DNA of 64,000 nt from an uncultured delta proteobacterium. GTDB lineage: Bacteria; Myxococcota_A; Polyangia; Polyangiales; B10-G4. The DNA lies in assembly GCA_963727445.1 (NCBI GenBank), contig CAVSGI010000001.1, positions 18,227 through 82,226 on the forward strand. Reading direction: 5' to 3'. The notes under the pieces are model-generated. The model was not told where the DNA came from. It saw only the letters and a program-made list of their open reading frames with translations, and did no database searches. A program made the translations under genes and the position numbers. Below are positions 1 through 64,000 of this stretch, in pieces (positions within the stretch are counted from its first letter, which is position 1; every line of letters begins with the position of its first letter).

Positions 1-1282
1 CGGAGCCGAGGAGCGGGACCCGCTGCGCACGAGCGCGAAGATCCTCGTCGAGGCCGGCGCGGCGAGCCCCGAGGAGCTGCGCCTCTTCTACGAGCGCATC
101 CGCGCGGAGGTCGGCGAGACCGCGCGCTCGGTGGCGGCGAGCGTGGGGCTCGGGAGCCGCGACGAGGTCAAAGAGCACCTGAGCGCCGCGGAGGAGGAGT
201 GGGACCTCTCGGGAAGGCCCGCCCGGCCCGCCATCCGCCGCACCTTCCTCGGCAACAAGCTCCCCGAAGAGCGCGGCGGCCTCACCCTCGCGGAGAGCCT
301 CAACGCCGCCCTCGGCGACATCCTGGCGCGCCACCCCGAAGCGTTGATCCTCGGCGAGGACGTGGGCAAGAAGGGCGGCGTCTACGGCGTCACGCGCGGC
401 CTTCAGAAGCGCGCGGGCGCGGCGCGCGTCTTCGACAGCATCCTCGACGAGCAGTCCATCCTCGGCGTCGCCCTCGGCGCCGGCCTGGCGGGCTACCTGC
501 CCATCGCCGAGATCCAGTACCTCGCGTATCTGCACAACGCCATCGACCAGCTCCGCGGCGAAGCGGCGACGCTCTCCTTCTTTTCGAAGGGTGCGTACAC
601 GAACCCGCTGGTGCTGCGCGTCGCTGGCTACGCCTATCAGAAGGGCTTCGGCGGACACTTCCACAACGACAACGCCATCGCCTCACTCCGCGACATCCCC
701 GGCCTGATCCTCGCGTCCCCCTCGAGGCCGGACGACGCGGCAGGGATGCTGCGCGCGTCGGTCGCGGCCGCACGCACCGGCGCGGTGGTGGTCTTCCTCG
801 AGCCCATCGCGCGCTATCACACGCGCGATCTGTACGAGGAGGGCGACGGCGGGTGGCTCGCGCCCTACGACCCGACGTCCATCGTTCCCCCCGGGAGCGC
901 GCGTGTGCACGGCGACGGGACGGACCTCTTGCTGGTGACCTTCGCCAACGGGCTCTTCATGAGCCTGCGTGCGGCCCGCCGTCTCGCCGAAGAAGGGGTG
1001 AAGGCGCGCGTCCTCGACCTCCGCTGGCTCGCCCCGCTGCCGGTCGCGGATCTGCTGCGCGAAGCGGAGGCGGTCGGCAGGGTGCTCGTGGTGGACGAGA
1101 CGCGACAGAGCGGCGGCGTCTCGGAGGGCGTGATCAGCGCGCTCGTGGACGCGGGCTTCGCGGGGCCCCTGAAGCGGGTCACCAGCGATGACAGCTTCGT
1201 CCCTCTCGGCCCGGCGGCCGACTACGTGCTTCTGGGGGAAGACGAGATCGCAGCGGCCGCGCGCGCCCTCGTTTCGGGTTGA
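1..1282 (+). CDS. 2-oxoacid dehydrogenase E1, fused alpha/beta type (5'-truncated by window edge)
   Basis: E1-beta/transketolase motifs GEDVGKKGGVYGVT, EIQYLAY, GGHFHN, VFLEP, VLDLRWLAPL, VVDE; the frame is open upstream of the ORF-track start at 131. Confidence 0.88.
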   Translation, partial: GAEERDPLRTSAKILVEAGAASPEELRLFYERIRAEVGETARSVAASVGLGSRDEVKEHLSAAEEEWDLSGRPARPAIRRTFLGNKLPEERGGLTLAESLNAALGDILARHPEALILGEDVGKKGGVYGVTRGLQKRAGAARVFDSILDEQSILGVALGAGLAGYLPIAEIQYLAYLHNAIDQLRGEAATLSFFSKGAYTNPLVLRVAGYAYQKGFGGHFHNDNAIASLRDIPGLILASPSRPDDAAGMLRASVAAARTGAVVVFLEPIARYHTRDLYEEGDGGWLAPYDPTSIVPPGSARVHGDGTDLLLVTFANGLFMSLRAARRLAEEGVKARVLDLRWLAPLPVADLLREAEAVGRVLVVDETRQSGGVSEGVISALVDAGFAGPLKRVTSDDSFVPLGPAADYVLLGEDEIAAAARALVSG

Positions 1283-1315
1283 AAGCCCGCCGATTGGGGT
1301 TAGCTTCCGGCGACC

Positions 1316-1759
1316 ATGACTCTCAAGGCACGCATCCTCGAAGACCTCAAGAAGGCGATGCTCGCGAAGGACGAGCTGACGCGGGACACCCTCCGCATGG
1401 TCAAGGCCGACCTCATGAACAAGGAGGTCGAGACCGGCCGCGACGCCACCGACGAGGACACCCTCGGCGTGCTCGCGCGCGCGGTGAAGACGCGCGAGGA
1501 CTCGGTGACGCAGTACGACGAAGGCGGCCGCCCGGACGCTGCCGACAAGGAGCGACAGGAGATCGCCGTGATCCAGCGCTACCTGCCGAAGAAGCTCGGC
1601 GAGGCAGAGGTTCAGAGCGAGATCGAGGCGATCGTCTCCGAGCTCGGCCTCAGCGGCAAGAAGGACATGGGCAAAGTGATGAAGGAGCTCAAGTCCCGCC
1701 ACGGCGCCGCGATCGACGGGCGAACCGCCTCGAAGCTGGCGGCAGAGATCCTGGGATAG
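1316..1759 (+). CDS. GatB/YqeY domain protein
   Basis: 147 aa; LKARILEDLKKAM..KDEL..LRM, YLPKKL, KDMGKVM are typical of YqeY. Confidence 0.9.
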   Translation: MTLKARILEDLKKAMLAKDELTRDTLRMVKADLMNKEVETGRDATDEDTLGVLARAVKTREDSVTQYDEGGRPDAADKERQEIAVIQRYLPKKLGEAEVQSEIEAIVSELGLSGKKDMGKVMKELKSRHGAAIDGRTASKLAAEILG

Positions 1760-1953
1760 TCTGCGCGCTCGCTACGCCCTACCGGCGTGGACGCGGAAGC
1801 CCGCGAGAGCGAACGCGAAGAAGAGCCCGAGAGCGAGCTCATCACATCGCTCTTTGGCGTCACCCCTCACGGGTGACACTATCCGGAGACCGTTGACGGC
1901 GACGATCTCGCTCGTGCAAACCTAGACCATGGGTCTGCGCAAGAATCGTTCGC

Positions 1954-1988
<35 letters not shown>

Positions 1989-2062
1989 GGAACAAGGCTG
2001 GCAGACCCAAACGATGGCAGACGAGGGTTTGTTGGAGCGGCGGCATACCCATCTTCGGGTGG

Positions 2063-3502
2063 ATGATCCTGCTCGTGGTGTCGGCATGCGTCCCAGATGG
2101 CCCCGGCCAGGGCTCGACCAGCGGACTTCACGACGACGGGGGCACGCGAGAAGCGCATGGACCCGGACTTCCCCATTGCATCAATGACGGACCGCTCGGT
2201 CGTCAGGCGATCCCTCGTCGCGTCGTCGTCAACCATGGGCGGGACCATGCCCGGTACGACCTCCCGCCTCGTGGCCCCTTGTCCATCGAGATGGTCGTCA
2301 CCGGAATCATGGACCTGGACGTCGAGGGGCCCTCGGCGGATCACCCTGACGAGGTCGAAGCGACGTTGAACATCGTCGGTCACGGACGCGCGGTCCTCGG
2401 CGCGGGCTCCGACGGCACGCTCACGTATGCCACCTGGCGCGGTCGCGCTCTCGACTTGAGTCGACCGAGCACCCATTACGCCGACGGAACGCCGATCGAT
2501 GCGCCCCGCGCGGTCACGCTCGCATCGGACCTCCAGGAACGATTCGATTCGCTCGGACAGGAGCTGGCCGCGAGTCTTCGGGGATGCCTCGGCGACCCGC
2601 CCGAGGATCCGCCTTCGTGCCCCACCAACGGACAAGCAGCACAAGTCGCGGGGTTCGACGTCGGGGGAGCTTCGTGCGCCGGTTGTTGGGGCGCTGCCCT
2701 CACTGAGCTCACTCACTGCTTGTTGGGTGTCGCCGAAGGCTGTGCCGCCTGTGCAGGTGCCGGGCTCTTTGCCGGCCTGTGTGAGGTGATCTGTCTGGTG
2801 GTGGGCTTCCTCGCCTGCATCGCCTTGTACATCTTCTCGATCATTGAATGCCAGAACAGCGAGGCCTGCTGCCCTGAACGGTGCGATGACAACATGGACT
2901 TCATCAACCCCACCCCCCACTGCTGCCATCGGGACTCGACGTGCGTCGATCCCACTCGCGGCCTTTGCTGCGATCACAGCTGCGGCGGCGGCACCTGCTG
3001 CCCGGTGGGCAATACCTGTGCGAGCGACCCGAATCTAGCCGGAAGCCTCGCCTGCGATTCCGCGACGGTGTGCTGTCCCACAGCGAATGCGTGTGGGGAC
3101 AGCTGCTGCGCTGAAGCGAACATGTGCGCCGACCAGCTCAACGGACCGTGTTGCGAGGGAACTCGGGGCAACCCCGGCGGTCCCTGCCCCGGCTCTCCGG
3201 GCGACGACTCCACCCCCGCCAACTGCTGCAACCCTGACCAAAGCTGCGCCGACTTCGGCGTGTGCTGTAAGGCGGGTACGCAGTGTGAGATGCGGGGAAC
3301 CTGCTGTCCTGACGGCTACCAGTGTGCGACCCCAGATGGGGGATGCTGCCCCGCTGGGACGCACTTCTGTCCCGACTGCTTCCCGAACGGAGCGTGCTTC
3401 GAAGGCGACTGCCCGACATCGGAAACTGGTGAGCCGGTGTTCTGCCTCGAGCGAGGAGGCGTCGAACCGGTGCCCTCCATGCCTCCGGCGGACGGCCCAT
3501 GA
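2063..3502 (+). CDS. Cys-rich putative lipoprotein (gene A); true N-terminus may lie upstream
   Basis: LLVVSAC lipobox-like motif; hydrophobic Cys-rich segment, then many CC/CP repeats; stop overlaps the next ATG (ATGA). Confidence 0.7.
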   Translation: MILLVVSACVPDGPGQGSTSGLHDDGGTREAHGPGLPHCINDGPLGRQAIPRRVVVNHGRDHARYDLPPRGPLSIEMVVTGIMDLDVEGPSADHPDEVEATLNIVGHGRAVLGAGSDGTLTYATWRGRALDLSRPSTHYADGTPIDAPRAVTLASDLQERFDSLGQELAASLRGCLGDPPEDPPSCPTNGQAAQVAGFDVGGASCAGCWGAALTELTHCLLGVAEGCAACAGAGLFAGLCEVICLVVGFLACIALYIFSIIECQNSEACCPERCDDNMDFINPTPHCCHRDSTCVDPTRGLCCDHSCGGGTCCPVGNTCASDPNLAGSLACDSATVCCPTANACGDSCCAEANMCADQLNGPCCEGTRGNPGGPCPGSPGDDSTPANCCNPDQSCADFGVCCKAGTQCEMRGTCCPDGYQCATPDGGCCPAGTHFCPDCFPNGACFEGDCPTSETGEPVFCLERGGVEPVPSMPPADGP

Positions 3503-4182
3503 AAACGCGATGGCTCTGTCTTCATATCATCGCCGCCTTGGCTACGGGTTGTGGCGGAGATGACACGGGTCCGTTTGATTCCGCCGTTGACAGCGTCGCT
3601 GCCGATGACATGTCGGTGGGCGATGCGCTTCGGGATGGCACCGCTGGGGATGCCGGTTCCGATGGTAGTGGCGTGACCTGCGAAATCGCTCCCACCGTCG
3701 ACACCTCGTGGTTCGGCGGTTCACTGCTCTACTGTGGATTCGGGACCGAAGCGTGCGGAGCGACCGCGACCCCGACCGGGCCGTGCCTCTGCACGCAGGA
3801 ATGGTCGTCCCCGTCGACGGGCTCGCGCTGCGGTGGCGCCGTCGTCTCTCCGGATGGCTCCCACACGTATCTCGCGTCATGTGACCCCCAAAGCGGTACT
3901 TGCCGATGCTCGTTCGACGGTGACGAATGCTACTGCCGAGCGAAGCCCGCCCGCCCATGCAGCGACCTCTGCCAATCGGGTTCGAGGGGATGCCTCTGCG
4001 GCACGCTTCCGGATGGCACTCCCTCCAACCGATGCATAGACATGTGCCAAGACGTGCCCGGCCTGGTGGAGTGCTGCGCAGATCCCGATGCCTCAGGAGC
4101 CTGTTTCTGTGATGGCGAACCCCGCTCCGACATCTGCGAGCGCAGCCTGAACTGCTGCTGGACAGGAGGGAACGAAATCTGA
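3499..4182 (+). CDS. Cys-rich lipoprotein (gene B)
   Basis: MKTRWLCLHIIAALATGC signal/lipobox, D/G linker, Cys-rich domain; paralog at 5289-5905. Confidence 0.8.
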   Translation: MKTRWLCLHIIAALATGCGGDDTGPFDSAVDSVAADDMSVGDALRDGTAGDAGSDGSGVTCEIAPTVDTSWFGGSLLYCGFGTEACGATATPTGPCLCTQEWSSPSTGSRCGGAVVSPDGSHTYLASCDPQSGTCRCSFDGDECYCRAKPARPCSDLCQSGSRGCLCGTLPDGTPSNRCIDMCQDVPGLVECCADPDASGACFCDGEPRSDICERSLNCCWTGGNEI

Positions 4183-4209
4183 TGGGGGGCGCTGGGCTCG
4201 ACTGGCAGC

Positions 4210-4306
4210 GCTGCAACCCTGACCAAAGCTGCGCCGACTTCCGTTTTGTCTCGACCGCGGAGGTGTCGATCCCGTCCCCTCCATGCCTCCAGCGGATGGC
4301 GCGTGA
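4210..4306 (+). pseudogene. Internally deleted remnant of the 3' end of gene A
   Basis: gctgcaaccctgaccaaagctgcgccgactt matches ~3225-3255; the next stretch matches ~3439-3502 (FCLDRGGVDPVPSMPPADG vs FCLERGGVEPVPSMPPADG). Confidence 0.8.
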
Positions 4307-4310
4307 AAAC

Positions 4311-5288
4311 CCTCTGTGCCAACGTGACGTGAGACAGCTTCCATCAGGTAAATAGTGAGGGTGGAGGAGATGACGTCAGCATGGATCAACACGTTCACGG
4401 ATCGGTACAGGGCTCGCCAGGGCCGCGTCTAGGTCACGGCGCTTCATCGACACCTCGCCGGCGCAGATCTGGGCGACGATGGTCGACGAGGGCGTGTACG
4501 TCGCGTCGATGCGCACGATGTACCGTGTCCTGGGCGGCCAGGGCGAAGTCCGGGAGCGTCGCGACCAACGCCGTCATCCTCCAGCGATGACGCCAGACGG
4601 TCCGAACCAAGCCTGGAGCTGGGACATCACGAAGCTCCGGGGACTACGCCCGTACGAGGCCTTCTACCTGTACGTGATCCTCGACATCTTCAGTCGCTTC
4701 GTCGTGGCGTGGATGCTCGCGAAGCACGAGCGGGCGACGTACGCGACGAATCTCATCGAGCGAGCCTGCGAGGCGGAGGGGATCGAACCGGGGCAGCTGG
4801 TCCTTCACTCCGATCGCGGCTCGCCGATGACCGCGAAGCCCGCGGTCGCGCTCATGGGTCAGCTCGGCATCGACCCGAGCTACAGTCGGCCGCGAACGCC
4901 GAACGACAACCCGTACAGTGAGTCGCACTTCAAGACCTTGAAGTACCGGCCCGAGTACCCGGGCAGATTCGGCTCGTACGAGGACGCTCACGCGTACTGC
5001 TGCGACCTGTTCCCCTGGTACAACCACGAGCATCGGCACTCCGCGCTCTGCTGGCTCACGCCCGCTGCCGTCCATCACGGCCGCGCCGATGCCATCCTCG
5101 ACGCGCGGCAGCGCACCATGCTCGAGGCCTACGATGCGCATCCTGAGCGCTTCGTCCACGGCCCCCCGCGGGTCCGCCGCCTCCCCGAAGAGGTGTGGAT
5201 CAACCAGCCGACATCGGCGATTCAGATCGAAGGATCAGCTCACTGAAATTCATGAAACGAGCTGTCTCAAATTCGTTGACACCTTCCG
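4311..5288 (+). mobile_element. IS3-family element, internally deleted (~980 bp)
   Basis: Imperfect subterminal IRs gtgccaacg..tgagacagct (4316-4339) and agctgtctca..cgttgacac (5260-5282); AAAC duplicated at 4307-4310 and 5289-5292; contains a DDE integrase core. Confidence 0.82.
4479..5246 (+). CDS. IS3-family transposase OrfB (rve integrase core), N-truncated
   Basis: GPNQAWSWDIT, ILDIFSRFVVAW, LHSDRGS, NDNPYSESHFKTLK, WYNHEHRHSAL. Confidence 0.9.
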   Translation: MVDEGVYVASMRTMYRVLGGQGEVRERRDQRRHPPAMTPDGPNQAWSWDITKLRGLRPYEAFYLYVILDIFSRFVVAWMLAKHERATYATNLIERACEAEGIEPGQLVLHSDRGSPMTAKPAVALMGQLGIDPSYSRPRTPNDNPYSESHFKTLKYRPEYPGRFGSYEDAHAYCCDLFPWYNHEHRHSALCWLTPAAVHHGRADAILDARQRTMLEAYDAHPERFVHGPPRVRRLPEEVWINQPTSAIQIEGSAH

Positions 5289-5905
5289 AAACGCGAGTGT
5301 TGTGCCTGCATCTCCTCGCCGCATTGGCTACCGCTTGCGGCGGAGATGACACGTCGGCTCTCGATAGCAGGACCGGCGACACGACACCCGACGCGGGCAG
5401 CGGCGCCTGCGACACGATTCCCGAGGTCGATACGACTTGGTCCGGCGGTTCACTCCTCTACTGCGGATACGGAACCGCCTCGTGTGGAGCAACCGCAACA
5501 CCGGATGGCCCATGCTTGTGTACACAGGAATGGTCGACGCCATACTCCGGACCACATTGCGGCGGAGCCGTGGTCTCCCCCGATGGCGGCCACACGTACC
5601 AAGCATGGTGCAATCCGCGAACCGGCGTGTGCCGCTGCGCCTTCGATGGCGACGAATGCTACTGCCAGGCACGGCCCGCCCGCGCCTGCAGCGATCTCTG
5701 CTCGAGCGACATACGCGGATGCATGTGTGGTGCGTTTCCCGACGGAACGCCTAGAAGCGTGTGTGTTGACACGTGTGGCGATCCCGAGCTCGGGCAGTGC
5801 TGCCTCGACTCCGACTCACCCAATGTCTGCAATTGCTGGGAACCCCGCTCCGACGTCTGCGAGCGCAGCCTGAACTGCTGCTGGACGGGCGGGAACGCAA
5901 TCTGA
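5252..5905 (+). CDS. Paralog of gene B (B'); native start GTG4303 is cut off by the IS, and an in-frame ATG lies in the IS end
   Basis: TRVLCLHLLAALATACGGDD...CERSLNCCWTGGNAI is colinear with gene B. Confidence 0.75.
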   Translation: MKRAVSNSLTPSETRVLCLHLLAALATACGGDDTSALDSRTGDTTPDAGSGACDTIPEVDTTWSGGSLLYCGYGTASCGATATPDGPCLCTQEWSTPYSGPHCGGAVVSPDGGHTYQAWCNPRTGVCRCAFDGDECYCQARPARACSDLCSSDIRGCMCGAFPDGTPRSVCVDTCGDPELGQCCLDSDSPNVCNCWEPRSDVCERSLNCCWTGGNAI

Positions 5906-5998
5906 GACTGCTCGAAACCATGAGCGGCTCTCTGAAGCGGCCCGGAATTAGCGGCGGGCGCGCGTGCCGGCGCCCCGGATCCGGGGTAGGTTCCCGCG

Positions 5999-6841
5999 GT
6001 GCGCCTGTCCGCTCTCGCTCTGGTCGTGGTGGCGCTCGCCCCGGCGAGCGGGGCGCTCGCGTCGGATTTCTGGGACGAGGTGAAGAGCCCCGGCCTGAGG
6101 AGCTACCGGCGTCACCTGGCGGAAGGCCGTGCTGCGGCTGCCGCCGGCCGCTTCGAGGATGCGCTGAGCGAATCCGCGGTGGCCATCGAGATCATCGAAG
6201 AGCGCCCGGACGCATGGATCCTCCGTGGGCGCGCCCTCGGTGAGCTCGGCCGTCTCGACGCGGCGACCGAAGCCTTCGCCCGCGCTCTCGCGATCGACGA
6301 CGACGCCCTGTCCACGCCCGAGGAGGGCCGTCACGCAGCTCAGCTCCTCGCGGCGGGTGGGCGCTACGATCTCGCGGCGCGCGTCCTGCCGCGCCTCCTC
6401 GGACACATGCAGGCGTCGAGCGCGCGCACCGAGCTCTATGCGCTCTATGGAGACGTGCTCTCCGCGCTCGGCCCGGAGCGACTGGGGGACGCGATCGCCG
6501 CCTATCGCGAGGCCGTGCGCCAGACGGGCCGCCACGATCCGCGGGCGGCCCTGGGGCTCGCGCTCTGTCTTCGCCGGGCGGATCGCGCGGCCGAGGCGCG
6601 CGACATCGCGCGCGGCGTGACGACCCGGGGGCACATCGACGGTCTGCTCCACGCGCTGCCGCTCCCCGAATCGGAGCGCGCGGCGCGGCGCGCGGTGGCG
6701 CTCATGGCCATCGGTGATCGCGAAGGCGCCAAGCAGGCCTGGCGCGACGCATCCGCGGGAGAGTTCTTCGCGGACGAAGCGCGCGCCGAGCTCGCGGCCC
6801 TCGGAGGCCCCACGCGCCCGTCGCGGGAGGACGCAGAATGA
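5999..6841 (+). CDS. Secreted TPR protein
   Basis: Signal peptide; repeated AW..RG..LG..GR...A...F..AL helices. Confidence 0.75.
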   Translation: MRLSALALVVVALAPASGALASDFWDEVKSPGLRSYRRHLAEGRAAAAAGRFEDALSESAVAIEIIEERPDAWILRGRALGELGRLDAATEAFARALAIDDDALSTPEEGRHAAQLLAAGGRYDLAARVLPRLLGHMQASSARTELYALYGDVLSALGPERLGDAIAAYREAVRQTGRHDPRAALGLALCLRRADRAAEARDIARGVTTRGHIDGLLHALPLPESERAARRAVALMAIGDREGAKQAWRDASAGEFFADEARAELAALGGPTRPSREDAE

Positions 6842-7806
6842 AGCGTGCGCTGGCGCTCGCTTTCGTGGCGATCCTCGCGAGCCTCTTGCCTGTCCGCGAC
6901 GCGCGCGCGCAGGAGGTCGACCCCGGCTTCTGGCGCTCGGTGCGCGAGCCCGGATACGGGCGCGCGATGCATCTGGCGCAGCAGGGCATGTACATCCTCG
7001 AGGTGCACGCGCAGCGGCTTCGCGATGGCACCGCAGGGCCGCACGAGCTCAACGCCATCCTCGAGAGCGCCATCGAGCGCTTCGATCTCGCGCACCGCCT
7101 GGCACCGAACGACCCGGTGATCCTCTATCTGCACGCGAGCGCGCTGTCTCAGTGGACCTCGCCCGATGGTGATCACGGAAAGACGCCGATGGACGACGAC
7201 GCGCTCGCGATCTTCGAAGAGCTGCGCGAGCTCGACCCCACCTTCCTCGCGGACCGCGTGGCATTCACCGTCGGCATCATCTACACCCGGGCGCACCGCT
7301 TCGCCGAGGCCGCCGACGAATACCGCGTCGCCATCTCGCGTGCGATCGAGTCCGACTCGACCCACTGGTCGAACCTCGCCGAGGTGACCATGCTCGCGGG
7401 CGACGTCGAGGAGGCGGTGCGCCTCTTCGAGCGCTCCATCGAGATCGCAGACGCCATCGGTCAGTCGCGGGACCTCGCCCTCTGGGGGCTCGCCGTGGCG
7501 CTCGATCGCGTGGGCGAGCACCGCCGCGCACTCGAGGTCGCCGACGACGCGCTCACCAACGACCCCGACGAGCCGATGGCAGCCCTGCGGAGCGAGGGCG
7601 TGTTCTACGAGCCCCCTCACGAGATCTACTGGTATGAAGGCCTCGGCCACGCCGCGCTGGCCCGCCGCGCCGAGACCGCGGAGAGCCGGGCGCTGCATGA
7701 AGCCCAGTCCCGCCAGTCCTTCCGGCGCTATCTCGCGGAGGGCGGCGATGCCTCGCCCTGGGCGGCGCTGGCCCAGCGCCACGCCGACGGGCTGATCGCT
7801 CGCTGA
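6838..7806 (+). CDS. Secreted TPR protein
   Basis: Signal peptide; TPR motifs (SNLAEVTMLAGDVEEAVRLFERSIE); ATGA coupling to the upstream gene. Confidence 0.78.
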   Translation: MKRALALAFVAILASLLPVRDARAQEVDPGFWRSVREPGYGRAMHLAQQGMYILEVHAQRLRDGTAGPHELNAILESAIERFDLAHRLAPNDPVILYLHASALSQWTSPDGDHGKTPMDDDALAIFEELRELDPTFLADRVAFTVGIIYTRAHRFAEAADEYRVAISRAIESDSTHWSNLAEVTMLAGDVEEAVRLFERSIEIADAIGQSRDLALWGLAVALDRVGEHRRALEVADDALTNDPDEPMAALRSEGVFYEPPHEIYWYEGLGHAALARRAETAESRALHEAQSRQSFRRYLAEGGDASPWAALAQRHADGLIAR

Positions 7807-7845
7807 TTTCTGGACGGATCCGAGCCGGTCGGGCATGGACGAGAG

Positions 7846-8505
7846 ATGCGCCGCGCTCTCCGCGCCAGCAGGCTCGTCGCCTCGGTGGTCGCCACCTTCA
7901 TCTATCTCGCCTTCGAGGAAGCGGTGCGGGCCTCCCAGGAGCGCGCCGCCGAAGCCAGAACCGCCCTCGACCAGCCCCGCGCCGACGCGACGAATACCCT
8001 GTCGGTGCACGATCGCCCCACCCTGCCCGGCACGGTGGAGGCGCCGATCCGAGACCTGGTGGCGATGTCGCCGGTGATCCGCGTGATCGAGCCCGCCGCT
8101 GCGCCTCCCCGCCCCGCGGTGCTCTTCGAGGCCCCCGATGCCCGGGAGCGCGAAGAGCGCGCGCCCGACGTGGCCACGCTGCTGTCGACGCTGCGCCGCG
8201 ACGTCGGCTGCACGACGAAGGCGAACGCCACGCACGAGGCGTGTCGCGCCGCGGAGACCCTCGGCGACCTCCTGGACCGCGACGCGGTGCTCGAGGCGCT
8301 CGAAGAGACCGTCACCGCGGCGCGCCGTCCGGATTGTGTGCGGCGCGCCTCGGCACGCGCCCTCGGACGATCGTCCCGCGCCGCGGCCCGGAGCGCGCTC
8401 CTGCGCATGCTCGCCGTCGCCAGGGGCCGCGCCGAGTGGAGCGGCAGCCGGACGGAGAAGGATCTGGTCGCGCTCCTCCTCCGCACCCTCGACGCCGCGG
8501 CCTGA
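7846..8505 (+). CDS. Hypothetical protein, possible C-terminal HEAT-like repeat
   Basis: RAAETLGDL and VRRASARALG motifs; co-oriented with neighbours. Confidence 0.5.
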   Translation: MRRALRASRLVASVVATFIYLAFEEAVRASQERAAEARTALDQPRADATNTLSVHDRPTLPGTVEAPIRDLVAMSPVIRVIEPAAAPPRPAVLFEAPDAREREERAPDVATLLSTLRRDVGCTTKANATHEACRAAETLGDLLDRDAVLEALEETVTAARRPDCVRRASARALGRSSRAAARSALLRMLAVARGRAEWSGSRTEKDLVALLLRTLDAAA

Positions 8506-8552
8506 GCGCCCGATAATCCGCGCGCGGGGCGGAAGCGAGCCGAGGAGGGCCG

Positions 8553-9563
8553 GTGAGAGCGTGGAAAATCGAAGGGAGCTTCGGCGTCGAGAACCTGAAG
8601 CTTCACGAGGAAGAAGACGAGGCGCCGCAGCACGGGCAGGTGCGCCTGTCGATGCGCGCCTGGTCGCTGAACTATCGCGACCTCCTGATGGTCCGGGGCG
8701 AGTACGACCCGCGCCTTCCGCTGCCGCACGTGCCCCTCTCCGACGGCGTCGGCGTGGTGGAGGCGGTGGGCTCGGGCGTGAGCCGGGTGGCCGAGGGCGA
8801 CCGGGTGCTGCCGATCTTCGCGCAGAAGTGGTTCAGCGGCACGCCCACCAAGCGTGAGCTCATGTCGGCGCTCGGCGGCTCCATCCCCGGCACGCTCCGC
8901 GAATCCATGATCGTCTCCGAGGAGGCGGTGGTGAAGGCGCCCGCGCACCTGAGCGACGCCGAAGCGGCGACGCTGCCCTGCGCGGCGCTCACCGCGTGGA
9001 GCGCGCTGGTCGAACAGGGCGAGCTCAAGGCTGGCGAGACGGTGCTCATTCAGGGCACGGGCGGGGTCAGCATCTTCGCGCTCCAGATCGCGAAGATGTG
9101 CGGCGCGCGCACCATCGTCACCTCGAGCAGCGAGGAGAAACGCCAGAAGGCGAAGGCGCTGGGCGCGGACGAGACGATCGATTACCGCGCCGACCAGAGC
9201 TGGGGACGCACCGCCAAGGCGATGAGCGGCGGCGAAGGCGTCGACCACGTGATCGAGGTGGGCGGCGCGCGAACCATCGAGCAGTCCGTGCGCGCCGTGA
9301 AGCCGGGCGGCCAGATCTCCGTCATCGGCAACCTCTCCGGCAACACCGCCGAGGTGAACCTGGTCTCGATCCTGATGCGCAACGTGCGCGTCCAGGGGGT
9401 CTTCGTCGGCCACCGCGATGGCCTCACCCGCATGTGCCGCGCCTTCTCTCAGCACACCCTTCGGCCGGTCGTGGACCGCACCTTCCCCTTCGAGCAAGCG
9501 CCCGCCGCATTCGAGCACCTGGCGAGCGCCGCCCACTTCGGCAAGATCGCCATCGCGCGTTGA
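8553..9563 (+). CDS. NAD(P)-dependent MDR-family oxidoreductase (alcohol dehydrogenase-like)
   Basis: SLNYRDL, PLSDGVG, AATLPCAALTAW, QGTGGVS, HFGKIAI. Confidence 0.92.
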   Translation: MRAWKIEGSFGVENLKLHEEEDEAPQHGQVRLSMRAWSLNYRDLLMVRGEYDPRLPLPHVPLSDGVGVVEAVGSGVSRVAEGDRVLPIFAQKWFSGTPTKRELMSALGGSIPGTLRESMIVSEEAVVKAPAHLSDAEAATLPCAALTAWSALVEQGELKAGETVLIQGTGGVSIFALQIAKMCGARTIVTSSSEEKRQKAKALGADETIDYRADQSWGRTAKAMSGGEGVDHVIEVGGARTIEQSVRAVKPGGQISVIGNLSGNTAEVNLVSILMRNVRVQGVFVGHRDGLTRMCRAFSQHTLRPVVDRTFPFEQAPAAFEHLASAAHFGKIAIAR

Positions 9564-9602
9564 TCGAGGTGGTGGGACGGTCGTAGGCTCCCGCTCCTGA
9601 GC

Positions 9603-11462
9603 ATGAGCGTTCGGGACCCCTTCGCAGAGGACGCCAAGGCGCTCCACATCGAGATCGACGCGATCCTGGCGAAGGACCTCGACGACCTCGCCCTCCGAGA
9701 CGCGCTCGAGGCGCTCGAAGAGCGCAAGGCGATCCACCTCGTCTACTACCGGCTGATCCGCTCGCTGCTCGAAAAGAACCCGGTGGTCTTCGGGCCCCTC
9801 GTCCGACCGCGCCTCGACTCCTGGGGCTACGACCGCAATGGGAAGTGGCATCACCCCTGGACCAACGACGAGGGCAAGCGCGATCTCGCCTTCATCCTGA
9901 AGCTCGCCGAGGAGCGCGGGGATGACGCGCTCTTCAAGCGCGCGATGCTCGTCTATCTCGATCGCGCCAAGTGGAAAGACCGTAACGCGCTCTTTCAGAA
10001 GGAGCTCCTCGCCCGCCTCGAGGGAGCCGCCGAGCCTCACGAGCGCGCTTCCGTCTTGTCGCGCTTCGACCGGCTGGGCGTCCTCGACGACGACACGGCC
10101 CTCACCATCTACGCGGCGGCGCCCCTCGCCGGCCGGTCCTTCATCAGCCGTCACCTCCCGTGGCGGCCCTGGGGCACGGACGACGTCGATTTGTTGCCGA
10201 AGCTCCTCGAGGAGACGCGCGATCGCGATCCCGACTTCTACTTCGAGCTCTACCGCCGCCTCGCGGGGGATGCGACCTGGGCAAGGGACGTGGACGTCGT
10301 GCTCCGCGAGGCGAGCGACGACGCGCTCGCGGCGGAGCTCGAGAAGCTCCACCCGCAGCGCTACGTGAAGAACGCGGCGAAGGTCTTCGCCAAGGCGCTC
10401 AAGGAGCGCGACGACGCGGCGCTGCCCTACGTGAGCCGCCACGTGGACGCGGTCGTGCGGGGCTTCTTCGGCCGGGGCGAGTACGGGGATCTCCTGCGCA
10501 TCGCCTATGACCGCGGCTACGACACGCTCTGGGCGGGGCTCCTGCGCCACGCCGCGCCGCCGAAGGACTGGAACGCCGAGGTCCGGCGGCTCGCAGAGGT
10601 CCGTCGTGACGGCGGCGATGCGCGACGGCGCCTGCTCCTCCTCGCCGGCGCCGGCCGCGAGCTCAGCCTGCCGGGCCTGGGCCTCGCGCGGTTGCAGCCC
10701 CTCGAGGACGACACGGCGGTGCTGCTCTTCGAGCGATATCCCGAGCTGCTCCGCGGGCCCTTCAAGCGCAACATCTTCGGGGGCTGGCACCAGCCCTACA
10801 CGAAGCTCGTCGCGCGCGTCCTCGCGGAGGGGGACGAGCTCCTGATCGACTTCCTCGCGAGTCGCTTCGTCACCCGCGGCGGTCCCTACATGAACGAGAA
10901 GGTGCTGGCCTCCGCGGCGACGCTGTCGAAGCACTACGAAGCGCTCCGCGGCGACCCGGTCGCCTTCGCCGAGCGCGCGGCGAACGTCCTCGGCCAGGTG
11001 CCGCCCTTCGTGATCTACGCCTACGAGCTTCTGCTCGAGACGAACCGCCTGGCGCGGCTCCTCTACGAGCACGCGGCCCGGGACTATCTCGCGAGCCCCG
11101 TCGCGATCCGCGATCTTCTCGAGGCGCCCGAGATCCACGCGCAGCGCCTCGCGTTCCTCGCCCTCTCGCTCGACGACGAACGCGCCCGTACCCTCGGCGC
11201 GGCGAATCTCGATCTCCTCGCCGCGACGCTCCTGCGCCCACTCCACCGGCGGACCCGGCTCCTCGCCATGGACGCGCTCGACAACGCCGCGCGCGATGAG
11301 GCGACGGCCGCGCGCGTTCTTCACACCGCGCGCGAGGCGATGTTCCTCCCCGACGTGCGTTACCCGAAGGAGGAGCTGGTCGGGCTCCTCGGGCGCATCC
11401 TCCATCGGCACGCGAGCCTCCGCAGCGAACGCGAGCGGCCGGTCGTCTACGGGAGGGCGTGA
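9603..11462 (+). CDS. Alpha-helical (ARM-like) retron-associated protein
   Basis: 619 aa, Leu/Ala/Arg-rich helical composition, no signal peptide; stop overlaps the SWIM gene start; upstream of the RT. Confidence 0.72.
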   Translation: MSVRDPFAEDAKALHIEIDAILAKDLDDLALRDALEALEERKAIHLVYYRLIRSLLEKNPVVFGPLVRPRLDSWGYDRNGKWHHPWTNDEGKRDLAFILKLAEERGDDALFKRAMLVYLDRAKWKDRNALFQKELLARLEGAAEPHERASVLSRFDRLGVLDDDTALTIYAAAPLAGRSFISRHLPWRPWGTDDVDLLPKLLEETRDRDPDFYFELYRRLAGDATWARDVDVVLREASDDALAAELEKLHPQRYVKNAAKVFAKALKERDDAALPYVSRHVDAVVRGFFGRGEYGDLLRIAYDRGYDTLWAGLLRHAAPPKDWNAEVRRLAEVRRDGGDARRRLLLLAGAGRELSLPGLGLARLQPLEDDTAVLLFERYPELLRGPFKRNIFGGWHQPYTKLVARVLAEGDELLIDFLASRFVTRGGPYMNEKVLASAATLSKHYEALRGDPVAFAERAANVLGQVPPFVIYAYELLLETNRLARLLYEHAARDYLASPVAIRDLLEAPEIHAQRLAFLALSLDDERARTLGAANLDLLAATLLRPLHRRTRLLAMDALDNAARDEATAARVLHTAREAMFLPDVRYPKEELVGLLGRILHRHASLRSERERPVVYGRA

Positions 11463-13045
11463 TGTTCGTCGCCGTCGACTACGCGAGCCCCAGCGCTCTG
11501 GTCAGCACCCGCAAAGACAGCGCCCTCGATCTGCGGAGCGACGGCACCCGACCTGTGCGCCTGCACGCGCGCATCGAAGAGCCCTACGTGCTGCCGGTGC
11601 GCCTGGCGCTACGCGCGCTCGGCGAGGTGGTCTGGTCGGACGATCGCTGGGTGGACGACATGTGGTACGGGTTCATCCTCGACCCGGTCGTCACCGTCCA
11701 CGACGACCGCGTCTTCTTCGAGGCGTTCAGCCAGGACCAGAGCGCCTACGGGTTGGTGATCCTCGATCGCGCCGTGCTCGAGACCGAGGGCGAGGTGGTC
11801 ATCGGCACCACCAACGTGGACTTCACCGCCTGGCTCTGGGCCGCGCTCGGCGAGATGCGGAGCAGCCGAACGACCTGGCTGCGCGTGGGGCCGGAGGGGG
11901 TCGAGGTGCGCACCAGCGGCGGCGGCAGCCGCTTCGAGCCCAAGGTGGAGATCCCCGACCACTGGGTGCGCGGCTTTCTCCAGATGCAGGCGGCGGCGGC
12001 GATGCCGGGCACGCGCCTCGTGTTGAAGCCGGTGGACCTGCTCTCCGCGATCCGCTACCTCCGCTACACCAAGGCCAAGGTGAGCCCCCGCGCCCTGCGC
12101 TACGAGATGCCTCCCGGCGAGGACGCGCGGTTGGTGATCGAGCCCTTCGAGCACGTGGTGCCGCTGCGCGGAGCGGACCACGGCCGTGAAGAGGAGCGCG
12201 TGATCCGCACCTGGGGCCGGCGCCGGCTCCGCCTCCTCGAGCCGCTGCTCCCCTACGCGGACGAGGTGCGCGTCTACCTCAAGGGTCGCGCGCTGCCGAG
12301 CTTCTACGCCGCCCAGCTGCCCGGGGTGACCTTCGTCCTCGGCCTCACCGGCTGGACCGCGAACAGCTTCACCCGGAGCGGGGGGCACGATCTGGCCACG
12401 GGCATCGAAGATGCGGACGAGCGGCTGGTGAACGCCGCGATCGAGGCGCTGCGCGCGCGGCAGGCGGCGACGGCGGAAGAGATCGCGCGCGCCATCTCGG
12501 CGCCGCTGCCCGAGGTGGACCGCGCGCTCGCGCGCCTCTGCCGGCGCGGCCGGGCCATCTTCGACGTCGAGGCGCGCGCCTATCGCCATCGGGAGCTCTT
12601 CGCCGAGCCGCTGGATCTGAAACGGGAAGCGGAGCTCTTCCCGCCGGACCGGCGACGCGCCGAAGCGCGCAAGCTCCTCGACAGCGGGGCGGTCGAAGTC
12701 GAGTCGGTCGCCGTGGAGCAGACCAGGAAGGTCCGAAAGCTGAAGACGCCCGAGGGTCGGGTGACCCGCGAGGTGGTGCACCGCGACCATCGGGTGCGCG
12801 GGAAGATGCCCGGCGTGACCCGCACCGAGATCGTCGTCGCCGAGAGCGGCCGCGTGATCTTCGGCACCTGCAGCTGCCCCTTCTTCGCGGACAACCTCCT
12901 GAACCGTGGACCCTGCGAGCACATGGTGGCGCTCCTCGAGGCGAGCGCGAAGGAGCGCAAGGACGCGCCGACCTCCACTGAGGCGTCGGGCGACGCGAGC
13001 CAGCCAGCGCCGCCGCGACACGACAACCACGGAGAGGACGCATGA
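11459..13045 (+). CDS. Winged-helix + SWIM zinc-finger protein (retron-associated)
   Basis: C-terminal GTCSCPFF..GPCEHMVAL (CxC-x12-CxH); wHTH-like AEEIARAISAPLPEVDRALARLCRRGRAIFD; N-terminal LDPVVTV...FFEAFSQDQSAYG. Confidence 0.85.
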   Translation: MMFVAVDYASPSALVSTRKDSALDLRSDGTRPVRLHARIEEPYVLPVRLALRALGEVVWSDDRWVDDMWYGFILDPVVTVHDDRVFFEAFSQDQSAYGLVILDRAVLETEGEVVIGTTNVDFTAWLWAALGEMRSSRTTWLRVGPEGVEVRTSGGGSRFEPKVEIPDHWVRGFLQMQAAAAMPGTRLVLKPVDLLSAIRYLRYTKAKVSPRALRYEMPPGEDARLVIEPFEHVVPLRGADHGREEERVIRTWGRRRLRLLEPLLPYADEVRVYLKGRALPSFYAAQLPGVTFVLGLTGWTANSFTRSGGHDLATGIEDADERLVNAAIEALRARQAATAEEIARAISAPLPEVDRALARLCRRGRAIFDVEARAYRHRELFAEPLDLKREAELFPPDRRRAEARKLLDSGAVEVESVAVEQTRKVRKLKTPEGRVTREVVHRDHRVRGKMPGVTRTEIVVAESGRVIFGTCSCPFFADNLLNRGPCEHMVALLEASAKERKDAPTSTEASGDASQPAPPRHDNHGEDA

Positions 13046-13070
13046 GCGTCCTGTCGATAGAGATGATCAC

Positions 13071-13226
13071 GACCGGTGAGGAGCTCGAAGCGAGATCAGC
13101 CTTCTGCGCGGTGTTTCGCCGTGCTGGCGTATTGAGCTCATCACATCGCCGCGGTCCCAGCGCACGAAACGCCGGGAGCCACGGGTCCAGGGCCCCGAGA
13201 GTGGTCCTTCGGGTTCCTCACCGGTC
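13071..13226 (+). ncRNA. Retron msr-msd ncRNA (predicted)
   Basis: GACCGGTGAGGAGCTCGAAG (13071-13090) pairs fully with CTTCGGGTTCCTCACCGGTC (13207-13226): 18 WC pairs + 2 G-U; internal hairpins at 13109-13174 and 13178-13205; ends 21 nt before the RT ATG. Confidence 0.8.
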
Positions 13227-13247
13227 ACCTTCTCGTCGGGCGGGCGC

Positions 13248-14528
13248 ATGAGCCTCCTCAGGCGCTTCCTCTCCTTCTTGTGGCGCCTCTTCTTCGCCTC
13301 GAAGAAGCTCGAGCGGCGCACGACGCGCCACGGCCAGGGCGACCTCGATCAGACCCACGAGGAGGTCGATCTCTCGGGCGGTCCGCTCAAGCCCGCGCAT
13401 CGACGCAGGGCGCTCCACGACCCGCGTCTTCTTCCAAAGCCCGCGCGAAAGAACCCCTGGGAGAAGCCGCCGAAGGTGATGGACGCCGACGAGGCCGGCC
13501 GCCTCTTCGCGCCGACGATGCGCACCAAGAGCCGGCGGCTGCGCACCCTCGTCGCCGACGAGGAGCAGCTCGCGCGTCACGACCTCCCCGCCTGGAAGAG
13601 CGAGGCCGAGGTCGCAGCGGCCCTCGGCGTGACCCGCGGCGAGCTGCGTCATTTCAGCATTCATCGCCAGCGTGAGCGCACCCCCCACTACGTGACCTTC
13701 GCCGTGCCCAAGCGGAGCGGAGGCGAGCGATTGATCTGCGCGCCGAAGGCGCAGCTCAAGGCCTTGCAGCGAACGCTCCTGAAGGAGCTCATCGAACACC
13801 TTCCCGTTCACGACGCGGCCCACGGCTTCCGCAAGGGCCGCTCGGTGCGCACCGCCGCCGAGGCGCACGTCGGCCGCGCGGTCGTCGTGCGCATGGACCT
13901 GCGCGACTTCTTCGGAACAGTCACCTTCGTGCGCGTGCGCGGTTACCTGGTGGCGATGGGTTATGGCTACGAGGTCGCCACCATCCTCGCGGTGCTGATG
14001 ACGGAGGCGCCACGCCAGCCGGTGGCCGTGGGAGACGACGTCTTCCACGTCCCCGTCGGCCCGCGGAGCGCGGTGCAAGGTGCGCCCACCAGCCCCGCGA
14101 TCTGCAACGCGATCGTCCACAAGCTCGACGCGCGCCTCTCGGGCCTCGCCGCCGCGCTCGGGTTTCGGTACACCCGCTACGCGGACGACCTCACCTTCTC
14201 CAGCGACGATCCCGAACGGGTCGGCCGGTTGATGCACGCCGTGCGGGAGATCGTGCGAGACGAGGGCTTCGCGCTCAACCGCGACAAGACGCGGGTCATG
14301 CGCAAGGGCGGCCACCAGACGGTCTGTGGCGTCACCGTCAACGAGACGCTCGGGCTCAGCCGAAAGACGCGCAAGAAGCTGCGCGCGATGATCCATGCGG
14401 AGAAGCAGAGTCGTGACCGTGGCGAGGCCGACGCCTCGCGCACGGCGATGATCGAGGGCTGGCTCGCCTATCTGTCGATGCTCAATGAAGAGCAGGCCGA
14501 GGCGCTCCGCGTGCGCTGGGTCAGCTGA
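13248..14528 (+). CDS. Retron-type reverse transcriptase
   Basis: PKRSGGERLICAP, AAHGFRKGRS, DLRDFF, QGAPTSPAICN, YTRYADDLTFS, LNRDKT, QTVCGVTVN; no maturase or endonuclease domain. Confidence 0.95.
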   Translation: MSLLRRFLSFLWRLFFASKKLERRTTRHGQGDLDQTHEEVDLSGGPLKPAHRRRALHDPRLLPKPARKNPWEKPPKVMDADEAGRLFAPTMRTKSRRLRTLVADEEQLARHDLPAWKSEAEVAAALGVTRGELRHFSIHRQRERTPHYVTFAVPKRSGGERLICAPKAQLKALQRTLLKELIEHLPVHDAAHGFRKGRSVRTAAEAHVGRAVVVRMDLRDFFGTVTFVRVRGYLVAMGYGYEVATILAVLMTEAPRQPVAVGDDVFHVPVGPRSAVQGAPTSPAICNAIVHKLDARLSGLAAALGFRYTRYADDLTFSSDDPERVGRLMHAVREIVRDEGFALNRDKTRVMRKGGHQTVCGVTVNETLGLSRKTRKKLRAMIHAEKQSRDRGEADASRTAMIEGWLAYLSMLNEEQAEALRVRWVS

Positions 14529-15336
14529 GCTCGTCGTTCAACAGGTCGAGTCGGGCGAGGCCCGGCTTCAGCTGCTCGCGCCAGCACCGCTCGAAAACCA
14601 GCACCTGACGCACGGGCGAGAAGAGCCCGAGGGCGGCGCGCGCCGGCTCGGGGTGGGCGTCGAGGGTGCGCGCGTCCTCGCCCACCTCGCGAAGGATCCG
14701 CGCGGCCTGCTCGCGATGCGGCGCGACGGTGGTCGCCACCAGATGACGCCAACTCGTGAGCGTCGAGGGACGAAAGCGCTTCAGCGACTCCTCGACGTAG
14801 GCCCAACCGAATCGCTGGTGGCCCTCTTCGTCGGCGACGGTCGCGTCCAGCACCCGGCGCACCGCACCATCGGGACAGCGCTCGCGCAGGTCCTCCACGA
14901 ACGCCACCGAGATGGTCTCGTTGATGAGGAGCATCGAGATCGCCGTGGTGAGCGCGCGCTCGGGCATGGGCGCGCGGAGGTAGCGCTCGGGATCGCGCAG
15001 CTCGACGGGGTCCGGAAGCATCGGCGTCGCCCCGAGGGCCTCGCAGAGCGCCGCGCAGAGCGCCGTGTGCCGGATCTCGTCCACCACCAGGTCCGCCGCG
15101 CCCGCGTAGACCTCCAGAGGATCGCCCGCGCCGACGACCTCGGAGGCGAAGCGCGTCATGATCTGGATGGAGCGGAACTCGGTGCGCACCCGCTGCTGCC
15201 AGGTTCGGCGCGCCTCCTCGAGGAGCGACGGATCGTGCGCCTGCGGATCGAAATCCGACAGGTCGACGCCATCCCCCAGCACCTCGGCTGAGAGCGCCGC
15301 GAAGGGTGGTCCAGCGCGCATGAGCGGACGGGCCAT
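14521..15336 (-). CDS. Ferritin-like di-iron protein
   Basis: TEFRS..., DEIRH, NETIS, DEEGH (paired E / ExxH ligands). Confidence 0.8.
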   Translation of the reverse strand: MARPLMRAGPPFAALSAEVLGDGVDLSDFDPQAHDPSLLEEARRTWQQRVRTEFRSIQIMTRFASEVVGAGDPLEVYAGAADLVVDEIRHTALCAALCEALGATPMLPDPVELRDPERYLRAPMPERALTTAISMLLINETISVAFVEDLRERCPDGAVRRVLDATVADEEGHQRFGWAYVEESLKRFRPSTLTSWRHLVATTVAPHREQAARILREVGEDARTLDAHPEPARAALGLFSPVRQVLVFERCWREQLKPGLARLDLLNDELS

Positions 15337-15340
15337 GCGA

Positions 15341-15793
15341 TCAGCCCGCGTCTGACATCATCGCCGCGTCCGCCTCCACCGAACCGTCCCCGGAGGGACC
15401 GACGTCGGACGCATCGGACATCCCCGCATCGGACGGGGCCGCGTCGGAACCCGCATCGCCGCCCGGGCAGGAGACGGCGGGGCCATCGAGGCAGGTCCCG
15501 TCGCCGCAGTCGGTGTACAGGCCGTAGTTGCAGATGGTGTCCGGCGGGCAGTAGCAGGTGTCGATCATCCCGGCGCTACAGCATGGCTCCCACGTGCCGC
15601 CGTCCCCGCCTCCGTCGACGGTCGCGTCCCCGCTCGGATGCGAGTCGCCGCACCCCGTGAACAAGAGTGCGCTCCCCGAAAGGATCAGCGACAAGAGCAG
15701 CGGCCAGGCGCTGCCCGCCACGCACCCGGCACCGAAGAAGACCAGCGCGAAGACAAGAAGGGCGAAGGGGAGACGGGAGGCGTGGCGAACCAT
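15341..15793 (-). CDS. Small membrane or lipoprotein with a Cys cluster
   Basis: Two hydrophobic segments, LFTGC lipobox, CC..CYC..C..C..C..C core, DAG tail; 4 nt from the ferritin-like gene; start uncertain. Confidence 0.6.
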   Translation of the reverse strand: MVRHASRLPFALLVFALVFFGAGCVAGSAWPLLLSLILSGSALLFTGCGDSHPSGDATVDGGGDGGTWEPCCSAGMIDTCYCPPDTICNYGLYTDCGDGTCLDGPAVSCPGGDAGSDAAPSDAGMSDASDVGPSGDGSVEADAAMMSDAG

Positions 15794-15883
15794 GTCGGAC
15801 ACCGGAGCAACGATCGTACCGTATCCGGGCTGCGGAATTGCCACGAAAGCGCCCGGTCGGTGTGCCGAGGCGTGCCGCGGGCT

Positions 15884-16735
15884 TCAGCTGCGACCGGTGA
15901 CCTGGTGGGCCACGCGCCCGACGAAGAAGGGACCCATCTGAACGATGTAGGTCGAGGTCTGCTTCGTCTTCCGCATGGTCTGGACCACGTGGGAGAGGCG
16001 GTGGAGGTTGTCGCCGATGAGGCCGATGACGAACTCGTTGTCGCCCTGGTCGAGGCCGTGACAGGCGAGCCGGATGTCGTGGGCCAGGTCCTTGGCCCCA
16101 TAAGCGCGGCCGATGATGGCGTGCTCCTTGAGGATCTTGCCCTGCTCGCGAGCGTCGAGCTTCTCGAACTCACCGCTGCGTCGAAGCGGATACCAGACGT
16201 GCCACGGCCACTTGTCGTTGAGGGCGGTCTCCTGCGGACGCTCGAGGATCCAGTACTCGAGGTCCGGCTCGTAACCGCTCGAATACGTGCGACCGAACAT
16301 CGTGTAGGACGGCCGAAGCGTGAGCTGCGCGAGGCGCGTGTCCCGGAAGATCGGCCGGATGGTGGTGACGAAGTGGTCGGGGTTCTCGCTCCAGGTGAGC
16401 AGACCGATGGCGCGCGGATCGTTGACGTCCTCGTAGACCACCCCGGCGGCGCCGGCTTCCTCGAGCGCGGAAGCGATCGTCTTTGCAGCGTCCTCGGGAT
16501 CGGCGCCGGGCGCGCAATCGAAGATCAGGAGCTGCATGAAGAGGCGCCGGTCCATCACCTGGCGCTTGCCGTCCTTCTCACCGCCGTACTCGTTGATGTC
16601 CACCTTCATCAGGTCGGTGGCGCCGCCGCTCTTCGGCGACTCGGTGCGAACCGGCGCAGACGGCTGGGCGGCGGCTGGGCCTCCGACGCCGGCGGGCGGA
16701 CGCTCCGAGGGATTGAACTCGCTCCTGTTGCTCAT
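15884..16735 (-). CDS. Chlorite dismutase-family heme protein (coproheme decarboxylase-like)
   Basis: VVYEDVNDP, WYPLRR, ILKEHAIIGRAY, HGLD..DNEFVIG, GPFFVG; start taken at MSNRSE. Confidence 0.82.
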   Translation of the reverse strand: MSNRSEFNPSERPPAGVGGPAAAQPSAPVRTESPKSGGATDLMKVDINEYGGEKDGKRQVMDRRLFMQLLIFDCAPGADPEDAAKTIASALEEAGAAGVVYEDVNDPRAIGLLTWSENPDHFVTTIRPIFRDTRLAQLTLRPSYTMFGRTYSSGYEPDLEYWILERPQETALNDKWPWHVWYPLRRSGEFEKLDAREQGKILKEHAIIGRAYGAKDLAHDIRLACHGLDQGDNEFVIGLIGDNLHRLSHVVQTMRKTKQTSTYIVQMGPFFVGRVAHQVTGRS

Positions 16736-16767
16736 GCGCCGGAGCTTACCCCACATCTTCGCTGCTG

Positions 16768-17292
16768 CTAACGGGGCGTCGGCCGTCCCAAGCGCTCTGC
16801 GGGCTCGGGCTCCTGGCTCTCCTGGGCCCAGGGATCGAGGACCTCGCTGGTGGCCGGCATCGGCCACGGCTCGTCGCGGGATTCGAAGGGGTCGAGGACC
16901 TCGCTCGTCACGGCCCAGTGCCTGCGCTCCATGCTGGCGCGGAGAAAGTCGGCGACGGCGAGGCCGATCCACGCCGCGCCCCGCTCACCCGAAGGAGCCG
17001 CGACGTGGGTGAGACGCCGCCGGCCGGCGGGTTCCTGAAAGAAGAGCTGCGCCGAGCGTCCGTCGCGCGCGACCACTACTGCGAGCGTGCCCCGCGTGTG
17101 CTCGACGCCGGCGTCGAGGAGCGAGACCACCGGAATGTTCAGCGCCCGCTCGACGACTTCGCGCACGCGCTGGGCGCCGACCTGTGTGCTCTGAGACTCC
17201 ACGGTGACCGCGAGTGGTTCGTCCGCGCGCGCCCGGCTCACCCAGAGGCTGCCCAGACAGAGTGAGATGACGAAGACCGTGACCGTTCTCAT
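16768..17292 (-). CDS. Secreted hypothetical protein
   Basis: MRTVTVFVISLCLGSLWVSRARA signal; repeated TSEVLDP motif. Confidence 0.6.
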   Translation of the reverse strand: MRTVTVFVISLCLGSLWVSRARADEPLAVTVESQSTQVGAQRVREVVERALNIPVVSLLDAGVEHTRGTLAVVVARDGRSAQLFFQEPAGRRRLTHVAAPSGERGAAWIGLAVADFLRASMERRHWAVTSEVLDPFESRDEPWPMPATSEVLDPWAQESQEPEPAERLGRPTPR

Positions 17293-17355
17293 GATGCCTC
17301 GAGTATACGCGACGCCGTTGACTCGGGCCGCCGGGGGCGGGCATGGTCCGGCGCC

Positions 17356-19194
17356 ATGAAGCCGCCCTTCCTCGTCGCCGTCCTCGTGACCGCGCTCCTC
17401 GCCTCCGCCTGCGGTACGCCCGGCGCGGGCCAGCCCACCACGCCGCCGCCGCCCACGCGGACGGTCCAGGACGAAGCCAACGACTTCCTGGCCTATTACA
17501 CGCCGCTCATGGTGGGCCTCTACACGGAGATGGTCCGGGCGAGCTGGACCGCGAGCACCGACGTCAGCGAAGAGCACACCGGTCTGCGCACCGGCGCCGA
17601 CACGGTCTGGGGTGCCTTCGTCGGCAGCGGCCTGGTGATCGACCGCGCGCGCACCCTCCTCACCCACGAGAGCGAGCTCGACGAGCTCACGGTGCGGCAG
17701 CTCCGCATGGTGCTCGAGAACGCCGCCGTCGCGCCCCAGACCAACCCAGAGCTCGCGCGCCGGCGCGTCGCAGTGGAGAGCGCTCAGTCGGCCATCCTCG
17801 ACGGCTTCCAGTTCTGCCTCGATCGCCGGGGCGAGACCTGCCGCCGCCCGCTCACCACCAACGACATCGACCGCGTGCTGGTGGAGTCCGACGACTTGCG
17901 CGAGCGGCTTCGATACTGGGACGCATCCAAGGAGGTCGGGGTGGCGCTGCGGCCCGGCCTCTCGGAGCTGCGCGACCTCCGCAACGCGACCGCGCGAGAG
18001 ATGGGCTTCGCCGACTTCTTCGCCTATCGCATCAGCAACTACGGGATGACGCCGGACGAGATGATGGCACTTCTCGATCGCATTCTCGAGGAGGTGCGTC
18101 CGCTCTTCGACGCGCTCAGCTGCTGGACGCGCTACCAGCTCGCCGAGCGCTTCGGCCAGCGCGGCGAGGTTCCAGCGCGGATCCCCGCGCATTGGATCGG
18201 CAACCGCTGGGCCCAGGCGTGGCCCGGCCTGGTCGAGACCGTGGACATGGACGCGCTGGTCGAGGACAAGGAGCCGGAGTGGATCGTCCAGCAGGCAGAG
18301 CGCTTCTACGTCTCCTTGGGCTTCCCCGATCTGCCCCAGACGTTCTGGGAGAACAGCGACCTCTACCCGGTCCCCGAGGGTGAGGAGCGCGAAAAGAACG
18401 ATCACGCCAGCGCCTGGCACGTCGATTTGAACCAGGACGTGCGCAGCCTGATGAGCGTCGAGCCGAACTGGCGCTGGTTCGGCACCACCCACCACGAGCT
18501 CGGCCACATCTACTACTACCTGGCGTACTCCAACCCCAACGTGCCGCCGCTCCTTCGCGAGGGCGCGAACCGCGCCTTTCACGAAGCGGTGGGCAACCTG
18601 ATCGAGCTGGCCAGTGGTCAGATGCCCTACCTGCACCAGGTGGGGCTCATGCAGGAGGGGCAGGAGCCCGACCAGATCCAGGTGCTCCTCGACCGTGCCC
18701 TGACCGGCCCCATCGTCTTCTTGCCCTTCGCCATCGGCACCATGAGCCACTTCGAGAAGGCGCTCTACTCGGATGGTCTACCCGACGCGCAGTTCCAGTC
18801 GTATTGGTGGGAGCTCGCCGGCCAGTATCAGAACGTGGCGCCTCCCGACGAGCGCCCGGCCGACGGATGCGATGCGTGCAGCAAGACGCACATCATCGAC
18901 GACCCGGGTGAGTACTACGACTACGCCCTCGCAGAGGTGCTCGTGTACCAGTTCCACGATCACATCTGCCGCGAGATCCTCCACCAGGACCCCCACGCCT
19001 GTAACTACTACGATCACCCCGAGGTCGGCGCGTACCTCTACGACATCCTGCGCGTCGGCGCGACCAAGGACTGGCGGCAGGTGCTGATGGAGGCCACCGG
19101 CTCGGAGCTCAGCGCCCAGCCGATGCTCGAGTACTACCGGCCGCTCTTGGAGTATCTGAACGCACAGAACGGCGACCGCTGCAGCGGCGACTAG
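17356..19194 (+). CDS. M2-family metallopeptidase (peptidyl-dipeptidase A/ACE-like) lipoprotein
   Basis: LASAC lipobox; IPAHWIGNRWAQAW, HASAW, HHELGH, GANRAFHEAVG, EYYRPL. Confidence 0.93.
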   Translation: MKPPFLVAVLVTALLASACGTPGAGQPTTPPPPTRTVQDEANDFLAYYTPLMVGLYTEMVRASWTASTDVSEEHTGLRTGADTVWGAFVGSGLVIDRARTLLTHESELDELTVRQLRMVLENAAVAPQTNPELARRRVAVESAQSAILDGFQFCLDRRGETCRRPLTTNDIDRVLVESDDLRERLRYWDASKEVGVALRPGLSELRDLRNATAREMGFADFFAYRISNYGMTPDEMMALLDRILEEVRPLFDALSCWTRYQLAERFGQRGEVPARIPAHWIGNRWAQAWPGLVETVDMDALVEDKEPEWIVQQAERFYVSLGFPDLPQTFWENSDLYPVPEGEEREKNDHASAWHVDLNQDVRSLMSVEPNWRWFGTTHHELGHIYYYLAYSNPNVPPLLREGANRAFHEAVGNLIELASGQMPYLHQVGLMQEGQEPDQIQVLLDRALTGPIVFLPFAIGTMSHFEKALYSDGLPDAQFQSYWWELAGQYQNVAPPDERPADGCDACSKTHIIDDPGEYYDYALAEVLVYQFHDHICREILHQDPHACNYYDHPEVGAYLYDILRVGATKDWRQVLMEATGSELSAQPMLEYYRPLLEYLNAQNGDRCSGD

Positions 19195-19198
19195 CTAG

Positions 19199-20253
19199 AA
19201 GCTATCTCAAAACTCGTGGGATCTAAGTCTGCGAGGATTAAGAAGAAAGCGTTGGGGGATCGACGTCGGATCGGTTTTCTGATCTACGGTCTGAATGGAT
19301 CTGACCGATCAGCAGTGGAAAATCCTGGAGCCCCTTCTTCCTGAGCGCGACAGACGTAGGGGCAGCCCAGGAAGGCCACGACGGTCTGCTCGTGAGGTGC
19401 TCGACGGCGTGCTGTGGATTCTACGCACCGGTGCGCAGTGGGGCGATCTGCCAGGACGTTATCCGCCGTACCAGACATGCCACCGACGCTATCAGCAGTG
19501 GGTCGACGAAGGTGTGATGGAGCGAATGCTGCGAGCGTTGGCTGAAGACCTACGGGATCGCGGGAAGCTGGACCTGACAGAAGGATTCATCGACGGCACC
19601 CACGCGGGGGCCAAAAAGGGGGGCCTTGCGTTGGAAAAACTCGTCGCGGGAAGGCCACCAAGATCATGGCAGTCGCAGACGGCAATGGTCTTCCTATCGC
19701 CGCTCTCGATTGCGAGTGGTCAGCGTCATGAGGTCACGCTCGTCGACGAAACGTTAGACGCGGCCTTCTTGGACGAGCTGCCGCAACGTTTGATCGGAGA
19801 CAAGGCGTACGACAGTGTTCGCGTGGCTGCAGAACCTCCGACGGCTCGTTACCCGCTACGAACGCCGGCCAGAAAACTTCCTGGGCTTCGTGCGGCTCGG
19901 CTGTCTCGTCATCCTGCTCAGACAGTTCTGAATCACCCAGTTCGAGAAACTCGTCCGAGATTGATTTATCAGGCGCCGGAGGGAGGGTCGCACCCCGGGG
20001 TGTCCGGCCGTGCCAACGCGCACGCAGTGTCGCACCCGCGTTGGCACGGACGGACAGGGGACCTTGCGCGAGCGCTCTCTAGTCGGCAAGAAGGCGTAGC
20101 GGTGCCGTCAGGCGACGCGGAGCTGGATTGCCGACGAGACCACGTTGCTGGTCTTGCCTCGCGCTCGCATCTGCAAGGTCCCCGAGCCCCGGGGTGGGAC
20201 CCTCCCTTCGGCGCGGTCATGCAGTTCGCGAGCGCTGAGTTTTGAGATAGCTT
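19199..20253 (+). mobile_element. IS5-family element, decayed
   Basis: Perfect IR ctagaagctatctcaaaactc (19195-19215) / gagttttgagatagcttctag (20237-20257), including a CTAG target duplication. Confidence 0.9.
19295..19931 (+). pseudogene. IS5-family transposase (frameshift type), disrupted
   Basis: [31 protein letters not shown] with an A5G6 slippery run; [16 protein letters not shown] and [16 protein letters not shown] in other frames; extra frameshift and a deletion after GDKAYDS. Confidence 0.88.
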
Positions 20254-22053
20254 CTAGCCGCCGAAGCTGGTCTCCAGGCCGATGTCGGCGATGCTCCCCT
20301 CGGGGCCGCCCGAGTCGATCCCCGAATCGATCCCCGAATCGAACCCCGAGTCCATCCCCGAATCGATCCCCGAATCGATCCCCGAATCGAACCCCGAGTC
20401 CATCCCCGAATCGAACACGCACGCCGGGCTGGAGAGGCAGTCACTATCGGCGCAGTCGACGTCCATATCGCAGTCGTTGTCGACACCGTCGCGACAGGAG
20501 ATCTCGCTGGGACACTCCGGATCCAGCCTGCACCCGCAACCCGAGTCTATGCCGCTGCCCGTGTCCACCCCCGTGCCCGTATCCACGCTCCCATCCGGCA
20601 GCCCAGCATCGAAGCAGCTCGGGTCTAGCGGTTTCATGCACATGCGCGTGCTCGGCGCCTCTCCGGTGTCGGTGCAGCTCCCCGACACGCAGAGCCAAAG
20701 GTGCTGGGTCCCGGACTGGGTCCCCTCGGTTACACATGGATCGCCCTCACACCCGAACCACATCTGATCCGTGGTGTCGCAAGTTCGGGTCGTGTCGACG
20801 GTCACTGTGCAGCTCTGCTGCGAGATCCGCGTCGGGCCCGGCACGCAGCTTCCGGAAGCGTCACAGGTGTAGGGCGTGGTCATGACCGTCTGGGTGCCCG
20901 CGCCCATGCAGATCTGGTCGGGCATCGCGTCTTCGAGAGACCCACAGGCGCCGACCACTTCGTCGTCGGGGCAATCCGCGTCGCTCGCGCATCCGACGCA
21001 CGCGCGCATCCCTTCGTCACAGGTGGTGCTGCCGGCGCATGGATCGCCGCCCGGTGTACAGCTTCCGTCCGCGGCGCACGTGCCGGGCGCGGTGCAGAAG
21101 AGGCCGTCGTCGCAGGCCGCGCCCGCGCCGCCCGTGTTGGTGCAGGCGCCCGCCGTGGCGTCACACGCGTCGGTGGTGCACGCGTCCCCGTCGTTGCAGG
21201 TGACGCAGGCGCCGCCGCAGCAGCTCTGGCCCGTGCGACACAGGGCGGTGCGAACGCAGACGTCCCCTTCGCAGCGCGCGAGCTCGCAATCGGCGGGCTG
21301 GCAATTCGCGCCCGCGCCGGTCTCGACGCACCCGGCGCCGTACTGACAGCCGTTCATCGGATCGCAGACCGGCGAGTCGGTGGACGCGGTGCAGAGATCG
21401 TTGCGCGCCTGGTGGATGCACTCGCCCCGGAAGCAGACGTCGTCTGTGCACCCCACCCCGTCGTTGCAGTCGAGCTCGGTGCGGCACGCGGGCTCGACGC
21501 CCCCGTCCGCCGTGCCGCCGTCGACCTGGTCCGGCAGCCCGGTGGCGGGGTAACGGCTCGGCTGACAGTCGCCGTTCTGGTTGCAGCTGGAATCCGGGCT
21601 CTCGCAGGGGTCGACGTAGAGGCACTGCGCGTAGAAGCGGAGCCTGAGGACGATGGCGTGGCCCTCCACGTAGCCGCTGATCGCGCGCACCACCGCGATC
21701 GGGTCGGCGCTGCTCTCGTCGTAGAGCCGCCCCTCGATTCGGTAGAGCCGCGTGGGGTCGTCGTCTGCCGGGACCAGCGTGTGGGTGACGGGCCAGCTCC
21801 CGCCGGTGTCGGGATTGACGATGTCCTGCAGCGCCAGGCGGAGCTGCTGGGGTGCGCTTCCGTCGCCTCCAGGAACCGCCGCACCTCGGTCGGCACCCCA
21901 GGCGAGGATCTCGATGTCGCGCGCCACCTCGCGCACGGCGCGGTCCGCTTCGAAGACCACGGTCACCTGCGTCGCGGGCCTCGGATCGGGGCAGCCGCCA
22001 GCGGCGAGGACGAGGGCGAGAGCGACGGGCGCGACCGAGACCCGCGACATCAC
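20254..22053 (-). CDS. Cys-rich repeat surface lipoprotein
   Basis: AAGGC lipobox; CNDGxxCTxDxC repeats, CRDGVDNDCD, C-terminal DSG(M/F/I) repeats. Confidence 0.82.
   Translation of the reverse strand: MMSRVSVAPVALALVLAAGGCPDPRPATQVTVVFEADRAVREVARDIEILAWGADRGAAVPGGDGSAPQQLRLALQDIVNPDTGGSWPVTHTLVPADDDPTRLYRIEGRLYDESSADPIAVVRAISGYVEGHAIVLRLRFYAQCLYVDPCESPDSSCNQNGDCQPSRYPATGLPDQVDGGTADGGVEPACRTELDCNDGVGCTDDVCFRGECIHQARNDLCTASTDSPVCDPMNGCQYGAGCVETGAGANCQPADCELARCEGDVCVRTALCRTGQSCCGGACVTCNDGDACTTDACDATAGACTNTGGAGAACDDGLFCTAPGTCAADGSCTPGGDPCAGSTTCDEGMRACVGCASDADCPDDEVVGACGSLEDAMPDQICMGAGTQTVMTTPYTCDASGSCVPGPTRISQQSCTVTVDTTRTCDTTDQMWFGCEGDPCVTEGTQSGTQHLWLCVSGSCTDTGEAPSTRMCMKPLDPSCFDAGLPDGSVDTGTGVDTGSGIDSGCGCRLDPECPSEISCRDGVDNDCDMDVDCADSDCLSSPACVFDSGMDSGFDSGIDSGIDSGMDSGFDSGIDSGIDSGGPEGSIADIGLETSFGG
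20310..20415 (-). repeat. 12-nt tandem coding repeat (DSGx, about 9 copies)
   Basis: Repeated ccccgaatcgat-like units. Confidence 0.85.
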
Positions 22054-22766
22054 GGCCCTCCGAGGGTGAAGGTCACCTGCCCGGTGGTCCCGAGGGTCGG
22101 GTCCGCCTGTCCGGGGTCATAGGCGACGACGGCAGCGGTCACCACGCCACCGACGACGAGCGCGCCCACGATCGTCCAGAACCACCAGGTCGTGTAGAAG
22201 GGTCGGCGCTCGGCGAGCTCGGCTTCGGCCGCGCGACGACGCTCCTCCTCCTGGCGCAGCTGCTCCTCGCGCGCCTCCTCCGCTTCCACCGAGGACCGAA
22301 GGGAACCGATGCGCGATTCGACCTCGGCGCGATTCGACGCATCCGGCACGCGCTCCAGGTAGTGCTCGAAAGCTTCGATCGCTTCGCGCTTGCGCTGAAG
22401 ACGATCGAGAGAGGTGCCGATGTTGAAGAGGAGCACCGGTCGGTCGCTCAGCTCGAAGGCGGTCTCGAAGCTCTGAAGCGCATCCTCGAAACGGCCGTCG
22501 GCGAAGGCCATGCGGCCCGCTTCGAATCGGGTCCGGGCTTCCTGCTCGATGCGCTCGGCGCGCTCGTCGGCCGCGGCCCCGAAAGCGTCCGGCTCCTCCG
22601 GTGCTTCTTCTTCGACCGCCGCATCGGCGGCGACCTCGGTCTCGGGGGCTGGCTCTTCCGTCTCCTGTGCCGAGGCGACGCGTGCAAGCCACGTCGCAGC
22701 GCAGAAGAGCAAGACAAACGACGCACACCGGCGGAGCGGCACGAAGGGAGCATACCAAAAGGTCAA
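22050..22766 (-). CDS. TPR protein with signal peptide and C-terminal TM helix
   Basis: EARTRFEAG..F..GRFEDALQSF, LLFNIG, WWFWTIVGALVVGG; start uncertain. Confidence 0.8.
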   Translation of the reverse strand: MTFWYAPFVPLRRCASFVLLFCAATWLARVASAQETEEPAPETEVAADAAVEEEAPEEPDAFGAAADERAERIEQEARTRFEAGRMAFADGRFEDALQSFETAFELSDRPVLLFNIGTSLDRLQRKREAIEAFEHYLERVPDASNRAEVESRIGSLRSSVEAEEAREEQLRQEEERRRAAEAELAERRPFYTTWWFWTIVGALVVGGVVTAAVVAYDPGQADPTLGTTGQVTFTLGGP

Positions 22767-23581
22767 AGCTCCTGCTCCAGCATGAGCCGGCGCAGCGCCG
22801 CGGTGGCAGGAGGTAGCCGGCTCACGCCTCGATGGACCAGGGAAAAGGTTCGGTGGACGGGAGTGTGGGCATGCGGGAGCAGGGCGAAGGTGCCGTCCGA
22901 AAGCTCGCGATCGACGGCCGCGCGGCTCAGAAGCGCGATCCCGACACCCGCACGCACGTTGCCCTTTACCGCGGCGATGCTGTTGAGCTCCATCACGATG
23001 TCCGCCTCCGGATAGAGACGGTCGAGGTGCGCCCGCGTCGTGGTCCCAGGGTTGAGCGTCACCACGGGCGCGCTGCCCACCGCGGAACCCGGCAGACCGA
23101 TCCAGATCAGCGCGTCGTCCCGAAAATGCTCGCCCCGGCCGTCGCTGACGATGGCGAGGTCGAGCTCGCCCTTCTCGAGCCCGTCGAGCGCGTCGTCGGT
23201 CGTCGACTCCCGAACCTCGTAGCGCACTCCCGGATGGAGATGGACGAGGCGCGCGAGAATCGGCGGCAACAGATAAGTGCAGACGGTGGCCCCCGCGCCC
23301 ACAGCGACCCGGCCCGTGTCGAGGCGGCTCACCTCCGCGACGGCGCGCAACCCGTCCTCGACGGCGGAGAGAGCCGCGCGCGCACGCGGCAGGAGCGCCT
23401 CGCCTTCCGCCGTGAGCGAAGCCCCACGGCGGCCCCGGTGAAAGAGGCGGGCCCCAGCGCGCTCCTCGAGCCTCTGGATCGAAGCGGTGAGGGCGGGCTG
23501 GCTCAGATGCGCGTGGCGCGCAGCGGCGGTGAAAGTCCGGTGCTCCACGATCAGAACGAAGTGGCGAAACGCATCAAGCAT
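22763..23581 (-). CDS. LysR-family regulator
   Basis: FTAAARHAHLSQPALTASIQRLE..LFHR..LTAEG. Confidence 0.93.
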   Translation of the reverse strand: MLDAFRHFVLIVEHRTFTAAARHAHLSQPALTASIQRLEERAGARLFHRGRRGASLTAEGEALLPRARAALSAVEDGLRAVAEVSRLDTGRVAVGAGATVCTYLLPPILARLVHLHPGVRYEVRESTTDDALDGLEKGELDLAIVSDGRGEHFRDDALIWIGLPGSAVGSAPVVTLNPGTTTRAHLDRLYPEADIVMELNSIAAVKGNVRAGVGIALLSRAAVDRELSDGTFALLPHAHTPVHRTFSLVHRGVSRLPPATAALRRLMLEQEL

Positions 23582-23651
23582 CAGTGATGCTTATCGTAAC
23601 AGACAATTCTATCCATTTGACCTATCAACGGTCCGAGCCCAGGCTCTCTCC

Positions 23652-24362
23652 ATGTTCGGCCTCATCCTTCCTCTCGGGATCGCCGCTGGCGCCCTGACCA
23701 CCATCGCGGGGGTCGGGGGCGGGATGATGATGGTGTTGGTCCTCTCGCTGCTGGTCGAGCCCCAGTGGGCGCTGGCGGTCACGGCCCCCGCGCTCCTCCT
23801 CGGCAACGCGCATCGCGCCTGGGTCTTCCGCAGCTCGGTGGACCGCCGGCTGGCTCTTTCGCTGATCGCAGGTGCGGTGCCGGCCGCCTTCGTCGGGGGC
23901 CTGTTGACGGTGCGGATCGAGGAGTGGGTGCTGCACTGGCTCATCCTCAGCGCCACGCTCTTCGCGCTCCTCAAGCAGCTCGGCCGCTTCGACTGGTCGC
24001 CGGGCCCGAAGGCGATGCTTCCCGTCGGCGCGGGCACCGGCTTTCTCACCGCGACCACCGGCGGCGGCGGCCTGCTCCTCGCCCCCATGCTCCTCTCCGC
24101 CGGCCTGCGCTCCGAAGCTTACGTGGCCACCGCCGCGACGGTGGCCACGGCGATGCACGTGGGCCGGATCGGCGGCTACGGCATCGGAGGCCTGATCGAC
24201 GCGCACACCCTCACCATCAGCGCCGCCCTCGCCCTCGCCATCATCGCCGGCAACTGGTTGGGGAAGAAGAGTCGCGAGCACATGAGCGAACGCTTCAAGC
24301 TCGCCGTCGCCTGGGGCGCGATGCTCGTCGCGATGGGGCTGGCCGTCGCGGGCGTCGCCTGA
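23652..24362 (+). CDS. TauE/SafE (TSUP) family exporter
   Basis: Multiple TM helices; AGVGGG and TTGGGG motifs; divergent from the LysR gene. Confidence 0.85.
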   Translation: MFGLILPLGIAAGALTTIAGVGGGMMMVLVLSLLVEPQWALAVTAPALLLGNAHRAWVFRSSVDRRLALSLIAGAVPAAFVGGLLTVRIEEWVLHWLILSATLFALLKQLGRFDWSPGPKAMLPVGAGTGFLTATTGGGGLLLAPMLLSAGLRSEAYVATAATVATAMHVGRIGGYGIGGLIDAHTLTISAALALAIIAGNWLGKKSREHMSERFKLAVAWGAMLVAMGLAVAGVA

Positions 24363-24375
24363 GGACGGACCGCGC

Positions 24376-25293
24376 TCAGCGCACGGCGTCGTAGCTGCGT
24401 GCGTGCAGGTTGAGGCGGAGCCCGCCGCTGAGCGTGCCCGCGTTGATGACGTCGGCGCCGCCCCACAGGTCGACGCTGAGCCAGGGACGGACGAAGAGCT
24501 CGACACCCAGGCGCGCTTCGAGGGTCCAGCGACCGACGAAGTCGCGGGTGTGGCTCACGCAGTCGCCGAGGACGCTTGTCACTTCCACGCCGACGCCCTG
24601 ACCACCGGCCATCACCTCGCCCCGGATGCGAACGGGACCCACGGGGATCGCTACCCCCAGGACGACGCCGCCGGTGACGGCGGAGACGTCACCGGCGGTG
24701 AGGGAGCGGGCGCCGAGCCGGACCTGGCCCGTCGGCGCCCCGCCGGTGGAGCCGTCGACCTCGATCCCCGTGAGGAAGTAGCGGCCGATGGCGACCGTCG
24801 CGCGGAAGTTGATCCCGCCCGTCATCACGGTCGGGTCTTGAAGGTCCCCAGCGTTGAGGACGAAGGAGTAGGGGTTCGCGTCGTGATAGGTGACGCCGCC
24901 GAAGGTGATCCCGTCGAGAGAGAGGCGCCGGAAGGAGGGACCGAGCTCGAAGCGGATCGCCGGCCACGTCGAGTTCCACCCTGCGCCGAAGCGCGTGCAC
25001 TGCTCGAAGCCGGTGATGTCCGTCTCGTCTCGGCAGGGTGCCGTGCCGATCTCGATCCCTCCGCCACTGCTGGAGGAGGAGGAAGAAGACGAAGACGAAG
25101 AGGAGTAGTCGTCGTCGCTCCAACTCGATCCCCCCGCATTGCTGCTGCTCGATCCGGAGCTGGAGGAAGACGACGACGACGACGACGACGAGCCCGGCGG
25201 CTCGCATCCGTCGTTGGCCCGCGCGACACCCGGATCCACGAAGCAGAGCAACGCGAGGATCGGAAGGCAGAGGAAGAGCCGGAGCTCGGTCAT
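24376..25293 (-). CDS. Secreted protein with poly-Ser linker and beta-strand-rich (barrel-like) C-terminus
   Basis: MTELRLFLCLPILALLC..ARA signal; poly-S; alternating hydrophobic strands. Confidence 0.65.
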   Translation of the reverse strand: MTELRLFLCLPILALLCFVDPGVARANDGCEPPGSSSSSSSSSSSSGSSSSNAGGSSWSDDDYSSSSSSSSSSSSSGGGIEIGTAPCRDETDITGFEQCTRFGAGWNSTWPAIRFELGPSFRRLSLDGITFGGVTYHDANPYSFVLNAGDLQDPTVMTGGINFRATVAIGRYFLTGIEVDGSTGGAPTGQVRLGARSLTAGDVSAVTGGVVLGVAIPVGPVRIRGEVMAGGQGVGVEVTSVLGDCVSHTRDFVGRWTLEARLGVELFVRPWLSVDLWGGADVINAGTLSGGLRLNLHARSYDAVR

Positions 25294-25808
25294 CGTGCCA
25301 CCTCCACAGTCATCGTCGCGCCATCTCTGCGAAAGCAGACCGGGTCGACGGGGGCACCCTCGGCCATTCCGGTCACGTCGACGCAGACCCGCTCGAGATC
25401 TTCTTCGTTCGCCCCGGGCTGTTCGTAGGCCAGCGCCTCGGTGGCCCACGCGTGACCATCGAGCGTGGCGACGATCACCTCGCTGCGCGGATCGTAGAGC
25501 TCCATGGGCGTCATGCCGGTGCCCGCTTCGCCGAAGACCGCGATGGAGCGGAAGGTCACGTCGACGGGGGTGGTGCAGCGGTTGCCGATCTCGTAGTCGA
25601 TGGCGACCCAGCGACGGCCCACCGCGCCTTCGCCGCGCGGCTGCATGCGCACGTCCAGACAATCGAGAGAGCGCATGCGCGGCTCCGAAGCCCGGCCGTA
25701 GTCGGTGAAGGAGCCGGGCTCGTATCCCACGCCGCATCCCATCACGGCCGTCAGCGTCAGGACTGAAAGGACCAAACGGTTCACGACCTTCGACACTGCA
25801 TCTGTCAT
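25290..25808 (-). CDS. Lipoprotein, hypothetical
   Basis: LTLTAVMGC lipobox; 4-nt overlap with the downstream gene. Confidence 0.62.
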   Translation of the reverse strand: MTDAVSKVVNRLVLSVLTLTAVMGCGVGYEPGSFTDYGRASEPRMRSLDCLDVRMQPRGEGAVGRRWVAIDYEIGNRCTTPVDVTFRSIAVFGEAGTGMTPMELYDPRSEVIVATLDGHAWATEALAYEQPGANEEDLERVCVDVTGMAEGAPVDPVCFRRDGATMTVEVAR

Positions 25809-25914
25809 ACCCGACCGATAGGGGCCGAGTTCCCCGAAAAACCGGGGTCGTCGCTGAAAGATCGCCCCCGCGAGCGTGAATTTCACGCTCAGGTGGGCCG
25901 CGGGGTCACGACCG

Positions 25915-27148
25915 CTACCAGATCTCCATCGGGCCCAGCTCCTCGCCGGACAGAACGAAGAACGCTTCTCCGTACGTGCTGAGGTGCTCGAGGGCGAGGT
26001 CGAGGTCCTCGCGGCTGTGGCCGCGGGTGACGTTGAGGCGGAGGCGCTCTTCGCCTTCCTTCACGCCGGGATAGGTGATGGGAACCATCATCACGCCGTT
26101 CTCGAGGAGCGCCACGTGCATGAAGAGCGCCTTGCGCTCGTCGCGGCACATGACCGGCATGATGTGGGTGTCGCTGTCGCCGAGGTCGAAGCCGATCTCC
26201 GTCAGGCGGCCGCGCATGTAGTCGCGCTTTTCGTGCAGCTCGGCCACCAGCGCCCTCACCGTCGTTTTCGAGCATCGTCAGGATGGTCGAGGCGGCGGCG
26301 ACGATCGGCACCGGGAGGCTCGCGCTGAAGAGGAAGGAGCGCGCGTAATGCTTCACGTGCTCGACGATGTCGGTCTGCCCGACGAGGATCCCGCCGATGC
26401 CGCCGAATGTCTTGGAGAAGGTGCTGACGATCAGCGGGACGCGACCCTCGAGGCCGTACTTCTCCACGATGCCCTTGCCGCTCTTGCCGAGGGTGCCCGT
26501 GCCGTGGGCGTCGTCGAGGATCAAGAACGCGTCGTACTTTTCGCAGAGCTCGACGATCTCGACGAGCTTCGCCTCGTCGCCGTCGAGGGAGTAGATGCCC
26601 TCGATGAGCACGATGGCGTTTTCGCGCTCCTTGTTCTTGAGGATGCGCTCGAGGGACCGGACGCTGTTGTGATTGAAGAAGCGGACCTCGGGCTGGCGGG
26701 TCGGCGTGCCGGCGGCGAGGAAGGTCCCGTCGAGGATGCAGGCGTGACTGAGGTTGTCGAGGATGAGCGTGGTGTTCTTGTCGGCGAGGCTCATGATCGT
26801 CCCCACCATCGCCTGATAGCCGGTGGTGAAGAGCAGGCACTTCTCGAAGCCGAACCAGTCGGCCAGGCGCTCTTCGAGCTCGACGTGCGCGGTGGTGGTC
26901 GCCTGCACCCGCGAGGAGCTGAGGCCGACGGCGAAGCGGTCGACGGCCTCCTTCGCCGCCTCCTTCACCTTGGGATGATTGGTGAGGCCGAGGTAGTCGT
27001 TCGAGCTGAAGTTGACGATGGGCTTTCCGTCGATGGTCGTGTGCAGCCCGCCCGACTCGAAGGGACGGAAGTACGGATAGACCTGCTTGTCGCGAGCCTC
27101 GCGAATGCGCGTCAGCTCTTTCCTCGCCTTTTCTTCCAGCCAGCTCAT
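25915..27148 (-). CDS. Alpha-oxoamine synthase (serine palmitoyltransferase-like), one frameshift near 26260
   Basis: NFSSNDYLGL, SHACILDG, EGIYSLDGD, DDAHGTG, STFSKT, FSASLP; C-terminus (RLRLNVT..HSREDLD) in another frame. Confidence 0.88.
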
Positions 27149-27205
27149 GGGGCGCTGTCTAATCCTCCCCCCCACTCCGAGCAACCCTCCCGCGAACCGC
27201 GGCGG

Positions 27206-28378
27206 CTAGGCAGCGCGCTTCATCACCACGGCGGAGACGTTTCCGTAGAGGCCGACGGTGGTCACGACCACGGTCTGCACCTCCTCCGGCGCTTTTCCTG
27301 CGATCAGCGGCCCCACCGGCGCTCCCTCGAACCAGGCCATCGCCGTGGCCATCCCGATGGCGCCCGCGCCGCCGAAGGTCTCGCCGAAGATCGCCTTGGG
27401 CGTAGCGATGGCGACCTCGTGCCCGAGGGCGGCGGTGATCCCGGTGCGCTCTTCGTGATCGATCGCCTCGAGGCCACAGGCCGCCGATGCCACCGCGTCG
27501 ACGTCGGCGGCGGTGAGCCCCGCATCGGCGAGCGCCGCCTCGACGGCGCGCTGCACCGGATCAGCCGAGGCGTGGACCAGCACGGCCGGCGACAGGGGTG
27601 GCTCGAAGGCGGTGCCGTAGCCGGCGAGGTAAGCGCGGATCGGCGCGCCACGCGCCCGGGCGGCCACCGGCCGCTCGACGAAGAGGTACGCGGCGCCTTC
27701 TCCGAAGGACAGTCCCGGCGCGTCCTCGGACGCGGCCACGGCGCCCAACTTGCGATAGGCGAGGTAGAGCGGAGAGGAGAGCGGCTCGCCGCCGCCGACC
27801 AGGAACGCGTCGGCGCGCCCGTGGGTCAGGTGCGTCTCGCAGGAGAGCACCGTGTCGAGGGCGCCGCAGTTTCCGTCGACGACGGTGACGTTCGGCGCGC
27901 GCAGGTCCTCCCAGATGCTCACGTAGCCCGCGGCCGCGTTGATGACCGTGTTCGGGAAGCGCGACGGGTTGATGTAGCGAGGGTCTTCGAGCTCCGCGAC
28001 GAGGTTCAGCTCGGTGATGGCGTCGAGGGATCCATAGGCCGTCGACGAGCAGATCCCGACGCGGCTCGGACCGTAGGCGACGAACTCGCCGTCGCGCTTC
28101 ACACCCGCATCCTCGAGGGCGTGCTTGCCTGCGACGATGAGGAACTTCGTCAGTCGATCGAAGTTCCGCAGGCCCTTCGGACCGAGATAGTCCTTGGCCT
28201 CGAAGCCCCAGACCTCGGCGGCCCGTGGATTTTCGACCTTGTCGTCGAAGGCGGTGTGCTCGCCCGCGAACGCCTTCTTCTTCGCCGCCTCGGGATCGGC
28301 GAGGGCCGCGATCAACGCCTCGCGTCCGATGGCGATCGGGCTGACCACGCCGAGCCCGGTGATCGCCAGCGGCCTCAT
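27206..28378 (-). CDS. Ketosynthase-like protein, apparently non-catalytic (CLF-like)
   Basis: ITGLGVVSPI, FPNTVINAAAG, FGEGAA, LAGYG; lacks the TAC and HGTGT motifs. Confidence 0.8.
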   Translation of the reverse strand: MRPLAITGLGVVSPIAIGREALIAALADPEAAKKKAFAGEHTAFDDKVENPRAAEVWGFEAKDYLGPKGLRNFDRLTKFLIVAGKHALEDAGVKRDGEFVAYGPSRVGICSSTAYGSLDAITELNLVAELEDPRYINPSRFPNTVINAAAGYVSIWEDLRAPNVTVVDGNCGALDTVLSCETHLTHGRADAFLVGGGEPLSSPLYLAYRKLGAVAASEDAPGLSFGEGAAYLFVERPVAARARGAPIRAYLAGYGTAFEPPLSPAVLVHASADPVQRAVEAALADAGLTAADVDAVASAACGLEAIDHEERTGITAALGHEVAIATPKAIFGETFGGAGAIGMATAMAWFEGAPVGPLIAGKAPEEVQTVVVTTVGLYGNVSAVVMKRAA

Positions 28379-29621
28379 CGCGGAAGCCCCACGTCATCGG
28401 GGAGCAGCCCGGGCTTCGCCAGGCACAGGACGGCGTCGTAGCCGCCGAAGGCGAGCGCGTTGTTGAGGACGACCTTCACCTCGCCCCCGTCGCGCGCTTC
28501 GTTGGCCACCACGTCCACGTCGCACTCGGGATCCTGGTTCTCCAGGTTGATGGTGGGCGGCAGGATGCCGGTCTCGAGGGTCTTGATGCAGGAGACCGCT
28601 TCGATGGCGCTCGCGGCGCCCATGCAGTGGCCGAAGACGCTCTTGTTCGACGAGACCGGGACGCGCCGGCCCTCGAAGATCTGCGTTGATCACCTTCGCT
28701 TCGACCCTGTCGTTGGCGACGGTGCCGGTGCCGTGCGCGTTGATGAAGGAGACCTCGGCTGGCGTGATGCTGCTCGAGAGGATCGCGCGTCGCATCGCCT
28801 CGACGCTGCCCGGACCCGTCCGGATGCGGCCGGGTGATGTGATGCGCATCGCAGGCGAGGCCGTAGCCGCCGACCTCGGCCAGCGGCTCGCCGCCCCGCC
28901 GCGCCGCGAGGTGCGCCTCGGACTCGAGGACCACGATCCCCGCACCCTCGCCGAGGAGCAGACCCTTGCGATCGTCGTCGAAGGGCTGCACCGGTCCGGC
29001 GTCATCGCGCCCAGGCGGACGAAGCCCGCGAACTCGAGCTTCTCGAGGATCTCGGTCGCGCCGGTGATCGCCACGTCGGCGCGACCCGGCGCGGATCTGG
29101 TCGGCCGCGAAACCGATGGCGTAGTTCCCCGCCGCGCACGCCGCGGGGAGCGTCTGCACCATGCCGCGGGTGTCGAAGGCGCGCGCGATGTGGATGGGCA
29201 AGAGCGTCGAGCCGTAGCGCTGCAGCTTCATCGCGTGGACGGCGTCCTCGCCTTCGTGGATCCAGGCAGCCTCGAGCTCGCCGAGGATGTTGGCCTCGCC
29301 CATGGTCGTGCCGAGGATCACGGCGGTGCGCGCATTGGCGAGGTGCTTTGGGGCGAGGCCCGAGCTCTGCACCGCCTCGCGGGCCGCGGCGAGGGCGAAA
29401 GCCGAGCACCGCCCGGCGTGGCGCGCTTCGGCCGCGTTGAGGTAGTCGCGGGGACGGAACTGCTTCACCTCACACGCCATGTGGCGGTCCATCGAGGCGG
29501 TGTCGAAGGCCTGCACCTCCGCTGCCCCGCTCCGGCCATCGACGAGGGACTCCCAGAAGGCGGAGATGCCGATTCCGACGGGGCTGACCACGCCCATCCC
29601 TGTCACGAACACACGAGCCAC
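28375..29621 (-). CDS. FabF-like beta-ketoacyl-ACP synthase, multiply frameshifted
   Basis: VTGMGVVSP, AACAAG, GEGAG, DAHHIT, INAHGTGT, KSVFGHCMGAA, LPPTIN, NALAFGG spread over several frames. Confidence 0.85.
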
Positions 29622-29746
29622 GGGCGCGCTGCTTTTAGCGTGTATCGGCTCGCCCGTCCACGGAGCCTCGCCGCGAAAAACCGGCCGGACGGACGGCTTT
29701 TGGCACGGCTTGACCGGTCCCGCGCACGCCCGTATCTACCGCCGCC

Positions 29747-31427
29747 ATGGAGCCCCGTTTCGACACGCTCGTGCAGGCGCTCGCGGAGATCCCGCGACGC
29801 GGAAATCGTGGATTCACGCTTCGTCGGCACCGACCGCCAGGAGCGCTACTTCACCTACGAAGAGATGTGGCAGGAGGCGAATCGCCGTGCGGCGTTCCTG
29901 AGGGCGATGGGCCTCGAGAAGGGCGATCGCCTCGCGCTGGTCGTCCCCGAGGGCCACGAGTTCGTGCTGAGCTTCTTCGGGGCGGTGGTCGCCGGGATCG
30001 TGCCGGTGCCGATGTTCCCGCGGGCGACCTTCAAGGGCGTCGACGGCTACGTCGACATCCTCGCCCACATCGTCGAGGCCTCGGGCGCGAAGGTGATGCT
30101 CTCGATGGAGACGCTGCGGCCGATCATCGACAAGGTGAAGGAGCGGGACGTCGAGCTCCGGCAGGTCGCGATGTGCGAAACCGCATTCGAAGGCGAGACG
30201 CCGGCCTTCGAGCGTCCCGAGGTCACGCCCGAGGACCTGTGCTTCCTCCAGTTCACCTCGGGCAGCACCAGCCGGCCCAAGGGCGTGATGGTCACTCACG
30301 AGAACCTGGTGGCCAACGCCAGCTGCTTCCTCGGCCCCGCCCCCGGCCTCGACCGCAACGACGACGACGTCGGCGTGAGCTGGCTGCCCCTCTTCCACGA
30401 CATGGGGCTCATCGGCTTCATCCTCGGCACCATCGTCTGCGACATCCCGGTGGTGATCATCCCGACCGCGCAGTTCGCGCGCGCGCCGCGGCTGTGGCTC
30501 GAGACGATCCACAAGCACCGCGGCACCATCACCTACGCGCCGAACTTCGCTTACGAGCTCGTCGCCAAGCGCGTGAGGGACAAGGACCTCGAGAGCCTGG
30601 ATCTCTCGTGCATCCGCGTCGCGGGTTGCGGCGCCGAGCCCATCCGCGCCAAGAGCCTCGCTGCCTTCGCCGAGCGCTTGGCGCCCGCGGGATTCGACGG
30701 CGACAAGGCGTTCCTGCCGAGCTACGGCATGGCGGAGCGACCTGGCGATCACCTTTCACCCGCTGCGGCACGCCGATCGTCGTCGATCGGGTCGACCCCG
30801 CCGCGATGAAGGCGGGCAAGGCGGTGCCGAGCGAGCGCCGGATGCGCTCGAGCTGGTCTCCTGCGGCCGCCCCTTCGAAGGACACGAGCTGGCGATCACC
30901 GACGACGACGGCGAGACGCTCGCCGAGCGGCGCGTCGGCGAGATCGTCGATCCGCGGCCCGAGCGTGACGACGGGCTACTTCCAGAACCCCGAAGCGACC
31001 GCCGCGGCGTTCCGCGAGGGCGACTGGCTTCACACCGGCGACCTCGGCTATCGCGCCGAAGGCGACGCTCTACATCTGCGGCCGCATCAAGGACTTCATC
31101 ATCATCAACGGCGCCAACCACTACCCGCAGGACATCGAGTGGATGGTGGGCGAGCTTCCGAGGGCGTGCGGCGCGGCAACGTGGTCGCCTTCAGCGTCAT
31201 GAACGGACGGGATGGAGGAGCTGGTGCTCATGGCCGAGGGGAACCGGGCGGACGCCGAAGAGCTCCGCAAGACGATCGCCCGGACGGTGGCCGAGGGCTT
31301 CGGCCTGAAGGCCGCGGACGTGGCCATCGTCCCGGTCGGCACCCTGCCCAAGACCTCCAGCGGCAAGGCCCAGCGCCGAAAGGCCAAGCAGATGTACGAG
31401 GATGGAGCGATGCCCGCCCATCCGTGA
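29747..31427 (+). CDS. Fatty acyl-AMP ligase, multiply frameshifted
   Basis: FLQFTSGSTSRPKGV, SWLPLFHDMGLIG, PNFAY, YGMAE, TGDLG, GRIKD, LPKTSSGK in shifting frames. Confidence 0.87.
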
Positions 31428-31537
31428 GGACGGCTGGCGTCGCGAGGCGCCATCCACTATGGTTCGCGCGACTCAAATCCGGCGATCGAGGCTATCCGGC
31501 CCTCCGATCCCCACGAGTTCTGGAGACTGTTGACCCG

Positions 31538-31779
31538 ATGGAACGGTCCGAGCTTCTGACGATTTTCCGCAGATGGCGACCGAGATCGCCGAGAAGGACT
31601 TCAGCGATGTGACCGAGGACGGTGACATCGCGGAGCTGGGCCTCGATTCGCTCAGATGCTGGAGCTGGTGGGCGCGATGGAGCGCGAGCTCGAGGTGTCG
31701 ATGCCCGACGAGCAGCTCGTCGGCATCCAGACCGTGCGGCAGCTCCTGGAGTCTGGTCGAGAAGCGACAGAAGGCCTAG
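31538..31779 (+). CDS. Acyl carrier protein 1 (frameshifted)
   Basis: ELGLDSL..LELVGAMERELEVSMPDE..IQTVRQL. Confidence 0.8.
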
Positions 31780-31879
31780 GGGGCCGAGGGGGACGAGCAG
31801 TCCCCAGAACCAAGGGGCCCGAGCGAGCAGTCCCCAGAGGCAGGGGCCGGGACACGGTCCTGCGAAGAAGGAGCAGTCG

Positions 31880-32124
31880 ATGTCCGACGAAGCATCTGAA
31901 GAAGAAGCTCCGAGAGATCATCGCCGAGGTGTGCGAGGTCGACGAGATCCCGGACGACGACCCCGTTCGAGGATCTGGGCATCGACTCGATGATGGCCAT
32001 CGAGATCGTCGCGGAGGTCGAGCGCACCTACAAGCTCTCGATCCCGGAAGAGGAGCTCAAGGATCTGACGAACTTCACCGCGGTGTTCGAGATGGTTCGC
32101 AGCAAGCTCGACGCGGCCGCTTAG
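31880..32124 (+). CDS. Acyl carrier protein 2 (frameshifted)
   Basis: KLREIIAEVCEV..EDLGIDSMMAIEIVAEVERTYKLSIPEEE; AGGAG RBS. Confidence 0.82.
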
Positions 32125-32266
32125 TAAGGCCGCGAAGCGGCCGGCACGAGTGGGAGCGGCGCGGAGCGGACGAGCCGGCGGAGCGGCGCGTGGCGCCGCG
32201 TCGGCGGATCGGGAGCGCAGCGTCGCGGAGCCGGGATTGCGTCCCCGTCCCCCGCTCTCCCAGACA

Positions 32267-32695
32267 ATGACTCACACACCCACCGACTTCGTTCATCGCC
32301 TGCCGTTTCGCGTCGGCTACATCGACACCGATCGCGCCGCGGTGGTGCATCATTCCGTCTACCTGCGCTGGCTCGAGCACGGGCGGATCGAGTTCTTCCG
32401 CGATCGCGGCCTCGAGTACAAAGCGCTCGAGCTCGACGACAGCCTGGGGCTGCCCGTCGTCGAATGCCGCATGAAGTACAAGCGCCCCGCGCGCTTCGAC
32501 GATCAGATCGTCATCGAGACGCGCATCGGCCGCCTGAGCCGCGCCACCGTCCGCTTCGACAGCGAGGTGAAGCGCGACGATGGAGAGCTGTTGTTGCAGG
32601 CGGAGATCACCCTCGCCTGCGTACGGCTGCCCGAAGGCAGGCTCCGCAGCCTGCCCGAGCGCGTGAAGCTGGTCTGCGGAGCGACCGAGGGCTAG
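32267..32695 (+). CDS. Hotdog-fold acyl-CoA/ACP thioesterase (YbgC/4HBT-like)
   Basis: RVGYIDTDRAAVVHHSVYLRWLEHGR, YKRPARFDD. Confidence 0.9.
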   Translation: MTHTPTDFVHRLPFRVGYIDTDRAAVVHHSVYLRWLEHGRIEFFRDRGLEYKALELDDSLGLPVVECRMKYKRPARFDDQIVIETRIGRLSRATVRFDSEVKRDDGELLLQAEITLACVRLPEGRLRSLPERVKLVCGATEG

Positions 32696-33153
32696 GGAGA
32701 GGCGTCACCCGGGGGTGCGCCGTAAGCCGCCGCCGAGCCAGAGTCCATGGGAGGAGAGGCGTCCCCAGGGCTCCCGTCGTCACCACCGTCCGGCAGATCT
32801 CCGTCGGGCCCGGTGTCCGCCGGGATACCATAAGGCGGCGCGACGTTGCCGGTGTCGATGGCGGAGTCCATGGCCGCGCCGGTATCGCCCGTGCCAGTGT
32901 CGAGGGTCGTGCTGGTGTCGGTCCCGACATCACTCGCCGTCCCGTCGTCACCGCACCCGGTGATGGTCATCGTTCCCGCCACCGCGGCGCCGAAAGCGAA
33001 CTTCGCCGCGCGGCCGAGGCGCGTCTTCGGCAGGGGCGCGGGACCCGCGCTCCGATACGCCATCGGCAACGCCTCACCGCAGAATGGGCAAAGCGGATCA
33101 CTGATACGAACGTGTCGGGCGCAGCCCGGACATGGAAGCAATCGTGCACTCAT
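32692..33153 (-). CDS. Small lipoprotein with an N-terminal Zn-ribbon and YGxP motifs
   Basis: CPGCARH..CPFC, TITGC lipobox, PPYGIP and AAYGAPP. Confidence 0.7.
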   Translation of the reverse strand: MSARLLPCPGCARHVRISDPLCPFCGEALPMAYRSAGPAPLPKTRLGRAAKFAFGAAVAGTMTITGCGDDGTASDVGTDTSTTLDTGTGDTGAAMDSAIDTGNVAPPYGIPADTGPDGDLPDGGDDGSPGDASPPMDSGSAAAYGAPPGDASP

Positions 33154-33351
33154 CGTGAATCTCCCCAGCGCGAGCATACCACCCGCCCGCTTGACCCTGC
33201 TTCGGCTGCGCCTTTAATGCGCGCCATGCGCCAGGGCTCACCACGCATCCCCCCCTTCGTCGGGCTCACATCCTGCGGCCGTCAGGCTCCGGCGCCTTCT
33301 CCCCTGCAGCTCCGCTTCCTGTTGGAGAACTGATGGAGGAGGATCACGCAG

Positions 33352-34974
33352 ATGGCCGAAGCTGACCCCGCCAAGATCGAGGACGGATGGGTCGGCCAGG
33401 TCATCGGTGACCGCTACCGCATCGTCGACACCCTGGGCGAAGGAGCCATGGGCGCGGTTTTCGTCGCCGAGCATTTGACCCTCCACAAGAAGGTCGCGCT
33501 CAAGATCATCCACGCCGAGCACGTGGACGACGAGGAGCTCCGCGCCCGCTTCGCGCGCGAGGCGATGGCGACGGCGCGCCTCGACCACCCCCACGTCGTG
33601 AGCGCGCGCGACTACGGCTCTCTCGACGACGGCAGCATGTACCTGGTGATGGACCTGGTCTCGGGGCAGACGCTCCGGGAGCGTCTGGAAACCGGCCCCG
33701 CCCTCGCCTGGACCGACGCCGCGGAGATCGCGGCGCAGATCGCCGACGCGCTGATCGCCGCCCACGCCGAGGGGATCGTTCATCGCGATCTCAAACCCGA
33801 CAACGTGATGCTCAAGCCCGGCCGCGGCGGCGACCGGGTGAAGGTGCTCGACTTCGGCATCGCGCGGGTGCCGACCGATGCGGAGACGGCGACCGACGGT
33901 GCCGCGCCGGGGACACCGCTCACCCGGCTGGGCCGGGTGATGGGAACCCCTGGTTACATGGCGCCCGAGCAGGCGATGGGCGACAACGTGGACGCGCGCG
34001 CGGACATCTACGCCCTCGGCGTGATCCTCTGGGAGATGGTCGAAGGCCGCCGTCTCTTTTCGGGCGCGGAGTTCGCGGAGGTCATCGCGCAGCAGCTCAC
34101 GACCACGCCGCCGCGCCTCGAGAACGTCCCCGAGGAGCTCGCCGCCATGGTCGAGCGCATGCTCGTGATCGAGCCGCGGGACCGCGCATCTGAGGTCGCG
34201 GAGATCCACGACACGCTCAGGCGCCTCGTCCGGCGGGCGCGGCGAACGCCGCTCGCCAACGCGGAGGTCGACCGGGCATCGCTGCCCCAGAGGCACTCGA
34301 CGCCTGCCGCGTTGCCACTCGTCCTCTTGGGCTGTGCGGGGCTCGCGCTCGTCTCCCTGACCTCGATCGTCTTCGGCGTAGCGCTCTGGCCTGGCGGAGA
34401 GGAAGCCGACCCGAACCCGCAGACGGTGGCCGGGCCCGCACCCGAGACGAGCGCGCCGGCTCCCGCGACCTCACTGCCCACCGGGCTCTCACCCGAGTCA
34501 CAGCCGCCACGGGCGAACGTGGCCGAGGCGCGCGACGTCGACGCCGACCCCTGGGACGCGCCTGCGCCCGAGCCGCTCGGCCGCATCCGCGAAGAGCTCG
34601 ACCGAGGACGGACGCCGAACGGTCGTGTCGATCGCACCCTCACCGGACTCGCCGCGCGCCATCCCGACGACCCGCGACCCTTTCTGCTTCTGGCGCGCGT
34701 CTACCTCGCACGCCGCTGGCGCGCCGACGCCATTCGCGAATATCGGCGCGCGTACGAGCGCGACCCGGCGGCGCGAGGAGACCCGCAGATGCTCGCCGAT
34801 CTGGTGAACCTGGTCCCGCACAACACCGTGGGTGACGACGCCTGCCGGCTCATCGAGGACGCCTACGGGGCAACCGCGGTCCCGGCGATCGAGGAGGCGC
34901 TCGACGCGCACCGCCTCGATCCCGACGCGGCCGCCCGCTACGTCCTGTTGCGGCAAGCGCTCCGCGGGGAGTGA
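33352..34974 (+). CDS. Transmembrane Ser/Thr protein kinase
   Basis: LGEGAMG, VALK, HRDLKPDN, DFG, GTPGYMAPE; TM helix; C-terminal TPR-like region. Confidence 0.95.
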   Translation: MAEADPAKIEDGWVGQVIGDRYRIVDTLGEGAMGAVFVAEHLTLHKKVALKIIHAEHVDDEELRARFAREAMATARLDHPHVVSARDYGSLDDGSMYLVMDLVSGQTLRERLETGPALAWTDAAEIAAQIADALIAAHAEGIVHRDLKPDNVMLKPGRGGDRVKVLDFGIARVPTDAETATDGAAPGTPLTRLGRVMGTPGYMAPEQAMGDNVDARADIYALGVILWEMVEGRRLFSGAEFAEVIAQQLTTTPPRLENVPEELAAMVERMLVIEPRDRASEVAEIHDTLRRLVRRARRTPLANAEVDRASLPQRHSTPAALPLVLLGCAGLALVSLTSIVFGVALWPGGEEADPNPQTVAGPAPETSAPAPATSLPTGLSPESQPPRANVAEARDVDADPWDAPAPEPLGRIREELDRGRTPNGRVDRTLTGLAARHPDDPRPFLLLARVYLARRWRADAIREYRRAYERDPAARGDPQMLADLVNLVPHNTVGDDACRLIEDAYGATAVPAIEEALDAHRLDPDAAARYVLLRQALRGE

Positions 34975-35075
34975 GCGCCCGCCTTGCCACTTTTTTCACT
35001 CCTCGCGCCGAGCGCGGTATCCGTCGAGTCGTCCCCCATCGGCGGGCGAGCCGGCGGACGACTGGAGGTGATGAA

Positions 35076-35765
35076 ATGCGTGCGTTCTGTGGGCTGAGTG
35101 CCCTGATCCTTCTCGCGGCCTGCGGCGGGGCCACCACGGCCACCACGGCCAGCACGATGGCCGCGTCCCCCACCTACGAGTCCAGCCCCCTGGCCTCGGT
35201 GGAGGTCGACATCGAAAACGGCGAGCTCCCGGACGGATGGAACGACGCGAGCCGGCCGGCCCCGTGGTCGGCCGAGCCCGTGGCGACGGGCGACGCGCCG
35301 AGCGAGCTGCTGGCCGCCTGGCGTGAGGCCGACAACCGCGAGCAGTGCGCGCCGCTGGCGCCGACGAGCTACCTCGAGGGCGCGCGCATTCGTCGCGCCG
35401 ACTACGCCGGCGGCTGGGCCGTCGAATTCGACAAGCAGGGCATGCCGGGGATGACCCGCAACGGACGCGCCTGCACCGATTGTGGCCGCGGCGCCTACGG
35501 CATCGCCGGCACCGCCATCGAGGTCGACGACGAGGATCCGATGGAGGCCGAAGAGCGGACCCTCGCCGACGGAAGCCGCGTGCGCTACGAGGTCTCGGTG
35601 GACGAAGCCGACAGCGACGACGGCGGTGCAGCGGGGAGCGTCGCGACCCTCAAGATCCGCGGACAGAACTGCGTCTACCAGGTCTGGTCCTTCTCGGGCG
35701 ACGAGCACCTCGAGGGACTGATCGAAGACCTCCGCTTCGTAGGCGAGGACGGAGAAGAGTACTGA
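35076..35765 (+). CDS. Lipoprotein, hypothetical
   Basis: GGAGG RBS; LLAAC lipobox; followed by a terminator. Confidence 0.75.
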   Translation: MRAFCGLSALILLAACGGATTATTASTMAASPTYESSPLASVEVDIENGELPDGWNDASRPAPWSAEPVATGDAPSELLAAWREADNREQCAPLAPTSYLEGARIRRADYAGGWAVEFDKQGMPGMTRNGRACTDCGRGAYGIAGTAIEVDDEDPMEAEERTLADGSRVRYEVSVDEADSDDGGAAGSVATLKIRGQNCVYQVWSFSGDEHLEGLIEDLRFVGEDGEEY

Positions 35766-35795
35766 CGGCCTCCCCCGAAGCCCGAGCTTTCACGC

Positions 35796-35825
35796 AGCGC
35801 CCACCTCGCGGTGGGCGCTTTTTTT
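35796..35825 (+). terminator. Rho-independent terminator
   Basis: AGCGCCCACC-TCGC-GGTGGGCGCT followed by a T-tract. Confidence 0.9.
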
Positions 35826-36197
35826 CGTCATGCGAGATCCGGAGGAGATCCTCTCTCCCGCTCCCCCCGGCTCCTGTAGGCTGCGCTCCCGATGGAACAC
35901 ACGGACGACGCGAGCTCCTGGTTCGGCGCGCGCATCGGCACGCTGCGCTGCGCCGCCGCCGGGCTGTCGAGCTTCGCGGCGTCCGGGCGCGCGCCATCGG
36001 GATGGACTGGAAGAGACCCACCCGCCTCGGCGCATCACCCTCGCCGACGGAAAGGCGCCTTTCTCGTTCGTCACGTGGTGACGCGTCACGGTGTCTCCCG
36101 TGCCACGGTGACACCGGATCGGCGCCCCCCTTCCGACTGAAAACCGCGGCGGCGGCGCCGTGGCACGCGCATTGCCAGAGCACTCGGATCGAAGCCC

Positions 36198-37463
36198 ATG
36201 GCCCGCGCGCGTCCGCACTTTCTCATCCTCGTCGTCCTCCTCGTGGGTGCGTCCGCTCCGGTTCGTGCACAGTTGGCCCCGCTCGAGGCGCGGCTCTGCG
36301 CCGGCCGGTCACCCTGCCGAGTGCTCGAGGTGCGCGATGCGGGTCGCGATGCTGGAGGACGTGCGCTTCGTGTTGCGAAGGTCGCGCTCTTCGACGTCGG
36401 TCATCCCCGCGCCGACGGGAGCGCAGCGCTCTACCCGGAACCCTGCGCTCCCTTCGAGTGGCATTCGATCATCGGAACCGGGGCCGGCGCACGGACGCAG
36501 TTGCTCACTCGCATCTGCAACGACGGCTACGGCGCGGCGGGGGTCGGTTTCGACGACGTTCGCGTGGATCCAAACCGGGTCTCGGTCTTCGAGACGGGGG
36601 GCTCGGCGTGGCGATGGTCCGAGTCCAACCAGGTGTCGATTTCCCCCCCGAGGCTGCTGCGAACCTCCTCCGAGGGCTACTGGAACATCGGGCCGAATGC
36701 GATGGTCGTGACGGTCGACTACGAGCACTTCACGGCGGCGGGGGGCTGGGGGGCACCGGTCTGCGGAGAGGAGCCATCCGACGGCGTCGCGATCGCGGAT
36801 CCGACCTACCGCTGGGCGTCGGTGCCGCGCGTCACGCTCGCGCCCAGCGCCACTCGCCGGTTGGAGCGCGGCGAGATCGACCTGGGCCGCTGTGCACTCT
36901 CCATGTCGGGGCAGCGTGGGTGGAGGACGCTGTCCGGCGAGCGGCACTCGGCACTGGACGCGGTTCGAGCGTTGTGGGTTCGCGGGGGCCCTTTGCTCAT
37001 CGATGTCGTGGACGACCAGGTGACGCCCGACGACACCGTCGAGCTCTACGTCGCCCGGGATGCGCGCCCCTCGTATGCCGAGCATTGCGTGGGGCCGCCG
37101 AGCGCGCCGCGGAGCCATCGAATTCGTCTACGGGATGGCCGCCTGCTGCCACAGGGAACCGGCGGCCGCCTGCCCCCGGTGAGACGGATCGTTCGCTTGG
37201 ATGGAAGCCTGCGCTTCATCGTGCAACTGCCGGCGTCGTCGGCGCTCACCATCGTCCGTGACGATGTCGACGGAGAACAGCGGTGGCGGGCCGCGTCGAG
37301 CACGCTGAACGAGAACGACGACCGCTCGGTGGGCGACGTGTGGTCCGTGAGGGGCGAGGACCAGGGCTCGGCCGGGCCGGCATGCTCCGTCACCGGTGAC
37401 ACGCTCGTGCCATCCGTGGAGGTTCCGATCGAAACCGTCAGCACGTCGCGAAGCGAGGAATGA
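36198..37463 (+). CDS. Secreted hypothetical protein
   Basis: Signal peptide (..VVLLVGASAPVRA); CNDGYGAAGVG motif. Confidence 0.65.
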   Translation: MARARPHFLILVVLLVGASAPVRAQLAPLEARLCAGRSPCRVLEVRDAGRDAGGRALRVAKVALFDVGHPRADGSAALYPEPCAPFEWHSIIGTGAGARTQLLTRICNDGYGAAGVGFDDVRVDPNRVSVFETGGSAWRWSESNQVSISPPRLLRTSSEGYWNIGPNAMVVTVDYEHFTAAGGWGAPVCGEEPSDGVAIADPTYRWASVPRVTLAPSATRRLERGEIDLGRCALSMSGQRGWRTLSGERHSALDAVRALWVRGGPLLIDVVDDQVTPDDTVELYVARDARPSYAEHCVGPPSAPRSHRIRLRDGRLLPQGTGGRLPPVRRIVRLDGSLRFIVQLPASSALTIVRDDVDGEQRWRAASSTLNENDDRSVGDVWSVRGEDQGSAGPACSVTGDTLVPSVEVPIETVSTSRSEE

Positions 37464-37542
37464 CGTGCCGCCGGCGGTGACGAGGCAGAGACCCAGCGAC
37501 TTCGAGACAGCCCGACTCATCGTGGGGTCGATCATACCAGCC

Positions 37543-38937
37543 CTACGGGCAGCGGCCGACGCTCACCGACCAGCTGAGCTCGTAGCCGTCACAGACCGCC
37601 GCCGGAGCGTCCTCGCGGGAGACGACGATGAAGAGCTGCCCCGAGTCATCCCGGGCGAAGCGATCGAGATCCAGGGAGATCTCCTCGTCGGTGGTGCCGG
37701 GGTTGTTGGAGCACGCCTCGAGCGGGTCGGAGGAGCGTTCGTAGTACGCGCACAGGGAGTAGTCGTCCGGGAGATTGGCGAGGGTGACCAGCGCGCACAT
37801 GCCGAGCTCGCGCGAGCTCTCCGTGACGTCGACCCCGACCCAATCCTGGGTGTCGTCCCCGGGGAAATAGCCGCGGATGGTCGCGCTGCCGACGTCGTCG
37901 ATGGGCGCGAAGAACTTCGCCTCGTCCCGCGTGTTGCCCAGGTCGTACATGTCGGCCCAGCGGCAGACGCCCTCGCCGGGCAGGTCGTCGGGCGAGAAGA
38001 CGGTGTCACGCATGAACTCGTAGGACGCGGTGCGCCAGGACGCGTTGAACTTGGGGTTGGTCGCCCACCTCGAAGCGTCGTCACTCGATGTCCACGCCGT
38101 TCGGTAGTAGTCGACGCCATTGTCGGCGAGCACGCGCTGGCCCGTCCCCGGGCCCGCGTTGAAGAAGACCGTCGACCAGAAGAACTGACCGACCGCATCC
38201 AGAGCGGCGAACTCGCTGGTGCCGATGGCGATCGCGGCTCGTTCACGAGCCCACGCGAACATCCCGGCGTTGGCGTAGAGCCCCTGCTCGATGGTCAGGC
38301 AGTTCAACGAGCGAACCGTCTCGCCCCGCTCGTTGACGCTGCTGGCGACGCAGGTGCCCGAGTCGACGAGCTCCACGATGTCGGGAGGCATGAAGGGACG
38401 CAGCGCGGCGAAGTTGTCGACGAGCGTGTCCACCCCGAAGAAGGTGAACCCGTCGACGTAGAGATCGCTTCCCGAGGCCTCCACCTCGTCCCAGGTCGGG
38501 ATGGACTCGGCCGCGTCCGGATCGGACATCGCGATGGTTCGCTTGAGGCCTTCGAGATCGAGGGCGAAGTAGCCGCCCTCGGTGATGAAGTTGATGGCCA
38601 CCGCCACCTCGTCGACCTCGGCCGCCGTGCCGCGGCTCGCGAGCGCTTCGTTCACGAAGGTCGTGACCTGTGGGAGCGCCGCCCGGAAGCGCTCCTCGCC
38701 CCAATTCGAGTCGTTGAAGAAGCCGTTGTAGCGCCGGGGCCGAACACCGTAGCGCGCCTGGATCTCCGCGGCGGTGATGTCGTAGAGATCGTTCCCCGAG
38801 GCATCGGCTTTGCCGTCCGATGCGGGATCGTAGGCCTCGAGACAGGCCGGATCCGTGCACTCGGGAGAGGTCGCGGGCGTCTCGCCGGCGCAGGCCGTGA
38901 TCGAGGTGAGACAAGCCAGAAGCAGAGCGTTTCGCAC
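37543..38937 (-). CDS. Lipoprotein with GKAD motif and C-terminal PPC-like domain
   Basis: GTG start at VRNALLLACLTSITAC; DGKAD; DTQDW..DYSL..SNNPGTTDEEI. Confidence 0.7.
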   Translation of the reverse strand: MRNALLLACLTSITACAGETPATSPECTDPACLEAYDPASDGKADASGNDLYDITAAEIQARYGVRPRRYNGFFNDSNWGEERFRAALPQVTTFVNEALASRGTAAEVDEVAVAINFITEGGYFALDLEGLKRTIAMSDPDAAESIPTWDEVEASGSDLYVDGFTFFGVDTLVDNFAALRPFMPPDIVELVDSGTCVASSVNERGETVRSLNCLTIEQGLYANAGMFAWARERAAIAIGTSEFAALDAVGQFFWSTVFFNAGPGTGQRVLADNGVDYYRTAWTSSDDASRWATNPKFNASWRTASYEFMRDTVFSPDDLPGEGVCRWADMYDLGNTRDEAKFFAPIDDVGSATIRGYFPGDDTQDWVGVDVTESSRELGMCALVTLANLPDDYSLCAYYERSSDPLEACSNNPGTTDEEISLDLDRFARDDSGQLFIVVSREDAPAAVCDGYELSWSVSVGRCP

Positions 38938-39001
38938 CGAGCGCGAGCGTAACACGCCCTCCCCGTCCCGCGCACGCTCCCAGGTGTATCCTCGAGGGGT
39001 C

Positions 39002-40054
39002 GTGCGCCCGTTCACCATCGCTCTCTCGGCTCTGGCACTCACGCTCTGCGCGTGCGGAGACGACGGCGCGACGCCCGACGGCGGCGGGGCTGACGCCGAC
39101 ACCGGAACGACGACCCGCGACGGCGCCGCGGATGGCACGACACCCGACACCGGTGGCGCCGCCGACGCAGGCCCCACCGGCGACCTGCCGAGCGGGGACA
39201 TGGGCATCGCTTCTCGCCATCCGGGCGACGAGGGCATCGACACAGACCCCGACGTGATCTTCGCCGACGACTTCGAGAGCTACGGTGATGCATCGGAGCT
39301 CGGGGGCCGCTGGAACGGCAACACCTTCGGGATCCTCGACATCGTGCGTGACGGGGCCAACGTCTACGCCGGCAGTCAGGCCCTGCAGATGACCCAGCCT
39401 CAGCAGGACGCGGAGCACTCGAACGGCGTCCAGCGTCTGGTCGATCCCGAGCTCGATGTGCTCTTCCTGCGCTGGTACGCGAAGCTCGCCCCCAGCTTCG
39501 ACGTGGTGGGCTCGAGCCACAACGGCGCAGGCATCTCCGCTCACTACTTCATGGGATTCATGTCGACGCCTGGCATTCCGGCGGACGGCACGAACAAGTT
39601 CCTGATCGAGTACGAGTGCTGGCGGGGAGAGGCCTCCGATCCGAGCCCGGGGAGCCTCAACGTCTACATCTATCACCCCGAGCAGCGCAGCGACTACGGC
39701 GACCACTTCTTCCCGAACGGAGACGTTCTACCCAACACCAGCATCCCCGGCGACTTCGGCCCGGACTTCGTGCCCCGACCGAACGTCACCCCGGAGCTCG
39801 ACCGCTGGTACGCCTACGAGGTCATGTTGAAGGCGAACACCCCCGGCATGCGTGACGGGCGCATCGCCCTGTGGCTCGACGGAGAGCTCATCGCCGACTT
39901 CCCGAACCTGAGGCTTCGCGACGTCGACACGCTGACGATCGACCGCTTCGGTCTCTCCCTGCACGCGGGCTCGAATCCTTCGAGCGAGACCTACAAGTGG
40001 TACGACAACGTCGTCGCCGCCCACTCGTACATCGGGCCGCTCTACTCGCCCTGA
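39002..40054 (+). CDS. Lipoprotein with concanavalin/polysaccharide-lyase-like beta-sandwich
   Basis: LCAC lipobox; VIFADDFE, RWYAYEVMLKANTPG..DGRIALWLDG, YDNVV. Confidence 0.7.
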   Translation: MRPFTIALSALALTLCACGDDGATPDGGGADADTGTTTRDGAADGTTPDTGGAADAGPTGDLPSGDMGIASRHPGDEGIDTDPDVIFADDFESYGDASELGGRWNGNTFGILDIVRDGANVYAGSQALQMTQPQQDAEHSNGVQRLVDPELDVLFLRWYAKLAPSFDVVGSSHNGAGISAHYFMGFMSTPGIPADGTNKFLIEYECWRGEASDPSPGSLNVYIYHPEQRSDYGDHFFPNGDVLPNTSIPGDFGPDFVPRPNVTPELDRWYAYEVMLKANTPGMRDGRIALWLDGELIADFPNLRLRDVDTLTIDRFGLSLHAGSNPSSETYKWYDNVVAAHSYIGPLYSP

Positions 40055-40173
40055 AGACCGACGATCGGAAAGCGATTCGCGTCGTGGCCGAAGCGGAGCA
40101 TCCGCGCGGCGCAGTGCTCGGTGGCTCTACGGATTGAACGGCAGCGCGGACTTTCGTCTACACTCGTGAACAG

Positions 40174-41352
40174 ATGATCGACGGTTCGCGCCTCGTGCTC
40201 CTGGTCCTCCTCTGCGCCGCTTGCGGATCCGGCGCGACCTCCGATGGGGGCCATGACGCCGCCGCCGACGCCGCTGACACGCCCGACGCCGACGCTGCGG
40301 TGAGCGCGGATGGGGGAGACGGCGGGGACGGGGGTGGAGACGGCGGCGCGTCGGACGGCGGCCTCCCCGGCGGTCCCTTTCCCGAGGGTGCCCCCTTCGA
40401 GACGGCCGAGGAGATCTGGGAGTACGCCGAGGTGGAGGGCGCCGTGTGCGGCAACGGCAGTCCGCTCGGCGTCGCGGTCAACCGAAGCACGGCCTCGAAC
40501 GACGTGCTGCTCTTCTTCGCCGGCGGGGGCGCGTGCTGGGACGTCAACACCTGCTTCGTGCTGCGTTCGGCGGTGCACCTCGACGAGAACGTCGGCGAAG
40601 CGGTGGTCCTCGGCGAAGCGCAGGCGAGCGCGCTCCGCGTCTTCCTCGATCGGGACGATCCCGACAACGCCTTCCCCGACGCGAGCTACGTATACGTTCC
40701 GTACTGCACGGGTGACGTCCACGCGGGGACGCGGGTCGCGACCTACGAGGCGCTCGGGATGACGCGCATGGTCCACCACGTCGGCGCGACCAACACCGAC
40801 CTCATCCTCTCGCGCATGCGGGCGACGTGGTCCGAAGCGGAGCGCGTCTGGGTCACCGGGGTGAGCGCGGGCGGCTACGGGACGACGATGCACTGGTGGC
40901 GTGTCGCCGAGGCCTTCCCGGCCGCACGCGTCGACGCGCTCTCCGACTCGGGCCTCCCCATCGCGCCCAGCGCGGCGCGCATGGCGGAGATGCGCAGCGC
41001 GTGGGCGCCCCGCTTTCCTCCGGGATGCGCCGAATGCGAGACCGAGATGGGATTCGCCGGCCTTTTGCCCCATTACGCCGCGACCCGGCCCGAGGACGCA
41101 CAATACGGTCTCCTCGCCTACACCCACGACGGTGTCATCGGACTCTACTTCGATCGTGACGGCGCCGCGGTGGAGCGCGCGCTCGGGGCCCTGCGCACCG
41201 CCGCTCCTCCTTCCCAGCGGACCTTCTACGTCGATGGCGTCGACCACGTCCTGTCGCCGATGCCCGCCCTGACACGCGACGGCGTCTCGATCGCCGACTT
41301 CGTCCGTCGATTCGCCACGCGCGATCCGACGTGGGAGCACGTCGGGCCCTGA
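40174..41352 (+). CDS. Pectinacetylesterase-family hydrolase lipoprotein
   Basis: CGNGSP, FFAGGGACW, VPYCTGDVH, GVSAGG, DSG. Confidence 0.85.
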   Translation: MIDGSRLVLLVLLCAACGSGATSDGGHDAAADAADTPDADAAVSADGGDGGDGGGDGGASDGGLPGGPFPEGAPFETAEEIWEYAEVEGAVCGNGSPLGVAVNRSTASNDVLLFFAGGGACWDVNTCFVLRSAVHLDENVGEAVVLGEAQASALRVFLDRDDPDNAFPDASYVYVPYCTGDVHAGTRVATYEALGMTRMVHHVGATNTDLILSRMRATWSEAERVWVTGVSAGGYGTTMHWWRVAEAFPAARVDALSDSGLPIAPSAARMAEMRSAWAPRFPPGCAECETEMGFAGLLPHYAATRPEDAQYGLLAYTHDGVIGLYFDRDGAAVERALGALRTAAPPSQRTFYVDGVDHVLSPMPALTRDGVSIADFVRRFATRDPTWEHVGP

Positions 41353-41388
41353 ACGGCCTCTGGGCCCCGCTTCGAGCGCGAGCTCGGC

Positions 41389-41601
41389 TTGGTGTTGGTC
41401 CGTGCGACGCGAGATGGGCTCGCGGTCGACACCCAGGTGCTCGGCGCCCGCTTTCACGAGACGGCGAACGCCGAGATCGCGCGCGCCCTGGGTACGTCGG
41501 TCAATACGGTACGCAATCAGCTCCGCGGTCTCTTCCGCAAGCTGGGCGCCAGCACCCGCGCCGAGGCCATCGCGCTGAGCCTCGGCCACGGCGATCGCTG
41601 A
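41389..41601 (+). pseudogene. LuxR-type HTH fragment
   Basis: NAEIARALGTSVNTVRNQLRGLFRKLGASTRAEA with no credible N-terminus. Confidence 0.6.
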
Positions 41602-41636
41602 GCACGCGGGAGGGCTTCGCTGACGCATCCGAGCCA

Positions 41637-41712
41637 AAACTTAGCCAATTGGAAAAGTTTCTCTTGACCCCGCTCTCGAGGGAATCTAATAGTTAGCCAT
41701 ATGGCAAACCAT
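41637..41712 (+). promoter_or_regulatory. Sigma70-like promoter flanked by two palindromic operators
   Basis: aaacttagccaattggaaaagttt (41637-41660) and atagttagccatatggcaaaccat (41689-41712); TTGACC (41664) with 17-bp spacing to TAATAG (41687). Confidence 0.7.
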
Positions 41713-42042
41713 GGTACGACGCTCGATGCCGCGTACCACGCGCTCTCGGACGCGACGCGGCGGGCCGTCATCGAGAGGTTGGTCGCGGGTCCGGCGACCA
41801 TCAGTGAGCTGGCAGAGCCGCACGCGATCACCCTGCCGACGTTCATGAAGCACTTTCGGGTGCTCGAGGACAGCGGGTTGGTGCGGTCTGAGAAGCGGGG
41901 ACGCGTTCGCACCTGCTACTTGGAGCCTCTGGCGCTCCGCAGCGCCGAGGCTTGGTTTTCCCAGCAACGCCGCCGAATGGAGCGGAAGCTCGATCGGCTC
42001 GCATCGTTGGCCGAGGAAATGGAAAGGAAGTCGAAGAAATGA
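41701..42042 (+). CDS. ArsR/SmtB-family regulator
   Basis: ALSDATRRAVIERL..TISELA..KHFRVLE.SGLV..EKRGR. Confidence 0.92.
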   Translation: MANHGTTLDAAYHALSDATRRAVIERLVAGPATISELAEPHAITLPTFMKHFRVLEDSGLVRSEKRGRVRTCYLEPLALRSAEAWFSQQRRRMERKLDRLASLAEEMERKSKK

Positions 42043-42524
42043 GCGTTGTCCACGATACATTCACAATCGTTCGTGAAATCGCGGCCTGTCGGGAGCACGT
42101 CTTCGCGGCTTGGGCCAATCCCGAGCTGAAGCGACGCTGGTTCGTCGACAGCGACGGCCCACAGTGGACCGAGCGCGACTACAGGCTCGACTTTCGCGTC
42201 GGTGGCAGGGAGACGGGGCGCTTCATACTCACCGAGGGCCCGGGCGCCGGCGAGCACGCCAACGTCACGCACTACCTGGACATCGTCGACGGCGAGCGCA
42301 TCGCCTTTGCGTACACCATGGCGATCGATGGTCGCATCCACTCTGCTTCGCTCACGACGGTGACGTTCGAAGACAAAGGCGGCGGCACGCGCCTCTCGTA
42401 CACCGAACAGGGCGCGTTTTTCGGGGCGTCCGACGGCGCCCAGATGCGTCGGGGCGGCTGGGTGAAGCTGCTCGAGGCGCTCGACGGCGTACTGGAAGAG
42501 ACCAAGGGGCAGATGGGGGCGTGA
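42039..42524 (+). CDS. SRPBCC/AHSA1 domain protein
   Basis: HDTFTIVRE..VFAAW..W, DFRVGG, GTRLSYTEQ, GW..LL. Confidence 0.9.
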   Translation: MSVVHDTFTIVREIAACREHVFAAWANPELKRRWFVDSDGPQWTERDYRLDFRVGGRETGRFILTEGPGAGEHANVTHYLDIVDGERIAFAYTMAIDGRIHSASLTTVTFEDKGGGTRLSYTEQGAFFGASDGAQMRRGGWVKLLEALDGVLEETKGQMGA

Positions 42525-42554
42525 GCGGTCCTCGGATGACCGCTGCCGCCGGAC

Positions 42555-44153
42555 CTATTCGAGCGTCGTGAGGCTGAGCGGGGTCAGCTCCGTACGCACC
42601 GACGCTCCCATTCGGTAGTAAGGGCCGTTGGGCGTGACCGAGTAGCAGTCGCTCGGCGTGCCCATGTAGACGGGGCCAGTGTATTCGGCATCGGCCTCTA
42701 CGACGTCGCGGACGCGCAAGACCGGGCCGACGGATGCGCACGCCTCGTAGTCGTCCTGGAAGAACAACGTGGTGGCGGCGTCGGGCAGCGGCTGGCTCGG
42801 GGGGATGACGGCGAGTGGCTCGGTGCACCCCGCGTCGGCGTATTGCGCGGTATCGAGCAGCGCGTGAACGGTGTGTTCGGAGGGAAGACAGGCGAGGCTG
42901 TCGTCGGGGAACGCCACCGGAGCGCAACGCTCGCCCGCCTCTTCGAAGTACGCGGTGGCGCCGTGGAACGGGGTGTCGGCGATACCCGGAAAGAGGAACA
43001 CGCCGTCGTCGCGAACGAGATAGAGCGTCCGCATCGGTCCCGCTCCGCGCGGCGCGCTGTCGAGCGGCAGCATCTCGAGCGGCACCACGCGATAGACGTG
43101 GTCGGTGCCCGGGGTCATCACGTCCGCGAGGGGCGTCTCGACGCAGGTGTCTCCGCTCCGACGAAACACGGGACCCGTGATCTCCGTGTCGCGGCGGCCG
43201 ATCGTCAACATCGTCCCGCCGCTCGCCAGCGTCTCGAAGGTGTACACCACCTCGGGCAGATCTCCACACTCGGGCAGCGCCGGCGGACGCGTCGCCACCA
43301 CCGGAACGGTGCAGGCATCGTCCGCGTAGACGTCGCTGAGGGAGTACAAGTTGTCGATCGGCAGACAACCTCGGTCGGCGATCGCGAGTGCATGGGACGG
43401 CCCACAGGGACCGTAGCGCGGATCGACCCCGCGCACGGTTCGGCGCGCGCCATCCTCGGCCACCCACCTCTGTACGCCCAGGGCGTCGCCGTCGGGCACC
43501 GTCTCCAGCTCGCCCGCGACGAACGCGTCCGGAGGCACGACCGCGTCCGTCCTGCCGAAGGTGCCCTCCGGCGGCGGATCGCGCGGCCCATCGCACGACC
43601 CCACGACGCCGTCGTAGTACGCGGTGGGCGCGCTGATCGGAGTCACGCTGCGGACCTCGTTCACGAGTCCTTCATGGCCACAGGCCGGCGTGATCATCGT
43701 CGAGAGCTGCACGTGCGTCGCCTCACCGCACTCGGGCCGGAAGTTGACGACGATCGGATCGTCGTCACAGGTCGCAGACACGTGCCCGGTCGGCGAGTTT
43801 CCGGGGAGCAACGGCAGACAGCGCAGTCGACCGTCCGTCGCGTAGGCGAAGTCGCAGTACACCTCGAGCTCGCTGTCCCACCACGCGTAGAACACGGGGT
43901 CGGCGCCCTCCCCGACGATGACCTTCGCTTGGAGCCGCGAGCCGCTCACCAGCGCCGGCAGGAAGCGGTCAGGGGTATCGGGCAGGCCGCCGTCCCCCAT
44001 CGATCCGTCGCTGCCGGCGTCACCGTCGGTGGCCCCGTCCATGGTCATGCCATCGGCGGCTGCGTCTGTGGGGCCCGTCGCGCTGTCGTCCCCACACGCC
44101 GTGATGGCGAGCGCGCCCAGGATCAGAACTCTCGAGGTCTTGCCCATACCCAC
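42555..44153 (-). CDS. Cys-containing repeat lipoprotein
   Basis: ITAC lipobox; SGSRL, DGRLRCLP, repeated YADxxCT. Confidence 0.72.
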   Translation of the reverse strand: MGMGKTSRVLILGALAITACGDDSATGPTDAAADGMTMDGATDGDAGSDGSMGDGGLPDTPDRFLPALVSGSRLQAKVIVGEGADPVFYAWWDSELEVYCDFAYATDGRLRCLPLLPGNSPTGHVSATCDDDPIVVNFRPECGEATHVQLSTMITPACGHEGLVNEVRSVTPISAPTAYYDGVVGSCDGPRDPPPEGTFGRTDAVVPPDAFVAGELETVPDGDALGVQRWVAEDGARRTVRGVDPRYGPCGPSHALAIADRGCLPIDNLYSLSDVYADDACTVPVVATRPPALPECGDLPEVVYTFETLASGGTMLTIGRRDTEITGPVFRRSGDTCVETPLADVMTPGTDHVYRVVPLEMLPLDSAPRGAGPMRTLYLVRDDGVFLFPGIADTPFHGATAYFEEAGERCAPVAFPDDSLACLPSEHTVHALLDTAQYADAGCTEPLAVIPPSQPLPDAATTLFFQDDYEACASVGPVLRVRDVVEADAEYTGPVYMGTPSDCYSVTPNGPYYRMGASVRTELTPLSLTTLE

Positions 44154-44278
44154 CCCTGTCCTCGAAGCAGTACCACATCTCGGCGCCCGGGTGTCCGCGG
44201 GACACGATCACCAAGCGTTGGGGATATCGCTGGCCGATCGGAGTGCGCAACGTAGCGTCCTGCGCTAAGTCTGCGCCC

Positions 44279-46699
44279 GTGAATCGTCGGCTGGCCGAAG
44301 TGTCGTCCACGCTCTCACTGCTCCTCTTCGCCGGGTGCGGTGAGCCGGACGCGGCTTCGCCCGATGGCGGGTCGCCGGATGCAGGGGACGCGGCTGTGTC
44401 GATGCCGAGGAGGCCGGAGCCGCCCACCGCGCCACAGGCGGCGGCGCTCCCCGAGATGGGGCCGTGCCCACGGGGGTGGCGCACGGTCGAGGTCGAGGGG
44501 ATCGATGTCTGCGAGCCCTGGCCCGAGAGCGGCCGCGCAGACTGCGGAACGAGCGCGTTTCACCTCCCGGGCTCCGCCGGCTGCGCGCGCGTCGGGCCCG
44601 CGTGCCCGACCGGTGACTTCGCCGATGGGCTACCCGCGACGGGCGTTCTCTACGTGACCGCGGACGGCACCGGCGACATTGGAGCGGACGGTTCGCGGGC
44701 CCGACCCTTCGAGTCGATCGAGGCGGCGCTCGCCGCAGCGTCCCCGGGCTCCACCATCGCCCTGTCGAAGGGCGAGCACGTCCTCACCGATGGGCTCCGG
44801 CTCGAGTCGGCGATCACCATGGTGGGCGCCTGCACGGAGGCGACCGTCGTGCGCAACGCGCCGGAGATGCCGGTGGCGGGAGCACCGCTCGACTCGACCC
44901 TCAAGCTCACCGCGGCCGGTGCAGCAGTTCGGAGCCTGACCGTCACGGGAGACCGAGCTGGTCTCCTGGTCAATGCCGCCGACACGACGATCGAGGGCGT
45001 GGTCGTCGATCGGGCCTACGCGCTGGGCCTGGGTCTGTTGGGTGGGGCGGACGTGGTCGTCCGCGACTTCGTCGTCCGCGGCACCCGGCCGGCCGTCGAC
45101 GGTCGTTTCGGACGCGGCGTCAACGCAGACAGCGGCGCCCACGCGACGTTCGAGCGCGTCGCGCTCGTCGAGAACCGCGAGGTCGCGGTGAGCGTCTCCG
45201 ACACCGGGACCACGGTGTCGCTCACGAACGCGGTCATCGCCGACACGCTTCCGCGCGCCGACGACGACTGGTTCGGGCGAGCGTTCGCGGTGCAAGGGGG
45301 CACCGTCCGGGTCGAAGCGAGCGCCATCGAGCACAACCGCCACGATGCCGCGTTCGTCAAGGACGCCACCTTCGAGATGGTCGACTCCGTGCTGCGAGAC
45401 ACCGAGCCCCAACAGACCGAGACGCACTACGGCAGCGGCATGCTCTTGTCGGGGAGCGACGTGATGCTCCAGCGGCTACGGATCGAACGGAACACGTCGG
45501 TGGGGGTGCTGGCGGGGAGCGGATCGACGCTTCGGGCCGAGGACCTCGTGGTGATCGACAGCGCGCCACGGCCGACCGGAGACGCGGGCCTCGGCATCGA
45601 GGTGACCGGCGGCGCCACCGCTCAGGTCAGCCGTGCGTATCTCGCCGGTCATGCGGCGGCCGCGGTCGCCGTGACCGAGGCGTCGCAGCTGACGGTGGAG
45701 GACTTCACGATACGAAGGTCCGTGGGTCGACTGGACGGAGGCGACGGGGTCGGTGTGTCGCTGACCGATGACGCCGTCTTCACCGCCACGCGGCTCGACA
45801 TCGAGAACGTTCGGGACGCTGGCATCTACGTGCGCACCGGCTCTCGCGCCGACATCACGGACCTCCGCATCGCCGACGTGCGCTTCGACCTGGTCGATCG
45901 CGACTATGGTCGCTCGATCAGCGTGGAGATGGGGGGCTCGCTGACGCTCGAGCGCGCTCGGCTCGAACGGGCCGATCAGGCGCACCTGGTGGTCCTGATG
46001 GGCAGCACCGCGACGCTGTCGAACCTCGCGATCATCGGACCCAATCCACCCGACGACGGTCGCGGCAACATCCAGCTCCTCGGCATGGGGCTCGCGGTGC
46101 AGGAGAACAGTCAGGTCACGGCTGACCGGGTGTCGGTCCTGGATACGATCGGGTTCGGCGTCCTGGTCGGCGACGAGGGAAGTGCACTCGTCGCGACCAA
46201 CCTGGCGATCGACTCCGTCGACACCACGACGCCCTTCGACGTCGGCCCCTTCGGGCGAGGGATGCAGGTGCAGCGAGGCGCGTCCATCGAAGGAAGCGCC
46301 ATCGACGTACGGCGCTCTCACTCCTACGGACTGGTCTCCGCGAACCCGGGCAGCCAGATGCGGCTCGAGGACGTGACCGTCCGAGACACCCTCACCGCGT
46401 GCGAGCGGGGCGAGTGCGGGGAGGAAGGGGGCTACGGGGCGGCGGCGCTCTTCGAAGGACAGATGCGCCTCGAACGCTTCGGCATACTCGACAACGCCGT
46501 TTGTGGAGCGCAGGTCGCGCGCCAGGGCCAGCTCGATCTGGTCGACGGCACCGTGCGCGGCCACCCGATCGGCGTGAACATCCAGAACGATGGCTACGAC
46601 TTCGGTCGGCTCTCGACCGACGTTCGCTTCGTGGACAACGTCCGAAACATCGACGCAGACAATCTGCCCCTGCCCGATCCCGACGTCGACGTCTTCTGA
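44279..46699 (+). CDS. Right-handed parallel beta-helix lipoprotein
   Basis: LFAGC lipobox; GADGSRARPFESIEAAL; many G.GV.V..G/N repeats. Confidence 0.8.
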   Translation: MNRRLAEVSSTLSLLLFAGCGEPDAASPDGGSPDAGDAAVSMPRRPEPPTAPQAAALPEMGPCPRGWRTVEVEGIDVCEPWPESGRADCGTSAFHLPGSAGCARVGPACPTGDFADGLPATGVLYVTADGTGDIGADGSRARPFESIEAALAAASPGSTIALSKGEHVLTDGLRLESAITMVGACTEATVVRNAPEMPVAGAPLDSTLKLTAAGAAVRSLTVTGDRAGLLVNAADTTIEGVVVDRAYALGLGLLGGADVVVRDFVVRGTRPAVDGRFGRGVNADSGAHATFERVALVENREVAVSVSDTGTTVSLTNAVIADTLPRADDDWFGRAFAVQGGTVRVEASAIEHNRHDAAFVKDATFEMVDSVLRDTEPQQTETHYGSGMLLSGSDVMLQRLRIERNTSVGVLAGSGSTLRAEDLVVIDSAPRPTGDAGLGIEVTGGATAQVSRAYLAGHAAAAVAVTEASQLTVEDFTIRRSVGRLDGGDGVGVSLTDDAVFTATRLDIENVRDAGIYVRTGSRADITDLRIADVRFDLVDRDYGRSISVEMGGSLTLERARLERADQAHLVVLMGSTATLSNLAIIGPNPPDDGRGNIQLLGMGLAVQENSQVTADRVSVLDTIGFGVLVGDEGSALVATNLAIDSVDTTTPFDVGPFGRGMQVQRGASIEGSAIDVRRSHSYGLVSANPGSQMRLEDVTVRDTLTACERGECGEEGGYGAAALFEGQMRLERFGILDNAVCGAQVARQGQLDLVDGTVRGHPIGVNIQNDGYDFGRLSTDVRFVDNVRNIDADNLPLPDPDVDVF

Positions 46700-46915
46700 G
46701 GAGTCGCATCCGTTTCGACGGCTCCTCGCCCGAGATCGCTCGGAGCGAGCGCAGCCGTCCAAGCCCGAAAACCACGCCCGACCCTCGAAAGAAGGGGGCC
46801 GAGCGGCGAAATAGGCCGCAAAGCCGCGATCGAGGCTTAACCAGAAAGGAGAACCGGGGATTGGAAAGCCAGGCCGTCTGGGACGACCTCATGAGGAAAG
46901 AAGGAGAATTCTTGC

Positions 46916-48424
46916 ATGCGCAATGACCAACTCGGGGCCGCGGCGCTCGTCGCCGTGATGATGTTCGGTTGTGGGGAAAGCCATGTCATGGACGTTCCGC
47001 CTCCGGATCCGGGCGACGTCACCGAAACGGCGGTGACCATCGGCCCCGACGGAGGGATCGTCGACGCCGGCTCACTGAGCCTCGAGATCCCCGCGGGTGC
47101 GCTCGCCGAGGACACGGAGATCCGCATCATCCCCACCGCCGATGCGGCCCCGGAGGCCTTCGATGCGTTCTCACCCGTGTTCCGTTTCGAGCCGGCGGGC
47201 CTGTCCTTCGACGTGCCCGCAACCGTTCGCTTGCCTTTCGCGGGCGACGAGTCCGTGGCCACCATCTTCTGGACGCGCGCCGGAGGCGACGAGTTCATCG
47301 CGCGGGCCACGCACATCGAGGACGGGCTGGCCGTCACCGAGGTGAGCCACTTCAGCCGCGCGTTCGTCGGCACGGCGTGCACCGGAAGCTGCTGCGGCCG
47401 GGGACGCGGCGACCTCGACGTGCTCATGGCCATCGACAACTCGAACTCCATGGCCGAGGAGCAGGCATCGCTGGCCGTGCAGCTCCCACGCGTCGCCGAG
47501 ATCCTCGCGAGCGGCGACCTCGAGGGTGACGGCGTCCAGGACTTTCCGGCGGTCGAGACGCTTCATATCGGCATCGTCACCGCCGACATGGGCGCCGGCG
47601 GGTTCGCCGTGCCCACCTGCGATCCAGCCGACTTCGGCGACGACGGCATCCTGCGCACCGAAGGCTCGGGTGTGCTCCCCAGCTGCGCGCCGACCTACCC
47701 CGGATACGCGACCTACGTCGCCGACGAACCCGGGGCCGACCCCTCGGCCTTCGCCACCGACGTGGCTTGCGTGGCGGTGGCGGGCACGGGCGGTTGCGGC
47801 TTCGAGCAGCAGCTCGAGGCGGCGCTCAAGGCGGTGACGCCTTCGACGTCCTCCGTGACTTTCTCCGAGGGGACCCCCGGCCACGGCGACAACACCAACG
47901 CCGGATTCGTCCGAGCCGACTCGGTTCTGGCGGTCCTCGAGGTGACCGACGAGGACGACTGCTCGGTGAGCGACCCGGAGCTCTTCAACCCGTCGAGCCT
48001 TCTGTACACCGAGGATCTCAACCTCCGCTGCCACGCGCATCCCGACGCGATGCAGCCCGTCGCGCGCTACGCCGACGGCCTCCTCGCCATGCGCACCGAT
48101 CCCGGCGACGTCATCTTCGCAGCCATCGCCGGCATCCCGCCCGGTCTCGGCGGCTCCTCCCCCGACTACGCTGCGATCCTGAGCGACCCGCTGATGACCG
48201 AAGAGGTCGATCCCGCGATGCCCACGCGTCTTCGTCCCTCCTGTGACGTCGCCGGCCGCGGCCTCGCCTTCCCCCCGCGACGCATCGTGGAGACGGCCGA
48301 GGCCATCGACGCGGCCGGGGGTACGGGTGTCCTCGCCTCGATCTGCGACGAGGACTTCACCCCTGCGGTGGACGCGATCCTCACGAAGGTCGCCGAGCGC
48401 CTCTCGGGGGTCTGCGCCCCCTGA
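46916..48424 (+). CDS. Lipoprotein with ZU5-like and myxobacterial vWA-like domains
   Basis: TIGPDGG..LEIPAGAL..HFS; DVLMAIDNSNSMAEEQ, GCGFEQQLEA, TDEDDCS, SIC. Confidence 0.8.
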   Translation: MRNDQLGAAALVAVMMFGCGESHVMDVPPPDPGDVTETAVTIGPDGGIVDAGSLSLEIPAGALAEDTEIRIIPTADAAPEAFDAFSPVFRFEPAGLSFDVPATVRLPFAGDESVATIFWTRAGGDEFIARATHIEDGLAVTEVSHFSRAFVGTACTGSCCGRGRGDLDVLMAIDNSNSMAEEQASLAVQLPRVAEILASGDLEGDGVQDFPAVETLHIGIVTADMGAGGFAVPTCDPADFGDDGILRTEGSGVLPSCAPTYPGYATYVADEPGADPSAFATDVACVAVAGTGGCGFEQQLEAALKAVTPSTSSVTFSEGTPGHGDNTNAGFVRADSVLAVLEVTDEDDCSVSDPELFNPSSLLYTEDLNLRCHAHPDAMQPVARYADGLLAMRTDPGDVIFAAIAGIPPGLGGSSPDYAAILSDPLMTEEVDPAMPTRLRPSCDVAGRGLAFPPRRIVETAEAIDAAGGTGVLASICDEDFTPAVDAILTKVAERLSGVCAP

Positions 48425-48503
48425 AGGCGAGCTCATTCGCGATCCTCGGCTGGGCGCGCGCGTGCCCCGGAGGCGGGCGGCTGGCTTTCCGCTATCCTCC
48501 AGC

Positions 48504-50165
48504 ATGCGGTGGCGGTCGACTCTGATCCCGGGGATCGCGTGCGTCCTGGGCCTCGCTTGCGACGGCGAGCCGCCAGCGGACGCGGCGACCGACGCCGACG
48601 CGATGATGGATGGCGCGGCCGCTGACGCGGACGCCGCACAGGACGTGGCGTTTCCTCCGGGACCGTGGCGGAGCGCGCTCTACCCGGACGACTGGACGCC
48701 GGACTTCGGGGATCCGGAGGGGCCGTTCCTTCACGACTTCTCGTACGCCGGCTATCACAACGGCGAGTCGCCACTCGGAGCGCACGGGCCGACGGAGATC
48801 GTCGACGTCGCCGACTTCGGCGCGGATCCGAGCGGCGCCACGGACGCGACCGCCGCGATCCAGGCCGCGCTCGACGCCGCGTCATCAGCACCAGGGGGCG
48901 GCGTCGTGGCGCTGGGCGAGGGGCTCTATCGCGTCGATGGAACGCTCGTCGTCTCGTCGTCGAACGTCGTGCTCCGCGGCGCGGGCACTAACGCGACGCG
49001 GCTGCACTTCACGACGCTCAGAGGCATGGCCTCGCGCTCGCACCTCGCGTTCGCCGGCACGCTCACGTCCGACCTCGAAGCACGACTCGCGACGGATGGC
49101 GTGACGCGCGAGACAATCGTCGTCGTCGAAGACGCGTCGGGTCTCTCGGTGGGCGACGACGTCGACCTCGGCTGGGTCATCACCCCCGAGTTCGTCGCCG
49201 AGCACGAGATGACGCCGTACTGGCAGGCATTCAACGACACGTGGCAACCGTTCTTTCGGCGCGAGATCGTCGGCATCGACGGCAACCAGGTGACGCTCGA
49301 CGTGCCGCTGCGCTATCCCGCGAAGGTGCGCGACGCCGCGAGCCTCCGGCGCACGACCGGCTGGCTCCGCGAGGTCGGCGTCGAGGCCCTCGGCGTCGCC
49401 AACGCCGGCGACCCGGACGACGCGTGGGGCGAATCGCAGACGCGTGCAATCGAGCTGACGGGCGTCGCCGACGGGTGGATCCGAGGCGTCGCGTCCTTCC
49501 CGTCGCCGGGCGCGCCGGCCGAGGGCGAGGGCGCCGGGGCCCACCTCGCCTCCGGCGGGATCCTGATCCGCGCGAGCAAGCGCGTCACCGTCGCGGACAC
49601 CGACCTCGCCGAATCGCAGAATCACGGTCCCGGCGGGAACGGCTACCTGTTCGCGGTCCGCGTGAGCAACGAGATCCTCTTCCGCGACGTCTCCGGGCGC
49701 GCGGGCCGGCACGCCTTCACCACCAATTGGGGCTTTGGGACGACGGGCATCGTCTGGCTCCGGGCCCACACGAGCGAGGGCCTGTCACTGTCGGGCCGCG
49801 ATGGGATCGCGACCGTGGGCTACAGCGACTTCCACCACTCCCTCGCCACCGCAAACCTCGTCGACGCGAGCGTCGTGGACGACGGGTGGTCGGCGTACAA
49901 CCGCCTCGGCGCGAGCAGCGGCGCCGGTCACGGCGCGACGCAGAGCGTGTTCTGGAACACTTCCGGAAGCGGGATCGTGCGTTCGTTCCAGTGGCGCTAC
50001 GGCTACGTGATCGGTACGGCGCCCGGGCTCGACGTGTCGACCTGGGGGGCGGTGTTCGACCAGCTCTCGACGGAGCCCGAGGACTATCGCGAAGGGATCG
50101 GGCGCACGGGGCTGGTGCCGAGCTCACTCTACGAGGATCAGCTGGCGCGCCGGCTCGGCCGGTGA
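48504..50165 (+). CDS. Pectate-lyase-3/GH28-like beta-helix lipoprotein
   Basis: GLAC lipobox; DFSYAGY, VADFGADPSG..DATAAIQAALD, VVLRGAG. Confidence 0.8.
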   Translation: MRWRSTLIPGIACVLGLACDGEPPADAATDADAMMDGAAADADAAQDVAFPPGPWRSALYPDDWTPDFGDPEGPFLHDFSYAGYHNGESPLGAHGPTEIVDVADFGADPSGATDATAAIQAALDAASSAPGGGVVALGEGLYRVDGTLVVSSSNVVLRGAGTNATRLHFTTLRGMASRSHLAFAGTLTSDLEARLATDGVTRETIVVVEDASGLSVGDDVDLGWVITPEFVAEHEMTPYWQAFNDTWQPFFRREIVGIDGNQVTLDVPLRYPAKVRDAASLRRTTGWLREVGVEALGVANAGDPDDAWGESQTRAIELTGVADGWIRGVASFPSPGAPAEGEGAGAHLASGGILIRASKRVTVADTDLAESQNHGPGGNGYLFAVRVSNEILFRDVSGRAGRHAFTTNWGFGTTGIVWLRAHTSEGLSLSGRDGIATVGYSDFHHSLATANLVDASVVDDGWSAYNRLGASSGAGHGATQSVFWNTSGSGIVRSFQWRYGYVIGTAPGLDVSTWGAVFDQLSTEPEDYREGIGRTGLVPSSLYEDQLARRLGR

Positions 50166-50169
50166 GAGC

Positions 50170-53100
50170 TCACCGAGCGCGGTCCATCTCTCGCCGGAGC
50201 GCATGGGCGACGACCGCAGCGTGGGGCGGGCGCAGGATGTCTTCGTGCGTGGCCGTCGCGATCTCCTCGACGCGCACGCGACGAGCGAGCCGGCGCCAGC
50301 CGAGGAGCTCGTCCGGAATGGTCCCGCGGCGAGGAAACTCCGCGCGAACCAGGAAGATGGCTCCGGGGTGGAACTTGGGCTCGTATTGGTCGAGCGCGCG
50401 CAGGTTGGCGACCGACACCCGCCCGCGGTTGGCGAGCGGGCCTCGTGCGATCTCGTGGGCGAGGGCCTCCGCGATCGAGCCGGTGTTCTCGCCCGCGCGA
50501 CGAAGCGCGACCTTTTCTCTCACCCAAGCACGGATTCCGCTCGGGCCGCTGCGGACCAGCGAGGCGATCCGATCGGCGTACCACAGCGGTACGCCGACGC
50601 CGGGACGAGGCGCCGGCGCGTCGATGAGCTGAAGGCTCGCCGGGTCGGGGAGCCCACGCGCGCGAAGACGCCTGGCCATCTCGAAAGCGACGACGCCGCC
50701 GTAACACCATCCCGCGAGATGGAGGGGGCGGTCGCCCGCGACCTCTCGCGCGAGCGCGAGGTAACGGTCGGCCATGGCTTCGATGCTGGTGTCGGCCTGA
50801 GCGTCGGGGCCGAGACCGCGAGACTGGATCCCATACACGGGCTGGTCGGAGCCGAGCGCCTCGACCAGCGAGGTGTAGCCGAAGATGTCCCCCGGGGTCG
50901 TGTGGATCAGGAACAAGGCAGGGCGATCACCTCGCGTGCGGAGCGGCACGAGGCAGGAGAACGCGTCGCCGCCGGCGGCGCGGGTGCGAACGCGTGCGGC
51001 CAGAGACCGGACGGTGGGGTTGGCGAGCAGTGCCTCGGTCTCGACCACGAGCCCGGCGCGGCCGGCGAGGTCGACGATGCGAAGGGCGGCGAGGGAGTGG
51101 CCGCCGAGGGAGAAGAAGTCGTCCTCCACACCCACCGTCGCGCGTCCGAGGGCGCGCGCGAAGATGTCGGCCAGCACCGCTTCGACGGGAGTGCGCGCCG
51201 CGGCGGCGTCGCGCGGGAGCTCGCCTTCGAGGCGTCGGGCGAGCGCACGCACGCGAGCGCGATCGAGCTTGCCGTTCGGGGACAGAGGGAGCCGGTCGGC
51301 CTGTAGCAGGGCTGCTGGGACCATGGCATCTGGCAGGTGGCTCTCGGCGTGGCGTCGAACCGCTGCCTCGTCGAATCCTTCTGTCATGACGACGACAGCC
51401 AACAGACGTGGACCGGCACCCTCGTCGACCACGACCGCCGCGGCGTCTTTGATCCCCGGGGCGCCGCGAAGGACCGCCTCGATCTCGCCGAGCTCGATGC
51501 GTACGCCGCGCACCTTCACCTGAGCGTCTCGCCGTCCCAGGAACTCGACGCTGCCGTCCTCTGCGAAGCGTCCCAGGTCTCCCGTCCGATAGAGCGTCGA
51601 GCCCTCAGGGCCGAAGGGGTCGGCGACGAAGCGCTCCCGCGTGAGCTCGGGTCGTCCGACGTAGCCACGTGCCACCTGCACGCCGCCGATGAAGAGCTCT
51701 CCTGGGACCCCGACGGGCACGAGCCGCATCACGTCGTCCAGGATCCGAAGCGTGGTGTTGGCGATGGGTCGACCGATCGAGACGGAGGGGCCGTCGACCT
51801 TCGTCACGGGGTGCGCGGTCACGTCGACCGCCGCCTCGGTCGGCCCGTAGAGGTTGTGCAGGCGCGCCGCGGGATGCGCCTCGAGGAAGCGCCGCGCCAC
51901 GTCCGGCGGCAGGGCCTCGCCGCTCGCGATCACGTCTCGAAGGCTCTTCCCGCATCCAGCCGGGGCCCCCTCCAAGAACGCCGCGAGCATCGAGGGAACG
52001 AAGTGGCAGATCGTGACGGCCTCATCGTCGATGAGCTCGGCGAGGCGACGTGGCTCCCGATGGGCGCCTTCGGGGGCGACGACCTCCGTGGCGCCGCAAA
52101 CGAGCGGCAGAAAGAGCTCCCATACCGACACGTCGAAGCCGAGAGGTGTCTTCTGCAGGACTCGGTCTCTTGGTCCGACGTCGTATTCGTCGCGCATCCA
52201 CAAGAGGCGATTGCGAATCGCGGCGTGCGTGTTCATCGCCCCCTTCGGGCGGCCGGTGGAGCCGGAGGTGAACAGAACGTAGGCGATGGAATCCCCCGTC
52301 GCGCTCTCGCCGGGCGCTGCTCCGGCGACGTGGCCGCCCTCCGAACCCAATCGAACGCAGAGGGGCTCGGCCTTCGCGTCCGCCTCTTCGACGAGCGCGC
52401 GACCGCGTTCGAGGAGTCGCTCGGCGCAGGCGACCGCGGCGGGGCGGGCGTCCTCGATGATCGCGGAGAGCCGCGCATCGGGATAGCCAGGGTCGAGGGG
52501 GACGAAGGCGGCCCCCACGTCGAGAACCGCGAGCATCGTCGTCAGCGCGAGCGCCGACCGGCCCGCGAGCACGCCGACGACGTCACCCGATCGCACCCCG
52601 CGATCACCGAGCGCGGCCGCGACATGGCGCGCTTCATCGGCGAGCTGCTCGAAGGTCAGCGTGGCGTCGTCGGCGATCACCGCGGTCGCCTTCGGGGTGC
52701 GGGCGACCTGGGCCGCGACGAGGCCTGAGAGCGTCTCGGGCTCGTCCCACTCGACGCGCGGCCCCGGGTGCGTGCGCTCGAGCAGGGCAGTGACCTCCTC
52801 CTCCGCGAGCATGGGCAGGTCGGAGATGGGCGCGTCGGACACCCCCTTCGCGAGGCCTCGGAGCAAGGTCTCCACGTGGCGGAGCATCCGCTTCATGACG
52901 GCTTCGTCGAAACGGGTGCGGTCCCACTCGAGGTGCAGCACGATCTCGGGGCCGAGGTCGACCATCAACATGAGTGGGTAGTTGGTCCACTCGGCGATGT
53001 GGAGGTCCTCCGTGAACGCGGCGTGACCGCGGCGCGCGAGGTCGTTCTTCCAGTCGTACGCCTCGACGACCAGGATGCTCTCGAAGAGCGGGCCGCCCCG

Positions 53101-54135
53101 CCCGGCCCCCACCCATTCTCCGATGGCGGTCAGCGGCGTCTGTTCGTGAGGGCGCATCTCCACCCACGTCGATCGAAGCGCGTCGGCAGCTTCTCGGATG
53201 CTTCCGCCGGGCGGGACACGCGCGCGAACCGGCAGCGTGTTGATGGTCATCCCGACCATGTCGTTCGCGCCGGCGACGGTGCCGTGACGACCCGCCCGCG
53301 TGGCGCCGAAGACGACGTCCGAGGTCCCTCCGTATCGGGCCAGGAGGATCGACCAGGCGAGCTGGACGAGCGTGTTCGGTGTCACGCCCGCGTCCTTCGC
53401 CGCCGCGTAGAGCGCCCCGGAGGTGGATTCGTCGACGCGTCCCAGCAGCCGCCCCGAGGGGGACGCCCCCGGCGGCAGAGGCTCACGCGCGCTGCGCTCG
53501 GCTGTGAGAGGGGTCGGGAGCGGGGCGCCCCCGAGGGCCTCGCGCCAGAAGCGTTCGTCGTCCTTCAGATCGCGGCTCGCAACCCACGCGAGGTAATCAC
53601 CGAAATCCGGGTGCGGTGAGAGCACGGGCGGCTCGCCCCCCTCTCGCAGCGCAGCATGGGTGGTCAGCACGTCGTCGATGACGGTGAAGAAGGACCTCCC
53701 GTCCAGGAGCAGGTGGTGAAAGGTCCACACGAGGATGGAACGGTCGTCCGCGACCTCGATGAAGGTGAGGCGTTGACACGGCGCGCGGTCCACCTCGAAA
53801 CCCTTCAGCCGATCGGCGAGAAGAAAGCGGTCGATCTCCGCCTCGCGTTCGGGCGCCGGGAGATGCGAGAGATTCAGGGTCTCGACCGGGATATCGGCGA
53901 CGTCGTGGACGCGCTGCTCGGGTCGGTCGAGGCCTCGGAAGTGAAACGAGGTGCGAAGGATGGGGTGATGCGCGGTGACGTGTGCGAACGCGCGGACCAT
54001 CCGCGGCCGGTCGATCTGCATCGCGGGACGGGCGATGAGCTGCTGGATGTCCACGCCCGGGCGGGGCGCGGCGACCGAATGAAAGAGCATCCCCGCTTGC
54101 ACCGGTGACAGGGGGTGTGTAGCTACGACCGCCAC
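50170..54135 (-). CDS. Standalone NRPS, C-A-PCP-TE
   Basis: HHLLLDG; YVLFTSGSTGRPKG, NLYGPTE, YRTGDL, QVKVRGVRIELGEIE, LSPNGKLDR; FFSLGGHSL; GWCYGG; start uncertain. Confidence 0.93.
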   Translation of the reverse strand: MAVVATHPLSPVQAGMLFHSVAAPRPGVDIQQLIARPAMQIDRPRMVRAFAHVTAHHPILRTSFHFRGLDRPEQRVHDVADIPVETLNLSHLPAPEREAEIDRFLLADRLKGFEVDRAPCQRLTFIEVADDRSILVWTFHHLLLDGRSFFTVIDDVLTTHAALREGGEPPVLSPHPDFGDYLAWVASRDLKDDERFWREALGGAPLPTPLTAERSAREPLPPGASPSGRLLGRVDESTSGALYAAAKDAGVTPNTLVQLAWSILLARYGGTSDVVFGATRAGRHGTVAGANDMVGMTINTLPVRARVPPGGSIREAADALRSTWVEMRPHEQTPLTAIGEWVGAGRGGPLFESILVVEAYDWKNDLARRGHAAFTEDLHIAEWTNYPLMLMVDLGPEIVLHLEWDRTRFDEAVMKRMLRHVETLLRGLAKGVSDAPISDLPMLAEEEVTALLERTHPGPRVEWDEPETLSGLVAAQVARTPKATAVIADDATLTFEQLADEARHVAAALGDRGVRSGDVVGVLAGRSALALTTMLAVLDVGAAFVPLDPGYPDARLSAIIEDARPAAVACAERLLERGRALVEEADAKAEPLCVRLGSEGGHVAGAAPGESATGDSIAYVLFTSGSTGRPKGAMNTHAAIRNRLLWMRDEYDVGPRDRVLQKTPLGFDVSVWELFLPLVCGATEVVAPEGAHREPRRLAELIDDEAVTICHFVPSMLAAFLEGAPAGCGKSLRDVIASGEALPPDVARRFLEAHPAARLHNLYGPTEAAVDVTAHPVTKVDGPSVSIGRPIANTTLRILDDVMRLVPVGVPGELFIGGVQVARGYVGRPELTRERFVADPFGPEGSTLYRTGDLGRFAEDGSVEFLGRRDAQVKVRGVRIELGEIEAVLRGAPGIKDAAAVVVDEGAGPRLLAVVVMTEGFDEAAVRRHAESHLPDAMVPAALLQADRLPLSPNGKLDRARVRALARRLEGELPRDAAAARTPVEAVLADIFARALGRATVGVEDDFFSLGGHSLAALRIVDLAGRAGLVVETEALLANPTVRSLAARVRTRAAGGDAFSCLVPLRTRGDRPALFLIHTTPGDIFGYTSLVEALGSDQPVYGIQSRGLGPDAQADTSIEAMADRYLALAREVAGDRPLHLAGWCYGGVVAFEMARRLRARGLPDPASLQLIDAPAPRPGVGVPLWYADRIASLVRSGPSGIRAWVREKVALRRAGENTGSIAEALAHEIARGPLANRGRVSVANLRALDQYEPKFHPGAIFLVRAEFPRRGTIPDELLGWRRLARRVRVEEIATATHEDILRPPHAAVVAHALRREMDRAR

Positions 54136-54356
54136 GACTGCGGAATGTACCCCCGCAGAGTGGTCGGCGCTCGCCTGTTCCCGGGCACTGAGTGGGCCCG
54201 CAGCGTCGGGGTCAGCGTCGGCCGGTGCGGCCCTTCCACTCGGTGGCCCACTTCGGCGGGGTGAGGTTGTGGAAGGTGAGGTCGCGGAGGTCAGCGACGA
54301 GAACGGGGTCGGCGGAGCGGCCAAGGTCGAGGATGGTGCAGGTCAGGCGAGGCCGG

Positions 54357-55373
54357 TCACAACCCGACGCGATGACAGTAGTCCACGATCTGCGCTCGGC
54401 AGGAAGCGTGCTGATCCGCCGAGATGCCGCTCATGGTCGTGCTGGCGGGGAAGCTTCCACAAGAGGTGCCAGTGCAGCCGTAGGCGCAGGAGTAGGAGGT
54501 GCCGCTCTGCTCCACCTCGGCGGCCACGCGCATGCTGGATGGACCCTCTTGATACAAGGAACGAGTGGAGCCGGTGGCCGTGTTGTCGACGAAGCAGATG
54601 CCACTCGTGAGCGCGCGGATGGCCTCGAGCTCCGTCATGCCGAAGCACGGGCAGGGAACGTGACATGTGGCGGGGTCGTCGCTCCACGCGCCGGTGGATT
54701 CGCACGTCGGCATCGCCTGACCGACGAGCACGTAGCCCGTATCGCAGGCGTAGGTCGCCGTCGCGCCTTCGGCGAGTGAGGGAGCGCTGATGCTGCCGTT
54801 CGCTGGCGCGCTGAGCGCGGGGCACGTCACCGGGACGCTGGTGTCCATGGCCGCGGTATCGGCGGTCGCGTCCATCGCCCCGTCGCCCGTTCCTGCGTCC
54901 ATCATGCCGGCGTCCGGAGTCGGACCCGTCCACGTCCCTTCGCAATCCGCGTAGAGCGTCGAGAGGTCGCCCTCGTAGTAGTAGTCCTCGTACTCGTTCG
55001 CGAAGCCCTCGGCCTGCACGCAGCGCCCGATCACACCCGTGGTGTCACAGCCGCACTCACTGAGCTCGCCGTCGGTGCAGAGCGTCGAGAGGTCGTACGT
55101 CGCGTAGAAGCTCCCGGTGTACTGCTCGCACCGGTCCGCCCGGGTGCAGCTCCCGTAGTCCCTGGGCGTGCAGGCCGCATCCGCCGCGCCGTCCAGTCCC
55201 CCGTCCATCGCCCCGTCCATCTCGCCATCCACCGCGGCCGACGAATCCAACGCGCCATCGACGACCGTCGAGTCGCCGCGCCCGGTGTCCGCGCCTCCAT
55301 CCACGGCATCATCCGCCGGGTCCGAACATCCCAGGGCAACCAAGAGGCACAACGAGAACCACTGCCCGAGCAT
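54357..55373 (-). CDS. Lipoprotein with a Sushi/CCP domain
   Basis: ALGC lipobox; CPALSAPANG..ATYACDTGYVLVG..TCESTGAWSDDPATC. Confidence 0.8.
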   Translation of the reverse strand: MLGQWFSLCLLVALGCSDPADDAVDGGADTGRGDSTVVDGALDSSAAVDGEMDGAMDGGLDGAADAACTPRDYGSCTRADRCEQYTGSFYATYDLSTLCTDGELSECGCDTTGVIGRCVQAEGFANEYEDYYYEGDLSTLYADCEGTWTGPTPDAGMMDAGTGDGAMDATADTAAMDTSVPVTCPALSAPANGSISAPSLAEGATATYACDTGYVLVGQAMPTCESTGAWSDDPATCHVPCPCFGMTELEAIRALTSGICFVDNTATGSTRSLYQEGPSSMRVAAEVEQSGTSYSCAYGCTGTSCGSFPASTTMSGISADQHASCRAQIVDYCHRVGL

Positions 55374-55478
55374 CGTCCGCTCCTCCCCGCAATGGACGTC
55401 ACGCTATCATTTCCATTCACGGGCGGCTCGCATCGCGCGGCGCTCGCAGCCAGGGAACGCGTGGGGTACCTTCCGCGG

Positions 55479-56123
55479 ATGCGAATCACCGATCAAGACA
55501 GGCTCACGTGGGGCCCGGCACTCTCGCAGCGGCTCGCACCGGTCAGTGACCTCCACGCCATCGTCGCCGAACGCGGGGCGCGGCAGGCCGAGCTGAGCAG
55601 CGCGCTCGCCGAGGCGGAGAAGCGAATCGACCGCGAAGCCTCCGAAGAAGGGGCAGCGCTCGACCGGCTCACGCAGGCGAGTGAAGACGCGGAGCGAATC
55701 CTGCGACTCGTCGCCCTCAAGCTCGAGACCGCGCACCTCGAAGGCGAGGTCGCCGACGATGCCTTTCGCGCATTCATGGGGGCGGCGTTTCCGCACGGAG
55801 CCGGCGCGACGGGCAGCACCCCGGGCGACCGTTACCAGGCCATCAAGCGCGTATCCGATGCACTCGCAGCAAACGCCGAGCTCGGCACGCGCGAGTCGCT
55901 CGCGGAAAAGGCCGCTGAATCCGTGAAGGCGCTCGAGAGCGCGAACGAAGAGGCGAAACGCGAGGCAGGCGAGAAGCGCGCCGCCAGCGAGGCGCTGAGC
56001 GAGGCTCGCGCGAAGTGGGACGACGCGTGGATCGCGACCAAGGAGATCCTATCCGGTCTCCTGCGCGACGCAGGCCGCCGCGACGAGCTGCCGAGCTACT
56101 TCCCCGACGGGGCGGCGAAGTAA
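55479..56123 (+). CDS. Hypothetical helical/coiled-coil protein
   Basis: A/E/R-rich ORF with host-like codon usage. Confidence 0.6.
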   Translation: MRITDQDRLTWGPALSQRLAPVSDLHAIVAERGARQAELSSALAEAEKRIDREASEEGAALDRLTQASEDAERILRLVALKLETAHLEGEVADDAFRAFMGAAFPHGAGATGSTPGDRYQAIKRVSDALAANAELGTRESLAEKAAESVKALESANEEAKREAGEKRAASEALSEARAKWDDAWIATKEILSGLLRDAGRRDELPSYFPDGAAK

Positions 56124-56126
56124 GCC

Positions 56127-57644
56127 CTACCCGCCGGCAGACGCGCCCTCTACCCCGCCGTCGTCTCCCTCCACCCGCCGAATCGACGGCAACGTCCATA
56201 CGCCGTCAAGGATCGCCTCCTGCGGCATGTACATCCGTAGCATCGGGCGGAACTGCCCCTCCGGCGCCGGCAGCCAATTGGCGCGCTCCGCGCGCGGCGG
56301 CGCCTCATGGCTCATGATGATGGTCAGCGAGTCGTCCCGACCGCGACGCAGGCCGCGAGTGTGCTCGGTGATCGAGAAGCGATGGATCTCGTTGTCGACG
56401 AGGCTGTGATTCGGCTCGTCATACATGGTGAGCGACCAGAAGGCATCCACTGGCGGCACCGTCTCGAAGGTGATCTCGTAGCGATGCGCTCCGACGAGCT
56501 CCTCCCCGTCCTCGTCGCGGTGGCGCATGGCGTACACCGTCTCGTATCCATGAGGCCTCAGCGGCGCGATGCGGGCCGCGACCGCCCGCGCGACGTAGGC
56601 CTGCGCGCGGTCGTCCATCTTCCACTCCTGAGAGTCGATGGTACCGATCTCGAGATAGTCGACGTTGTAGTCGAACCAGTGCGTCGAGAGCTGCCAGCCG
56701 TGGGGCGCATGATCGAGGAGGTTCTCGATCCGCTGCCGCGCGCCGGCGGCCCCGTCGATCAACGCCTGGCGCAGCTCGGGGCTCGGGTCGCGATAGGGGC
56801 TCTCGGCGCCCGCGGTCGTCAGCCCGAGAGGCGCGAAGCTCTCGAGAAGATCGGCCTCGCTCTCGGGCGGCGGGTCGAGGGCGATCCAGGTGCGGAGCTT
56901 CTCCCAGAAGACCAGCTCCTCGGACACCTCGGTGTCGTAGGGCGCGAGCTCGCGGTCGCCGAGCTCACGGGAGCCGTCCTCGCGTCGCTCGGGGTAGCGG
57001 CTCAGGGGCGTGACCCAGATCTCCCGTTGAACCCGCTGCGCCTCCGAGAGGTCGCGCGGCCCATCGACGGCGATCCGGCCGACGATCGCGAAGTGACGCG
57101 TGGGGATCGGGATGCGCGTGATGCCTTCGGGCACCTCCCCCTCCCAACCGGGGCCCGTGAGCAGGTACTTCCCCGCGCGCCCGGAGGTGGCGCGCGTACC
57201 GAGGTAAGCGAAGTTGTTCGTCCAGGCGTCGACGAGCTGGAGCACGACGTAACGCCCCCCCGTCGCCGGGACGTTCAGCACCAGAGGCTCGTCGGCCACG
57301 TCCCCCATCAGGACGTGATAGAGCGCGTCCTCGTTGATGGAGACGGGGTGATCCTCCGGCAACCCGAGGCGCTCGGCCGACCCGAAGGTATCGAGGGGAG
57401 CCGAGAAGAGGAGCGCGTCCGTGGAGGTGGCCTGGACCATCTCGTCACGATGCTGAACCGCGGGGTAGCCGTAGATGTAAGCGCGAGAGGCGAGCGAGGT
57501 CAGCTGCTGCACGGTGGGACCGGGCGGCTGATGGGCAGTGGGCTCCCGGGCGTTGTCCTGGACCCAGCGCCCCTGCTCCGACGGGGCCTGTTCGCCTCCA
57601 CACGCCGATAGGGCGATGATCAGCACCGCGATCCTCTTGTTCAC
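56127..57644 (-). CDS. DUF1254/DUF1214 lipoprotein
   Basis: LSAC; AYIYGYP, EPLVLNVP..RY..QLVDAWTN, FWSLTMYD, NWLPAP.G.F..LRMY.P. Confidence 0.92.
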   Translation of the reverse strand: MNKRIAVLIIALSACGGEQAPSEQGRWVQDNAREPTAHQPPGPTVQQLTSLASRAYIYGYPAVQHRDEMVQATSTDALLFSAPLDTFGSAERLGLPEDHPVSINEDALYHVLMGDVADEPLVLNVPATGGRYVVLQLVDAWTNNFAYLGTRATSGRAGKYLLTGPGWEGEVPEGITRIPIPTRHFAIVGRIAVDGPRDLSEAQRVQREIWVTPLSRYPERREDGSRELGDRELAPYDTEVSEELVFWEKLRTWIALDPPPESEADLLESFAPLGLTTAGAESPYRDPSPELRQALIDGAAGARQRIENLLDHAPHGWQLSTHWFDYNVDYLEIGTIDSQEWKMDDRAQAYVARAVAARIAPLRPHGYETVYAMRHRDEDGEELVGAHRYEITFETVPPVDAFWSLTMYDEPNHSLVDNEIHRFSITEHTRGLRRGRDDSLTIIMSHEAPPRAERANWLPAPEGQFRPMLRMYMPQEAILDGVWTLPSIRRVEGDDGGVEGASAGG

Positions 57645-57786
57645 GCGTTCCTCCGCATCCTCTCCAACGCCTTAGTCCCAAGTCTCGCGGACGGCAACGC
57701 TCCCAATTCCCCTCGAATTCCGCCACCCTCCGGCCGGGACGCGATTTTTTCGGTCACGAACTGGCCGGTCGTCGTCACCGGGGGAC

Positions 57787-58350
57787 GTGATGGCAGCACG
57801 AGATTTGGCCTCGGAAGAGGCGGATCCGATTCAGCTTCGGATTCAGGAGGGGGCGTACCGCGAGGCAGTCGCGATGTGCGCCAGGGAGCACGGAGCCGCC
57901 CTCGGGCGCCTGTGCATGGCGATGCTGGGTAGTCAGGCGGAGGCGGAAGAGACCGCCCAGGAGGCCCTGCTCGCCGCGCACGACGCCATGGCGTCGTATC
58001 GGGGAGAGGGCTCCGTTCGCTCTTGGCTTTTCGGCATCGCGCGCCGCATGTGTGCGCGGCGCATCGAGACCCGGGTCCGGCGCAAGAACAAGCTGCGGCT
58101 CGTTCACGACGCCGGCGCGGAGGCAGGGCTCCCCGACGACGTGGTCGAGCAGAACCGCCGCGCGCGGAAGGTCCGCGAGGCCCTCGAAGAGCTCAAGCCA
58201 TCCGAGCGCGACGTGGTCGTGCTCCGTTACGAATCCGGCCTCAGCTATCGCGAGATCGCCATCGCGATCGGCATCGACGAGGCCACGGCGCGGAAGAGGA
58301 CGAGCCGCGCGCTCGTCCGCCTCCGCAAGCACCTGAAGGACGAGGTTTGA
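57787..58350 (+). CDS. ECF sigma-70 factor
   Basis: AEETAQEA, SWLFGIARR, L..L...RDVVVLRY.SGLSYREIA. Confidence 0.92.
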   Translation: MMAARDLASEEADPIQLRIQEGAYREAVAMCAREHGAALGRLCMAMLGSQAEAEETAQEALLAAHDAMASYRGEGSVRSWLFGIARRMCARRIETRVRRKNKLRLVHDAGAEAGLPDDVVEQNRRARKVREALEELKPSERDVVVLRYESGLSYREIAIAIGIDEATARKRTSRALVRLRKHLKDEV

Positions 58351-58351
58351 A

Positions 58352-61300
58352 ATGAGTGAGTCGACGCAGAACGGAAGCGAGTTCTGGGACGATCTGGCCA
58401 GCATCGTCGATGGGGACGAGGAGATGATCGCGAAGCACGCGGAGCTCCTCGGCACGTCGGACGAGTACCGCGACGCGCGCTTCGAGGCGCAGGGCGTGGC
58501 GAAGGCCGTGAACGACGCGGGGGCGGACTACCAGCACCCGGAGGACTTCGAGGCGCGCCTGATGGCGGCCCTCGACGAGGGCGCCGATGGGCCAATGGAC
58601 GAGGCGGCTCAGTCGGGCGACACGCTCCCCGCGGGAAGCATGGACGTGAACGCGGCGCTCGCCGCGGCCAATGTGTCCGCCGACAGGTCGCGGCTGCCGG
58701 AGAAGTCGGCGCCGGGCACGACCGATCACGAGCGGCGCATGCCGCCCGAGCGGAAGAAGGCCCAGCCCTCCGAAGAGGACGAGAAGAAGGGCGGCGCGAA
58801 GATCCTGATCTTCGGCGGCCTCGCGATGGCCGCGCTGGCGCTCCTCGGAGTGCTCGGCGTCGGGGGCTACGCGCTCTTCGGCGGCGAAGGCACCGGAGAC
58901 GAGCAGCCCGAGCTGGCCATGGTGGGCACGCTCTCGGCGCGCGCGCTCCGGATCGAGCGTGCGGCCGACGACGGACAGAACGGGGTGACCTTCACCCTGC
59001 CCGGCGGCGCGGCGACGCCCCTCGCCGCGGGAGGCGAGGTGCCGGCCGGCGCGGTGATCACCACCGACGAGCGCACTCGCATCCAGCTCGAGCTCTCCGA
59101 CGGCTCGCGGGTGAGCCTGAATCACGCGACGACCTTCGCTCTCTCGGGTGAAGGCGCGCGGCAGGTCGAGCTCCGCGAAGGCGAGCTGGTCGCCGACGTG
59201 GCCCACCTCGAGCAGGGTCCGCAGGCGATCTACGCGACGCCCACCGGGCGCATCGAGGTGCTCGGGACGAAGTTCGTCCTGACCGCGACTCAGGATCTGT
59301 CGAGCGTTCGCGTCGCGCGCGGCGCCGTTCGGGCGCACTCCGCCCTCGGCGAATCGGTCGAGGTGAAGGCAGGCCAGGAGGGCATCGTGCCGAAGAGCGC
59401 GGGCCCGAGCGTCGCGCCGGCGATGCAGCTCGCCGCCGACGTGGCGTGGTCCGAGCTCGACGGTGAGGATGGTCCAACCGAGCGCGGCGTCCGCGGCCTC
59501 GGCGAGCTCCGGGCGCGCCGTCCGGGCGAGCGCGACGATCGCGAGCGCCCCCTCACCCTCTCCTTCCACCGCTCGACCGTGCGCATCGTCGGCAACGTCG
59601 CGCGCACCGAGATCGAGGAGGTCTTCCGCAACGACGGCAACCAGGTCCTCGAGGGCATCTACCGCTTCCCGCTCCCTCCCGACGCGCAGATCGCCTCGCT
59701 TCAACTCGAGGTCGACGGCGAGTGGGAAGAGGGAGCCTTCGTCGAGCGCGACCGCGCGGCTCAGATCTGGCGCGGAGTGATCCGCAACGCGACCCCGCAG
59801 CGCCAGCGCCGTGAGCGCGAGGAGTTCATCTGGGTGCCCGGCCCCTGGCGCGACCCGGCCCTCCTCGAGTGGCAGCGCGGCGGGCGCTTCGAGCTCAAGA
59901 TCTTCCCGATCCCCGCCCACGGCGAGCGCCGCATGCGCATCGCCTACACCCAGACCCTCGCCCCTCACGGCCGAACGGCGCGCCGCTACGTGCACCCGCT
60001 GCCCTTCTCGCCGGACGAGTCCACCCGCGTGGGCCGCTTCGAGCTGGACGTGCGCGTCGCCGGCCACGAGGGCGACGTTCGCCCCCACGGCTACGAGCTG
60101 ACCCAAGAGCCGCAGGACGGCGGCACCCAGCTCAACTACGTCGCCGACGATTTCCTGGCGAAGGGCGATCTGATCATCGACTACGACATGCAGAACGCCG
60201 ACTCGGAGATCCGCTGGTGGACTTACAAGGGCGACGCCACGGCGCACGCGCCGGAGCACACCCGCGAGGTCAGCGAGGACATCCTCTCCGCGCACCGCGC
60301 TCTCGATCAGGACGATCGCGGCTATGCGGTCTTCGCCATCCGCCCGGACCTGCCGGCGTGGACCGAGAGCGAGAGCCGCGACTACGTGCTGGTCGTCGAC
60401 TCGAGCCAGTCGATGATCGGAGAGCGCTACGACCGCGCGACCGAGCTCACCCGGCGCCTCGTCGGCGAGATGGATCGCCGCGACCGCTTCATGCTCGTCG
60501 CCTGCGACGCCACCTGCCGCGCGATGGACAACGCCCCCCAGGCGCCGACCGCGCAGACGGCGGAGCGCGCCGCGACCTTCCTCTCGGGGATCCGCCCGGC
60601 GGGCGCCTCGGACGTGTCCCTCGCGATGCGTGAGGCCGTCGACGTCATCCGTGAAAAGCGCGAGGCGGGCCGCGCCGTGCGCGTGATCTACATCGGCGAC
60701 GGCGTCGCCTCGGTGGGTCACCGCCGCGCCGCCAGCCTCTCGTCGGAGGTCGAACACCTGGCCGCGGGCGACCCGCAGCTCTCCTTCACCACCGTCGGCA
60801 TTGGCGGCGACTCGGACGCGATGAACCTCTCGGCCATCGCGCGCGCCGGCGGCGGGCACTACGTGCCCTACGTCCCCGGCCAGTCGGTGAGCACCGCGGC
60901 CCTCGCGGTCCTCGAGACGACCTACGGGACCTCGCTCACCAACGCCACCGTGCGCATGCCCGACGGCGTGAGCGACATCGCCCCCGCGCGCCTGCCGACG
61001 ATCCGCGCCGGCGAGGAGCTGCTGGTGGTGGGCCGCCTGAACCAGGACGAGGTCCGCGGCGAGATCGTGCTCACCGGCAAGGTCGGCGGGCGTCCCTTCG
61101 AGGACCGCTACCCCGTCACCCTCACCGCCTCGACCGCGCGCGGCAACGCCTTCGTCCCGCGACAGTGGGCGTCGGCCACCATCGACGAGCTCCAGCTCGA
61201 GGGCAAGGGCGAGGACGTCCCGCGCATCATCGCGCTGTCCAAGGCCTTCGGCGTGATGAGCCGCCACACCTCGCTGCTCGTTCTCGAGAGCGAAGCCATG

Positions 61301-62635
61301 TTCCGCGCCTTCGGCGTCGATCGGAACCAGCCCACCGTGCAGTGGACCGGTGACGAGATGATGGAGATGGGCGAGGGGGACGGCCTCGCGGACTACGCGG
61401 GGGCGGAGGTCTCGCAAGCACTCGGCGGCAACATCGCCGGGATGATGGGGAGCGGACGCGGCGCTGGGGGCTTCGCCGCGGGCGCCAGCGCAGCCGCCAG
61501 GCCGGCGGCGCACCGGTCCCTCCGCCGCGGCCCCATGCCCGCGGCCGAGCCGATGGCGTCCGAGGCGACCAGGACCAGGCGTGCCGCGGACATGGACGAT
61601 GCGCTGGCGGCGCCCGAGGCCGAAGCGCCCGCGCCTCCCCCGCGCGACATCCCCGCGCAACAGCAGCCCACCACCATCGCACCGCGCCGCCCGCCGCCCC
61701 GCGGTGGCCGCTGGATGCGGCGCGAGTGGTACCGCGTCGGATCGGTCGACGCCGATCCCGACTACCGCACCTCCTGGCGCGACCGCGTCACCACCGCCGA
61801 GGCCGCGCTTCGCGAGAGCCCCGACAGCCGCGACCGCCACCGCGACCTGGTCCGTGCCCTGACCCGCGTGGGCGAGCTGGAGCGCGCCCGCGAGGTGACC
61901 GAGGCGTGGATCGAGCGCGACCAGCTCGACCCCGAGGCGCTCATCTACCTGAGCGACATCGTGGGCCGCGAGGGCGACCGCGAGCAGGCGATGCGCTTGC
62001 TCTCCGGCATCGTCGACCTCGAGCCGGACGACCGCGTCCTGCACGAGCGCATGGCGAACGCCTTCGACCGGGCCGGGATGCCGGAGCGTGCCTGCGCGCA
62101 CAAGGTCTCCCTCGCGGAGATCCGCCCCGACGACGTCGAGGTCCAGGCCGAAGCGGTGCGCTGCGAGCGCGGCCTCAGCCGTCGCGACGCGGCGGACATG
62201 CTCCTCGGCGCGCTCGACGATGACGACGAGCGCCGTCGGGTGGAGGAAGAGGTCGCGCAGAACCACGCGCCCTCGCGCCCCCATGGCGAGATCATGCTCG
62301 ACGCGACCTGGAGCGGCTCCTCCGACGTCGACCTCAGCCTCATCACCCCGCAGGGCACGCGCATCTCCTGGATGGGCGGTCGCACCAACGTGGTGGGCGA
62401 GGACGGCTCACGCGTGGGGGCCGAGAAGCTCGGCCTCCGCCGCGCCGCTCCCGGCAGCTACATGATCGAGGTCAACCGCATCGACCCGGACGACCACGAC
62501 ACCATCACCGGCCGCATCGCGGTGCGGGCCGTCGACGGCCGCCGCACCATCCCCTTCACCCTCACCGGCGAGCGCGTCGTCATCGGACGCATCGACGTCC
62601 GCCGCGAGTCCCGCATGGTGCCCTCGATGCGTTGA
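58352..62635 (+). CDS. Putative anti-sigma/sensor fusion: N-terminal cytoplasmic domain-TM-FecR-VIT-vWA-TPR
   Basis: TM helix; LELSDGS.V.L..TPTGRIEVLGTKF (FecR); ARTEIEEVFRN..LEGIYRFPLP, DPALLEW (VIT); VVDSSQS, GASD, IGDG (vWA); TPR helices. Confidence 0.85.
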   Translation: MSESTQNGSEFWDDLASIVDGDEEMIAKHAELLGTSDEYRDARFEAQGVAKAVNDAGADYQHPEDFEARLMAALDEGADGPMDEAAQSGDTLPAGSMDVNAALAAANVSADRSRLPEKSAPGTTDHERRMPPERKKAQPSEEDEKKGGAKILIFGGLAMAALALLGVLGVGGYALFGGEGTGDEQPELAMVGTLSARALRIERAADDGQNGVTFTLPGGAATPLAAGGEVPAGAVITTDERTRIQLELSDGSRVSLNHATTFALSGEGARQVELREGELVADVAHLEQGPQAIYATPTGRIEVLGTKFVLTATQDLSSVRVARGAVRAHSALGESVEVKAGQEGIVPKSAGPSVAPAMQLAADVAWSELDGEDGPTERGVRGLGELRARRPGERDDRERPLTLSFHRSTVRIVGNVARTEIEEVFRNDGNQVLEGIYRFPLPPDAQIASLQLEVDGEWEEGAFVERDRAAQIWRGVIRNATPQRQRREREEFIWVPGPWRDPALLEWQRGGRFELKIFPIPAHGERRMRIAYTQTLAPHGRTARRYVHPLPFSPDESTRVGRFELDVRVAGHEGDVRPHGYELTQEPQDGGTQLNYVADDFLAKGDLIIDYDMQNADSEIRWWTYKGDATAHAPEHTREVSEDILSAHRALDQDDRGYAVFAIRPDLPAWTESESRDYVLVVDSSQSMIGERYDRATELTRRLVGEMDRRDRFMLVACDATCRAMDNAPQAPTAQTAERAATFLSGIRPAGASDVSLAMREAVDVIREKREAGRAVRVIYIGDGVASVGHRRAASLSSEVEHLAAGDPQLSFTTVGIGGDSDAMNLSAIARAGGGHYVPYVPGQSVSTAALAVLETTYGTSLTNATVRMPDGVSDIAPARLPTIRAGEELLVVGRLNQDEVRGEIVLTGKVGGRPFEDRYPVTLTASTARGNAFVPRQWASATIDELQLEGKGEDVPRIIALSKAFGVMSRHTSLLVLESEAMFRAFGVDRNQPTVQWTGDEMMEMGEGDGLADYAGAEVSQALGGNIAGMMGSGRGAGGFAAGASAAARPAAHRSLRRGPMPAAEPMASEATRTRRAADMDDALAAPEAEAPAPPPRDIPAQQQPTTIAPRRPPPRGGRWMRREWYRVGSVDADPDYRTSWRDRVTTAEAALRESPDSRDRHRDLVRALTRVGELERAREVTEAWIERDQLDPEALIYLSDIVGREGDREQAMRLLSGIVDLEPDDRVLHERMANAFDRAGMPERACAHKVSLAEIRPDDVEVQAEAVRCERGLSRRDAADMLLGALDDDDERRRVEEEVAQNHAPSRPHGEIMLDATWSGSSDVDLSLITPQGTRISWMGGRTNVVGEDGSRVGAEKLGLRRAAPGSYMIEVNRIDPDDHDTITGRIAVRAVDGRRTIPFTLTGERVVIGRIDVRRESRMVPSMR

Positions 62636-62675
62636 CCGACTCCAAGCATCCGTTCGCTTCGAACCATCACACCGA

Positions 62676-62710
62676 GAACGCCCACCGGAAACCACCGCCG
62701 GTGGGCGTTC
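62676..62710. terminator. Hairpin between convergent genes (probable terminator)
   Basis: 13-bp perfect stem GAACGCCCACCGG/CCGGTGGGCGTTC. Confidence 0.65.
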
Positions 62711-62782
62711 GTTTATCTCCAAGAAGGCTCGGCGACGTCGGCGCAGCAGAGGCGGCGCCGAGCCGGGAGTGCTGCTGGGCCG

Positions 62783-63742
62783 CTATTCCGCCGGCGCGAG
62801 GGGCGCGATGCCGGCCTCGCGCAGGAGCGCGCGGTCCTCGTCCACGTCGGGGTTGCCGGTCGTCAGGAGCTTCTCGCCGTAGAAAATGCTGTTGGCGCCC
62901 GCCATGAAGCAGAGGATCTGCGCCTCGCGGCTGAGGCTCTGTCGGCCGGCGGAGAGGCGCACGCGCGCCTCGGGCATCAGGATCCGGGCGGTCGCGATGG
63001 CGCGCACCAGCTCGAGAGGATCGATCGGCGGCCGATCTTCGAGGGGCGTCCCCTCGACCGGCACCAGGGCGTTGATCGGCACGCTGCCGGGCGGCGTCTC
63101 CAGATTCGCCAGCGTGGCGAGCATGGCGCAGCGGTCACCGATGGACTCGCCCATCCCGATGATGCCGCCGCAGCACACGCTGATCCCGTGCTTGGCCACG
63201 CGCTCGAGGGTCTGAAGGCGCTCGTCGTAGGTGCGGGTGGTGATGATCTCGCCGTAGAACTCACGGCTGGTATCGAGGTTGTGGTTGTAGGCGGTCAGGC
63301 CCGCCTCCGCGAGCTGCGCCGCCTGATCCTCGGTGAGCATCCCGAGGGTGGTGCACGCCTCGAGGCCGAGCGCGCGCACCCCGCGCACCATCTCCAGCAC
63401 CCGCTCGAAAGCGGGGCCCTCCTTGGCGTCGCGCCAGGCCGCGCCCATGCAGAAGCGGGTGGAACCCGCGTCACGGGCAGCCCGCGCCTTGCCGAGAACC
63501 TCCTCCACGGACAGGAAGCGCTCCGGCTCGACCTGCGGTGCGTGGTGCGAGGATTGAGGGCAGTACGCACAGTCCTCGGCGCAGCCCCCGGTCTTGATCG
63601 AGAGCAGAGTACAGAGCTGGACCTGGTCCTCGGGGTGGTGCGCCCGGTGCACCGTCTGCGCACGGTGCAGGAGCTCGAGGAGAGGCAGATCGTGGATCGC
63701 GCGGACTTCGGCGACCGTCACCTTGGCGGGCATTTCGGACAT
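62783..63742 (-). CDS. bioB: Biotin synthase
   Basis: [64 protein letters not shown]. Confidence 0.97.
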
Positions 63743-64000
63743 CGCCGGACCGTGTAGCGCGCGGGGTGGGCGGGAGGCAAGGCGCCTGGGTGGGCGGGGA
63801 CGACCGCTTCGCGTCGGCGGCCCCCCGCTCCGCCACTGCTCCGCCGTCTCCTCAACGCTTGACCCCTACACTGGGGCGAAAGACCCTGTGTGCTCCGTGG
63901 CCGCCCCCGCTCAACCCACTTCCGACCAGCCTTCGGCGGGATCGCGCGGCGAGACGGCGGAAACCCGCGGAGGGTCGGCGCCCCTCCCCAACCCGGGGCC

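Follow-up and report, generated by a model that had tools for sequence, protein, structure and literature searches.

The window, by which we mean the whole stretch of 64,000 nucleotides analysed here (contig CAVSGI010000001.1 of assembly GCA_963727445.1, from an uncultured delta proteobacterium), carries on its + strand a putative retron in the order solenoid gene, SWIM gene, RNA, reverse transcriptase (RT) gene. The 202-nt gap between the SWIM gene (11459-13045) and the RT gene (13248-14528) harbours the predicted template RNA. The RT, a protein of 426 aa that falls in the Mx65 clade (see below), matched the PADLOC model RT_XIII with E 1e-131 and a score of 437.7 bits, compared with 318.7 bits for the runner-up model, which identifies it as an RT of clade 10. 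Its YADD motif is present; region X reads DAAH instead of NAxxH, and region Y reads VCG instead of VTG. The SWIM protein (528 aa) is a zinc-finger protein of the type XIII cluster-114 type and a putative effector, recognized by PADLOC SWIM_XIII (E 9e-142) and by Pfam SWIM. Read by eye, it contains the finger motif CxCx12CxH and an acidic motif Dx7Dx4Ex32Dx38E, the published spacing of the type XIII acidic motif ending in x37E (PMC7736814, in excerpt). The accessible part of the same source describes the type XIII arrangement as a clade 10 RT with a linked SWIM protein, and with a HEAT/ARM-like gene in many members (PMC7736814).

The 619-aa protein encoded upstream of the SWIM gene (9603-11462, +), an all-helical solenoid of the helical-repeat kind, gave no match in Pfam, PADLOC or NCBIfam. 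Its AlphaFold model (pLDDT 89.7) is nearly all helix; a fold search with this model returned HEAT/ARM proteins as top matches, at a TM of only ~0.2, and the ESM Atlas returned nameless clusters at 0.90 and HEAT-bearing clusters at 0.88-0.89, which are to be regarded as leads only. A weak match to WGR_XIII was seen in 2 of 16 homologues. Judging from the modelled fold, the protein is probably the HEAT/ARM-like accessory protein of type XIII; a homologue was present in all 15 clade loci checked and, in addition, in L254-L256 (41-45%).

Further upstream on the same strand lie the genes of two TPR proteins and of a zinc-binding dehydrogenase (5999-7806 and 8553-9563). Two other ORFs look by eye like transposases, namely 4479-5246 (IS3-type, integrase core) and 19295-20245 (IS), the latter directly followed by the one 20-bp long-range repeat that the window has besides that of the RNA, centred at 20094 (region ~19900-20300). 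A scan of 9300-14700 for promoters and terminators found none of either; because no promoter-like site was found in the window, the RNA would be transcribed on the + strand together with the SWIM and RT genes. The genome (assembly 85.6% complete) contains a single RT match and a single RNA match.

Relatives of the locus and the Mx65 family

Searches with the RT provided 80 loci each from genomes and metagenomes, to which loci from whole genomes were added. In the loci of the closest RTs, 116-129 nt separate the arms of the terminal repeat, compared with ~170-260 nt in most others. After removal of duplicates (L081, L083 and L191, identical to L005; L163, to L002; L192, to L001; L206, to L004) and of loci cut by a contig end (L084, L162, L195), 20 members were left, and 19 of these were aligned by sequence alone. 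The twentieth, L204, was left out for its inserted hairpin, a small extra hairpin (L204:1037-1085) located between the predicted branch G and the msr hairpin. It should be noted that the members are kin, so that counts among them overstate independence. Two candidates for compact members, L074 and L079, have short repeats but were rejected for poor alignment, lack of a full model match and a position outside the RT clade.

In a midpoint-rooted FastTree of 123 of the 230 RT segments, a single clade of 27 tips, with a support of 0.998, unites the window with L225-L227 and the other compact loci, and L257 is placed outside. The RNA keeps its position before the RT in every full-length clade member. 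The only clade member that had not been planned for, L165, has an even shorter RNA (L165:1138-1262) with an msd hairpin of only ~15 nt; its msDNA would be ~45 nt, and no SWIM match was found upstream within that locus. The RTs of L225 and L227, 427 aa from their ATG, belong to a 24-member cluster with the 427-aa protein P0124 of M. xanthus DK1622, with which the RT of the window shares 57% identity over 428 columns. In three genomes in the family of G1036, two of them those of L225 and L227, the RT is 59-60% identical to that of the window, and identity to the 485-aa RT of L257, confined to the core, is 43%. The length of 485 aa is taken by us to mark the Mx162 type.

The RT gene of Mx65 has 1284 nt (PMC8934634, in excerpt), and the available text of PMC6868368 assigns to this retron a GAGC priming context and a change of the N of NAxxH. 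Both the GAGC context and the changed N were found in L225 and P0124, and P0124 retains VTG. From length, motif and organism we firmly infer that P0124 is the RT of Mx65, no sequence being itself labelled Mx65. A covariance model for Mx65 has been published (PMC13712802, in excerpt); among the 17 type XIII rows of a retron census supplement, in the portion available, Mx65 does not appear (PMC10849725).

The RNA supports the same placement. Our model R1, built from 19 sequences from outside the Myxococcaceae, gave 102 bits for L225, 97.5 for L227 and 99.8 for the window, and at most 37 for 100 other searched loci. The RNA of the window and the Mx65-type RNA are homologous from end to end, the window RT groups with the Mx65 RT rather than with the longer type XIII RTs, and the three-gene order solenoid-SWIM-RT with the RNA is identical in L254-L256. 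Because the window groups with the retron taken above to be Mx65, its compact RNA corresponds to the known size of Mx65 and is not unusual. On these sequence comparisons, the locus appears to be a further member of the Mx65 family of type XIII, with a corrected branch G.

Some variation around this arrangement was noted. In L218, L224, L216 and L217 the solenoid gene follows the RT or converges on it; SWIM was not found within 14-15 kb in L218 and L224 or within 8.9 kb in L216, and is located 2.7 kb upstream in L217. Two type XIII retrons occur within a few kb of each other in L256 (tandem) and L035 (convergent). Among the 120 closest RTs listed, 11 (P0025, P0033, P0037, P0042, P0046, P0057, P0075, P0091, P0096, P0110 and P0115; 518-536 aa) carry a WGR domain (PF05406), which is C-terminal in the two that were read; in the accessible part of the published description of type XIII, WGR is located on the accessory protein (PMC7736814).

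Other searches were mostly negative. Rfam, applied to 12500-13800 with E up to 10, gave four chance matches, none of them in the intergenic stretch. No relative of the RT was found among viral contigs, nor any RT match at E 1e-95 in 201 genomes of the phylum of G1034, although one close RT among the listed matches is named from Opitutaceae. No carrier of the RNA was recognized among the sequencing runs listed as matches, all of whose shares were < 0.2. Reads of runs X1 and X2 gave short contigs corresponding to 13091-13331 (one differing letter) and 13065-13200 (four differing letters); the end of the latter at 13200 is taken as chance.

Structure of the template RNA and the predicted priming guanosine

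The putative RNA is enclosed by the arms 13071-13090 and 13207-13226, of 20 nt and 90% complementary, with an interior of 116 nt, as the first-pass annotation of this DNA had described. The only two non-Watson-Crick pairs, G13083-U13214 and U13085-G13212, are both G-U on the + strand. The annotation had used them to argue for an RNA read from this strand, and the argument extends to the whole family: the outer stems of the 20 members, which are kin and whose stems were found by Watson-Crick scoring alone, contain 18 G-U positions vs 2 A-C. Folding gave z = -5.83 for the + strand, with the 20-bp stem kept, and z = -3.66 for the - strand, both values being inflated because the region had been chosen for its repeat. 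The first Mb of the genome has 23 comparable 20-bp repeats, the window two and a shuffle one. Given this choice of region, and since repeats of the kind are not rare, the case rests on the homologues.

The complete 5' arm of the closing stem (13071-13098) consists of the 20-bp outer arm, a CGA interior bulge and a 5-bp inner arm that ends with A13098. It faces 13201-13226, which contains the 3' arm and, at its beginning, G13201, the predicted first template base; G-T occupies these columns in 25 of 25 rows. The extension of the stem by GAUCA/UGGUC, proposed earlier as an alternative, is present in the MFE fold and covaries. With 25 distinct, largely independent rows and an alignment model built without the inner stem, 93.6% of its cells are paired vs 78.1% in shuffles (0 of 500 shuffles reach the value; slid controls 4-53%), and nine double changes were observed vs 1.7 in shuffles. 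In the 20 members, with the 3' G-T as part of the pattern and three branch Gs assigned manually, 84 of 100 cells are paired vs 25-42 when the stem is slid, and when arms were swapped between members the comparison was 64 of 80 cells paired vs 43. Thus, the comparison of homologous SWIM-RT intergenic regions that had been suggested as a check revealed both conservation and covariation. In contrast to the earlier view of it as a bulge bearing the branch G, CGA is a variable interior loop among the members.

According to the available text of PMC6868368, the retron stem ends directly 5' of the G in AGC, the context being CAGC in Mx162 and Sa163 and GAGC in Mx65; retron RNAs are also described as having 'two opposing G' (PMC7736814, in excerpt). 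In the window, G13099 lies in CAGC, directly 3' of the extended stem and opposite G13201. When the 3' side was anchored by sequence, the best-pairing upstream G fell in AGC in 17 of the 20 members; the remaining three were assigned manually, and the search pattern itself included the 3' G-T. The same rule placed it in AGC in 22 of 25 later loci, the three misses being due to a misplaced 3' anchor, and in the alignment made with the model lacking the inner stem, AGC and the opposing G-T occur in all 25 distinct rows. Conservation and the published AGC rule together point to G13099 as the branch guanosine, whose 2'-OH would prime the reverse transcription.

The msDNA itself is predicted to span 13137-13201 on the - strand, starting with the C copied from G13201, with a 3' end uncertain by a few bases. 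Retron names carry the length of the msDNA (PMC6868368, in excerpt). The distance from a conserved CGCC to the opposing G is 55 nt in the window, L225 and L227, and 65 nt counted from the opposing G end 10 nt before this CGCC in L225 as well as in the window (13137). Because it is transferred from L225 and L227, which have the same CGCC-G spacing, the length predicted for the window msDNA is ~65 nt; the expectation of an msDNA much shorter than that of Mx162 is thereby supported.

Two hairpins are predicted in the interior. The msr hairpin (13107-13123, +) has 7 bp, two of them G-U, and a UUU loop; 13099-13101 are able to pair below it with 13126-13128. All of its cells are paired in the 19 sequences, with double changes in two pairs, and the hairpin is also present in myxobacterial RNAs of the long type XIII, for example L178, L169, L168 and L171. 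In the 25 later loci the base helix beneath is weak, with 82% pairing and with one of its pairs disrupted in 15. A second msr helix, of GGC with the conserved CGCC, was considered and abandoned, its columns being invariant and hence devoid of a covariation signal to read. The msd hairpin (13149-13184, -) would have 15 bp in the cDNA, three of them G-T, and six of its eight consensus pairs show double changes. The RNAalifold consensus, composed of the msr hairpin, the short helix below it and the msd stem, has 94.2% of cells paired and 9 of 19 pairs double-changed, and its msr and msd covariation score exceeds those of all 500 shuffles, the structure having been derived from the same 19-sequence alignment that scored it.

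The wobble pairs of the msd stem are distributed in the opposite way to those of the outer stem. On the + strand, the msd stems of the 20 members contain 22 A-C and 2 G-U positions, so that within one molecule the G-U to A-C ratio switches from 18 : 2 to 2 : 22. Because A-C on the RNA corresponds to G-T in the cDNA, this switch locates the DNA part, and thereby extends the strand argument made from the outer stem. Folding energies were less telling: the msd cDNA alone is no stabler than shuffles (z -0.90), and with RNA parameters the - strand gives the more stable msd fold in 16 of 20 members, with DNA parameters in only 13 of 20.

The first-pass annotation had drawn a different RNA, with priming by a bulged G13092 or G13090 and an interior made up of the hairpins 13109-13127/13157-13174 and 13178-13205. 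Bulge and hairpins can indeed all be drawn, and the first hairpin is 76% paired in the 19 sequences, above its slid controls (38-59%). It is drawable because a TTTCG-like word is common to the msr loop (13109-13118) and to the predicted cDNA loop (13165-13174), a likeness partly kept in kin without covariation. However, it has a single double change, compared with 0.7 in shuffles, and 14 of the 19 sequences disrupt one of its central pairs; the second hairpin is 57.4% paired vs 57.0% in shuffles, and both clash with the covarying helices. In addition, each of the two guanosines is a G in only 8 of the 20 members, and in the 25 later loci G13090 is conserved in none and G13092 in two, whereas the published rule (PMC6868368, in excerpt) demands an AGC whose G comes immediately after the stem. 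This version of the RNA is therefore very unlikely. That the repeat arose by chance, belongs to the repeats of the host or acts as a terminator is hardly credible at all, for, common as similar repeats are in the first Mb of the genome and empty as the Rfam search left the intergenic stretch, the RNA has a single genome copy, stands before the RT in full-length clade members, shows covariation and the strand switch of wobbles, and has no terminator-like site.

We consider it highly probable (roughly 0.88) that 13071-13226 encodes the msr-msd template RNA of a type XIII retron of the Mx65 family, primed from G13099 and yielding an msDNA of ~65 nt.

A reading frame bridging the SWIM and RT genes

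An open reading frame of 69 codons (13042-13251, +) crosses the RNA gene; it begins with an ATG that overlaps the SWIM stop and ends with a TGA that overlaps the RT start. A GGAGAGG (13031-13037) precedes the ATG. The translation of this bridging frame gave no match in Pfam; MSVLSIEMITTGEEL presumably resembles CinA starts.

In a first count, 3 of 17 loci had the exact form seen in the window, and an early control that included the true arrangement gave 8 of 14 bridged loci vs 5.2 expected. Eight frameshift controls per locus, which retain both ends and shift the frame alone, lowered the expectation to 1.9 for the same 8 of 14 under a strict overlap rule. With wider windows, set after inspection of the data, the count was 13 of 14 vs 2.4 expected, or 13 of 15 once the bridge-less L203 is included; L220 and L222, with gaps > 500 nt and no bridge, were left out. 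With windows fixed beforehand, 22 of 25 later loci were bridged vs 5.25 expected, and the three misses, kin of L226, have the bridge if the next ATG serves as RT start. These later loci are of one class, all the bridged ones use one frame and some have the same core as L003 or L225, so that they represent few independent events. A bridge is absent in L196 and L203. Among long-type XIII loci it is rare, with 2 of 59 vs 0.12 expected, and 4 of 85 vs 0.8 under the strict rule; in five such loci (L010, L045, L054, L060, L024) a frame of 95-153 codons connects the SWIM stop with the RT start.

Across relatives the bridge runs in all three frames of the RNA, and its peptide is not conserved. The lengths before and after the msr loop co-vary in compensating frames (2+0, 1+1, 0+2 mod 3) in 15 of the 16 bridged loci listed, and this compensation carries more weight than the count of the later loci. 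The bridge start has a stronger Shine-Dalgarno match than the RT start in 13 of 16 loci, often marginally, and acidic SWIM tails yield Shine-Dalgarno-like matches regardless.

A promoter-like motif, TTGAC-N17-GA(T/G)(A/G)A, was noticed in the coding tail of SWIM, 82-89 nt before the msr loop, in L002, L003, L004, L164, L225-L227 and L259-L284; it was not found in the window, L001, L205 and L203.

Two interpretations have to be weighed here against a selected function of the bridge as such. It may be a by-product of an ATG in the SWIM tail, of ATGA RT starts, of a GC-rich structured RNA and of shared descent, the ATG itself coming from an internal promoter element or from Asp codons of the SWIM tail. 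The TTGAC-N17 motif does overlap or abut the ATG in most kin, and a transcript starting there would not include the ATG; open frames over the RNA are frequent in any case, the later loci are of a single class and a single frame, and the relaxed windows were set post hoc. Against this explanation stand the frameshift controls (8 of 14 vs 1.9, 13 of 14 vs 2.4 and 22 of 25 vs 5.25), the compensating length changes in 15 of the 16 bridged loci listed, and the window, L001 and L205, which are bridged in spite of having no TTGAC motif. The by-product explanation is a serious one, to which we would give about one chance in three.

Alternatively, what is kept might be read-through of the SWIM stop, leading to a SWIM-linker-RT fusion, rather than restarting of ribosomes. 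SWIM and RT are in the same frame, and this frame is open, in 8 of 14 loci vs 2.4 expected, and the RT frame is open across 27 of 34 distinct cores. However, read-through is impossible in the window, L001, L004, L225 and L226, all of which are bridged; 30 of 34 cores have the +1 frame open, the four exceptions bridging in the other frame, and the SWIM stop varies between TGA and TAG. Read-through therefore appears improbable.

Taken as a translational relay from SWIM to RT, kept by selection and with translation as its prediction, the bridging frame has in our judgement about even odds of being real. The same balance applies to its more general form, namely that Mx65-family retrons would keep a peptide-indifferent frame over their template RNA, along which restarting ribosomes would unwind the stem and the msr-msd and so reach the RT start. 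No retron report of a frame crossing msr-msd was found in the literature searched, outside which lay most subscription papers, including the original Mx65 work.

Comparison with known retrons and proposed function

With Retron-Mxa2 (Mx65, M. xanthus), the window shares the solenoid-SWIM-RNA-RT order, the msr hairpin, the msd hairpin and their spacing; the N of NAxxH is replaced in both, and a bridge is also present in L225 and L227. The window differs from Mx65 in its priming context (CAGC vs GAGC), in a linker before the msr hairpin that is 3 nt shorter (span 103 vs 106), in an unrelated outer-stem sequence, in the VCG of its RT instead of VTG, in a SWIM tail without the TTGAC motif and in a bridge that uses a different frame of the RNA. 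With type XIII retrons at large (RT clade 10, including Mx162, Sa163 and Ne144; Mestre et al., 2020, PMC7736814, in excerpt), it has in common RT_XIII, SWIM_XIII and the upstream helical-repeat gene, whereas other type XIII loci mostly have ~170-260 nt between the arms, a long msd stem and rarely a bridge. The type VI retrons (Retron-Sen3, Retron-Vpa2), as presented in the accessible part of 10.64898/2026.04.27.721009, are similar in having an ORF and a ribosome-binding site within the RNA scaffold, which couple translation and folding; however, the type VI frame encodes a small toxin, while that of the window family crosses msr and msd, in three frames and with no conserved peptide.

Retron RTs prime from a 2'-OH, with formation of a 2'-5' bond, and copy toward the 5' end of the template, which is then trimmed by RNase H. 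In the mechanism that we propose, the ends of the RNA would pair up to A13098:U13202, and the RT would prime from the 2'-OH of G13099, begin on G13201 and copy through the msd hairpin to ~13137. By comparison with Mx65-like loci, the product would be a branched DNA of ~65 nt with one hairpin; after trimming by RNase H, the msr hairpin and a short stretch of RNA-DNA overlap would remain of its template. The complex of RT and msDNA most likely keeps the SWIM protein, together with the solenoid protein, in an inactive state until a phage infects. This restraint, which is drawn by analogy with other types of retron, is the weakest step. A literature search for tests of type XIII retron defence found none, no type XIII RT was among 20 solved-structure matches, and vertically inherited retrons may serve other functions (PMC7736814, in excerpt).

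If the bridge is a relay, ribosomes leaving SWIM on the long operon mRNA would restart on it, cross the RNA gene and stop at the RT start; this passage, suggested by the conservation of the frame, would couple translation of the RT to that of SWIM. Two exclusive states of the RNA could then be envisaged, namely a translated mRNA, with the RT matched in amount to the effector, and a folded primer-template, which would arise from RNA that is not translated, or by transcription from the putative internal promoter of many kin.

As a retron RNA, the stretch is ordinary, and it had been correctly recognized as such, with the branch point now corrected. The present analysis contributes a model of the Mx65 family that is resolved to single bases and backed by covariation, comprising the start, the branch G and the stems formed at the RNA level and at the DNA level. 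The bridging frame is the one lead here that could be new. If it is what we suppose, it would explain how an RT gene located behind a very stable RNA structure in the middle of an operon is translated, and would account for the matching of the amounts of effector and RT. Translation would then decide whether msDNA forms, and interference of a phage with translation could tip the balance; in addition, any recoding of the msd in the Mx65 family would have to keep the bridge frame open.
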